The notes under the pieces are model-generated. The model ran no database searches, was not told the origin of the DNA, and saw only the letters and a list, made by a program, of their open reading frames with translations. From positions 1 to 41,135 of the forward strand of contig CBDUNP010000001.1 of assembly GCA_965368605.1 (NCBI GenBank): a DNA stretch of 41,135 bases. The letters are read 5' to 3'. The stretch comes from an uncultured bacterium. Its GTDB lineage: Bacteria; Planctomycetota; Phycisphaerae; Phycisphaerales; Phycisphaeraceae. Within the stretch, counting starts at the first letter, position 1; each line of letters opens with the position of its first letter. Both the position numbers and the translations under genes were made by a program. Shown piece by piece: positions 1 to 41,135 of this stretch.

Positions 1-280
1 ACCCCCCCGCGATCGCGGGCACAATCGAGACCTCGTCGCCCGCCTTCAACGGCGTCTGGAGGTTTTCCATGAAGCGGATGTCTTCATCGTTCACATAAAT
101 ATTGATGAAGCGGTTGATCTCGTTCTCGCTCTTGTAGAGCCGCTTGCCGAACTCGGGATAATCCCCGTTCAGCGAGCTGAGCACGTCGCCCACGGTTGCG
201 CCGGCCACGTCCAGCGACTCCTGGTCACCGACCTGGGGGCGAAGCGCGGTAGGGATTCTTACGGTCACGGTGTCTGCCAT
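1..280 (-). CDS. MoaD/ThiS-family small sulfur-carrier protein (CysO/MetO-like), 93 aa ending ...VPAIAGG; the stop codon lies just outside the window
   Basis: Hand translation from the ATG (complement of 278-280) gives MADTVTVRIPTALRPQVGDQESLDVAGATVGDVLSSLNGDYPEFGKRLYKSENEINRFINIYVNDEDIRFMENLQTPLKAGDEVSIVPAIAGG. The size is right for a beta-grasp carrier and the C-terminus is Gly-Gly. Base 1 is the T of the next codon, probably the stop. The gene starts 37 nt downstream of the ThrC-like gene. Confidence 0.8.
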   Translation of the reverse strand, partial: MADTVTVRIPTALRPQVGDQESLDVAGATVGDVLSSLNGDYPEFGKRLYKSENEINRFINIYVNDEDIRFMENLQTPLKAGDEVSIVPAIAGG

Positions 281-317
281 GTCTGTCTCTCTTAATAATC
301 GTGTCTGAAATAAATAA

Positions 318-1586
318 TCAGGCGGTCGTCGCCGGGGATTGGCTGGGGTGGTTCTCTTCCATCTGCTTGACCAGCTCGTCGAACTCGCTCATCTTCGCGT
401 TGATCGTCGGGTTGGCGGCGAACTGGCCTTCCATGACCTCGACGGTCTTCAGCCCGTTGCCCGTGATGCAGACGCAGATCGACTCGTCACGCGGGATACG
501 CCCGGACTCGATCAGCTTGATCGCGCAGGCCAGGGTCGTCCCGCCCGCCGGCTCGGTGAAGATGCCCTGGGTCCGGCCCAGCAGCTTCACCGCGTCGAGG
601 ATCTCCTGATCGCTGGCCGACTCGCCGAACCCGCCGGACTCCTTGATGACCTTAATGACGTAGTACCCGTCGGCCGGGTTGCCAATCGCGATGCTCTTGG
701 CGATCGTGTTGGGCTTCTGCGGGTGGAACAGCTCCTGCCCCTCACGCAGCGCGGTCACGACCGGGTTGCAGCCATCCGCCTGAGCGCCGTAGATCTTCGG
801 CTTGTTGTCATCGACGATGCCCAGCGTGATGAACTCCTGGTACGCCTTCCAGATCTTCGGCAGGATCGTCCCGCCGGCGACCGGGGAGACCGTGTGCTTT
901 GGCAACTGCCAGCCCATCTGCTCGGCGATCTCAAACCCGTGGGTCTTCGCGCCCTCGGTGTAGTACGGCCGAAGGTTCACGTTCACGATCGCCCAGTTGT
1001 ACTTATCCGCGATCTGCGAACACAGGCGGTTCACGTCGTCGTAGTTGCCCTTGATCTTGAACATCCGTGGGCCGAAGGTGAGCGTCGCAACGATCTTGCC
1101 CTCTTCCAGGTCGTGCGGGATCATCACGCAGGCCCGCAGCCCCGCCGCCGCCGCGTGAGCCGCCACGCTGTGCGCCAGGTTCCCGGTCGACGCACACCCG
1201 ACCGTGTCGAAATCAAACTCGACCGCCTTGGTCAGCGCCACCGACACCACACGATCCTTGTAGGAATACGACGGGTAGTTCGCGCTGTCGTCCTTGATAT
1301 AGAGTTCTTTAACGCCAAGCTCCGCCGCCAGGCGGTCCGCCTTGATCAACGGCGTAAACCCCGAGTTCAGACCGGCCTTGGGCTCGCCCTCGATCGGCAG
1401 CAGGTCCTTGTACCGCCACAGCGACCGCGGCCCCGCCTCGATCGATTCGCGGGTGACCTTGCCCTTCATCGCCTCGTAGTCGTACGCGACCTCCAGAGGC
1501 CCGAAGTCGTTGTCACAGACCGTCAGCGGCTTCAGCGCGTAGTCTGCCTGACACTCTTTACACTGCAATGATTTCACATAGCTCAT
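318..1586 (-). CDS. Threonine-synthase-family PLP enzyme (ThrC-like, 422 aa); candidate MetM-type homocysteine-forming enzyme rather than a true threonine synthase
   Basis: The ORF-track protein from MSYVKSLQCKECQADY... has an N-terminal Cys-rich ribbon and a PLP-lysine motif, SYSYKDR. The fold-type II core includes GCASTGNLAHSVAAHAAAAG and SIAIGNPADG. The start is set at the ATG at 1584-1586 because the longer track ORF (to 1808) runs through the riboswitch and terminator. Confidence 0.85.
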   Translation of the reverse strand: MSYVKSLQCKECQADYALKPLTVCDNDFGPLEVAYDYEAMKGKVTRESIEAGPRSLWRYKDLLPIEGEPKAGLNSGFTPLIKADRLAAELGVKELYIKDDSANYPSYSYKDRVVSVALTKAVEFDFDTVGCASTGNLAHSVAAHAAAAGLRACVMIPHDLEEGKIVATLTFGPRMFKIKGNYDDVNRLCSQIADKYNWAIVNVNLRPYYTEGAKTHGFEIAEQMGWQLPKHTVSPVAGGTILPKIWKAYQEFITLGIVDDNKPKIYGAQADGCNPVVTALREGQELFHPQKPNTIAKSIAIGNPADGYYVIKVIKESGGFGESASDQEILDAVKLLGRTQGIFTEPAGGTTLACAIKLIESGRIPRDESICVCITGNGLKTVEVMEGQFAANPTINAKMSEFDELVKQMEENHPSQSPATTA

Positions 1587-1640
1587 GGCGGCTCTCACTT
1601 CTCGTACTCGTTTATCCTCAGGCCCGACCCGATCCGACCC

Positions 1641-1676
1641 AACAAAAAACCCCTTCTCATCACAGATAAGAAGGGG
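1641..1676 (-). terminator. Intrinsic terminator forming the expression platform of the SAM-I riboswitch
   Basis: The minus-strand RNA is CCCCUUCUUAUC-UGU-GAUGAGAAGGGG, a 12-bp stem with one G-U pair, followed by UUUUUUGUU. The 5' arm (CUUCUUAUC) can alternatively pair with the aptamer P1 3' strand GAUAAGAG, which would act as the antiterminator. Confidence 0.85.
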
Positions 1677-1703
1677 CAGTGCTTTACGGGGTAAAGGGTC
1701 GCC

Positions 1704-1822
1704 GCCTCTTATCTTCCCCGGCTCATTGACCGGGCGGGACTTCGCACCTGCCCCCGGCTTTCGCCGAGACGGTTGCGGTGGCTTCACAGGGCCCATTCCC
1801 TCTGCCACTCTGGATAAGACGC
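1704..1822 (-). promoter_or_regulatory. SAM-I (S-box) riboswitch aptamer
   Basis: The minus-strand RNA reads GUCUUAUCCAGAGUGGCAGAGGGAAUGGCCCUGUGAAGCCACCGCAACCGUCUCGGCGAAAGCCGGGGGCAGGUGCGAAGUCCCGCCCGGUCAAUGAGCCGGGGAAGAUAAGAG. This reproduces the conserved S-box core: P1 CUUAUC/GAUAAG, AGAG-GGCAGAGGGA, GGCCC, GCAACC and GGUGC-AA-UCC. It is close to the B. subtilis yitJ element as I remember it. Confidence 0.9.
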
Positions 1823-1841
1823 TTGGATTTTGTAGCCCGGT

Positions 1842-1870
1842 AGTCTAGCCGGGGACCCGTATCAGGTCAA
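1842..1870 (-). promoter_or_regulatory. Candidate sigma70-type promoter for the riboswitch operon
   Basis: The minus strand reads TTGACC-N17-TAGACT, about 20 nt upstream of the aptamer and 3 nt after the stop of the preceding gene. It overlaps a CCCGG/CCGGG hairpin, so the assignment is tentative. Confidence 0.35.
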
Positions 1871-1873
1871 GAA

Positions 1874-3562
1874 TCACCGCTCACGACGCCTCAGAAGCCC
1901 TGCCACACCCAACACGAGCATGCCGCCCGCCGCGGGCTCGGGGACGAGGCTGCTCAGGTCGCCGTGCGGGTTGTAGGCCACGGTGTCGATCCAGACCGTG
2001 CCCTCCCAGTTGGTCCCGCCGGACGTCGCCGGGGCCGAGCTGAAGTACAGGGCATCGATAAAGGCGTTGGGCCCACCGATCGAGCCGCTGCCGCCGGAGA
2101 AGTTGTTCCACATCGTGTTGTTGGACAGGTCCCATTCGTAGAGGTGCCACTCGCCGTCGGCGATGACCTGCTGAAAGTTTGCCCGCTCCAGGCCGGTCTG
2201 CACGGTCGTGCCGTCGTCCAGCAGGATCGACGCATACAGCGGGTCGTTGCCCGGCTCCATCCTCAGGAAAAACCCGACGTGCCCCTGGGCCCCCATCGCC
2301 TTATCGCCGTCGTGCAGGTTGTTGCTGGGGCTGGCACCGCCGGAAAGAAACCGCAGCTGCATCCGTGCGGGCGACGCATCCGTATTCTCGATATCCAGAC
2401 GAAGCGACGACGTGCCCGCCTGGGCGAACTGGGTGTCCAACGCCGTAGCTGACCCCGCCGCCACGTTGCGCGACGACCCCGACGCATTCGGGGCCGACCC
2501 GAATCGGCCCTTGGTCCCCTCGAAGTCATCGAAGACCGTCAACGCCGTAAGCACCGGCTGCGCATCGGGCGCGGGCGGACGAGCGGGCTGGGGCAGCGGG
2601 TCATAACTGGGGTTGGGCGTCGCAAACACCGCGAAGTTGTTGGCGACCAGCCGCTCATTCCCCGGTGCCTGCGGCGTCGCGAAGTCGCTTGGGCTGTTGA
2701 CCAGCCTAGCGTTCTGGATGCCGTTGTTGCTGTCGTCCATCACCATGGTCGTCGAGCCGCCGCCGTCCACGTTGATCGCGTCCTTGGCGTTGAAGTGGTT
2801 GATCAGCAGGTCCGCCATCTCATCGGTACGCATACCTTCGGAGTAGGTGTTCTGTCGGCCGTCCACGGTCATCAGCAGGACGTGGCCGTCGAACGTCACG
2901 CCGATCGCCGTGTGTGGGTTCAGCGTGGTCGTGTAGCTGCCGCCGGGCGTGGTGTTCACGCCGTTGGTGATCAGGCGCTGGTTGCCGCCGATGGCGTTGA
3001 ACAATGGCACGCCCTGATCTGTATTGAACGTCCCCCCGCCGGCCGAGGTCAACACACTGGCGACCTTGCCAGCCGACACATTAAAGATCGACTCGTTGCC
3101 GTTGTTGCTCGGCGAATACCCGACGCCGCCGGACACGCCGGTGTGCACCACGTCGGTATAGAAGTTCCCGCCGGAAGGTGTGTAGGGCGGGGACGTGTCG
3201 TAGAAGTCGGCGTTGATCCCGATCTGCGCCCCGACGTTGTTAACGAAGCCGCGCGTCGTGGTCCGCGTCACCTCGCCGGGGTCCGCGCCGTTGCCCGGCT
3301 GCATCAGGAAGTCCACGCCCGGGGCCGTCGGATCGATCTCCATGATATTGATGACCACCGGCCGAGGCAGGTCAAACAACCCGCCGCCCAGGGTCGACCC
3401 GTCCTCCGCTTCGATGATCTGGTAATGCGTCACCCCGACAAACGGGTCCGCGGTATTGATCACCGCAGCCGACGCACTGATGACATGAACAAAAACCAAC
3501 GCCACAGCAAGCACCCACCGGCGGGAGAAACCGGCATGGCCCAAACCACAGAAAGACCTCAT
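1874..3562 (-). CDS. Secreted phosphodiester glycosidase (DUF2233/NAGPA-like) with a CBM-like middle domain and a C-terminal PEP-CTERM sorting signal
   Basis: The signal peptide is MRSFCGLGHAGFSRRWVLAVALVFVHVISASAA. The DUF2233-type core is NPHTAIGVTFDGHVLLMTVDGRQ...INVDGGGSTTMVM. The C-terminus is VPEPAAGGMLVLGVAGLLRRRER: a PEP motif, a TM helix and an Arg cluster. A GGAGG Shine-Dalgarno sequence sits 7 nt before the ATG. Confidence 0.75.
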   Translation of the reverse strand: MRSFCGLGHAGFSRRWVLAVALVFVHVISASAAVINTADPFVGVTHYQIIEAEDGSTLGGGLFDLPRPVVINIMEIDPTAPGVDFLMQPGNGADPGEVTRTTTRGFVNNVGAQIGINADFYDTSPPYTPSGGNFYTDVVHTGVSGGVGYSPSNNGNESIFNVSAGKVASVLTSAGGGTFNTDQGVPLFNAIGGNQRLITNGVNTTPGGSYTTTLNPHTAIGVTFDGHVLLMTVDGRQNTYSEGMRTDEMADLLINHFNAKDAINVDGGGSTTMVMDDSNNGIQNARLVNSPSDFATPQAPGNERLVANNFAVFATPNPSYDPLPQPARPPAPDAQPVLTALTVFDDFEGTKGRFGSAPNASGSSRNVAAGSATALDTQFAQAGTSSLRLDIENTDASPARMQLRFLSGGASPSNNLHDGDKAMGAQGHVGFFLRMEPGNDPLYASILLDDGTTVQTGLERANFQQVIADGEWHLYEWDLSNNTMWNNFSGGSGSIGGPNAFIDALYFSSAPATSGGTNWEGTVWIDTVAYNPHGDLSSLVPEPAAGGMLVLGVAGLLRRRER

Positions 3563-3648
3563 GGAGAACCTCCAGAAACAAAAATAAGATTGAGGCCGTG
3601 GGGAGTCACGACCAAGCGGGCCGGGAACAGGGAGAAGCCCGAACCCTA

Positions 3649-3676
3649 ATTATATAACTGAAAGTTGTAACTACAA
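3649..3676 (-). promoter_or_regulatory. Candidate promoter of the PEP-CTERM gene
   Basis: The minus strand reads TTGTAG-N16-TATAAT, a perfect -10 hexamer, in a locally AT-rich stretch about 85 nt upstream of the ATG. Confidence 0.4.
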
Positions 3677-3720
3677 GGTTTTTCCGGGGTTCATCAAAAA
3701 GCTATCCGGGCATACCGAAT

Positions 3721-3752
3721 AAAAAAAACGCCCCACCAATCTGGCGGGGCGT
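3721..3752 (-). terminator. Rho-independent terminator after rpsG
   Basis: The minus strand reads CGCCCCGCC-AGAU-UGGUGGGGCG followed by UUUUUUUU, about 28 nt after the rpsG stop. Confidence 0.85.
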
Positions 3753-3779
3753 TTGTGGTTTCGTAGGTTGCTTCGCTGA

Positions 3780-4256
3780 TTACCAGGCGAAGTGGGCGAA
3801 CGCCTTGTTCGCCGCGGCCATGCGGTGGACCTGGTCGCGGGTGTTCATGGCCTTGCCTTCCTTGCGGGAGGCGTCATAAAGCTCGCGGGCCAGACGCAGG
3901 TGCATCGGCTTGCCGGACTCGGCCCGGGCGGCGTTGATGATCCAGCGGAAGGTCAGGCTCTGCTGACGGCGACGGCTGACCTGCATGGGCACCTGGTAGT
4001 TCGTACCGCCGACACGCTTGGACCGGACCTCGACCTCGGGCCGAACGTTGGCGATCGCTTCGCGGAAGACTTCGATACCGGTGGGCTCGCCCTTGGTCCG
4101 CTTTTCGATCTCGTCGAGTGCGGCGTAGACGACGCGCTGGGCGACCGCCTTCTTGCCGTCACGCATGACGCAGTTGATGAAACGGGACAGGACCTTGTCG
4201 CCGTAGCGCGGGTCCGGTTTGAGCTGCTGTTCTGCTTTGGTGATTCTGCTGCCCAT
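3780..4256 (-). CDS. rpsG: 30S ribosomal protein S7
   Basis: Contains KPDPRYGDKVLSRFINCVMRDGKK...VEVRSKRVGGTNYQVP...ANKAFAHFAW, which are canonical S7 motifs, and has the expected length. Confidence 0.97.
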   Translation of the reverse strand: MGSRITKAEQQLKPDPRYGDKVLSRFINCVMRDGKKAVAQRVVYAALDEIEKRTKGEPTGIEVFREAIANVRPEVEVRSKRVGGTNYQVPMQVSRRRQQSLTFRWIINAARAESGKPMHLRLARELYDASRKEGKAMNTRDQVHRMAAANKAFAHFAW

Positions 4257-4422
4257 CGGGCATTCCTTTCCGCCGGCTCGTCAGGGGGAGAGCACGCTGC
4301 TTCCAATCCCTTCGTTCACCGCCTGGGTCAAAAAGACTCAAACGATTACTTGCCGATCAATGATGAAACTAAAACATTCCGCAAGCTCTTAGCAAAGAGC
4401 GAACGGCTAAAAAGCTAATGGC

Positions 4423-4800
4423 TTACTTACCCTTGGACTTCTTCACGCCGTACTTCGACCGGCCGCGGTTACGGCCCTCGACGCCCAGGCAGTCCAGCGA
4501 GCCACGCACAACGTGGTAACGCACACCAGGAAGGTCACGCACACGCCCGCCACGGACCAGCACGATGCTGTGTTCCTGGAGGTTGTGGCCCTCGCCGCCG
4601 ATGTAGGCCGAGATCTCTTTGCCGTTGGAAAGACGCACACGGCAGACCTTACGAAGAGCCGAGTTCGGCTTCTTGGGGGTCACGGTCTTGACCTGCAGAC
4701 ACACGCCACGACGCTGAGGACAGGCATCAAGGTCCTTGACCTTGGACTTGGCCTTAGGCGTGCGACGGGGCTTGCGGACGAGCTGATTAATCGTTGGCAT
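4423..4800 (-). CDS. rpsL: 30S ribosomal protein S12
   Basis: Contains [13 protein letters not shown]...[20 protein letters not shown]...[13 protein letters not shown]. The start is set at the internal ATG (4798-4800), which matches the conserved MPTINQL N-terminus. Confidence 0.97.
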
Positions 4801-4857
4801 ATCTAACCGTTCCGAATCCGGGGTTTGATCCAATATCTGTTACATATCGAGTCGGGC

Positions 4858-4887
4858 AGTATAGGCTGATTCGGCGGGTGGTTGCAA
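4858..4887 (-). promoter_or_regulatory. Candidate promoter of rpsL-rpsG
   Basis: The minus strand reads TTGCAA-N18-TATACT, about 55 nt upstream of the rpsL ATG. Confidence 0.4.
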
Positions 4888-4955
4888 ATCCACAGGCTTC
4901 TGCCCCACCCCCATGCCGCCCGCCCCCGCCAGCGGGGCCCCACCCGTATCCCCTG

Positions 4956-6197
4956 TCATTCACTGGGTTTGGACGCAAAAGCCCCCGCCGCATCCCGCAA
5001 AACGCCCTCCAGCAGGTCCACGTGGGCCTCCATAGAAAGCGCCCCGACAAGCCCGGAAGCGGCCTGGGAGCACTTTTTTCGCTCCACCGGGTCGGCCAAA
5101 GCCTCCATCGCGTCGGCCAGGGCCTTGGCGTCTGACGGGTCCGGGATCACCCGCCCCCGCGCCCCGGAAGCCCCGCCCCCGGATACTTCCCCCGATGCCC
5201 CGTCCCCGCCCGGCTCGATCATCTCACTGGCCCCGTTGTAGGCCGTGCTGATCGCGGGCACCCCCATCATCAGCGACTCGATCACCACCTTGCTCGCCGG
5301 GTCGTAGAACGTCGGGTGCACCGTCACGTCCGCCGCGGCGTACAACGCCTCGATCTGTTTGGTGTGCCTGACAAACCGAACCCGGTCGCGCACGCCCAGA
5401 CGGGCTGCATATTTGTTGTGCCCGTGCCAGAAGTCTCCCGCCAGGAGCACCACCGCCGGGACGCCGCGCTCCTTGAGCAATGCCGTCGCCTTCATTAAGG
5501 GCTCAAACCCCTTGAGCCTGGGGTTGATCGCAGCAAAGAGAAACACCGGCACGTCGTCCGCGATATCAAACCCATCACGCACACGCGCCCGCCACTCGCT
5601 TCGCTGCTTGGCGTCCACCTTCGGCATCACCGCCGCGTTCGGGATCAACGCGACCTTCTCCTCAGGCAACTGATAATGCGTCTTTAGCTGCCGGGTCACA
5701 TACCCACTCAACGCGGCGACCTTAAACAACCGCTCATCCGAAAACGCCTGCTTCTCAAAGTGCAGCAACAACTGCTGCTTGGGGTTCAACCACACGCTTA
5801 CCTTTTTAGTCAGCTGTGCCGCAAGCGTCGGCCGCATCGCGATGTTGCGATCGAGTGTCTCCCGCACCGTCCCGCCACGCGGCTGCAACACCGCCGCCGG
5901 CACCGCCGTGGTCATCGACAGACTCACGTCAAACCCACCACCGGAACTCTCGCCCCCTTCGGCGAGTTGGGCTTTAGCCCAACGGTTAAATAGAAACAAT
6001 CGCCACGCCGAAGACTTCTTCCGTTTCGTCATCGCCCGGATCGTCACCCCCGGCAGGCATGTCGTGTCTCGGCAGCCCCCCGCCAGCAGCGTCACCGCGT
6101 GCCCCCGCTTGGCCAGCTCCTGCGCGATCTGCGCGGTCGAACGCTCAAGCCCCCCCGCATACGGGTCATAGCTCTCGATCACGATCGCGATCTTCAT
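4956..6197 (-). CDS. GT4-family glycosyltransferase (glycosyl transferases group 1), probably LPS core or surface glycan
   Basis: Contains MKIAIVIESYDPYAGGLERSTAQIAQELAKRGHAVTLL and the C-terminal EPASKVVIESLMMGVPAISTAYNGASEMI (GT-B E-x7-E region). A GTG at 6222-6224 overlapping the upstream stop (GTGA) is an alternative start. Confidence 0.8.
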   Translation of the reverse strand: MKIAIVIESYDPYAGGLERSTAQIAQELAKRGHAVTLLAGGCRDTTCLPGVTIRAMTKRKKSSAWRLFLFNRWAKAQLAEGGESSGGGFDVSLSMTTAVPAAVLQPRGGTVRETLDRNIAMRPTLAAQLTKKVSVWLNPKQQLLLHFEKQAFSDERLFKVAALSGYVTRQLKTHYQLPEEKVALIPNAAVMPKVDAKQRSEWRARVRDGFDIADDVPVFLFAAINPRLKGFEPLMKATALLKERGVPAVVLLAGDFWHGHNKYAARLGVRDRVRFVRHTKQIEALYAAADVTVHPTFYDPASKVVIESLMMGVPAISTAYNGASEMIEPGGDGASGEVSGGGASGARGRVIPDPSDAKALADAMEALADPVERKKCSQAASGLVGALSMEAHVDLLEGVLRDAAGAFASKPSE

Positions 6198-6220
6198 GGG
6201 TGTCTGCCGATCGGGTCCGC

Positions 6221-7309
6221 TCACGCACCCGCCCCCACGCCGTGTATCAAGTCATTCACCTGCGTCATCACCATCCCCGAGTCGATCCGCGTCATACAGC
6301 GGTGGTCCAGCGGGCACTTCTTCTTCTGGCAGGGGCCGCAGAACACCTTCACCATCACCTGCCGTTCGACCTCGCACCCGATCGTGGTCCAAGCCGGGTC
6401 CGTCGGGCCGAAGATCGTCACCACCGGCGTCCCCAGCGCCGCCGCCACGTGCCTGGGCCCGGTGTCGTTGGTCACCATCACCGACGCACGCTTCACGACG
6501 CTCTTGAGCAGGCTCAAAGGCATCCCCGCCGCGGACAGGTCAAACACCGGCGTCTTCGCCGCCTTCAAGACCTCATCCAGGATCGCACGCTCCTTGGGCG
6601 AGCCGTTCACCGCCACGAACGCATCGAGCTCATCAGCGCACCGGTCCGCGATCTCCGCGTAACGATCGGGGTACCACATCTTCGCATCCCCATAGTTCGC
6701 CCCCGGGTTCAACAGCACGAACCGTCGGCCGCTGTCGGGATCGAACCCGCCGGTGCGTAACAACGCGTCCGCCTGCTCATCGTGCTCCGGCCGGGTAAAT
6801 AGCTGCATCGCCGGGTCCGGGGCCGTGCTGCCCAGGTACCGCGCCAGCCCCAGGTAGTAATCCCGCGTCGGCACGGGGACGTAGCCCTCAAGCGTGCGCC
6901 TCGCCAGCAGCCGATCCGTCAGCAAGACCCCCCGCCCGTCCCGGTCGTACCCGACCCGGTGCGGGATCTTCGCCATCGCCGTGACCAGCGCGCTGCGGAA
7001 ACTGTTCGGCAAAATCACCGCTGTATCGAACTCCCCCGCCGCCAGCCTCGCCGCCAGCCGGATCGGCCCGCCGCGTCGGCCGTCGGACTTGCCCTTGCGC
7101 TTGCTCCGCACGGTGATCGTCCGGTTCACCCAGGGGTTCGCGTCCACGATCGGCCGAACCGCCGCACCGATCAACGCCGTGATGTGCGCCTCGGGATACA
7201 GCCCACGCAACGCGCGCAGCGTCGGCATCGCCATCACACAATCGCCCAGCCAGGTCGGCATCACCACCAGCAGCCGGCGGGCTTGAATTACAGGAACTAT
7301 CTGAGACAT
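6221..7309 (-). CDS. GT9 ADP-heptose:LPS heptosyltransferase (WaaF/WaaC type)
   Basis: Contains VVMPTWLGDCVMAMPTLRAL, NPGANYGDAKMWYPDRYAEIA and TNDTGPRHVAAALGTPVVTIFGPTDP, the typical GT9 heptosyltransferase motifs. Confidence 0.85.
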   Translation of the reverse strand: MSQIVPVIQARRLLVVMPTWLGDCVMAMPTLRALRGLYPEAHITALIGAAVRPIVDANPWVNRTITVRSKRKGKSDGRRGGPIRLAARLAAGEFDTAVILPNSFRSALVTAMAKIPHRVGYDRDGRGVLLTDRLLARRTLEGYVPVPTRDYYLGLARYLGSTAPDPAMQLFTRPEHDEQADALLRTGGFDPDSGRRFVLLNPGANYGDAKMWYPDRYAEIADRCADELDAFVAVNGSPKERAILDEVLKAAKTPVFDLSAAGMPLSLLKSVVKRASVMVTNDTGPRHVAAALGTPVVTIFGPTDPAWTTIGCEVERQVMVKVFCGPCQKKKCPLDHRCMTRIDSGMVMTQVNDLIHGVGAGA

Positions 7310-7444
7310 CCACGAAAGTATAACAATCCCCGCGACCCGCCCCCTATCCCAGACGTATGCGTAGATTGCCCCAATCCCGGCGGGATGCTCCGGGGAAGAT
7401 TCCGAAGGAAAGTTTCCGGGGGTCGGGCGTAACTTCCGGGGGGG

Positions 7445-8692
7445 CTAGCGTTCCCAGAGTAGTGCGGTGATAACCGCCAGTTGTACGACGATCGCCGAAC
7501 CAAGCAGCCGCATGAACAGCACGTTATCCCCCGCCCCCAGCCAGAACGCCCCGAGCAGGCACGCCCCCGCCACGGTCTGCAGCACGATCGCCATGATCCT
7601 TACGTAGGAAAACTCCGAGCCCGTGCCGCGTTGATTACGCAGCTCCTGTAGGATCAGCCGAAGCGTCTTCTCATCGTCGGGGTCCGGCACGTTCGCCGCC
7701 TGTGTCGGCCGACTCGCGTTCGCCGCTTCTTCAGCAACCGCACGCTCGACCACGGTGGCCTTGCCCTGTGTCGACGCCACCGCGTCAACCTCGGCCGCGT
7801 CATCCAGCTCCGCGGTCGGCACGTTCCAAGGCCGAAACGGTTTTTTCGCCTCGCCCTTCGCCGTCTTCCCCGCCGTCGCCGCCCCCGCCGACTGCATCTT
7901 GACGCCGGCCCCGGACGACGTGCCCCCATCAGAATCAGACTGACCCGGCCCCCCCTGCCCGGCCCCGCCGTCCGCGTCAACCGGCTTGGGCCGTTCACGC
8001 TGAAGCTTGGCGACCGCCGCCGCGTCCCACTTGCGCTGCGTCGGCCCGCCCCGGTGGATCTGCTCACTGGTCTCGGGCTTGCGCTGCTGCGCGACGATCC
8101 GCACCGCCTCCACAAGATTGCGCGCGTAAAAGTCCGGCGTCGCCTTGGGCTCATCCGACCCGTCACCCGCGTTGTCATTCAGCCCCGGATGCTCACGCGG
8201 ATCAAAAGGCCTAAGCCGGTCCGCGTCCTGACGCAACAAGATCGCCCGCGTCCCGACCGCCAGCCCCGCCTGCACGTCACGCACCTGGTCCCCGATCGTC
8301 CAGCTCTGCGACAGGTCCAGCCCCAGGTCCCGCGCCGCCTCCTGCAGCATCCCCGGAGAAGGCTTGCGGTTGGGGTGTTCCTTGCGGTATCGGCTCACCG
8401 TCCCGTTCGGATGGTACGGACAGTAATAATATCGATCGATCTTCGCGCCGTTCGCGCCCGCCGCCAGCAAAGCGCTGAGCTTCTCGTGTACCGCGTCCAC
8501 GTCCTCTTCCGTGTACTTCCCCCGCGCGACCCCGCCCTGGTTGGTAATCACCACGACCTTGTAACCCAGCCCACACAACGACGCCACCGCCGTCGCCGCG
8601 CCCTGCATCAGGCGCACCTTGTCCGGGTCACCCAAATCACCGTCGTTGTGGATGAGCGTGTTATCGCGATCGAGGAAAACTGCCGCGTTCAT
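7445..8692 (-). CDS. gmhB: D,D-heptose 1,7-bisphosphate phosphatase (GmhB, HAD superfamily) fused to a long low-complexity linker and a C-terminal two-helix membrane anchor
   Basis: The N-terminal ~180 aa read AVFLDRDNTLI...VVVITNQGGVARG...YYCPYHP...RKPSPGML...IGDQVRDVQAG, giving the HAD DxD, T/S and K/D motifs. The C-terminus has hydrophobic helices IMAIVLQTVAGACLLGAFWLG and LLGSAIVVQLAVITALLW. Confidence 0.8.
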   Translation of the reverse strand: MNAAVFLDRDNTLIHNDGDLGDPDKVRLMQGAATAVASLCGLGYKVVVITNQGGVARGKYTEEDVDAVHEKLSALLAAGANGAKIDRYYYCPYHPNGTVSRYRKEHPNRKPSPGMLQEAARDLGLDLSQSWTIGDQVRDVQAGLAVGTRAILLRQDADRLRPFDPREHPGLNDNAGDGSDEPKATPDFYARNLVEAVRIVAQQRKPETSEQIHRGGPTQRKWDAAAVAKLQRERPKPVDADGGAGQGGPGQSDSDGGTSSGAGVKMQSAGAATAGKTAKGEAKKPFRPWNVPTAELDDAAEVDAVASTQGKATVVERAVAEEAANASRPTQAANVPDPDDEKTLRLILQELRNQRGTGSEFSYVRIMAIVLQTVAGACLLGAFWLGAGDNVLFMRLLGSAIVVQLAVITALLWER

Positions 8693-8739
8693 GGGTTTAA
8701 GGATAATCGGGAAGGGTTGATTGAGCGAATAACCGGGTT

Positions 8740-9360
8740 TTATTTCCCGGCCTGACGGTCGCAGTCCCGCCGCCGTCGCTCCAGCTCGTCCGCCACCGCC
8801 TGCACCGCCTGATCCACCGCCACGTCAAGATCATCGTTTACGATAAACGCGTCGTACACCCCGCACTCCCGGGCGCGGTCGATCTCGTGCTTGGCCCGGG
8901 CGAACCGGCCGCGGATCGTCTGCTCGTCTTCACGCTGGCGACGACGCAGCCGCTGCAGCAGCGTGTCCTCGTTCGGCGGCTCGATGAACAGCGAGAAGCA
9001 CTCCGGCATGTTCTTCTTGATCTGGATCGCACCCTCGACGTCGATCTCCAGGATCATCAGCCGACCATTCGCCAGATTCTCTTCGACCGGGCGTCGCGGC
9101 GTGCCGTAGTAGTTCCCGAAGACCTTCGCCCACTCCAGCAGGTTGCCCGCGTCGCGGTTGTACTTGAACTGGGTCTCGTCAACGAAGTGGTAGTCCACGC
9201 CGTCGGTGTCTTCTGCGGTGATCGGCCGGGTGGTCATGGAAACGCTGAAGACCGCGTTGAGACGCACGCGCACCCGGTGCGTGATCGTGGTCTTGCCGAC
9301 CCCGGACGGGCCGGAGATGACAAGCAGCAGGCCCTTGGGTGTGTCAACGGGGGTTCCCAT
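8740..9360 (-). CDS. gmk: Guanylate kinase
   Basis: Contains LLVISGPSGVGKTTI (P-loop), SVSMTTRPITAEDTDGVDYHFV and EWAKVFGNYYGT. Confidence 0.93.
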   Translation of the reverse strand: MGTPVDTPKGLLLVISGPSGVGKTTITHRVRVRLNAVFSVSMTTRPITAEDTDGVDYHFVDETQFKYNRDAGNLLEWAKVFGNYYGTPRRPVEENLANGRLMILEIDVEGAIQIKKNMPECFSLFIEPPNEDTLLQRLRRRQREDEQTIRGRFARAKHEIDRARECGVYDAFIVNDDLDVAVDQAVQAVADELERRRRDCDRQAGK

Positions 9361-9466
9361 CTGTCAGTTATACCAGATCAGGAAAAACTGGAAAGCTGGA
9401 AAACGGGAAAGCCGGGAATAATGCGATGTAACCGCCTATTTACCGGTTTTCCAGATATCCGGTTTG

Positions 9467-10483
9467 CTAGTGCGACGCACCCGCCCCGTTGACCAGGAAC
9501 AGCGCCGCCATCCGCACACTCAGGCCGTTGGCGACCTGTTCAAGGATCGCCGAGTTCGGCCCATCCGCCACCACCGAGTCGATCTCCACGCCGCGGTTCA
9601 TCGGCCCGGGGTGCATCACCAGCAGGTCGGGCTTCGCCCGCGCCAGCCGACGCTCGTTCAGCCCAAATCGGGTCGAGTATTCACGCACGCTCGGGAACGC
9701 CTGGCTGGTCAGCCGCTCGAACTGGATCCGCAGCATGTTCACCACGTCCACCCTCGGCAGCACGTCGTCCAGGCTGTTGGATAGCTCACACCCCAGATCG
9801 ACAAACGCCCCGGGCAGCAGCGTCGGCGGGCCCACCAGGATCACGTGCGCGCCGAGTTTTAGCAACCCGTACACGTTCGACCGCGCGACCCGGCTGTGCG
9901 CGATGTCGCCGACAATCGCGACCGTCAAGCCGGTGAAATCAAACGTCTCGGTGCGCCCCGTGCGCTTGGCGATCGTGAGGATGTCTAACAGCCCCTGCGT
10001 CGGGTGTTCGTGCTGCCCGTCGCCGGCATTGATCACCGAGCAATCCACCGCCCCCGCCAGGTGCGCCGCGGCCCCGCTGTGGTGGTGTCGGCAGACGATC
10101 ACGTCCACCCCCATCGCCTCGATGTTCTTCGCGGTGTCGATCAGTGTCTCGCCTTTGGAGACACTCGACCCTTTCCCCGCCATCTCCAGGACGTCCGCTG
10201 AGAGCCGGCTCGCCGCGAGGTTGAAGCTGGCGCGTGTCCGGGTCGAGTCCTCAAAGAACAGGTTCACCACCACCCGGCCGCGCAGGGCGGGCACCTTCTT
10301 GACGCTGCGCGTCGAGACGCCCTCGAACCCCAACGCCGTGGTCAGCAGGAAACGGATGTCCTCCGCCGACAGGCCTTCCAGCCCCAGCAGGTGCCGGTGC
10401 GACCACTGATACCCCTCCGCCTTTGGGACGCCCGTTGCGTTCGGTGTCTCAACCACCTTCCGCCCCCTTCCCCTCGCCCTCAT
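9467..10483 (-). CDS. pyrB: Aspartate carbamoyltransferase catalytic subunit
   Basis: Contains [28 protein letters not shown] and [11 protein letters not shown]. The start is uncertain. The first ATG is at 10481-10483, overlaps the pyrR 3' end and gives a ~25 aa N-terminal extension, so an internal GTG is possible. Confidence 0.9.
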
Positions 10484-11069
10484 CAAATACCACCACAGCG
10501 TCCCGGTCGTCCGTCGGCGTCACCATGACCTGCACCTTCGCGCCCTGCGCCAAGGCCTCCGCCGACCCGTGCCGAAGCTCCAGACCCACAAAGTCCGGCG
10601 CGATCGGCAGCTCCCGTCCGCCCCGATCCACCAGCACCCCAAGCCACACCCGCCGGGGCCGGCCAAGGTCCATCAGCGACTGCAACGCCGCCCGGATCGA
10701 ACGCCCGGTCATCAGCACATCATCGATCAGGACCACGTTCAGCCCGTCAATCGAAAAATCGATCTCGGTCGTCCGCACCACAGGCAGCGGGCCGATCTCA
10801 GAAAGGTCGTCTCTGTAAAGCGTGATATCCAGCGTGCCGATCCGCCCGTCGAACTGCTCGGCCCCCATCCGCTCGGCGATCCGCTGGGCCAGCACGTCCC
10901 CCCGGCTGCGAACGCCGACCAGGGCCCAACCCCCGTCATTATCCGATCGCCCCTCGGTTGAAGACCGGATGCCCTCAATGCCACGGCAAAGCGAATCAAT
11001 CAGCCCATCGAAGCGGTCGCCATCAGCAAGCACACGCATGGCCGCATGGTAGCCAAGCCCCCCCATCAT
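10449..11069 (-). CDS. pyrR: Bifunctional pyrimidine operon regulator / uracil phosphoribosyltransferase PyrR
   Basis: Contains [25 protein letters not shown] and [18 protein letters not shown] (PRPP-binding motif). The ATG at 11037-11039 (MRVLADG...) is an alternative start. Confidence 0.88.
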
Positions 11070-11126
11070 GCAACCCCCCGGGAAAGTTGGCCCTCGAAAT
11101 CCCGCTACGCCCAGACGGCCCGGAGA

Positions 11127-12350
11127 TCATCGTCCGGGTGACCGCACTTCCTCCTTGACCAACGCCCCGTCCGCGACCAGGCGCAGTTCCAGCGAGGCTT
11201 CGTCGCGTGTCCCGCCGTTCTCGTCGTAGACGCGGATCTTCAGGTGGTATTGCCCCATCCGGAGCTGGGCCGGCAGCGTCACCAGCTGGACCACGAAGAA
11301 GTCCCGGCGTTTGTTCTGCGATACGTCCGTGATCACCACCGGCTCGTGGCTCCAGACCTCGAACCCGTTGGACTCGTACAGCTCAAGCTCCTGACGCAGC
11401 CGGACCTCGTACCCCCCGCCGGCCTGGTTCTGCATCGGCTCGAAGTTGTCCAGCTCGACGTACACGATCAGCTTCTGCTCACGCCCCGCGACAAACGTGT
11501 GGTCCGGGAAGGCGTCGTACACGCCGTAGCCCATCACCTTCTCGCACAGGCGGATGTTGCGGATCGTCACCGGCCGATCGCCGTAGAGCTGATCCAGGCC
11601 ACCGGCGATCGCCTCACGATCCATCTCACCCTCGCCCGACAGCAGCTGTGCATGAAGCATGCTGACCGCGCGGTGATAATTCTTGATCCGCTGCTGATCC
11701 TCCGGCGAGAGCTTATTCAATAGCGACCAGTCCAGCTCGCCATGCGGCCCGATCGGCGCGAGCGTCGCCGCGGCGAGTGCCTTGGATAGATTCGAGTCGT
11801 CGCCGTGCCTGACCGCCTCGAGCAACTGGCTGTACGCCTGCGCTATCGACGGGACGGGTTTCGTCTGTTTAGCCGTGGTCTGCCCGGACACGTCGATGAC
11901 CGGCACCGCCTGGACATCGTGGCCCGCGGCCTGAGTGTCTGAAACGTCTACGGCGTCCGAGGCATCCGGGGAGGTGGTGGACATCGCCTCCATCGCGGAG
12001 ACCTGCGTGACAAGTTCCTGCGTCGGCTGCCCAGCCTCCACCTCGTTCACACCGCCCGCCACCTGCTGCTCACCCCCGACGTCACGCCACATGATCTGCT
12101 GCATCTGCGCCGGCTGCTGCGAGTCCGCCTGCATCTGCTGCACACGCTCCGCATACGACGCCGCCTGCGCAGCCAGATCATCGCCGGGTACAGCCTCGCC
12201 CCCGGAGTTCCCCCCGGCCTCAGCCAACTCTGTGTCTGTGGGTTGTGTGTTCCCGTCCAGCCCCGTCGGCAACGCCACCTCCTGGCAGCCGCTGACCAGA
12301 CCAAACATCACCGTGCCTAAACACCACCAACGATAGGACCTGCTTCGCAT
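11127..12350 (-). CDS. Predicted lipoprotein of unknown function (about 407 aa)
   Basis: An AGGAGG Shine-Dalgarno sequence sits 5 nt before the ATG at 12348-12350. The signal peptide with lipobox is MRSRSYRWWCLGTVMFGLVSGC. A Q/A/D-rich disordered linker leads to a structured C-terminal ~200 aa. I recognise no family. Confidence 0.6.
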   Translation of the reverse strand: MRSRSYRWWCLGTVMFGLVSGCQEVALPTGLDGNTQPTDTELAEAGGNSGGEAVPGDDLAAQAASYAERVQQMQADSQQPAQMQQIMWRDVGGEQQVAGGVNEVEAGQPTQELVTQVSAMEAMSTTSPDASDAVDVSDTQAAGHDVQAVPVIDVSGQTTAKQTKPVPSIAQAYSQLLEAVRHGDDSNLSKALAAATLAPIGPHGELDWSLLNKLSPEDQQRIKNYHRAVSMLHAQLLSGEGEMDREAIAGGLDQLYGDRPVTIRNIRLCEKVMGYGVYDAFPDHTFVAGREQKLIVYVELDNFEPMQNQAGGGYEVRLRQELELYESNGFEVWSHEPVVITDVSQNKRRDFFVVQLVTLPAQLRMGQYHLKIRVYDENGGTRDEASLELRLVADGALVKEEVRSPGR

Positions 12351-12414
12351 CGTGCCTCCTGCACTCGTGACTGATTTCCCCAGCCAAAGGTTCATCCATG
12401 AACCCTGTTCCGCA

Positions 12415-13443
12415 CTACTTTACATTATCGGCCAGCCTCACGCAGAAGCATTCGAGATTCCGCATCAGGTTCCCCAGCCCGGACTTAGCCCGACGATCCG
12501 CCTCCAGCACGTCGTCAAACGCCCCGGCCAGCGCCGCCCGGTCCAGCCGACGCAAGACCCCCATGAATAGCTGCTGCCTGGGGCCCCAGAGCTTCATCGC
12601 ACGGGCGATCTCCCCCTCGGGCACCCCGGCGTCCTTCATCATCGCCGCCGCGTTGAGCTTCCGCACCAGGTCGGCCACGAAATACATCACCAGCACCTCC
12701 GCGTGCCCCGCCAGGTCTAATAGCTCGTGCACCTTCTCCAGCACAGGCCCCGCCGACCGCGAGCTCAGGCCCGACAGCACCGCCTCCTGGACCTCCCACG
12801 CCTTCTCGTCGCTGCTCTTGCCGACCGTCTGCTCGATCAGCCCGCGCTCGATCGCCTGCCCCTTGTCCACCATCAACGCCAGCTTCGCCAGCTCGCTGTC
12901 CAGCGTCATCAAATCAGTCCCGATCCGATCGACCAGCATCCCCGCCGCCGTCGGCTCGATCGCGCAACCGTGCTCCGAAGGCCCACGCTTCACCAGCCAG
13001 CTCTTGGCCTGCGCCGGCTTCAACGGCTCACACTTGATCACCGCGCCGACCTTGTCGATCAGCTTGTCCAGCTTCCCCTTGTTCCACGTGTCGCTGCGGA
13101 ACACCAGCACCCCGTGATCCACCGGCGACTCCACATACCGCTCCATCGCCTGGCGGAACCCGTCCTTCTTCAAGAACTCATCCGCCTGATCCACCACCAC
13201 GATTTTGTGATGCTGCATCAGCGCATAACTCCGCAACTCATCCAGCACGTCCGCCAGCGTCGCGGTCTTGCCCTCGAAGTGGAATGTCTCGGTCTCCCCG
13301 TGCGCCTCATCCAATGCCTTGCGCAGATCAATCAGGTGCCGGCCCTTCAGCCACTGCTCCGGCCCATGCAACGCACACACCCGCGTCGATGCGTCGAGCG
13401 ATACCGCCTTGCTTTTACTGGTTGCCTTCGTCGTCCGTGCCAT
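12415..13443 (-). CDS. holA: DNA polymerase III delta subunit
   Basis: The length and pattern are typical of HolA: ...ALHGPEQWLKG..., KIVVVDQADEF, VLVF and LKPAQAKSWLVKR...IEPTAAGMLVDRIGTDLMTLDSELAKLAL. Confidence 0.8.
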   Translation of the reverse strand: MARTTKATSKSKAVSLDASTRVCALHGPEQWLKGRHLIDLRKALDEAHGETETFHFEGKTATLADVLDELRSYALMQHHKIVVVDQADEFLKKDGFRQAMERYVESPVDHGVLVFRSDTWNKGKLDKLIDKVGAVIKCEPLKPAQAKSWLVKRGPSEHGCAIEPTAAGMLVDRIGTDLMTLDSELAKLALMVDKGQAIERGLIEQTVGKSSDEKAWEVQEAVLSGLSSRSAGPVLEKVHELLDLAGHAEVLVMYFVADLVRKLNAAAMMKDAGVPEGEIARAMKLWGPRQQLFMGVLRRLDRAALAGAFDDVLEADRRAKSGLGNLMRNLECFCVRLADNVK

Positions 13444-13527
13444 ATCTGTAAATCATACCTCCCAATCCATACCGGCGAGGCGGCTTCAGCCGCTGGCACC
13501 TATATCAAGCCCCAAACACCCCTACCC

Positions 13528-14913
13528 CTACCCCACCTGAATCCTCGACAGCAACATCGTCGCGAACAGCAGCACGATAAAGAAGCTGAACAAATCCACC
13601 ACCGTCGTCACCACCGGCCCGGACGCCATCGCGGGGTCCAGCCCCATCGATCGCAGCACCAGCGGGACCGTCCCCCCGACCGCCTTGGCGATCACGATCA
13701 CAAACGGCACTGACCCGCCGACCACCAGCCCCAGATAAAAGTTGCCCTGCCAGGCCCAGACCATCAGCAGCATCGCCAGCCCCAGCACGATCCCCGCCGC
13801 CAGCGCCAGCACCGCCTCCTTAACCAACACGCTCACAAAGTCGCCCGGCAGGATCAGCCCCAGCGACACCTCCCGCAGCGACACGCCCACCGCCTGATTC
13901 CCCCCGCTCCCACACAGCCCCGCGACCACCGGCAGGAACATCGCCAGCACCGGCAGCTTGTCCACCGTATCGATAAACAAATGGATCACGCTCGCCGACA
14001 ACAGCAGCAGCACCATGATCGGCAGCAGGTACGCCAGCCGCCTAAGCAGCCGCGACAGCATCGGCATCGACCGGAACTCTTCGCCCGCCACGATACCCGC
14101 CACCTTCATCAGGTCTTCATTGGCCGAGTCGCTTAACGCCTCCTGCACCGCCGCCCGCTGCACCACCCCCACCAGCCGATCCTGCTCGTCCACCACCGGG
14201 ACCGCCGAAAAGTCCACGCGGTCGAACAGGCCTTCCAGGTCTTCAAGCCCCGCATCCACCGGCACGCTCTTTGGCGTCTTGATCTTCAGGTCGATCAGCT
14301 TCCGCCCAGCCGGCGCCATCACCAGGCTACGCATCGTGACAATCCCGACAAACTTTTTCGCCGCATCGATCAGGTAGGTGTACCGCACCTCATACTCGTC
14401 ATACGCGTCCGCGTTCGCCCGAAGGTCCGCGATCACCGCGTCCACGTCCTGATCTTTCCGGTACACCAGGTACTCGGTAATCATCAGCCCGCCCGCCGTG
14501 TCCTCCTCATACCGCATCCGGTGCCGCGCGTCCGCCGCTTCTTCCGGGTCCATCTCATCGAGGATCGCCTCCGCGTCTTCCTCGTCCAGCTCCGACAACA
14601 CGTCCGTCTGCTCGTCGGAGTCCATCTCGTCCACGATCGCCGCCGCCTCGCTGGGCTCAAGCTGCTCGATCATGTCCGCCGCGTGCTCGTCGACGAAGTG
14701 CTCCATCAGGTCGGCCGCGAGGTCCGAGTGCTCGGCCGACAGCAGCGACAGCATCTTCGTGCGCCGCTCCTCATCCAGATGGCTGATCGTGTACGTCGTA
14801 TCTTCCGGCGGCAACAGCTGCAGGAAAGCCGCCAGGCGCTCCGCCTCGCCCCCGTCAATCACCTGCGCAAGCTGCTCGGTCGCGTCGATGTCGATCTCAG
14901 GGTTGTATGTCAT
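13528..14913 (-). CDS. mgtE: Magnesium transporter MgtE
   Basis: An acidic MgtE N-domain is followed by a tandem CBS pair (...VGIVTMRSLV..., ...LVGVVQRAAV...) and a C-terminal 5-TM MgtE channel domain (GNQAVGVSLREV...). Confidence 0.9.
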   Translation of the reverse strand: MTYNPEIDIDATEQLAQVIDGGEAERLAAFLQLLPPEDTTYTISHLDEERRTKMLSLLSAEHSDLAADLMEHFVDEHAADMIEQLEPSEAAAIVDEMDSDEQTDVLSELDEEDAEAILDEMDPEEAADARHRMRYEEDTAGGLMITEYLVYRKDQDVDAVIADLRANADAYDEYEVRYTYLIDAAKKFVGIVTMRSLVMAPAGRKLIDLKIKTPKSVPVDAGLEDLEGLFDRVDFSAVPVVDEQDRLVGVVQRAAVQEALSDSANEDLMKVAGIVAGEEFRSMPMLSRLLRRLAYLLPIMVLLLLSASVIHLFIDTVDKLPVLAMFLPVVAGLCGSGGNQAVGVSLREVSLGLILPGDFVSVLVKEAVLALAAGIVLGLAMLLMVWAWQGNFYLGLVVGGSVPFVIVIAKAVGGTVPLVLRSMGLDPAMASGPVVTTVVDLFSFFIVLLFATMLLSRIQVG

Positions 14914-14959
14914 CCGTCATCTCCATCACCCCAGACCAAGCCGATCCGTGGATCAATAC

Positions 14960-15727
14960 TTATCCGATATGCTCACACCAGCCCGCCATCTGCCTAAGGT
15001 CCGTCACGTCGTGTTCCAGAGGCGTCACCGTAATATACCCCTCAAACAACGCCGCCACGTCCGTCCCGGGATCGCGCGTGCGGAACGTCATCGCGTTGCA
15101 GGTCTGGTAGTGATACGACCCGTCGTCCCTCGGCGTGATCTCGTATTTGTCGACCATCGAACTCGTCGAGATCGGCGCGGCCTTCATCCCCTTGGGCTCC
15201 GCCCCATCATCCAGCACGGGGATGTTGATGTTCACCACCGAGTGCGGCGTCATCGGCCCCTCCAGGACTCGGCGGATCGCCTTGCCCGCATGCTCCGCCG
15301 ACGCGTCCCATCGGATCCCGTCCCAGTCATTGACGTGCTGGCTGATCGCGATCGACGGGATGCCGAAAAACGCCGCCTCGCGTGCCGCGCCGACCGTTCC
15401 GGAATAGATCACGTTCACCCCGACGTTCGCCCCGGCATTGATCCCGCTGACCACTAGGTCGATCGGCTGAGGCACCAGGTGCGCAATCGCCAGCTTCACA
15501 CAATCCGCCGGCCGCGCCCCCACGCTCGTCCCACGCACCCCGTCACCGCCCGGCCCGGGATATTCCGCCACACGGATCGGCCGATGAAACGTCACCGCAT
15601 GGCTCGTCGCCGACTGCACCTTCTCCGGCGCGACCACGTGCACCTCACCCAAGCCCTGCACCGCCTTGTAAAGCGCCGCCAACCCCGGCGCCTCGATCCC
15701 GTCGTCGTTGGTCAAAAGAATACGCAT
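14960..15727 (-). CDS. surE: 5'/3'-nucleotidase SurE
   Basis: Contains MRILLTNDDGIEAPGL, VSGINAGANVG and YSGTVGAAREAAFFGIPSIAIS. Confidence 0.93.
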   Translation of the reverse strand: MRILLTNDDGIEAPGLAALYKAVQGLGEVHVVAPEKVQSATSHAVTFHRPIRVAEYPGPGGDGVRGTSVGARPADCVKLAIAHLVPQPIDLVVSGINAGANVGVNVIYSGTVGAAREAAFFGIPSIAISQHVNDWDGIRWDASAEHAGKAIRRVLEGPMTPHSVVNINIPVLDDGAEPKGMKAAPISTSSMVDKYEITPRDDGSYHYQTCNAMTFRTRDPGTDVAALFEGYITVTPLEHDVTDLRQMAGWCEHIG

Positions 15728-15788
15728 AATAAGATTGTACCGGCCACCGCCCGATCGCGTTTGTTAGCACACACCGCCCGCCCGCCCA

Positions 15789-15820
15789 ATAAAATAGGCC
15801 GACCCAAAACGGGCCGGCCT
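15789..15820 (-). terminator. Rho-independent terminator after rplQ (end of the ribosomal supercluster)
   Basis: The minus strand reads AGGCCGGCCC-GUUUU-GGGUCGGCCU followed by AUUUUAUU, about 40 nt after the rplQ stop. Confidence 0.75.
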
Positions 15821-15859
15821 ACATGATTCTCGATAGTCATCCGCACCTTTAAGGCGTGA

Positions 15860-16501
15860 TTACTCGGACTTCTCTTCCGTCGCCTCGCCACCCTCAGCCG
15901 CCGCTTCCGGGGCCGACTCTACGGGAGCTTCGACTTCAGCCTCGGGCTCAGCGACCGCGGTCGCCGACTCTTCCGAACCGCCCTTACGCTTGGCCGCGGC
16001 GAACTCCATCCGCTTGTTGGCCTTGTCGCGGCGGCGGGAATACTGACCCGACACCTGAGGGGCCGACATGTCTTCATCACCGACCAGCTGAAGCACACAC
16101 AGCGACGCACCGTCGCCGATCCGGTGCTTGGCCAGCTTGATGATCCGCGTGTAGCCGCCGGTGCGGTCGGCATACTTCGGAGCGATCTCGTCGAACAGGG
16201 TCTTGACGACCTTAGGCCCGCTGACGATCTCGCCGTACTTATTACGGGTGATCGCGGGGTCATCTTCGCTCTTGATCATGATCCGGTCGCCGATCATCTT
16301 GATCACGCGACGCCGGCTGGCCAGGTCGCCCTTCTTGGCGGCCGTGATCAGCTTCTCAACGAAGGGCACGACGCTCTTGGCCTTGGGGATCGTGGTCGTG
16401 ATCTGCCCGTGGGTAAACAGGGACACGGCCATGTTCCGCCACATCGCCTTTCGGTGATTGGTGTGACGGCCAAGCTTGAATCCGCGTACTCGGTGTCTCA
16501 T
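15860..16501 (-). CDS. rplQ: 50S ribosomal protein L17 with an acidic Ala/Glu/Pro-rich C-terminal tail
   Basis: Contains MRHRVRGFKLGRHTNHRKAMWRNMAVSLFTHGQITTTIPKAK...GGYTRIIKL. An extra ~70 aa tail ends ...AEPEAEVEAPVESAPEAAAEGGEATEEKSE. Confidence 0.95.
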   Translation of the reverse strand: MRHRVRGFKLGRHTNHRKAMWRNMAVSLFTHGQITTTIPKAKSVVPFVEKLITAAKKGDLASRRRVIKMIGDRIMIKSEDDPAITRNKYGEIVSGPKVVKTLFDEIAPKYADRTGGYTRIIKLAKHRIGDGASLCVLQLVGDEDMSAPQVSGQYSRRRDKANKRMEFAAAKRKGGSEESATAVAEPEAEVEAPVESAPEAAAEGGEATEEKSE

Positions 16502-16618
16502 CGCTAAACTCCTTTATTGACTGGCCGGACGGGTGAGACGCCGTCCGACGATGCCACTCCCGCAGTCATTCGCCGCGGGGCAATGAGGTCCTACACAGGA
16601 CCGGGGCGTGATGGCCCC

Positions 16619-16653
16619 AATAAATCAGACCGGGATTGCAAAACAAATCCCGG
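16619..16653 (-). terminator. Terminator/attenuator-like hairpin between rpoA and rplQ
   Basis: The minus strand reads CCGGGAUU-UGUUUUGC-AAUCCCGG followed by UCUGAUUUAUU, starting 6 nt after the rpoA stop. The U-tract is weak. Confidence 0.3.
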
Positions 16654-16659
16654 GGTTGA

Positions 16660-17664
16660 TTACGAACCGCTGTTGGCCTGAAGCTCGGCGGGGAGTTCCA
16701 TCCCCAGGCTCAGGCCCATATCTGTCAGCTTACGCTTCACCTCACGCAGTGACGTCTTGCCGAAGCTGCGGACCTTCAAGAGGTCGGCCTCGGTGTGAAC
16801 AACCAGCTCCGCCACGGTCGCGATCTCCGCGGTCTCCAGGCAGTTGTTCGCACGCACCGATAGGTCCAGGTCGTTCAGGTTCATCTTGAACTTGCGGATC
16901 TGCTCCTCATCCACACGGGCCGCCGCAGCAGCCGACTCGCTGGCGGTTGCCTCGCCCAGCTCGAAGTACTGAACGAAGGGGTTGAGGTGCTTACGCATGA
17001 TCTTCGCGGCCTCGACCAGCGCCATCTCCGGCGTGACCGTGCCGTTGGTCCAGATCTCAAGCGTCAGCTTATCGAAGTTGGTCTTCTGGCCCACGCGGGT
17101 GTCCTCGACCTTGTAACGCACGCGCGTCACCGGTGAGAAGATCGCGTCGACCGGGATCAGCCCGATCTCCTGCTCGCCCGTGCTTTCGTAGTGCTCGCTG
17201 GCGGGGACGTAGCCACGGCCCTTCTCGACATGGAACTCGATATCGAAATCGATCTGCTTGGTCAGCGTCGCCAGGATCAGGTCCTTGGTGTGGATCGTGA
17301 TCGACGTGTCCGCCTCGATCAGGTCGCAGGTCACTTCACCGGGGCCCTCGGCCTGAAGCCGCATCGTCTTGGGCTCATCCGACTCAAGCGAGACCACGAT
17401 GTCCTTGATGTTCAGGAGGATGTCGGTCGCGTCTTCCTGCACGCCTTCGAGGCTGGTGAACTCGTGCTGAGCGCCCTTGATCTTGACCGCCGAAATCGCG
17501 GCACCTTCCAAGCTCGACAGCAGGATACGACGCAGGCTGTTGCCGACGGTTGTCCCGAAGCCACGCTCGAAAGGCTCGATGCTGAACTTGCCGTAGGTCT
17601 CGGTGTTCGCGGGGTCGGCGATAACACGGTGGGGAAGTTCTAAACCACGCCATCTGATTCTCAT
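16660..17664 (-). CDS. rpoA: DNA-directed RNA polymerase alpha subunit
   Basis: Contains FSIEPFERGFGTTVGNSLRRILLSSLEG and the C-terminal domain LDLSVRANNCLETAEIATVAELV. The start is set at the ATG at 17662-17664, which has GGAG 6 nt upstream. The track start is a TTG four codons earlier. Confidence 0.95.
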   Translation of the reverse strand: MRIRWRGLELPHRVIADPANTETYGKFSIEPFERGFGTTVGNSLRRILLSSLEGAAISAVKIKGAQHEFTSLEGVQEDATDILLNIKDIVVSLESDEPKTMRLQAEGPGEVTCDLIEADTSITIHTKDLILATLTKQIDFDIEFHVEKGRGYVPASEHYESTGEQEIGLIPVDAIFSPVTRVRYKVEDTRVGQKTNFDKLTLEIWTNGTVTPEMALVEAAKIMRKHLNPFVQYFELGEATASESAAAAARVDEEQIRKFKMNLNDLDLSVRANNCLETAEIATVAELVVHTEADLLKVRSFGKTSLREVKRKLTDMGLSLGMELPAELQANSGS

Positions 17665-17843
17665 GATGATCTCCAAATCGTCCCAGCAGCCCTTAGTGAG
17701 GGAAACGCTTCGGGGTTATCGCGGCCATTCCGCTGCTGGACGGATGACCGCTTCTGTTCCCAAAGCAGATCTAAAATCGGTAGATGTACAACTGAAAGCA
17801 ACGTCCGGCCCCAGCGAGACGCGGGGCTTGATGCGATCGTGTA

Positions 17844-18221
17844 TTACACGCGGCGACGCTTGCGTGGGCGGCAGCCGTTGTGCGGGATCGGGGTGTGGTC
17901 TTCGACCGCGGTGATCTTCAGGCCGTTCGCCTGCAGGCCGGTCACCGCCGACTCACGGCCGGAGCCTGCGCCACGGATACGCACCTCAACCTCGTGCACG
18001 CCGAACTTCTTCGCGGCCGCGGCGGCTTCTTCAGCGGCGCGGGTCGCGGCGAACGGGGTGCTCTTACGCGAACCCTTGAAACCCGCGCTCCCGGCCGAGG
18101 CCTGGCACAGCGTCTCGCCGTTCACGTCGGTGATGGTGATCAGGGTGTTGTTGAACGACGCCTTGATGTGGGCGATGCCACGGGCGACGTTCTTGCGGAT
18201 CTTCTTAGCCTTCTTTGCCAT
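17844..18221 (-). CDS. rpsK: 30S ribosomal protein S11
   Basis: Contains [18 protein letters not shown]...[13 protein letters not shown]...[13 protein letters not shown]...[17 protein letters not shown]. Confidence 0.97.
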
Positions 18222-18432
18222 GTCTTTTCCTCGAAGTTAGACGTTGCCGGCTCTCCCTAAAAAAGTGGGCGGGCAACTGGCTCCGGTTGTGTTGCGTCGG
18301 CACGTGCCGACGCGGTTAAATTTAAATCGGGTGTGCGGCCTAAGCCGCCGGTGGTCGTCAGACGCCGATCGAGATCGGCGGTTAAACGATTGCTGCGCAA
18401 CCCGTGGCGATGCCACAAGCCGCATATCGTTA

Positions 18433-18816
18433 TTACTTCATACCCTTGACCGACTTCTTGCCGGCGACGGTACGCTTACGACCCTTACGGGTGCGGGCGT
18501 TGGTCTGCGTCCGCTGACCACGCACGGGCAGCCCGCGGCGGTGACGGTCGCCACGGTACGAGCGGATGTCACGCAGACGGCTGATGTTCTGAGACACCTG
18601 ACGACGCAGGGCACCCTCGACGACCAGCTTGTCTTCGATGATCAGACCCAGCTGAGCCAGCTGATCCTCGTCCAGCGTGTTCGCGCGGACCTGGCCTTCA
18701 AGGCCGGCCTCCTTGACGATGTCTTCCGCGATCTTCGGCCCGATGCCGTAGATGTAACGGAGGGCGATCCGGATCGGCTTGTTGTCTGGGATGTCTACGC
18801 CTGAGATACGGGGCAT
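18433..18816 (-). CDS. rpsM: 30S ribosomal protein S13
   Basis: Contains [26 protein letters not shown]...[33 protein letters not shown]. Confidence 0.97.
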
Positions 18817-18904
18817 GGTTCTTTCCTCTAGTTCCTGAATGACGCCGGGCAGGCCCGACGGCTAAGCGGTCGTGGCCCTAAACCACGACGGACTGATATC
18901 GCGA

Positions 18905-19018
18905 TCAGCCCTGACGCTGCTTGTGCTTGGGGTTGGTGCAGATCACGCGCACGACGCCTTTGCGTCGGATGACCTTGCAGTTCTCACAGATTCTTTTAAC
19001 GCTGCTTCTTACTTTCAT
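18905..19018 (-). CDS. rpmJ: 50S ribosomal protein L36 (37 aa, zinc-ribbon type)
   Basis: Not in the ORF track because it is below the size cutoff. Hand translation gives [37 protein letters not shown] followed by a stop, with the canonical L36 sequence and C-x2-C...C...H ligands. Confidence 0.93.
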
Positions 19019-19094
19019 GATTCAGTCTCCAAGGCACGCCCCGGCCTGGCCGAGGGCTGCGGGATTCAATCCCCGCTTGCTTATCAATCCGTCA

Positions 19095-19310
19095 TTAATG
19101 CCGGTAGGTAATCCGGCCCTTGGTCAGGTCGTACGGGCTAAGCTCCACGGTCACGCGGTCACCCGGAAGGATGCGGATATAAAACTTACGCATCTTCCCG
19201 GAGATGTGGGCGATCATCTCGTGATCGTTTTCGAGCTTCACCCTGAACATCGCGTTGGGCAGAGCGTCGATCACTTCGCCCTCAAACTGGAGTTTATCTT
19301 CTTTAGCCAC
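19095..19310 (-). CDS. infA: Translation initiation factor IF-1
   Basis: The sequence is [70 protein letters not shown]. The start codon is GTG (complement of 19308-19310). Confidence 0.96.
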
Positions 19311-19383
19311 TGACTCTCTTTTTTAGTTTCGCGTTACTGACTCAAACACTCGCTGGTCTAACGACTCAGCCTGATTCCTGAAT

Positions 19384-20163
19384 CTACCGGCCGTCCGTCA
19401 AGACGTCCGATCCGTTTGCGGTCACGGCGACCGTGTGCTCGTAGTGAGCCGACGGCTTGCGGTCCACCGTCACGACCGTCCATCCGTCCCGCAGCGTCCG
19501 AACCTCGTGCGAGCCCAGGTTGCACATCGGCTCGATCGCGAGCACGACGCCCTCCCGAAGCTCGATGTCGTTCCTCAACAGCTCCGGGCTGACAAAGTTG
19601 GGAACCTGCGGCGGCTCGTGCATCTTCGATCCGATGCCGTGGCCAACAAACTGCCGCACGACACTCATGCCCTGCGACTCCGCGTAATCCTGCATCAACT
19701 TCGCGACCTGGCTCCACTTCCTGCCGGGCCGAACATTCTCTATCGCTATCCCGAGCACCCGCTCGGTCACTTCACACAGCTTGCGGGTCTCCGGGTCCAC
19801 GTCGCCGACCATAATCGTCGTCGCCGCATCTCCGCACCACCCGTCGAACTGGACACCGCAGTCAACCCCCACGATGTCCCCGTCCTTGATCACCCGGTCG
19901 CCCGCGATCCCGTGAACGACTTCCTCGTTCACACTGATGCACAGGTTTGCCGGGAACGGCGTCGGCCCGGGGTAGCCCTTGAACAACCCCTTGGCACCGG
20001 CCTCCGTGTAAACACGGCAGCCCTCGTCGTCGATCTCCCGGGTCGTCACACCCGGCTTGCATATCTCCCGGCAACGCTGGTGGACCTGCTGGACGATACG
20101 CCCTGCGATCCGCATCTTCTGAATCTGCTCCGGCGTCTTCCGGGTTATCTTCTGCTTAATCAC
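19384..20163 (-). CDS. map: Type I methionine aminopeptidase
   Basis: Contains KTPEQIQKMRIAGRIV, VHGI, DIVGVDCG, GHGIG and VLAIEPM, which carry the metal ligands. The start codon is GTG. Confidence 0.93.
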   Translation of the reverse strand: MIKQKITRKTPEQIQKMRIAGRIVQQVHQRCREICKPGVTTREIDDEGCRVYTEAGAKGLFKGYPGPTPFPANLCISVNEEVVHGIAGDRVIKDGDIVGVDCGVQFDGWCGDAATTIMVGDVDPETRKLCEVTERVLGIAIENVRPGRKWSQVAKLMQDYAESQGMSVVRQFVGHGIGSKMHEPPQVPNFVSPELLRNDIELREGVVLAIEPMCNLGSHEVRTLRDGWTVVTVDRKPSAHYEHTVAVTANGSDVLTDGR

Positions 20164-20274
20164 GTTGGCTTGGAACCGGTTTTCTCTAGGAGTGTTCGAT
20201 TGTCCCCAACCCGCAGTGAGTCGTTTATCGTATCACGGCTAACGGGGCCTGACAAATAGCGCCCACCACGGGGC

Positions 20275-21690
20275 TTAAGTCCCCCGGGCACCACGGATCT
20301 TCGGCCCCTTGCCCCCGCCGGACGCCAGGAAACCCTGATAATTACGCATCAACAGGCTCGCCTCGATCCGCTGCACGAAGTCCAGCATCACGCTGACCAC
20401 GATCAGAAGTCCGGTACCACCAAGGAATTGCGTCACCATGAAGTCGATCTCAAACACACCCGAGACGATCGTGGGCACCACCGCGATCAGCGACAGGAAC
20501 CCCGCCCCGACGTAAGTGATCCGCTCCATGACGGTTTCCAGGTAATCCGCCGTCCTTGGGCCAGGCCGCAGGCCGGGGATGAAGCTGCCGTGGTCGCGAA
20601 GCTGGGTCGCCATCTCCTTGGGCTGGAACTGCACCGTCGTCCAGAAGTACGCGAAGAAGTAGATCAGCCCGATATAGACGACCGTGTACAGGTAGCCGTT
20701 GAACCCGAAGTTCACGTTCAGGAAGTTAACGACCCCGTAAGACGCGTTGTAGAACCCGGACGTGTCTTCGCCGGGCACCGTCTGCATGACCGAGTCGAGA
20801 TACCCCAGCAGCATCGACGGGATAATCATCAGCGAGCTGGCGAAGATGATCGGCATGACGCCGCCGTGGTTCACACGCAAAGGCAGGTAGCTGCGCTGCC
20901 CGCCATAGACCCGTCGCCCGCGTGTGTGCTTGGCCTGCTGGATCGGGATGCGACGCTGGCCCTGCGTGATCACGATCGACCCCGCCACCACCGTCACGAA
21001 CGCGATCGCCAGGAAGATCACCGTCATCGGGCTGTACTGGGCATCCGCACTGTTCACGTCGAACCCAGCGATCACCATCTGGATCGCGTTAGGCATCCCC
21101 GCGATGATCCCCGCGGTGATGATCAGCGAGATGCCGTTACCGATCCCGTATTTATCGATCTGCTCGCCCAGCCACATCAGGAACACCGTGCCGCTGGTCA
21201 GGGCCAACACGCCACAAGACCAGAACAAGAACGTGTTCTGGTACTTCGCGTAAACCACGGAGGTATCGCCGGACTGGAAAAACTTCAGGTACACAACCGA
21301 CTGAACCAGGCACAGCGCCACCGTCGCATATCGGGTGTATTCCTGCACCTTCTGGCGACCGGCCGGGCCTTCCTTATTCAGCTGCTTGAGCTTCTCGGAC
21401 ACCGTCCCCAGGAGCTGGAAAATAATCGCCGCCGAGATGTACGGCATGATCCCCAGCCCGAAGATCGTCGACTGCGTCAACGAGCCACCGGTGAAGATCG
21501 CCACATAATCCAGGATGTTCCCGGTCGCACCGCCGCTCTGCTTCTCGGCCCAGGCCTTCATCAGGTCCTGGCTGATCCCCGGCAGCGGGATAAAGAACCC
21601 GATCCGGTAGATACACAGCATCCCCAGCGTGAAGAAGATCTTGTTGCGAAGCTCAGATATCCGGAAGATGTTCAGAAACGCTTGGAGCAT
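20275..21690 (-). CDS. secY: Preprotein translocase subunit SecY
   Basis: Contains MLQAFLNIFRISELRNKIFFTLGMLCIYRIGFFIPLPG..., GIMPYISAAIIFQLL and GISLIITAGI. The start is set at the ATG at 21688-21690, which matches the usual SecY N-terminus. Confidence 0.95.
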   Translation of the reverse strand: MLQAFLNIFRISELRNKIFFTLGMLCIYRIGFFIPLPGISQDLMKAWAEKQSGGATGNILDYVAIFTGGSLTQSTIFGLGIMPYISAAIIFQLLGTVSEKLKQLNKEGPAGRQKVQEYTRYATVALCLVQSVVYLKFFQSGDTSVVYAKYQNTFLFWSCGVLALTSGTVFLMWLGEQIDKYGIGNGISLIITAGIIAGMPNAIQMVIAGFDVNSADAQYSPMTVIFLAIAFVTVVAGSIVITQGQRRIPIQQAKHTRGRRVYGGQRSYLPLRVNHGGVMPIIFASSLMIIPSMLLGYLDSVMQTVPGEDTSGFYNASYGVVNFLNVNFGFNGYLYTVVYIGLIYFFAYFWTTVQFQPKEMATQLRDHGSFIPGLRPGPRTADYLETVMERITYVGAGFLSLIAVVPTIVSGVFEIDFMVTQFLGGTGLLIVVSVMLDFVQRIEASLLMRNYQGFLASGGGKGPKIRGARGT

Positions 21691-21765
21691 GGTTGCCTTA
21701 TCAATCAAAGCCGCCGATGCGATCGGCGGGCCGTGGACCGCGTCCACAGCGTCATACAGTCAGTC

Positions 21766-22221
21766 TCACTTAGCGATAGTCGCAGAACCGCCCGCTTTAT
21801 TGATCTTTTCTTCCGCCGACTTGGAAAAAGATGCCGCCGTCACGCTCAGCTTCTTGCTTATCTCGCCCTTGCCCAGCACCTTCACGGGCAGCTTGGCGTC
21901 GCGGATCAGGCCGACCTTGACCAGCATCTGGGCGTTGACCTCGGCCCCGTCGTCAAAACGGGCGTCCAACGCGCTGATGTTCACCACCGCGAACTGCTTC
22001 TTGAACAGCACGTTCGAGAAGCCACGCTTGGCGACCCGGCGGAACAGCGGGTTCTGGCCACCCTCTCGGCTGGCGCGGATCGAGCCGGTGGCACCCGACC
22101 GGGAGCCGGCACCGTTGTGACCCCGCCCGCAGGTCTTGCCCGAGCCGGAGCCCGGACCACGACCGACACGCTTACGCTTCTTATGCTTGCCCACCTTTTC
22201 GGTGATCTCATGAATCATCAT
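21766..22221 (-). CDS. rplO: 50S ribosomal protein L15
   Basis: Contains KKRKRVGRGPGSGSGKTCGRGHNG...LFRRVAKRGF. Confidence 0.95.
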   Translation of the reverse strand: MMIHEITEKVGKHKKRKRVGRGPGSGSGKTCGRGHNGAGSRSGATGSIRASREGGQNPLFRRVAKRGFSNVLFKKQFAVVNISALDARFDDGAEVNAQMLVKVGLIRDAKLPVKVLGKGEISKKLSVTAASFSKSAEEKINKAGGSATIAK

Positions 22222-22273
22222 CGCTTAGACACTCCTGCTCTCTCGGCGATACTCGCCGGGGTGTCGCTTTAGT

Positions 22274-23137
22274 TTAGTCCTGAGGCTTATCGGTTTCCGG
22301 GGTTGCTTCCGGGGTGGCCTCGGGGGCCGTTTCCGGGGCTGCTGCTTCCGGGGCGGGTGCCTGATCGACCGCCGCGTCGGTGGCCGGGGCTTCTTCTGCC
22401 GGGGCCGCTGCTTCTTCTTCAGCCTTGGGCTTAGGCTTGGGCTTGCTGCTCTGCGTCACCGTCGCGGTCACGCCCTTGCCGCCCGGCGTGCTCTCGCTGC
22501 GTCGGCCGCCCTTGCCACCGCCACGCTTGCCGCCACGCTTGCCGCCCTCGTTCTCTTCTTTAGCAGGCTGCGCCGCCGCCTTCGGGGCGCTGCTGGTCTC
22601 GGTCGTGTAACGCTTACCCATCGCGATCATCTCTTCAACCGCGGTGGTCTCGATCTCCACGCCACGGTTGCGAGCGACCTGCTCCTTGGTACGAAGACGG
22701 GTCAGCCCGTCGAGGACCGCCTTGCTGAGGTTCTTCTTGTTCGTCGAGCCGTACGCCTTGGTCAGGCAGTCCTGCACGCCGACCATCTCCAGCACCGCGC
22801 GGGCGGTACCGCCGGCGATAACACCCGTACCGGGCGAGGCCGGGATCAACCGGATCATCGAAGCACCGAAACGCCCCTCGATCTGGTGCGGCAGCGTGCC
22901 GTCCTTCAACTCGATCTTGACCAGGTTCTTACGGGCGGCCTTCTGAGCCTTCTCGATCGCGACGGGAACGCCCCGGCCCTTGCCGTAGCCGATCCCCACG
23001 CTGCCCCGGCGGTCACCCACCACGACGAGCGCGGCGAAGCTGAAACGCCGACCACCCTTGACGACCGTTGCGGTACGGAAAATACCGACCGTGGTCGATT
23101 CTAAAGCCTGTGTGCTGTCTTCTAGTAATTCCGGCAT
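22274..23137 (-). CDS. rpsE: 30S ribosomal protein S5 with a ~115 aa low-complexity C-terminal extension
   Basis: The core is RTATVVKGGRRFSFAALVVVGDRRGSVGIGYGKG...GTGVIAGGTARAVLEMVGVQD. It is followed by ...GGKRGGKRGGGKGGRR...KPKPKPKAEEEAAAPAEEAPA...PEATPEATPETDKPQD. Confidence 0.95.
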   Translation of the reverse strand: MPELLEDSTQALESTTVGIFRTATVVKGGRRFSFAALVVVGDRRGSVGIGYGKGRGVPVAIEKAQKAARKNLVKIELKDGTLPHQIEGRFGASMIRLIPASPGTGVIAGGTARAVLEMVGVQDCLTKAYGSTNKKNLSKAVLDGLTRLRTKEQVARNRGVEIETTAVEEMIAMGKRYTTETSSAPKAAAQPAKEENEGGKRGGKRGGGKGGRRSESTPGGKGVTATVTQSSKPKPKPKAEEEAAAPAEEAPATDAAVDQAPAPEAAAPETAPEATPEATPETDKPQD

Positions 23138-23190
23138 GTTATTCCTCTAAACATTAACCCGTGGCCGAAGGCACACGGAGATGAGCCTGG

Positions 23191-23538
23191 TTACAGCCCA
23201 AGGCCGCCCTCGCGAGCGGCATCGGCCAGGGCCTTGACCCTGCCGTGATATCGAAACCCGTTGCGGTCAAACGCGACCTGCTTGATGCCGGCGTCCTGCG
23301 CCTGCTTGGCGATCTGCTTGCCGACCTCGATCGCCGCAGCAATGTTTCCACCCTTGCCCTTGATGGTGCTGGCCGAGGCCAGCGTCTTCCCATCCAGGTC
23401 GTCGATAACCTGGGCGTAGATGTGGTTGAGGCTGCGGAAGACCGTCAGGCGCGGGCGTTCGGGGGTCCCGATCACGCGCTTGCGGATGCCGGTCTTGCGG
23501 CGCTGACGGCGTACGGCTTTGAGTTTGTTCTTTTCCAT
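23191..23538 (-). CDS. rplR: 50S ribosomal protein L18
   Basis: Contains [20 protein letters not shown]...[26 protein letters not shown]. Confidence 0.96.
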
Positions 23539-23597
23539 CGTTTCGCTTCCCAGTGCCGGGGGTACCCGGAGTCAGGGGTTTAATAATTCAGTCCTGC

Positions 23598-24137
23598 TTA
23601 CGCACCGCTGCCGAAGGCCTTGCCCTGCTTGCGGATAATGTGTTCGTCGGCGTACTTGATGCCACGGCCGTTGTAAGGCTCGGGCTTGCGGTGGGCCCGG
23701 ATCTCCGCGGCCACCTGTCCAACCATCTGCTTGTCGGCACCGCTGATCTTCAGCTTGTTGCCCTGGATGTCTACGTTGATCCCCGCGGGCACGGTGACCA
23801 CCCGGGTGTCGGCGTAGCCGACCTTCAGGTTGACCTTGTTGCCCTGGAGCTGCGCGGTCCAGCCGACGCCGTTGATCTCAAGGTGCTTCTCAAAGCCCTT
23901 GGTCACGCCCTCGATCATGTTCGAGATCAGAGAGCGGGTCAGCCCGTGCATCGCCTTGGCGGCACGCGAGTCGCCCTTGCGCTCGACGACGACTTCGTCA
24001 CCCTCGACCTTGACGGTCACCTCGGGGCGGTGGGTCAGCATCAGTTTGTTGCTGCCGGCCTCGACCGTGATCTGGTTGCCGCTGACCGACACTTTCGCGC
24101 CTGCCAGTGCGACGGGTTTTTTTCCAATACGGGACAT
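23598..24137 (-). CDS. rplF: 50S ribosomal protein L6
   Basis: Contains MSRIGKKPVALAGAKVSVSGNQITVEG...EPYNGRGIKYADEHIIRK. The start is set at the ATG at 24135-24137. Confidence 0.96.
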   Translation of the reverse strand: MSRIGKKPVALAGAKVSVSGNQITVEAGSNKLMLTHRPEVTVKVEGDEVVVERKGDSRAAKAMHGLTRSLISNMIEGVTKGFEKHLEINGVGWTAQLQGNKVNLKVGYADTRVVTVPAGINVDIQGNKLKISGADKQMVGQVAAEIRAHRKPEPYNGRGIKYADEHIIRKQGKAFGSGA

Positions 24138-24219
24138 CGTTTCAATCCTTAACTCAGTGGTTGGGAGCTTGCCGCGGTAGTGCGGGGCCCTTCTCCACAC
24201 GGGTGTGGTCTTTTACTTG

Positions 24220-24618
24220 TTACTCAACGGTGCAAAGCAGTTCGCCGCCGACATGGTTCTGCCGGGCCTTGCGGTCACTCATCACGCCGCTGGACGTGCT
24301 CACGATCGCGATCCCCAGGCCACCGAGCGGCCGAGGCAGCAGGTCCGCCTTGGTGTACACACGGCACCCGGGCTTGCTCTCACGCTTGAGCGTGTGGATC
24401 AGCTGCTCGCCGTTGGGGCCGTAACGCAGGTTCAGCCGGAGGATGCCCTGCCGGCCGTCGTCGATCACGCTGTAGTCAGCGACGTAGCCCTCATCCTTGA
24501 GCACCTGCGCAATACCGGTGCAGATCTTGCTGTTGCGGCAGTCGACCTTCTTGGCCTTGTTACGAGCCGCGTTGCGGATCCGGGTAATCATGTCTGCGAT
24601 TGGGTCTGATAGAGACAT
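24220..24618 (-). CDS. rpsH: 30S ribosomal protein S8
   Basis: Contains MSLSDPIADMITRIRNA...GLGIAIVSTSSGVMSDRKARQNHVGGELLCTV. Confidence 0.97.
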   Translation of the reverse strand: MSLSDPIADMITRIRNAARNKAKKVDCRNSKICTGIAQVLKDEGYVADYSVIDDGRQGILRLNLRYGPNGEQLIHTLKRESKPGCRVYTKADLLPRPLGGLGIAIVSTSSGVMSDRKARQNHVGGELLCTVE

Positions 24619-24706
24619 TACATTTGCCTTAGCTGTGAATTTCTTGCTTATTCAATACCGTGTCGGCTGCTGGCATACGGCTCACCGCCCGCAGCTAAAC
24701 GCTCCC

Positions 24707-24976
24707 CTACCAGGACGCCTTACGCATCCCGGGGACCTTGCCTTCCAACGCCAGCTCACGCAGCTTGATACGCGAGATCCCGAACTTGCGGTACACCGAC
24801 CGGGTCCGACCGGTCAACGCGCAGTGGTTGCGGTATCGCGTGGGGCTGGCGTTGCGGGGCAGCTTCTGAAGCCCCGCGTAATCGCCCTCCGCCTTGAGCT
24901 TGCGACGCAGCTCGGCGTATTTCTCGATGGTCTTCTTGACCTTTGCCATTCGGACGCTGGTTGACTTCGATGCCAT
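24707..24976 (-). CDS. rpsN: 30S ribosomal protein S14 (long, non-zinc type, 89 aa)
   Basis: Contains [51 protein letters not shown]. Confidence 0.95.
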
Positions 24977-25034
24977 AGTGTTCTCTTTGCTGTCTCGGCC
25001 AAAATAGCCGGGGTGTCAGTTCGTTAGTAGCGTG

Positions 25035-25601
25035 TTATTTCTTCTCGTCGCGTTTGATCAGTGGGAAACCCATCTCGTTCAACGCCGTGCGTGTCATGTC
25101 GTCGGTGCTGCGCTTGAAGATCAGGTTGATGTTCATCCCGTGGGTGAACTGGGCCTGGGTCATGTCGACCTCGGGGAAGATGCCCTGCTCGTTCACGCCG
25201 AAGGAGTAGTTGCCGCGCCCGTCCAGCTTGTCCTTCAGGCCGCGGAAGTCCTTGATCCGGGGGATCGCGACCGTGATTAGGCGGTCCAGGAACTCCCACA
25301 TCCGGTCCTTGCGGAGGGTGACCATCGCACCGACCTCGTAGCCGGCACGCAGCTTGAAGTTCGCGACCGACTTCTTGGCCTTCTTGACGATCGGCCTCTG
25401 ACCGGAGATCAGCGTCAGGTCCGAGACGACCTGCTCGCGGGCCTTGGGGTTCAGCTTCGTGCCTTCAAGCTGCTTGCCCATGCCCACATTGATGACGATC
25501 TTGTCAAGGGTCGGCATGGCCATGGGATTGCTGATCCCATACTCCTGCTTGAGTTTGGCAGCGACCTGCTCTTCGTATTGTTTCTTTAACCGCGGGGTCA
25601 T
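25035..25601 (-). CDS. rplE: 50S ribosomal protein L5
   Basis: Contains PTLDKIVINVGMG...GQRPIVKKAKKSVANFKLR.G...VTLR...MWEFLDRL...PRIKDFRG. Confidence 0.97.
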   Translation of the reverse strand: MTPRLKKQYEEQVAAKLKQEYGISNPMAMPTLDKIVINVGMGKQLEGTKLNPKAREQVVSDLTLISGQRPIVKKAKKSVANFKLRAGYEVGAMVTLRKDRMWEFLDRLITVAIPRIKDFRGLKDKLDGRGNYSFGVNEQGIFPEVDMTQAQFTHGMNINLIFKRSTDDMTRTALNEMGFPLIKRDEKK

Positions 25602-25606
25602 TGTGT

Positions 25607-25624
25607 TAGCCTTTAGCTGTTAGC
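25607..25624 (-). repeat. GCTAA-heptad / Shine-Dalgarno cassette (copy upstream of rplE)
   Basis: The minus strand reads GCTAACAGCTAAAGGCTA and ends 5 nt before the rplE ATG. It fills nearly the whole 25-nt rplX-rplE spacer. Confidence 0.8.
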
Positions 25625-25626
25625 TA

Positions 25627-25959
25627 TTACCTTGCCTTCTTGAGTTCCGGGCCCAACTGCTCGCCGGTGGTCGCGGCTACGCGGATCTTCGAGCCGTCGT
25701 CCTTATTGACAAACCGCACACGGGTCGGCTTGCCGGCGGCGGCGGGAGACACGTTCGAGATGTGGATCGGCATCTCTTTGTGGATCGTCCCGCCCTGGGG
25801 GTTGTTCTGGTCGCGCTTGACGTGCTTGGTCCGCACATTCACACCCTCAACGACGACCTGGTCCTTCTCGGTCACGACACGCAGGATCTTGCCCTGCTTG
25901 CCCTTACTCGAGCCGGCGGTGACGATGACGATGTCGCCTTTTCTTACGTGTCGTGCCAT
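25627..25959 (-). CDS. rplX: 50S ribosomal protein L24
   Basis: Contains VRKGDIVIVTAGSSKGKQGKILRV...VVVEGVN, the KOW motif. Confidence 0.95.
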   Translation of the reverse strand: MARHVRKGDIVIVTAGSSKGKQGKILRVVTEKDQVVVEGVNVRTKHVKRDQNNPQGGTIHKEMPIHISNVSPAAAGKPTRVRFVNKDDGSKIRVAATTGEQLGPELKKAR

Positions 25960-26005
25960 TACTTAAGCCTTTAGCTTGGTGCTCTTAGCCCTTCGGTCGC
26001 GTGGT

Positions 26006-26392
26006 TTACACCACCTCCGACGCCAGGGAAACAATCTTCATGTAGTTCTGTTCACGCAGTTCACGGGCGACCGCACCGAAGATGCGTGTGCCCTTTGGGT
26101 TCCCGTCGTCGTCGATCAGCACCACCGCGCTGCGATCAAACCGCACGTAGCTCCCGTCCTTACGGCGGATCGGGTTACGGGTCCGAACGACCACGGCCTT
26201 AACGATCGTGCCGGCCTTGAGGTCGCTGCCGGGCAGCGACTTCTTCACCGAGCAAACAACCTTGTCGCCGACGCCTGCGGTCTTACGGGTGTATTTACCT
26301 CGCCCGGTCGAACCGCCCAGCACACGGATCACATACGCGATCTTGGCGCCGGTGTTGTCCGCGACATCAACTCTTGATTCTGCCTGGAGCAT
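26006..26392 (-). CDS. rplN: 50S ribosomal protein L14
   Basis: Contains [17 protein letters not shown]...GDKVVCSVK...VVRT...[17 protein letters not shown]...[15 protein letters not shown]. Confidence 0.97.
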
Positions 26393-26436
26393 GACTCTGT
26401 TCCTTCAATGACCCTTCGGGGTCGGCCGGCCCTTGG

Positions 26437-26745
26437 TTAGGCGGTGGCTTCTTCTTTGTGTTCCAACGGCGCGGGCGCCTTCTCGATAACCTTCACCAGA
26501 CGCCAGCTCTTGGTCTTGCTGATCGGACGACATCCCGTGATCTCGACCCGGTCGCCTTCACCGCAGAGGTTCTCAGGATCGTGCACCTGGAACTTCGCCT
26601 GACGGTGCAGGTACTTGCCGTACTTGGCGTGCTTCTGCTGGTAGTCCACCGCCACGGTGCAGGTCTTGTCGCGCTTATCGCTGACGACAATCCCGATCTT
26701 CGTGCCGGTTAGGATTCGTTTAGCTGTGTTCGCTTGATCGGTCAC
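26437..26745 (-). CDS. rpsQ: 30S ribosomal protein S17
   Basis: Contains GIVVSDKRDKTCTVAVDYQQKHAKYGKYLHRQAKFQVHDPENLCGEGDRVEITGCRPISKTKSWRLV. The GTG start overlaps the rpmC stop (GTGA), and GGGAGG sits 7 nt upstream. Confidence 0.95.
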   Translation of the reverse strand: MTDQANTAKRILTGTKIGIVVSDKRDKTCTVAVDYQQKHAKYGKYLHRQAKFQVHDPENLCGEGDRVEITGCRPISKTKSWRLVKVIEKAPAPLEHKEEATA

Positions 26746-26945
26746 TTAGTGGCCTCCCGTATCTGGCGTGCACGCTGCTCGGTGAGCAGGCGGGCGATGT
26801 CTCTGCGGATGTTCCCAAGCTGCCTGGGGTTCTCCAGCTTCTCGGTCACGGCCTGCGTCCGCAGCTCAAAGTGGCTCTTGCGCAGACGTTCGACCTCGAC
26901 CTTCAACTCTTCGTCTTTTAGCTTGTGTGTTTCACTGGCTTTCAT
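26742..26945 (-). CDS. rpmC: 50S ribosomal protein L29
   Basis: The sequence is MKASETHKLKDEELKVEVERLRKSHFELRTQAVTEKLENPRQLGNIRRDIARLLT. The start is set at the ATG at 26943-26945, giving 67 aa. Confidence 0.93.
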   Translation of the reverse strand: MKASETHKLKDEELKVEVERLRKSHFELRTQAVTEKLENPRQLGNIRRDIARLLTEQRARQIREATK

Positions 26946-26992
26946 GGCTGTCTCACAGTCCGCGGGCTTCAGCCCCACGGGGTGGTTTTGTC

Positions 26993-27409
26993 TTAGGCGT
27001 GGCGCTTCTCCACGAACCGACACTTGAACGGCATCTTGTGCGCCACACGGGCGAACGCCTGACGGGCCGCGTCCTTGGGGACGCCGACGATTTCATAAAC
27101 AATCGTCCCAGGCCGCACGCGGGCGACCCAGTACTCGGGCTCCGCCTTGCCCTTACCCATACGCTGTTCCAGCGGCTTCTTGCTGATCGGCTTGTCCGGG
27201 AACACCCGCACAAACAACCGGCCCTCACGGCTGCAGTACTGCCTCGCCGCGATACGCCCGGCCTCGATCTGGCGAGCGGTCAGCCACCCACCTTCCAGAA
27301 GCTGCAAACCGTACTCGCCGAACGCGACGTAGTTGCCACGCTGGGCATTGCCGCGCACCTTGCCCCGCTGCTGTTTGCGGAACTTCACTCGTTTTGGCAT
27401 CAGAGGCAT
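26993..27409 (-). CDS. rplP: 50S ribosomal protein L16
   Basis: Contains MPLMPKRVKFRKQQRGKVRGNAQRGN.VAFGEYGLQ...ARQIEAGRIA...PDKPISKKP.E.RMGKGKG. Confidence 0.96.
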   Translation of the reverse strand: MPLMPKRVKFRKQQRGKVRGNAQRGNYVAFGEYGLQLLEGGWLTARQIEAGRIAARQYCSREGRLFVRVFPDKPISKKPLEQRMGKGKAEPEYWVARVRPGTIVYEIVGVPKDAARQAFARVAHKMPFKCRFVEKRHA

Positions 27410-27458
27410 CTGTCTGGTCTCCGTCCACGGCTAACGCCGTGCTTAGCTTCAAATCTGC

Positions 27459-28163
27459 TTAGTGGCGGCCCCGTGCACGCGGTCGGGCACCGGCGGCCTT
27501 CGATTCAATTTCACCCTCGGCCAGCTCTTCGTACAGGCCGTGGAACACCCAGACCTTCACGCCGATGATCCCGTAGGTCGTCAGGCTTTCGGTCAACGCG
27601 TAGTCGATATTGGCCTGCAACGTCGCCAGCGGGATCGCACCCAAACGGATGTCTTCGGTGCGGCTCATCTCGTGGCCACCCAGACGACCCGACAACTGGA
27701 TCTTGCAACCCTTGGCACCGGCGGCCATCGCGGCCTCGGCCTTCATCTTCATCACACGGCGGAAACCCGCACGCTTCTGCAACTGCTCAGCGATCGATTC
27801 ACCGACCAGCTTCGCGTCCAGGTCCGCGTTGTGGACCTCGATACAGTTGATCGAGACATTACGACCGGTCAGCCGCTGTAGCTCAGCCGTCAGGGCATCG
27901 ATCTCCGCACCCTTGGGGCCGATCACCAGGCCAGGACGCGCCGTCTTGACGATGATCTTCAGCTCTTCACGGGTGCGCTCGATGTGGATGTCACTGACCG
28001 CCGCGTACGGGGCCTTACGATTGAACCGGTAGTCGCAGAACTTGCGGATCTTCTGATCCTCGATCAACAGCTCAGCGTAGAGAGCCTTCGGCGCGTACCA
28101 CCGGCTCTTGTGAGCTTCGGTGATGCCGACGCGGAAGCCGAATGGATGAACTTTCTGTCCCAT
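27459..28163 (-). CDS. rpsC: 30S ribosomal protein S3
   Basis: Contains MGQKVHPFGFRVGI, the KH domain RPGLVIGPKGAEI and GAKGCKIQLSGRLGG.EMSRTE. Confidence 0.97.
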   Translation of the reverse strand: MGQKVHPFGFRVGITEAHKSRWYAPKALYAELLIEDQKIRKFCDYRFNRKAPYAAVSDIHIERTREELKIIVKTARPGLVIGPKGAEIDALTAELQRLTGRNVSINCIEVHNADLDAKLVGESIAEQLQKRAGFRRVMKMKAEAAMAAGAKGCKIQLSGRLGGHEMSRTEDIRLGAIPLATLQANIDYALTESLTTYGIIGVKVWVFHGLYEELAEGEIESKAAGARPRARGRH

Positions 28164-28206
28164 AGTGAACCTTTTATTTCGCCGGGCTTACGAGCCCAAA
28201 CGGGTG

Positions 28207-28560
28207 TTATCGTTTCCTGCCTGCCTGATCAACAGACACGGTAATGTGGCTGGTACGCTTGAGGATCGGGTGAGCCCGGCCGCGGTCCTTGGGCTGGAAC
28301 CGCTTCATCGTCGGGCCGCTGTCCACTCGGACCTCGGTCACCACCATCGCCAACGCCTCGCGGTCGGACAGCCCCTCGCGCTCCTGCGCGTTGGAACGTG
28401 CCGCCTGCAGGCAGTTCTTGAGCATCACCGCCGCCCGCTTCTTGGACAACGTGAGCATATTCATCGCGTCAAAGACGCTCTTGCCATTGATCATCTGCGC
28501 GACCGGCCTCGCCTTGGTCGGGCTGATTCGTGCGCCTCGATGTACGTTCGTGTAAGCCAT
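28207..28560 (-). CDS. rplV: 50S ribosomal protein L22
   Basis: Contains ARISPTKARPVAQMINGKSV.DA...L....K.AA.....L.SA..NA and PTMKRFQPKDRGRAHPILKRTSHITV. Confidence 0.96.
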   Translation of the reverse strand: MAYTNVHRGARISPTKARPVAQMINGKSVFDAMNMLTLSKKRAAVMLKNCLQAARSNAQEREGLSDREALAMVVTEVRVDSGPTMKRFQPKDRGRAHPILKRTSHITVSVDQAGRKR

Positions 28561-28566
28561 GATTCC

Positions 28567-28590
28567 TAGCCTTTAGCTGTTAGCTTTAGC
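28567..28590 (-). repeat. GCTAA-heptad / Shine-Dalgarno cassette (copy upstream of rplV)
   Basis: The minus strand reads GCTAAAG-CTAACA-GCTAAAG-GCTA and ends 6 nt before the rplV ATG. It contains the exact 18-mer GCTAACAGCTAAAGGCTA. Confidence 0.8.
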
Positions 28591-28656
28591 CTGTATCTCG
28601 TTTCCAAAACCGCCTCAAACAAATCCGCTATCACGCGGACAAAGGCCGATCGCCTC

Positions 28657-28944
28657 TTACCTCGCACCCGCACGCTGTGCCTTGGTACCCGTGGTGTGGG
28701 CCTTGAACAACCGCGTCGCGCTGAACTCGCCGAGCTTGTGCCCGACCATGTCTTCCGTCACGAACACGGTGTGGAACAGCTTGCCGTTGTGCACCAGGAA
28801 CGTGTGCCCGACAAACTCCGGGACGATCGTGCACGCACGCGCCCAGGTCTTGATCGGATCGTGCCTGCCCATCTGAGTCAGCTTCTCCACCTTCCGGTAG
28901 AGTTTCAGATCAACAAACGGGCCTTTTTTCAGTGATCGTGACAT
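28657..28944 (-). CDS. rpsS: 30S ribosomal protein S19
   Basis: Contains [12 protein letters not shown]...[43 protein letters not shown]. Confidence 0.97.
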
Positions 28945-28950
28945 TCTTTG

Positions 28951-28982
28951 TAGCCTTTAGCTGTTAGCGCTTAGCAATTAGC
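28951..28982 (-). repeat. GCTAA-heptad / Shine-Dalgarno cassette (longest copy, upstream of rpsS)
   Basis: The minus strand reads GCTAATT-GCTAAGC-GCTAACA-GCTAAAG-GCTA, a tandem 7-nt period, and ends 6 nt before the rpsS ATG. It contains the exact 18-mer. Confidence 0.8.
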
Positions 28983-29047
28983 TTTTCGTTCTCGTTTCCG
29001 ACTCGTCCGTCCCGCGATCAGCCAAGAGCTAAAAGCGGACGGCCCTC

Positions 29048-29905
29048 TTATTGCAGTTTCAGCTGGCCGTACCGCTTGGATACACGCCGGCGGATAATCA
29101 GTTTGTTCGACGCCTTGCCACGCTGCCGTGTCCGACCACCCTTGGATGGCACACCGGTCTTGGACTGCGGGGCACGGTTGCCCTTGCTGCGACCATCACC
29201 ACCGCCCAACGGGTGGTCGTGGTGGTTCTTCGCCACGCCACGGGTGTGAGGACGACGCCCCATGTGACGGGCACGCCCGGCCTTGCCGATCACCACACGG
29301 TTGTGGTCGGTGTTCCCGACCTGACCGATCGTCGCCCGGCAATCCAGCGACACCCGACGGATTTCGCCGGACGGGAAGACCAGGGTTGCCCACTGGCCTT
29401 CTTTATTGGTCAGCCTCGCGCTGCTGCCAGCCGACCGGCAGATCTGCCCGCCACGGCCCGCGACCAGCTCGACGTTGTGAACATTCAAACCCGCGGGGAT
29501 CATCCCCAGCGGCATGTTGTTCCCGACCTTAGGCTCAACCTTCTGCGAGCTGGAAACGACCTTGTCGCCGTCCGTCAGCTTCAGCGGGGCGATGATGTAC
29601 CGACGCTCGCCGTCTTCGTATTCAAGCAGCGCGATGTTGCACGAACGGTTCGGGTCGTACTCGACGCCGATCACGGTCGCCTGGACATCGTCCTTGCTCC
29701 GCTTGAAATCGATCCGACGGTAACGCTGCTTCGCGCCGCCGCCGCGACTCTGCACGGTGATCTTGCCGGAGTGGTTCCGGCCACCGTTCTTGGTCTTCTT
29801 CACCAGCAACGACTTCTCCGGACGCTTCTTGGTCACCTCGGAGTAGAGGTTGACCGAGGCGTTACGCCGGCCGTTGGAGGTCTTCTTGTAGATTCGAATA
29901 GCCAT
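29048..29905 (-). CDS. rplB: 50S ribosomal protein L2
   Basis: Contains MAIRIYKKTSNGRR..., GGRNHSGKITV..RGGG.KQRYR.IDF, GNNMPL..IP.G..VHNVEL and GRRP.TRGVAKN..DHP.GGG.G. Confidence 0.97.
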   Translation of the reverse strand: MAIRIYKKTSNGRRNASVNLYSEVTKKRPEKSLLVKKTKNGGRNHSGKITVQSRGGGAKQRYRRIDFKRSKDDVQATVIGVEYDPNRSCNIALLEYEDGERRYIIAPLKLTDGDKVVSSSQKVEPKVGNNMPLGMIPAGLNVHNVELVAGRGGQICRSAGSSARLTNKEGQWATLVFPSGEIRRVSLDCRATIGQVGNTDHNRVVIGKAGRARHMGRRPHTRGVAKNHHDHPLGGGDGRSKGNRAPQSKTGVPSKGGRTRQRGKASNKLIIRRRVSKRYGQLKLQ

Positions 29906-29977
29906 GTTCAGCTCTCATATAGCCCCGCCATCCCGGCGGGGTCGTGCGTCCCGACCTTTGGGCCGGGTCATTACCGT

Positions 29978-30262
29978 TTAGAACAAGTCGATCCGGTCAT
30001 CCCCGGCAAGCAGCACCGTCGCACGCTTCCAGTTGGATGTCTTCGCCGGGCCGAACTTCGTACGGAAGTACTGCCCCTTACGGACCTGCGTGCAGACCTT
30101 CGCGACCTTCACGCCGTAAATCTTCTCGATCGCGGCCTTGATCTGCGGCTTGCGGGCCCGCATATCCACCTCAAAGCTGTACCGGTTACGCGACTCGGTT
30201 TCCCAGGCGCTCTTCTCGGTGATCAGCGGCTTCTTAATAATGTTTGTTGCTTCAGTCGTCAT
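29978..30262 (-). CDS. rplW: 50S ribosomal protein L23
   Basis: Contains IKKPLITEKS......N.Y.F.VD..A.K.QIK.AIEKIYGVKV..V.T and KRA.V.L. The ATG overlaps the rplD stop (ATGA), and AGGAGG lies upstream. Confidence 0.95.
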   Translation of the reverse strand: MTTEATNIIKKPLITEKSAWETESRNRYSFEVDMRARKPQIKAAIEKIYGVKVAKVCTQVRKGQYFRTKFGPAKTSNWKRATVLLAGDDRIDLF

Positions 30263-30921
30263 CAGGAGGCCTCCTGTTTGGCCTTGGCCAGTTCGTCAGA
30301 AGTCACCCGACCGATGTACGCCTCAAACGCGGCCTTATCCACCAGCAGGTACCGGTGGTTCAGCAGGTCGAACGCGTTGAGGCGGTCGATCTGAGTCACA
30401 TCTACATGTTCTAGGTTCCGGGCCGAAGCGGCTTCGTGTCCGGAGATGGAGGGGAGGGCGACCAGGCAGGTCCGGTCGATCTTCAGCGAGGCCAGAAGGT
30501 TGCTGAAGGTTTTCGTGTTGGGCTTATCAAAATCGAGCTTGTCAACAATCTTAATCTCGCCGTCGATCGCCTTGGCGAGGACCGCGTTGCGGTTAGCCAG
30601 GCGGCGCATCTTCGCGGGCATGTCCTGTCGCCAGGAATGCGGACGCTTGGCGAAGCCGTGGCCGCCGTGACGCATGATATTCGTGCCCGCCGGACCGCGA
30701 CGTGCGTTACCCGTGCCCTTCTGCTTATAAAGCTTGCGGGTCGAGTACGCGGTGTCGGCACGGCTCTTGGTCTGGGCAGAACCCTGACGACGGTTGGCGT
30801 GGTACCGGACATACGCCTGCTTCAGAAGCGCGGGACGAACCTCGCCGCCGAGCTTCTGCTCGTCGACCTGGACCTTCCCGACTTCTTCGCCGGCCTGATT
30901 GTGAACTGTAATATCGATCAT
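30262..30921 (-). CDS. rplD: 50S ribosomal protein L4
   Basis: Contains RQGSAQTKSRADTAYSTRKLYKQKGTGNARRG......RHGGHGF..RPHSW and has the L4/L1e length. Confidence 0.95.
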   Translation of the reverse strand: MIDITVHNQAGEEVGKVQVDEQKLGGEVRPALLKQAYVRYHANRRQGSAQTKSRADTAYSTRKLYKQKGTGNARRGPAGTNIMRHGGHGFAKRPHSWRQDMPAKMRRLANRNAVLAKAIDGEIKIVDKLDFDKPNTKTFSNLLASLKIDRTCLVALPSISGHEAASARNLEHVDVTQIDRLNAFDLLNHRYLLVDKAAFEAYIGRVTSDELAKAKQEAS

Positions 30922-31104
30922 CTTTAGTACCTACGGTCCCACTACGGGATGCGTGTGTTTCGCCGCCAGGGCATGGCCCACAACTGGGCCCGATCGGGTT
31001 GCCCCACGACTCGGTTCTTGAACCGAATTGTCGTGGCGTGGCAGTTTCCTCAGCATGTCCCGGCAACCGGTCTTAACCAGCCGCCCGATACAACCTCGGA
31101 CTTA

Positions 31105-31782
31105 CTACGCCTTGGCGAGCTTGGCCTTTCCCTTAAAGAGGCGTACCGCCTCACGGATCATCAACAAACCCTTGTTCGCGCCGGGCACCGGGCCCTTCAC
31201 CAACAACAGGTTCTTGTCTTTATCAACACCGACGATCGGCAGGCTACGCACGGTCACCCGCCCGTTACCCATCCGCCCGCCCATCCGGATACCCTTCTTA
31301 GGCTTACCGGTACCCAGGTTCGAGCTGCGACCACTGACCGAGCCCGGCGAGCGGTGCTTCCGCTCCACGCCGTGCGACGCCAGCTGGCCCTTGAACCCGT
31401 GACGCTTCATCACACCCGCGGTGCCCTTGCCCTTGCTGGTGCCGATGACGTCTACAAACTTAATACCTTCGAAGACATCGACGGTCAGTTCCTGGCCGGG
31501 CTCATAAGACGCGGCCTCGCCGTCGCCCAGACGCACCTCGCGGTGAGTACGCTTGGGGGTCAGACCCGCCTTCGCGTCGTGGCCGATCAGCTGATACGTC
31601 GAGTTGCGACCCTTGACCTCGTCATAAGCGATCTGCACCGCTTCGTAGCCGTCGGTCTCAGCCGTCTTCACTTGACTTACAAAACACGGGCCGACCTGAA
31701 TCACGGTCACGGGAATGTTGTTCCCGTCGTCGTCATATAGCCGGGTCATCCCGATTTTCTTACCTAAGATCGCTGCGGACAT
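31105..31782 (-). CDS. rplC: 50S ribosomal protein L3
   Basis: Contains [44 protein letters not shown]...HG and GRMGN.RVTV. Confidence 0.97.
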
Positions 31783-31874
31783 CGTTTCATCTCCAAGGGG
31801 GCAATCGCTGTTGCGGATCGTGGCACTTTTCGCCAGAGGATCACGCCCCTGTTTTGATCGTTCTCGTTCTCTGT

Positions 31875-31903
31875 TCTAACAAACAAGCGGGACCTGCCCG
31901 CTT
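31875..31903 (-). terminator. Terminator/attenuator-like hairpin between rpsJ and rplC
   Basis: The minus strand reads AAGCGGG-CAGGU-CCCGCUU followed by GUUUGUU, 18 nt after the rpsJ stop. The U-tract is interrupted, so it may be only a partial terminator. Confidence 0.3.
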
Positions 31904-31921
31904 TAACTGCGTGCCCGTGGG

Positions 31922-32230
31922 CTACGCCTTAATCTTCACAAACACACCCGCCGGGACGACCAAGCGGTTGAGCGCTTCTACCGTGCGTGCGTTGGGCTCG
32001 ATGATGTCGATGATCCGCTTGTGCGTGCGGATCTCGAACTGCTCACGGCTCTTCTTGTCCACGTGCGGACTACGCAGCACCGTGTAACGCTCGACACGCG
32101 TCGGCAGCGGCACAGGACCAGCGACCTTCGCGTTCGTACGCTTGGCATGGTCCACAATCTCACGAGCCGAGGCGTCCAACGCCTGGTGATCGTAAGCTTC
32201 CATCCGGATTCGGATCTTACCTGCTGTCAT
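31922..32230 (-). CDS. rpsJ: 30S ribosomal protein S10
   Basis: Contains [71 protein letters not shown]. Confidence 0.97.
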
Positions 32231-32304
32231 CGACTCTAGCCTCTAATATCGCGTCACTTACGCACTGATACCCATCGCGTACGCCGCGACGAGTTGAGCC
32301 GGGT

Positions 32305-32332
32305 AGTGTAACCACCCTTAAGCCCTTGTCAA
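32305..32332 (-). promoter_or_regulatory. Candidate promoter of the S10 ribosomal-protein operon
   Basis: The minus strand reads TTGACA-N16-TACACT, about 75 nt upstream of the rpsJ ATG. Confidence 0.45.
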
Positions 32333-32484
32333 TTCGGGTAAAGACTTCCCCGCAAAAGCCCCCAAGCCACCCCATCGCCCCCTCAACACTCACCCCCGAA
32401 GCCCACGTTTCCTATCCGCAGGCCCACCACACCCGAAGCCCTCGACCATCCTTCTATAACCATAACTCCGCCCCCAGGCACCAC

Positions 32485-32886
32485 CTAAAGATCCCGGCAG
32501 GCCTCGTCCAACACATGCTCCGCCACAAAAATCGGCACATCCGAAGCCACGCCAAGAGCGATCGCGTCGCTCGGCCGAGAATCGATATCCAGCAGTTCCC
32601 CCTGATGACGGATGTGCAGCCTGGCAAAAAAAGTACTTTTTTTCAGGTCATTGATCAGGATTTTTTCTAATTCCGCGCCGACTCCCCCGATCACGTCCGC
32701 CAGCAGCTCGTGCGTCAAGGGCCTGGGCGGGGCCTGCCCCATCAGCCGACGCTCGATCGCCGCCGCCTCCGTCAGACCGATCACGATCGGGAATACACGA
32801 TCCCCATCGACTTCGCGCAGCTCTACGACGTGCATGTCATCGGTCTCACGGATCAGTATCCGCGACAGTTCCATTCGGACGGCCAT
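32485..32886 (-). CDS. Bifunctional nuclease family protein (DUF151/BFN domain)
   Basis: Contains VVELREVDGDRVFPIVIGLTEAAAIERRLMGQAPPRPLTHELL...ARLHIRHQGELLDIDSRPSDAIALGVASDVPIFVAEHVLDEA, the typical DUF151 pattern. Confidence 0.8.
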   Translation of the reverse strand: MAVRMELSRILIRETDDMHVVELREVDGDRVFPIVIGLTEAAAIERRLMGQAPPRPLTHELLADVIGGVGAELEKILINDLKKSTFFARLHIRHQGELLDIDSRPSDAIALGVASDVPIFVAEHVLDEACRDL

Positions 32887-33024
32887 AGTGTCACTCCTGT
32901 CACCAGCGTTGTTATGAAACGCTTACCAGACATCATAGCCGAGCGCGATTGACATGCCGGCAACCAACCGGGATTGTGATGTAAATAAACAATCAAGGCA
33001 ATCTACTTCCAGGAGGATTATCCC

Positions 33025-35226
33025 ATGCCCCGCCGACTGCTCACCGCCTGTCTGACACTGGTATTCCTGCAGTTTCTTGCCTTGCCCGCACTGGCCCAGG
33101 ACCTGCGCCTCCCTTCGATTATCAGCGACCACATGGTCCTCCAGCGGCACCAGCCCGTCGCCGTCTGGGGCTGGGCCGAGCCCGGCAGCGAGGTCGCCGT
33201 CAGCTTCAAGGGCCAGACGCACACCGCCACCGCCGACGACGCCGGCCGATGGCGCGTTGATCTGGAGTCCATGAACGCCGACGCCGACCCCGCCCAGATG
33301 ACCATCACCAGCGGCGACCAGACACTCACCCTTGACGACATCCTCGTCGGCGAGGTCTGGCTCTGCTCCGGCCAATCCAACATGGAATGGTCCGTCCAGC
33401 GCTCCGACAACGCCGAGCAGGAAATCGCCGCCGCCAACTGGCCACAGATCCGACACATCAAAGCCCCCCACCGCCCTTCCATGACGCCGATGGACGACAT
33501 CGACGCCCAGTGGCAGGTCTGCTCACCCGACACCGCCGCCGCCTTCACCGCCGTCGGCTACTACTTCGGCAGACAGCTTCATAGAGAACTCAACGTTCCC
33601 ATCGGTCTGATTAACTGCTCCTGGGGTGGCACCCTCATCGAACCGTGGATCCCCCTCAGCGGGTTCGCGGCCGTGCCCGAACTGAAAGATCAATACGGGG
33701 AGATCGCCGCGAAACAGCCGGATTCACCTGCGTATAAGGCCCTCGCCTCTGCTTACATGGAAGAACTGAACCGCTGGCTCGACGCATCAAAGAAGCAGGT
33801 AACAGAACAGGAACCACTCGCCGAGCCCCCCGCATTCCCCGACCAACTTAAGCCGTATACAAGCCATCAATCCCCCACCGTGCTGTTCAACGGCATGCTA
33901 CAACCGTTCATCCCCTACACCCTACGCGGATCGATCTGGTATCAGGGCGAGTCTAACCGCGCACGCGGCATGCAGTACCTCGATTACACACGCGCACAGC
34001 TTCTGGGCTGGCGTGCATACTGGGAACGTCCCGATCTGCCCTACTACTACGTCCAGATCGCCCCCTACCAATACGGCGACGACCACCCCCATGAGCTCCC
34101 GCGATTCTGGGAGGCCCAGGCTCAGATCGAGAAGCAGATCCCCCACACCGGCATGGTCGTCATCCACGACATCGGCAACCTCAACGACATCCATCCGGGC
34201 AATAAGCAGGGCGTCGGCAAACGCCTGGCCAACATGGCCCTGAAGCGAACGTACGGCCGCAGCGAGATCATCGATTCGGGCCCACGTTTTGAATCGATGC
34301 GGGTCGAAGGGGATAAGCTCCTGCTGAACTTCAGCCATGCGGCCGACGGGCTGGCAAGTCGCGACGGCGAGGCACTTAATTGGTTCGAGATCGCCGGCGA
34401 GGCCGAGCCATGGACCGAGGCCACCGCGGAGATTGTGGCACCGGACACGATCGCCGTGTCCGCCGAGGGGATCAGCACCCCCGTCGCCGTCCGCTTCGCA
34501 TGGCACAAGCTGGCCGAGCCCAACCTCGTGAACAGCGCGGACCTGCCCGCCGCCCCGTTCCGTGCGGGCGAGCCGCCGAAGATCGACTTCCTCTCGCTCA
34601 ACGTCCCCGACAGCCACGATTATGAGCTGATCTACGAGGCCGACCTGAACCAACTTGGCCATTCCGTCGAGTACATTATCAACAACGCCCCCGCATTCGC
34701 CGGCAGCTTCGACCGCGTCGCCTACTTCATCCAGATGAGCAACGAAGAGGAAACCGAGGGCCAATGGGTCTACGTCTCGATGGATGCGTTCACCGACGAC
34801 CTGACGAAGATCGGGATACCGACGCTGGATTCGGGGATCCTGTTCCAGCAGCCCGTTCACAACATGGTGGTCAACTCCAATGTCTGGCGAGTCCCGAATC
34901 GTGGCGGCCTCACGGGCAACATCGAGTTCTGGCCGAACAACTACGGGAAGTCCAACGCCGCCGGCGTCCCGGACGCCCTGGGGTCCGCCTACGACAACGG
35001 GGACCAGATCAACACCAACACCCCCGACGGCTACGGCTGCATGCAGGTGCATACCACCAAGCCCACCGTCACCATCTTCGCGCTGAACAACTGGAAGAAC
35101 AGCCCGTTCGACCTGGGGATCGGGACCAACAACGAGGGCGGCGAACTCGACTGGACCTTCACCAAGTCTTCCGACCGCTACAAGTTCAAACGCATGAAGG
35201 TCCTCGTCCGCCCCTCGAAGCCCTGA
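33025..35226 (+). CDS. Secreted SASA-family (sialate 9-O-acetylesterase-like, SGNH/DUF303) carbohydrate esterase with an extra ~215 aa C-terminal domain
   Basis: An AGGAGG sequence sits 8 nt before the ATG. The signal peptide is MPRRLLTACLTLVFLQFLALPALAQD. The core contains LPSIISDHMVLQR, GEVWLCSGQSNMEW, GSIWYQGESN and the end-of-family motif PNLVNSADLPAAPFRAGE. An uncharacterised domain then runs to the stop codon. Confidence 0.8.
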   Translation: MPRRLLTACLTLVFLQFLALPALAQDLRLPSIISDHMVLQRHQPVAVWGWAEPGSEVAVSFKGQTHTATADDAGRWRVDLESMNADADPAQMTITSGDQTLTLDDILVGEVWLCSGQSNMEWSVQRSDNAEQEIAAANWPQIRHIKAPHRPSMTPMDDIDAQWQVCSPDTAAAFTAVGYYFGRQLHRELNVPIGLINCSWGGTLIEPWIPLSGFAAVPELKDQYGEIAAKQPDSPAYKALASAYMEELNRWLDASKKQVTEQEPLAEPPAFPDQLKPYTSHQSPTVLFNGMLQPFIPYTLRGSIWYQGESNRARGMQYLDYTRAQLLGWRAYWERPDLPYYYVQIAPYQYGDDHPHELPRFWEAQAQIEKQIPHTGMVVIHDIGNLNDIHPGNKQGVGKRLANMALKRTYGRSEIIDSGPRFESMRVEGDKLLLNFSHAADGLASRDGEALNWFEIAGEAEPWTEATAEIVAPDTIAVSAEGISTPVAVRFAWHKLAEPNLVNSADLPAAPFRAGEPPKIDFLSLNVPDSHDYELIYEADLNQLGHSVEYIINNAPAFAGSFDRVAYFIQMSNEEETEGQWVYVSMDAFTDDLTKIGIPTLDSGILFQQPVHNMVVNSNVWRVPNRGGLTGNIEFWPNNYGKSNAAGVPDALGSAYDNGDQINTNTPDGYGCMQVHTTKPTVTIFALNNWKNSPFDLGIGTNNEGGELDWTFTKSSDRYKFKRMKVLVRPSKP

Positions 35227-36558
35227 TCATCCGGGCAGTTTGATCAACGCGTGATACCCGCCGTCCTGGTAGTCCGTCACCCGGCCGGCCGGCCAGACCT
35301 GCTGCTCGTGGATGATCTCTCCCTTGACGATCCCCGCCAACCACTGCGCCTGCGCCCCGTTTTCCTCGTGTTCCAGGCTGCACGTGCTGTAGAGGATCAC
35401 GCCGCCGGGGCCGACCCACGGGGCCGACCGCCTTGCGATCTGCCGCTGCAGCGCGACCAGCGAACTCATCGCCTTGTGGTCAAACCGGTACCGCGCCTCG
35501 GGCCGACGCGCCAGCACCGCCGTGTTCGAGCAGGGCACGTCCAGCACCAACAAATCCAGCTTGTTACTCGGCTCGCTCTCCGGCCCGACCACCTTCACAT
35601 GATCCAACCCGTGCACCGATCCGCGAAGCGCCGCCCGCCTTGCGTCATCGACATCGGTCGCGCCGATCGTCGCGCCGGGATGCATCGCCGCGAGTTGCCG
35701 GGTCTTCGTCCCGCGCCCGGCACAGTAGTCCAGCGCCAGCTTCACGTTCAGGTCGCCGGTGCTCAGGATCGGCTTGGATGACGCCGGGTCCTGTACACGC
35801 CGGGCGTCGTGCGCCTTGATAAAGTCCTGCAACCCCGCGTGCCCGCCGCGCCAGACGATAAAGCCCTCCTGGTCGTGCGGCTGATACTGCTCGGTCGCCT
35901 CGCGTTCAAAGCCCGGCTCGACCGCCACGATCACCGGCGCCGCCAGCCCCCCATGCAGGCAGTACTCGATCGTCTTCGCCTCGCCGAACGCCGTCATCCA
36001 CCGGTTGATCAGGTACATCGGGTGACTGGTCGCGACCCCCAGGTGCCTGGCCGTCCGGTCCGTCACAGGCAGCAGGTCGCCGGAAAGCCTCACGCACCCG
36101 CCGTCCACCGGCAGCAGGTCGCGTGCCGGCTCCCAGGCCAGCCCCGGCTCCACCCCCGACACCATCTCCGCCACCTTCCGCAGCACCGCGTTCACCATCG
36201 CCGCCGCCCCGGCCCGGATGTGCTGACGCGCATACGTCACCTGCTCATCCACCACCGCATGCACCGGCAAACGATCCATAAAAATCAGCTGCGCCGCACC
36301 CGTCAGCAGCACCCCCTGCATCGCGGGCTCCATCTTTTCCAATGGCTTCTCTAACGCCTTATTCAGCAGAAACTCCAGCGTGATCCACCGCTGAAGCGTC
36401 GTGCGCTGGATCGCCAGCGCCAGCGCAGCGTCCTGCGGGCTCAGCCCCGACGTGTTTAACGTCACGGCCGGGAGGTCGGGAAAACGTTTGGCGGCGCTAC
36501 CCAGCGATGCCGCGGCGGCACCCCGGGCGCTACGCGAGCGGGTCGATGGTCCTTGCAT
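35227..36558 (-). CDS. rsmB: 16S rRNA (cytosine-C5)-methyltransferase, RsmB/Sun family
   Basis: An N-terminal NusB-like region is followed by the SAM-methyltransferase core LDYCAGRGTKTRQLA, DVPCSNTAVLARRPEARYRF and ILYSTCSLEHEEN, which carry the catalytic Cys motifs. Confidence 0.8.
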   Translation of the reverse strand: MQGPSTRSRSARGAAAASLGSAAKRFPDLPAVTLNTSGLSPQDAALALAIQRTTLQRWITLEFLLNKALEKPLEKMEPAMQGVLLTGAAQLIFMDRLPVHAVVDEQVTYARQHIRAGAAAMVNAVLRKVAEMVSGVEPGLAWEPARDLLPVDGGCVRLSGDLLPVTDRTARHLGVATSHPMYLINRWMTAFGEAKTIEYCLHGGLAAPVIVAVEPGFEREATEQYQPHDQEGFIVWRGGHAGLQDFIKAHDARRVQDPASSKPILSTGDLNVKLALDYCAGRGTKTRQLAAMHPGATIGATDVDDARRAALRGSVHGLDHVKVVGPESEPSNKLDLLVLDVPCSNTAVLARRPEARYRFDHKAMSSLVALQRQIARRSAPWVGPGGVILYSTCSLEHEENGAQAQWLAGIVKGEIIHEQQVWPAGRVTDYQDGGYHALIKLPG

Positions 36559-36708
36559 ATCGATAGATCATACGGAATCTAAAAAAGATGTGTACACGCC
36601 CCCAAAAACATTCCATCTCCCCCCTCAGCCCCCGGCTCTGCCGGAGGATTCCCACTCCGTCATCAACCCCACCCCGAATCCCCGCCTCTTATTGCAACCG
36701 CCCCAATA

Positions 36709-38412
36709 CTACTTGCCGCCGTCCTTGGGCGACTCGACCGGCACGATCCCCAACGCCTTGTAGACCTCCTCAAACAACTGGTCCACCTTGAACGGCTTGA
36801 ACATCACGCTGGACAACCCGTCCTGGCTGGCACGCACGATCGAGTGGTGCGGGTCGTAACCAAACCCCGTCATCAAAACCACCGGCATGTCGTCGCGCTG
36901 ACGACGCGCCGCGGCGAACACCTCGTAACCATTGCGGTAGGGCATCTTGATGTCCGAGATCACCAGGTCGAACGGGTCCTGCTCCAGCATCGTGCAGCTC
37001 TCGTACCCGTCCTTACACACCTCGACGATGCACCCGGCCTTGCGCAGGATACTGCTGATCGAGTTGCGGATGTTCGGCTCGTCGTCCGCGACCAGCACAC
37101 GCTTGCCCTTGAGGTTCGCGTCCACCCCGACCGCCGCGTGCTCCTTCTCGCCCAGCACGACGTTCGGCCCGGCGGCGACGTGCTTCACCGAGTCACGGAT
37201 ACGCTCGACGTTGTCAACGATCCGATTCAGCCGGCCACGCATCGTGTCGTCGCCGATGTACTCTTCCATCAGCGTCCGCGCCTCGGTCACGATGTCCGCC
37301 ATCGGCTTAGACATCTCCTGCACCACGCTCTCGGTGATCTGCCCGCTGATCGCGCAGCGCTCGGTCACCAGCAGGTCCAGGATGTTCAACGCCATCCCGA
37401 CGTACCGCCCGAAGATTTCTGCGAACTGCCGGTCGTCCTCGTTGAACGCCCCGACCTCGTCCGACTCGATGTTGTAGATCCCCACGACCTTATCAAACAG
37501 CTTCAAAGGCACGGTCAGCGAGCTCTTGCAGTGACGCAGGCCCAGCACGTACCGCGGGTCTTTCTCCGTGTCGTGGCAGATGTAGCTGCGCCCGGTCGCC
37601 GCGACATAACCGCTGATCCCGTTGCCCTCCGGCTGTGCGTAGAGGTCGATCTCCAACGCCTCGCTGGGGAGCCCCTCGGAGATGACCACCTCCAGCTTGC
37701 TGCTGCGCTTATCCAAGAGCCGGACCGCGAAGTGATCGAACCGCATCAGCTTCTTGGAGTACTTGATGATCTTCTCTTCAAGCAGCTTCAGGCGTTCGCT
37801 GGGCGAGAGCTTCGCCACCACGTCGGTCTCGATCCGCGACAGCTCGCGCCCCGCCGAGTCGATCGCGTCGATCTTGCCCTGGAGCATCCGGCCGCTGGTC
37901 GCGTCCCAGACCACCGCCACCACCTGCTGCACCTCGCCGGAGTCCATCACGACCGGCGAGCAGATCAGTTCGTAATAATTGTCTTCCACCTGGAACGTGT
38001 ACTTCTTGCTGCGCGGGCTGGACACGTCCGTGATCGGCCCGGACTGCGTCGAGAACACCGTCAGCGCCTGCACACACACCTGCCGGACGTGCTCGCTGAC
38101 CGTCGGCGTGAAGCTGCGCATCTTCCGGTTCGACCAGGTCGTCTGCCCGCTGGGGTCGACGATACACACGCCCTCGCCGATCGTGTTCAGCACCAGGCTC
38201 GACTTCTCGCCGACCAGCGCGCGCTCAAGCGGCAGGAAGTCGCCGACGTCCGCAAACACCGCCTGGTACGAGTGCGTACGCAGCGCAGCCATCGCCTGGT
38301 CCATCTCCTCAAACACATCCACATGAAAGTTCTGGCGCAGGTCATCCGTGACCGGGAAGTCCCGTGTCACGTTCCCGGCAAGAATCAGGATACGCGGGCG
38401 ATTATCATCCAT
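36709..38412 (-). CDS. Multidomain signalling protein: N-terminal receiver-like fragment, PAS, GAF, degenerate DHp-like helix, and a complete C-terminal receiver (REC); no recognisable output or ATPase domain
   Basis: The REC domain (aa ~438-555) reads KRVLVADDEP...DLVISDIKMP...VVLMTGF...MFKPF and keeps all the phospho-acceptor residues. The GAF domain (aa ~205-345) reads ...GISGYVAATGRSYICHDTEKDPRY...SSLTVPL....VVGIYNIES. The PAS domain (aa ~70-180) reads LNTIGEGVCIVDPSGQTTWSN. Confidence 0.75.
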   Translation of the reverse strand: MDDNRPRILILAGNVTRDFPVTDDLRQNFHVDVFEEMDQAMAALRTHSYQAVFADVGDFLPLERALVGEKSSLVLNTIGEGVCIVDPSGQTTWSNRKMRSFTPTVSEHVRQVCVQALTVFSTQSGPITDVSSPRSKKYTFQVEDNYYELICSPVVMDSGEVQQVVAVVWDATSGRMLQGKIDAIDSAGRELSRIETDVVAKLSPSERLKLLEEKIIKYSKKLMRFDHFAVRLLDKRSSKLEVVISEGLPSEALEIDLYAQPEGNGISGYVAATGRSYICHDTEKDPRYVLGLRHCKSSLTVPLKLFDKVVGIYNIESDEVGAFNEDDRQFAEIFGRYVGMALNILDLLVTERCAISGQITESVVQEMSKPMADIVTEARTLMEEYIGDDTMRGRLNRIVDNVERIRDSVKHVAAGPNVVLGEKEHAAVGVDANLKGKRVLVADDEPNIRNSISSILRKAGCIVEVCKDGYESCTMLEQDPFDLVISDIKMPYRNGYEVFAAARRQRDDMPVVLMTGFGYDPHHSIVRASQDGLSSVMFKPFKVDQLFEEVYKALGIVPVESPKDGGK

Positions 38413-38544
38413 ACACTATCCACCTGGCCTATGGTAAAAACACATCAGATACCTCAGCCGGTCTAATATCGAGCCTTACAAGGCCAACCCATGATTTTAC
38501 CTGCCTGAAAAACGGATTCAATTAAAATCCCGGTATTCAGGGCA

Positions 38545-39570
38545 TTATAGACGCCGCGACACCACCGAGTCCGCCAGCCCCAGCATATACGCCCTCGCCG
38601 GCGTGTCGGACAGGTTCTCGATCAGCCCGGTTTTGGCCCGTCCGACCAGCGAGGCCGCTTTTTCTCGGGCGTACTCCAGCGACGCACCCCCGTGCAAAAT
38701 CTCGCGAACCCGCTGGATATTCTCACGCATCTGAGTTTCCGATAACCCGCCACGCGATTGCATCTCCAACAGCCCGACCAACTCGCCCCGCGCCACCTGG
38801 TCCCCGGCATTGATCGCGTGGATCATCGGCAGCGTCAGCTTACCCTTGGCGATGTCCTGCCCCAGCGTCTTGCCCACCGTCTCCTGATCGCCGGTCAGGT
38901 CCAGCACGTCATCGATAATCTGGAACGCGATCCCCAGTGTTTCGCCGTAGTCATACAACGCATCCACCACGTTCGCCGGGCTGTCGCTCAGCTCCGCCGC
39001 GACCCGGCAACACGCCCCGCACAGGCTCGCCGTCTTGCGTCGGATAATCTCGAAGTACGTCTTCTCGTCGAGCCCAAGCTCGTGCCGGTTGGACAACTGC
39101 AGCAGCTCGCCCTCGCAGACCGTGTTCGTCGCGTGCGCGATCAGTCGGCTGATCTGCGTGCTGCCCAGCGAAGTACACAGATGATACGCGTGGCTGATCA
39201 GGTAATCGCCCAGCATCACCGCCGCCTCGTTGCCGCGCAGATGATTGATCGTCGCCCCCTGCCGGCGCATCGCCGCGTCGTCCAGCACGTCGTCGTGCAC
39301 CAGCGTCGCCATGTGGACCATCTCGACCACCGCCGCCGCGACCAGGTGCTTCCGGGCCGTCGCCTTGGCCCCCGGCTCGATCGCCATCGCCGTGGCCAGC
39401 ACCAGCATCGGCCGGAGCATCTTCCCGTGGTACCGCTGGGCGTGCTCCGCCAGCTCGTTGACACACCCAAGGTCGCTGACCAGTTCCTCCGCAAAAAGGC
39501 GCCTGACCTCTTTCAGATCGGCGTCCAGCCTGGCCCGGAGCGTGTTGTCTTGCGATGCGAGTACGGACAT
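38545..39570 (-). CDS. Long-chain trans-polyprenyl diphosphate synthase (IspB/HepT-like)
   Basis: The first Asp-rich motif is LVHDDVLDDAAMRRG and the second is FQIIDDVLD. The length is typical of octaprenyl/heptaprenyl diphosphate synthases. Confidence 0.85.
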   Translation of the reverse strand: MSVLASQDNTLRARLDADLKEVRRLFAEELVSDLGCVNELAEHAQRYHGKMLRPMLVLATAMAIEPGAKATARKHLVAAAVVEMVHMATLVHDDVLDDAAMRRQGATINHLRGNEAAVMLGDYLISHAYHLCTSLGSTQISRLIAHATNTVCEGELLQLSNRHELGLDEKTYFEIIRRKTASLCGACCRVAAELSDSPANVVDALYDYGETLGIAFQIIDDVLDLTGDQETVGKTLGQDIAKGKLTLPMIHAINAGDQVARGELVGLLEMQSRGGLSETQMRENIQRVREILHGGASLEYAREKAASLVGRAKTGLIENLSDTPARAYMLGLADSVVSRRL

Positions 39571-39797
39571 CCAAGGGGTCCTGAAACCTAATAAACGGAG
39601 TAATGCCAGATTGTAGCGGCCCCCCGCCCGCCCTGCTTACCCGGCTGTCATATCATAATAATCGATCCCCGGGCTCACTACATTTTAAGTTGACAGGGTT
39701 TGCGCCCGATTCTACTGTCGATACAATACCTTGGGCCATCCACCGGACGGACGGCCTTGTACGACGGATCGTCAACCCGTAACGCGCCTCTCTACCG

Positions 39798-41063
39798 ATG
39801 AACCAATCCAACGAAACCAGCTCCGACACGCTGTTGGGCAAACTCCTGGTTGAGAGAGGCCTGGCCACCCAGGAAGATATCCAGTCCTGCATCCAGATGC
39901 AGCGCGAGGTTTCCCTGGAATCCAGCGTCGCCGGCGAATCCGAGCCCCCCAACCACCGCAGCCTCGCCCAGATCGTCGTCGATGAGGGCGTCGTCACCCA
40001 GAAACAGATCGAACGCATCCGCCCGGAAGTCGAAGAGCAGAGCGGCAAGCGCGTCATCCCCGACTACCAGATCCTCGAACGCCTGGGCGCAGGCGCGATG
40101 GCCACCGTCTACAAGGCCCGCCAGCTCAAGCTCGACCGCATGGTCGCCATCAAGGTCCTCCCCAAGAAGCACTCCAACAACAAAGACTTCGTCCGCCGGT
40201 TCTTCGACGAGGGCAAGGCCGCCGCCAAGCTCAACCACCCCAACATCGTCGGCGCGATCGACGTCGGCCAGGCCGGCGAAACCTACTACTTCGTCATGGA
40301 ATACGTCGAGGGCCGAAGCGTCTTCGAAGACATCCAGGAGAAGGGCCCCTACTCCGAAGCCGACGCCCTCAAGCTCACCATCGACATCGCCCGCGCCCTG
40401 GAACACGCCCACAAGGCCGGCTTCATCCACCGCGACGTCAAGCCTAAAAACATCATGCTCACCGGCGACAACATCGCCAAGCTCGCCGACATGGGCCTCG
40501 CCCGCGCCGTCTCCGACCGTGAGGCCGCCGAGGCCGAGGCAGGTAAAGCCTTCGGCACCCCGTACTATATCTCCCCCGAACAGATCAAAGGCAAGATGGA
40601 CGTCGACAAACGCGCCGACATCTACAGCCTCGGGTGCACCCTCTACCACATGGTCACCGGGAAAGTCCCTTTCGACGGGCCCAACCCCTCCACCGTCATG
40701 CGCAAGCACCTGGACACCGACCTCACCCCCGTCGACCACATCAACCACGACCTGACCAAAGGCCTCGCCGAGATCATCGAGGTCTGCATGGCCAAGGACC
40801 GCAACCAGCGCTACGCCACCGCCGGCGACCTGCTCCAGGACCTCGAAGCCGTCGCCCGAGGCGAAGCCCCCCCGCTGGCCCGCAAGATGTTCGACCTCTC
40901 CGAGCTCTCCGCACTCGATCAGAGCAACGCCCCCCTGGAAATCGTCTCGCTCCCCCAGGCCGAGCCCCTCATCGAGTCCCCCCTCTTCTGGGTCGCCGCG
41001 ATCGGCTGGTTCGGCGTCGTCCTCCTGCTGATCATCCTCCTGGTCACCCTCGCCGCCCAATAA
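39798..41063 (+). CDS. Ser/Thr protein kinase (Hanks type) with an N-terminal T2SSE_N/MshEN-like helical motif pair and a C-terminal TM anchor
   Basis: The kinase core contains LGAGAMATVYKA, VAIKVL, HRDVKPKNIML, DMGLAR and GTPYYISPEQ. The N-terminus contains LLGKLLVERGLATQEDIQSCIQMQ and SLAQIVVDEGVVTQKQIERI. The C-terminus contains LFWVAAIGWFGVVLLLIILLVTLAA. Confidence 0.88.
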   Translation: MNQSNETSSDTLLGKLLVERGLATQEDIQSCIQMQREVSLESSVAGESEPPNHRSLAQIVVDEGVVTQKQIERIRPEVEEQSGKRVIPDYQILERLGAGAMATVYKARQLKLDRMVAIKVLPKKHSNNKDFVRRFFDEGKAAAKLNHPNIVGAIDVGQAGETYYFVMEYVEGRSVFEDIQEKGPYSEADALKLTIDIARALEHAHKAGFIHRDVKPKNIMLTGDNIAKLADMGLARAVSDREAAEAEAGKAFGTPYYISPEQIKGKMDVDKRADIYSLGCTLYHMVTGKVPFDGPNPSTVMRKHLDTDLTPVDHINHDLTKGLAEIIEVCMAKDRNQRYATAGDLLQDLEAVARGEAPPLARKMFDLSELSALDQSNAPLEIVSLPQAEPLIESPLFWVAAIGWFGVVLLLIILLVTLAAQ

Positions 41064-41099
41064 CACCCGCCTCACCCCCACACACCACACCCCCCGAAG

Positions 41100-41120
41100 C
41101 CCACGTTCTCCGAACGTGGG
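41100..41120 (+). other. Stem-loop downstream of the kinase gene
   Basis: The sequence is CCCACGTT-CTCCG-AACGTGGG, 37 nt after the stop codon. No T-tract follows, so it is not a classical intrinsic terminator. Confidence 0.35.
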
Positions 41121-41135
41121 TCTCCCCCCTCACTT

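Follow-up and report, generated by a model that had tools for sequence, protein, structure and literature searches.

A SAM-I riboswitch, a threonine synthase-like enzyme and a Gly-Gly sulfur carrier at the head of a probable MetM/MetO-type methionine operon in Phycisphaerae

The window, i.e. the whole stretch of DNA that was analysed, comprises 41 kb from a member of the Phycisphaerae (Planctomycetota), and all coordinates below are positions within it. At its left edge, the minus strand carries a riboswitch leader followed by two genes. A candidate sigma-70-like promoter at 1842-1870 (TTGACC, 17 nt, TAGACT), only a weak match by consensus scan (9/12), is situated about 22 nt upstream of a SAM-I (S-box) aptamer at 1706-1820. 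The aptamer covers the full RF00162 model (1-108 of 108) with 82.8 bits in an Rfam scan, as compared with a gathering threshold of 44.4 (E = 3.3e-18), and with 109 bits under a covariance model of our own construction; it is also the sole Rfam match anywhere in the window. A preliminary description of this DNA had placed a near-consensus S-box aptamer at 1704-1822, and the highly significant Rfam match bears this out to within 2 nt at each end.

Downstream of the aptamer lies an intrinsic terminator (1639-1677, minus strand) with a 13-bp stem at 1677-1649, a 3-nt loop and the U-tract TTTTTGTTGG; the same description had recognised both terminator and U-tract, and only its stem length of 12 bp needs to be amended. 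A putative antiterminator (1664-1714, minus strand) would form by pairing of the P1 3′ strand AGAUAAGAGG (approximately 1714-1705) with the terminator 5′ arm CCUUCUUAUCU (approximately 1675-1664), and once the nascent RNA extends as far as the terminator loop, this is how it folds at minimum free energy (-66.4 kcal/mol). In the predicted folds, P1 and the antiterminator are mutually exclusive and the terminator is located downstream of them, as in an expression platform, and the fold of the entire leader has a z-score of -3.0 relative to shuffled sequences. The combination of aptamer and terminator recurs in four Planctomycetota relatives.

The gene directly downstream of the riboswitch (318-1586, minus strand, ATG start), hereafter metM-like, codes for a 422-aa PLP enzyme of the ThrC fold, in agreement with the preliminary description. 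It matches Pfam PALP with 218 bits and the thrC model TIGR00260 with 283.5 bits, and because the latter score exceeds the cut-off of 167.1, annotation pipelines label it thrC. Its PLP Schiff-base lysine is K110, within SYKDR, which the alignment matches to Thermus ThrC K61, and its N-terminus carries an extension of about 55 aa resembling a zinc ribbon (C9, C12, C24, D27). Other identities within the PALP family were considered and rejected: the score for cysteate synthase was 65.8 bits (cut-off 324.9), and those for threonine deaminase and the remaining families were far under their respective cut-offs. No other thrC was found in the window of about 41 kb or in the 10-kb flanks of its relatives, and the remainder of the window contains no further met or thr genes.

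The second gene (metO-like; 1-280, minus strand) begins 37 nt past the stop codon of the thrC-like gene and codes for a 93-aa sulfur carrier of the ThiS/MoaD beta-grasp type (Pfam ThiS, PF02597, 65 bits) ending in AIAGG. Its length, spacing and terminal motif are as described earlier, except that the stop codon is not visible in the window, which the ORF leaves after the GG codons and a lone T. In contigs L002 and L001, with 99.7% and 98% DNA identity to the window, respectively, the codon after GG is TGA or TAA, and the GG terminus is therefore real.

The same two contigs, together with the 5.76-Mb genome L005, in which the MetM-like protein is 89% identical to the window enzyme, reveal how the operon continues: metM and metO are followed by genes for a NIL-domain protein, a GNAT protein, a ThiF-type E1, two DinB_2 proteins and a cysteine desulfurase, with intergenic gaps of 24-52 nt in L001 and L002, and of up to 131 nt in L005. 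The E1-like adenylyltransferase that had been suspected past the left edge is thus found there in near-identical contigs. In both L001 and L005, the ThiF E1 (PF00899, 240 bits) and the desulfurase (TIGR01977, 405 bits) provide, in the same operon, the E1 and the sulfur source that a MetO/CysO-type carrier calls for. This E1 is devoid of the rhodanese domain found in MoeZ, and has a conserved C-terminal "LCGR" domain. The stand-alone NIL protein is only about 84 aa long and yielded no significant solved relative by sequence (the C-terminal domain of MetN, 2QRR, gives E = 0.78). Of 101 loci, 17, spread over at least seven phyla and mostly without a riboswitch, have a stand-alone NIL gene beside metO; the 88-aa ORF that comes after the carrier gene in L006 does not encode a NIL domain.

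Comparison with enzymes of solved structure sets the metM-like product apart from threonine synthases. Its identity to the PDB ThrCs from Thermus, B. subtilis, Aquifex and M. tuberculosis is no higher than 35-37%, whereas the orthologues from 15 Streptomyces species, recognised by SAM-I upstream and metO downstream rather than by comparison with the S. albulus MetM sequence itself, match it at 49-51% across some 400 aa, N-terminal extension included. In neighbor-joining analysis, the four bacterial PDB ThrCs form a group of their own and stay outside the MetM-type clade, which has 92 members, in all 100 bootstraps. The enzyme thus does not fall inside true threonine synthases; had it done so, this would have counted against the initial interpretation. 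Clade-invariant changes with respect to ThrC (Thermus numbering) are T88L, S155N, N157R, R160Y, A240S, S248D and W249G; among them are all three of the residues T88, S155 and R160, which we take to hold the phosphate in ThrC. The PLP lysine is retained, and L137, N204 and Y209, which take the places of T88, S155 and R160, are invariant across the 92 members, as is a new R206; in the window enzyme, the clade signature reads N202-V-N-L-R206-P-Y-Y209.

The distribution of such loci was surveyed in 120 genomes, found via a degenerate DNA pattern of the clade motif over a genome collection; conservation of the motif is therefore circular, as it served to select the loci, while the tree and the linkage to carrier and riboswitch are independent of it. 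Of the 101 loci that could be evaluated for a carrier, 88 have a MetO-like gene after that for the enzyme, and the pairing has been maintained in more than 10 phyla. With our covariance model, SAM-I was detected upstream in 76 of 106 evaluable loci, including those from Streptomyces (15/15), other Actinomycetota (36/36), Acidobacteriota (13/13) and Planctomycetota (4/5), and in none of the 10 cyanobacterial ones; RF00162 was present upstream in all four Streptomyces loci given an Rfam scan. Linkage of all three components was seen in Actinomycetota, Acidobacteriota, Planctomycetota, Chloroflexota and one genome from Verrucomicrobiota, and the enzyme-carrier pair occurs without the riboswitch in Cyanobacteriota, Nitrospirota and Archaea. 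In Streptomyces, some carriers have GG-Cys as their terminus, in keeping with the step listed in GapMind as "[MetO]-L-cysteine hydrolase Mec". A homologue search initiated from Micromonosporaceae P0126 returned Micromonosporaceae only.

Judging from sequence, we consider it likely that the window holds the 5′ part of a MetM/MetO-type methionine-biosynthesis operon making homocysteine. This is the homocysteine synthase module that the preliminary description had proposed, and the RF00162 match, the clade placement, the carrier linkage and the absence of moaE within 10 kb in near-identical contigs all lend it support. The pathway is not new, having recently become known from Streptomyces: PMC12172450 and the GapMind 2026 preprint (10.1101/2024.10.14.618325), both of which cite Hasebe et al. 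2024 (Appl Environ Microbiol 90:e01247-24), give S. albulus as the organism in which MetM/MetO was characterised and in which metM is preceded by a SAM riboswitch. The preliminary description had invoked this Streptomyces precedent correctly.

From the gene content we infer the substrates, the flow of sulfur and the release of homocysteine, as follows. The ThiF-type E1, whose gene is the third after that of the carrier, would adenylate the Gly-Gly C-terminus of the MetO carrier, and the adenylate would be converted into a thiocarboxylate with sulfur drawn from cysteine by the desulfurase at the operon end. The MetM-like enzyme would then remove phosphate from O-phospho-L-homoserine and add the thiocarboxylate sulfur at C-gamma, yielding homocysteine, which would in turn be methylated to methionine. 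At high SAM, the ligand-bound aptamer would stabilise P1 and free the terminator, ending transcription before metM; at low SAM, the P1 3′ strand would be available to make the antiterminator, allowing read-through of the whole operon.

Certain observations are at odds with this scheme. As the operon E1 is without rhodanese and no JAMM/Mec hydrolase is present within 10 kb, the sulfur-transfer and release steps are left unexplained. Moreover, a Microcystis "ThrC" from the same clade reportedly makes threonine from O-phosphohomoserine in vitro with Michaelis-Menten behaviour, also deaminates threonine, and failed to increase methionine when induced in vivo (PMC12172450); the window enzyme shares 54% identity with the Microcystis novacekii orthologue. 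Such activities, as well as the above-cut-off score with TIGR00260, would be expected if the enzyme were a genuine threonine synthase, or one that doubled as a threonine deaminase, and the riboswitch merely tuned flux at the O-phosphohomoserine branch point. We nevertheless regard this as quite improbable: a SAM-OFF switch in that position would reverse the known logic, plant threonine synthase being activated by SAM; the linkage to a CysO-like GG carrier and to SAM-I, in the proportions given above, and the replacement of all three presumed phosphate residues speak against it; and the cyanobacterial loci are precisely those in which the riboswitch is missing.

A different product would be made if the pair yielded cysteine from O-phosphoserine, as do CysM/CysO, or a thio-metabolite, in the manner of BexX/CysO and its 2-thiosugar. 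The best PDB relatives of the carrier are indeed M. tuberculosis CysO (3DWG_C, the top match, E = 1e-22) and the partner of BexX (4N6E_B), and cysteine genes, too, are found under SAM-I riboswitches. The enzyme, however, is of the ThrC family and not of the CysM/CysK or BexX type, with a cysteate synthase score far below cut-off, and its Streptomyces orthologues belong to a pathway shown to yield homocysteine, which makes such a product, if anything, a shade less probable than the synthase/deaminase activity. Finally, that the carrier is an ordinary MoaD/ThiS protein for molybdopterin or thiamin, which merely happens to reside beside a thrC paralogue, is hardly credible, for although it scores above cut-off with the moaD_arch model (57.6 bits) and marginally so with SAMP1 (61.4 vs 60), it obtains only 17.9 bits with the bacterial moaD equivalog TIGR01682 (cut-off 66.15), moaE, thiG and thiH are absent within 10 kb in the L001 and L005 gene lists (moaE adjacency having been named at the outset as evidence against the MetM/MetO reading), its ThrC-like partner is kept across phyla, and its control is by SAM, not by Moco or TPP.

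The MetM/MetO assignment would correct annotation. MetM is commonly misannotated as threonine synthase (GapMind, 10.1101/2024.10.14.618325), and all of the named database homologues that we found bear that name, as had been predicted; metabolic reconstructions of Phycisphaerae and of many other phyla would therefore overlook a route to methionine or arrive wrongly at auxotrophy. A simple signature, N-V-N-x-R-P-Y-Y in place of N-S-V-N-P-x-R, separates the clade from ThrC, and the linkage of SAM-I with MetM-like and MetO-like genes is widespread. The operon context also nominates candidates for missing parts of the pathway, namely NIL, the rhodanese-less E1 and the DinB_2 pair. The novelty is only modest, and consists in the self-contained sulfur-relay operon and the recurrent stand-alone NIL gene. 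It is conceivable, albeit doubtful, that the operon represents the thiocarboxylate route in a self-contained form with undescribed parts, in which NIL may act as a regulatory subunit sensing methionine, SAM or homocysteine, or as an adaptor serving MetM, MetO or the E1, and the LCGR-containing E1, the two DinB_2 metalloproteins and the dedicated desulfurase may replace MoeZ in sulfur transfer; a role for the GNAT gene is likewise conjectural.

With canonical ThrC (1UIM, 2ZSJ, 6CGQ, 2D1F), the enzyme shares the fold, the PLP lysine, the ASTGN loop and the EG-x-KT motif, and probably also the substrate, O-phosphohomoserine; unlike ThrC, it possesses the N-terminal zinc-ribbon-like extension and, like the rest of its clade, has L, N, R and Y in place of T88, S155, N157 and R160. 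The CysM/CysO/MoeZ/Mec system of M. tuberculosis, in which CysO is the thiocarboxylate donor of CysM, contains the nearest relative of the carrier and follows the same logic of a thiocarboxylate donor and an O-phospho amino acid acceptor, but its enzyme belongs to CysM/CysK rather than to the ThrC family, the product is cysteine rather than the predicted homocysteine, and a Mec gene has no counterpart nearby in the present case. The HcyS/HcyF/HcyD/MetY system of Wolinella succinogenes likewise employs a protein thiocarboxylate as the sulfur donor for homocysteine, with an E1 encoded nearby. It relies, however, on MetY, an O-acetylhomoserine sulfhydrylase with a different PLP fold, and on a carrier-trimming JAMM protease; neither a Cys_Met_Meta_PP sulfhydrylase nor a JAB/JAMM protein appears in the gene lists of L001 or L005, which places the operon outside the HcyS/HcyD/MetY type. 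NIL domains have been genetically tied to homocysteine synthesis in the DUF39 plus NIL/ferredoxin pathway of methanogens and Desulfovibrio (PMC5764234); in contrast to that pathway, there is no DUF39 gene in our case, and NIL stands alone, without a ferredoxin domain, near a ThrC-like enzyme and its carrier.

The closest resemblance is to MetM/MetO of S. albulus, in which a ThrC-homologous PLP enzyme is also followed by a GG carrier and preceded by a SAM-I riboswitch, and to the Streptomyces orthologues, which belong to the same sequence clade and have in common the extended signature N-[VI]-N-x-R-P-[YF]-Y-x-EG-x-KT. Regulation appears to differ, since the leader described here has an intrinsic terminator, while the aptamers of Streptomyces and Micromonosporaceae directly adjoin the SD and the start codon, pointing to translational control. 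Unlike some of the Streptomyces carriers, the one described here ends in GG without an extra Cys, and maturation by Mec is therefore unneeded. Unlike in S. albulus, the operon itself includes genes for the cysteine desulfurase and for the E1, which lacks the rhodanese domain of MoeZ, along with the additional NIL, GNAT and two DinB_2 genes.

The 422-aa ThrC-like enzyme is encoded on the minus strand, from an ATG at 1586 to 318, and is preceded by the SAM-I aptamer that the preliminary description had placed there: the full Rfam model RF00162 matches positions 1706-1820 (minus strand) at 82.8 bits (gathering threshold 44.4; E = 3.3e-18) and is the sole Rfam match across the 41-kb window. An in-frame GTG at 1808 was rejected as the enzyme start, since it lies inside the aptamer and the N-terminus MSYVKSL-CKEC is kept in relatives. 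The terminator with U-tract noted earlier is also present, as a hairpin followed by TTTTTGTTGG, with a stem of 13 bp (1677-1649, minus strand) rather than 12 bp. The fold of the whole leader beats 200/200 shuffles (z = -3.0), and in RNA folded to the terminator loop only, the 3′ strand of P1 (AGAUAAGAGG) is predicted to pair with the terminator's 5′ arm as a classic, mutually exclusive antiterminator; because of this exclusivity, the SAM-I leader is predicted to act as a transcriptional OFF switch. The 93-aa carrier ORF starts at 280 on the same strand, 37 nt past the enzyme gene, and runs to the window edge, where its sequence stops at ...AIAGG plus one T. On two near-identical public contigs, L001 and L002, GG is followed by TGA or TAA, confirming that the carrier is GG-terminated, as had been proposed. 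Among solved structures, the carrier is closest to M. tuberculosis CysO from the CysM complex (3DWG_C, E = 1e-22).

The enzyme scores above the cut-off of the NCBIfam thrC equivalog (283.5 bits vs 167.1), and every named homologue is labeled “threonine synthase”, which bears out the anticipated mislabeling by automated pipelines. Solved ThrCs (Aquifex 2ZSJ, Thermus 1UIM, B. subtilis 6CGQ and M. tuberculosis 2D1F) align with it only from residue 53-58 on, at 35-37% identity; residues ~1-55 form a zinc-ribbon-like extension, with C9, C12, C24 and C27 in the clade and Asp at 27 in the window enzyme. In an exhaustive search, closer relatives displayed the motif N-[VI]-[NT]-x-R-P-[YFW]-Y-x-EG-[SA]-KT, where ThrCs have N-S-V-N-P-x-R-x-EGQKT. 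A species-representative genome collection, scanned with a degenerate DNA pattern for this clade motif, yielded at least 120 loci. The matches listed include 16 from Streptomyces, as well as other Actinomycetota, Acidobacteriota, Cyanobacteriota (including Microcystis), Chloroflexota, Planctomycetota, Nitrospirota, Dormibacterota, Archaea, and one genome each of Verrucomicrobiota, Elusimicrobiota and Aquificaceae; among them, Streptomyces proteins are 49-51% identical to the window enzyme over ~400 aa.

In a neighbor-joining tree (113 sequences, 406 columns, 100 bootstraps), the four bacterial ThrCs from the PDB group on their own, and a clade of 92 excludes them in 100/100 bootstraps, so that the enzyme falls outside true threonine synthases, as the preliminary description required. 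Columns (near-)invariant in the clade and different in all four ThrCs include, in Thermus numbering, T88L, S155N, N157R, R160Y, Q164S, A240S, S248D and W249G, while both share K61, the ASTGN loop and EG-x-KT. In ThrC, T88, S155 and R160 presumably bind the phosphate of substrate or product, which directs the addition of water; if so, losing these residues is consistent with chemistry that has shifted from beta-addition of water to gamma-replacement by sulfur.

Among the matches listed, 101 loci have enough downstream sequence to look for a carrier, and in 88 of these a MetO-like ThiS gene follows no more than 1.5 kb away on the same strand. Of 90 complete carrier genes in the listed matches, 58 end in GG-stop, 21 carry 1-3 extra residues (including GG-Cys in several Streptomyces carriers), longer tails occur in 9, and 2 are E1 fusions. 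The GG-Cys carriers match the “[MetO]-L-cysteine hydrolase Mec” step listed by GapMind 2026. In fusions from Nitrososphaeraceae (L016) and Thermoproteota (L079), the reading frame runs from a MetO-like domain into a ThiF-type E1 and keeps the Gly-Gly internally; such a carrier would need cleavage or would have to act in cis. Carrier homologues from two Acidobacteriaceae loci (L065 and L074) have Cys-rich tails past Gly-Gly, e.g. GGSCSCCSYCGREECVCG, whose removal would be needed before thiocarboxylation.

Of 18 loci sampled with Rfam among the matches listed, 9 have RF00162 immediately before the enzyme gene, including 4/4 from Streptomyces. Our own covariance model, made from 13 Rfam hits, could be applied to 106 loci among the matches listed, and 76 of these have SAM-I upstream on the same strand, at a distance of 6-226 nt from where the gene is estimated to start: Streptomyces 15/15, other Actinomycetota 36/36, Acidobacteriota 13/13, Planctomycetota 4/5, Chloroflexota 4/8, Cyanobacteriota 0/10, Archaea 0/6 and Nitrospirota 0/3. 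The cyanobacterial lack agrees with PMC12172450.

The proposed MetM/MetO-type reading of the enzyme-carrier pair is thus supported at the sequence level by clade, carrier and SAM-I linkage. Its main rival, that the enzyme keeps residual or dual ThrC activity, is retained because in vitro a Microcystis member of the clade reportedly converts O-phosphohomoserine to threonine and also deaminates threonine, with no increase of methionine in vivo (PMC12172450, mSystems). However, SAM-OFF control, carrier linkage and the active-site changes all speak against ThrC activity as the primary role here.

The exact enzyme is also encoded on L002 and L001 (99.7% and 98% DNA identity to the window), and that of a related 5.76-Mb genome, L005, is 89% identical. 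Going by the names of the database hits, the organism belongs to the Phycisphaerae (Planctomycetota). Past the carrier, L001 and L005 share the order NIL (84 aa), GNAT, ThiF/MoeB-type E1, DinB_2, DinB_2 and cysteine desulfurase (TIGR01977), with 24-52 nt between genes in L001 and L002 and no more than 131 nt in L005. The E1 suspected beyond the left edge is therefore found downstream of the carrier in both; it is 372-377 aa long, of PRK12475 type, and without a rhodanese domain. The L001 protein (10782-11900) has zinc motifs CLRC and CECC and a ~100-aa C-terminal domain with “LCGRN”, where archaeal fusions show “LCGRD”. Neighborhoods in related contigs contain no moaE, thiG or JAMM/Mec genes within 10 kb; an adjacent moaE, with a carrier serving molybdopterin synthesis, had been named as evidence against the homocysteine reading. 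A 436-bp low-GC insertion between the carrier and NIL genes (L001:9598-10033) is missing from L002, L005 and window-type sequence. It encodes a 123-aa GxxExxY / PD-(D/E)XK ORF (TIGR04256, 154 bits), is bounded by 29-nt inverted repeats (90% complementary), and looks like a small selfish element inside the operon.

The stand-alone NIL gene (~84 aa; L001:10040-10294, L005:11716-11970), an observation of some novelty, adjoins metO in 17/101 loci among the matches listed, following it or, in Chloroflexota, preceding it. These listed loci span at least seven phyla, including Planctomycetota, Nitrospirota, Chloroflexota and Dormibacterota, together with Caldimicrobium and one genome each of Verrucomicrobiota and Elusimicrobiota; none of the listed Actinomycetota, Cyanobacteriota or Acidobacteriota has NIL by metO. 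SAM-I accompanies 4/14 NIL-positive vs 72/92 NIL-negative loci among the matches listed (Fisher p = 4e-4, kinship of loci ignored). The protein has no conserved cysteine. NIL domains are otherwise known at the methionine-regulated MetN C-terminus and, in the DUF39 homocysteine pathway (PMC5764234), from a NIL/ferredoxin protein, and a ligand sensor or adaptor is a plausible putative role.

Elsewhere in the window, rpsL (4423-4833) and rpsG (3780-4256) are followed on the minus strand not by fusA/tuf but by a NAGPA-domain (phosphodiester glycosidase) gene (whole array 1874-4833), whose 562-aa product has a PEP-CTERM-like C-terminal sorting signal (PEPAAGG...RRRER). A 422-aa ORF between pyrR and holA (11127-12395, minus) matches nothing in Pfam or NCBIfam; its codon usage is gene-like (GC3 0.83). 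A 567-aa GAF-domain protein with a C-terminal receiver domain lies at 36709-38412 (minus), and a Ser/Thr kinase at 39798-41063 (plus) has a weak N-terminal match to an MshE-type c-di-GMP-binding motif (28.6 bits vs cut-off 38).

The MetM/MetO pathway was described in S. albulus by Hasebe et al. 2024, as summarized in later papers; therefore, the window most likely holds a Planctomycetota member of a known system, and the finding is chiefly of use for correcting annotations and for pointing to possible accessory components. GapMind 2026 lists MetO, Mec, MoeZ and MetM as the parts of this system and mentions threonine synthase as a frequent misannotation of MetM, metM is preceded by a SAM riboswitch (PMC12172450), and a 2026 preprint gives 33% identity between MetM and B. 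subtilis ThrC. Unlike Streptomyces, where the aptamer abuts the start codon, the window is predicted to use a terminator for control; its carrier has a plain GG terminus, and the Phycisphaerae operon adds a rhodanese-less E1, a cysteine desulfurase, NIL, GNAT and two DinB_2 proteins.
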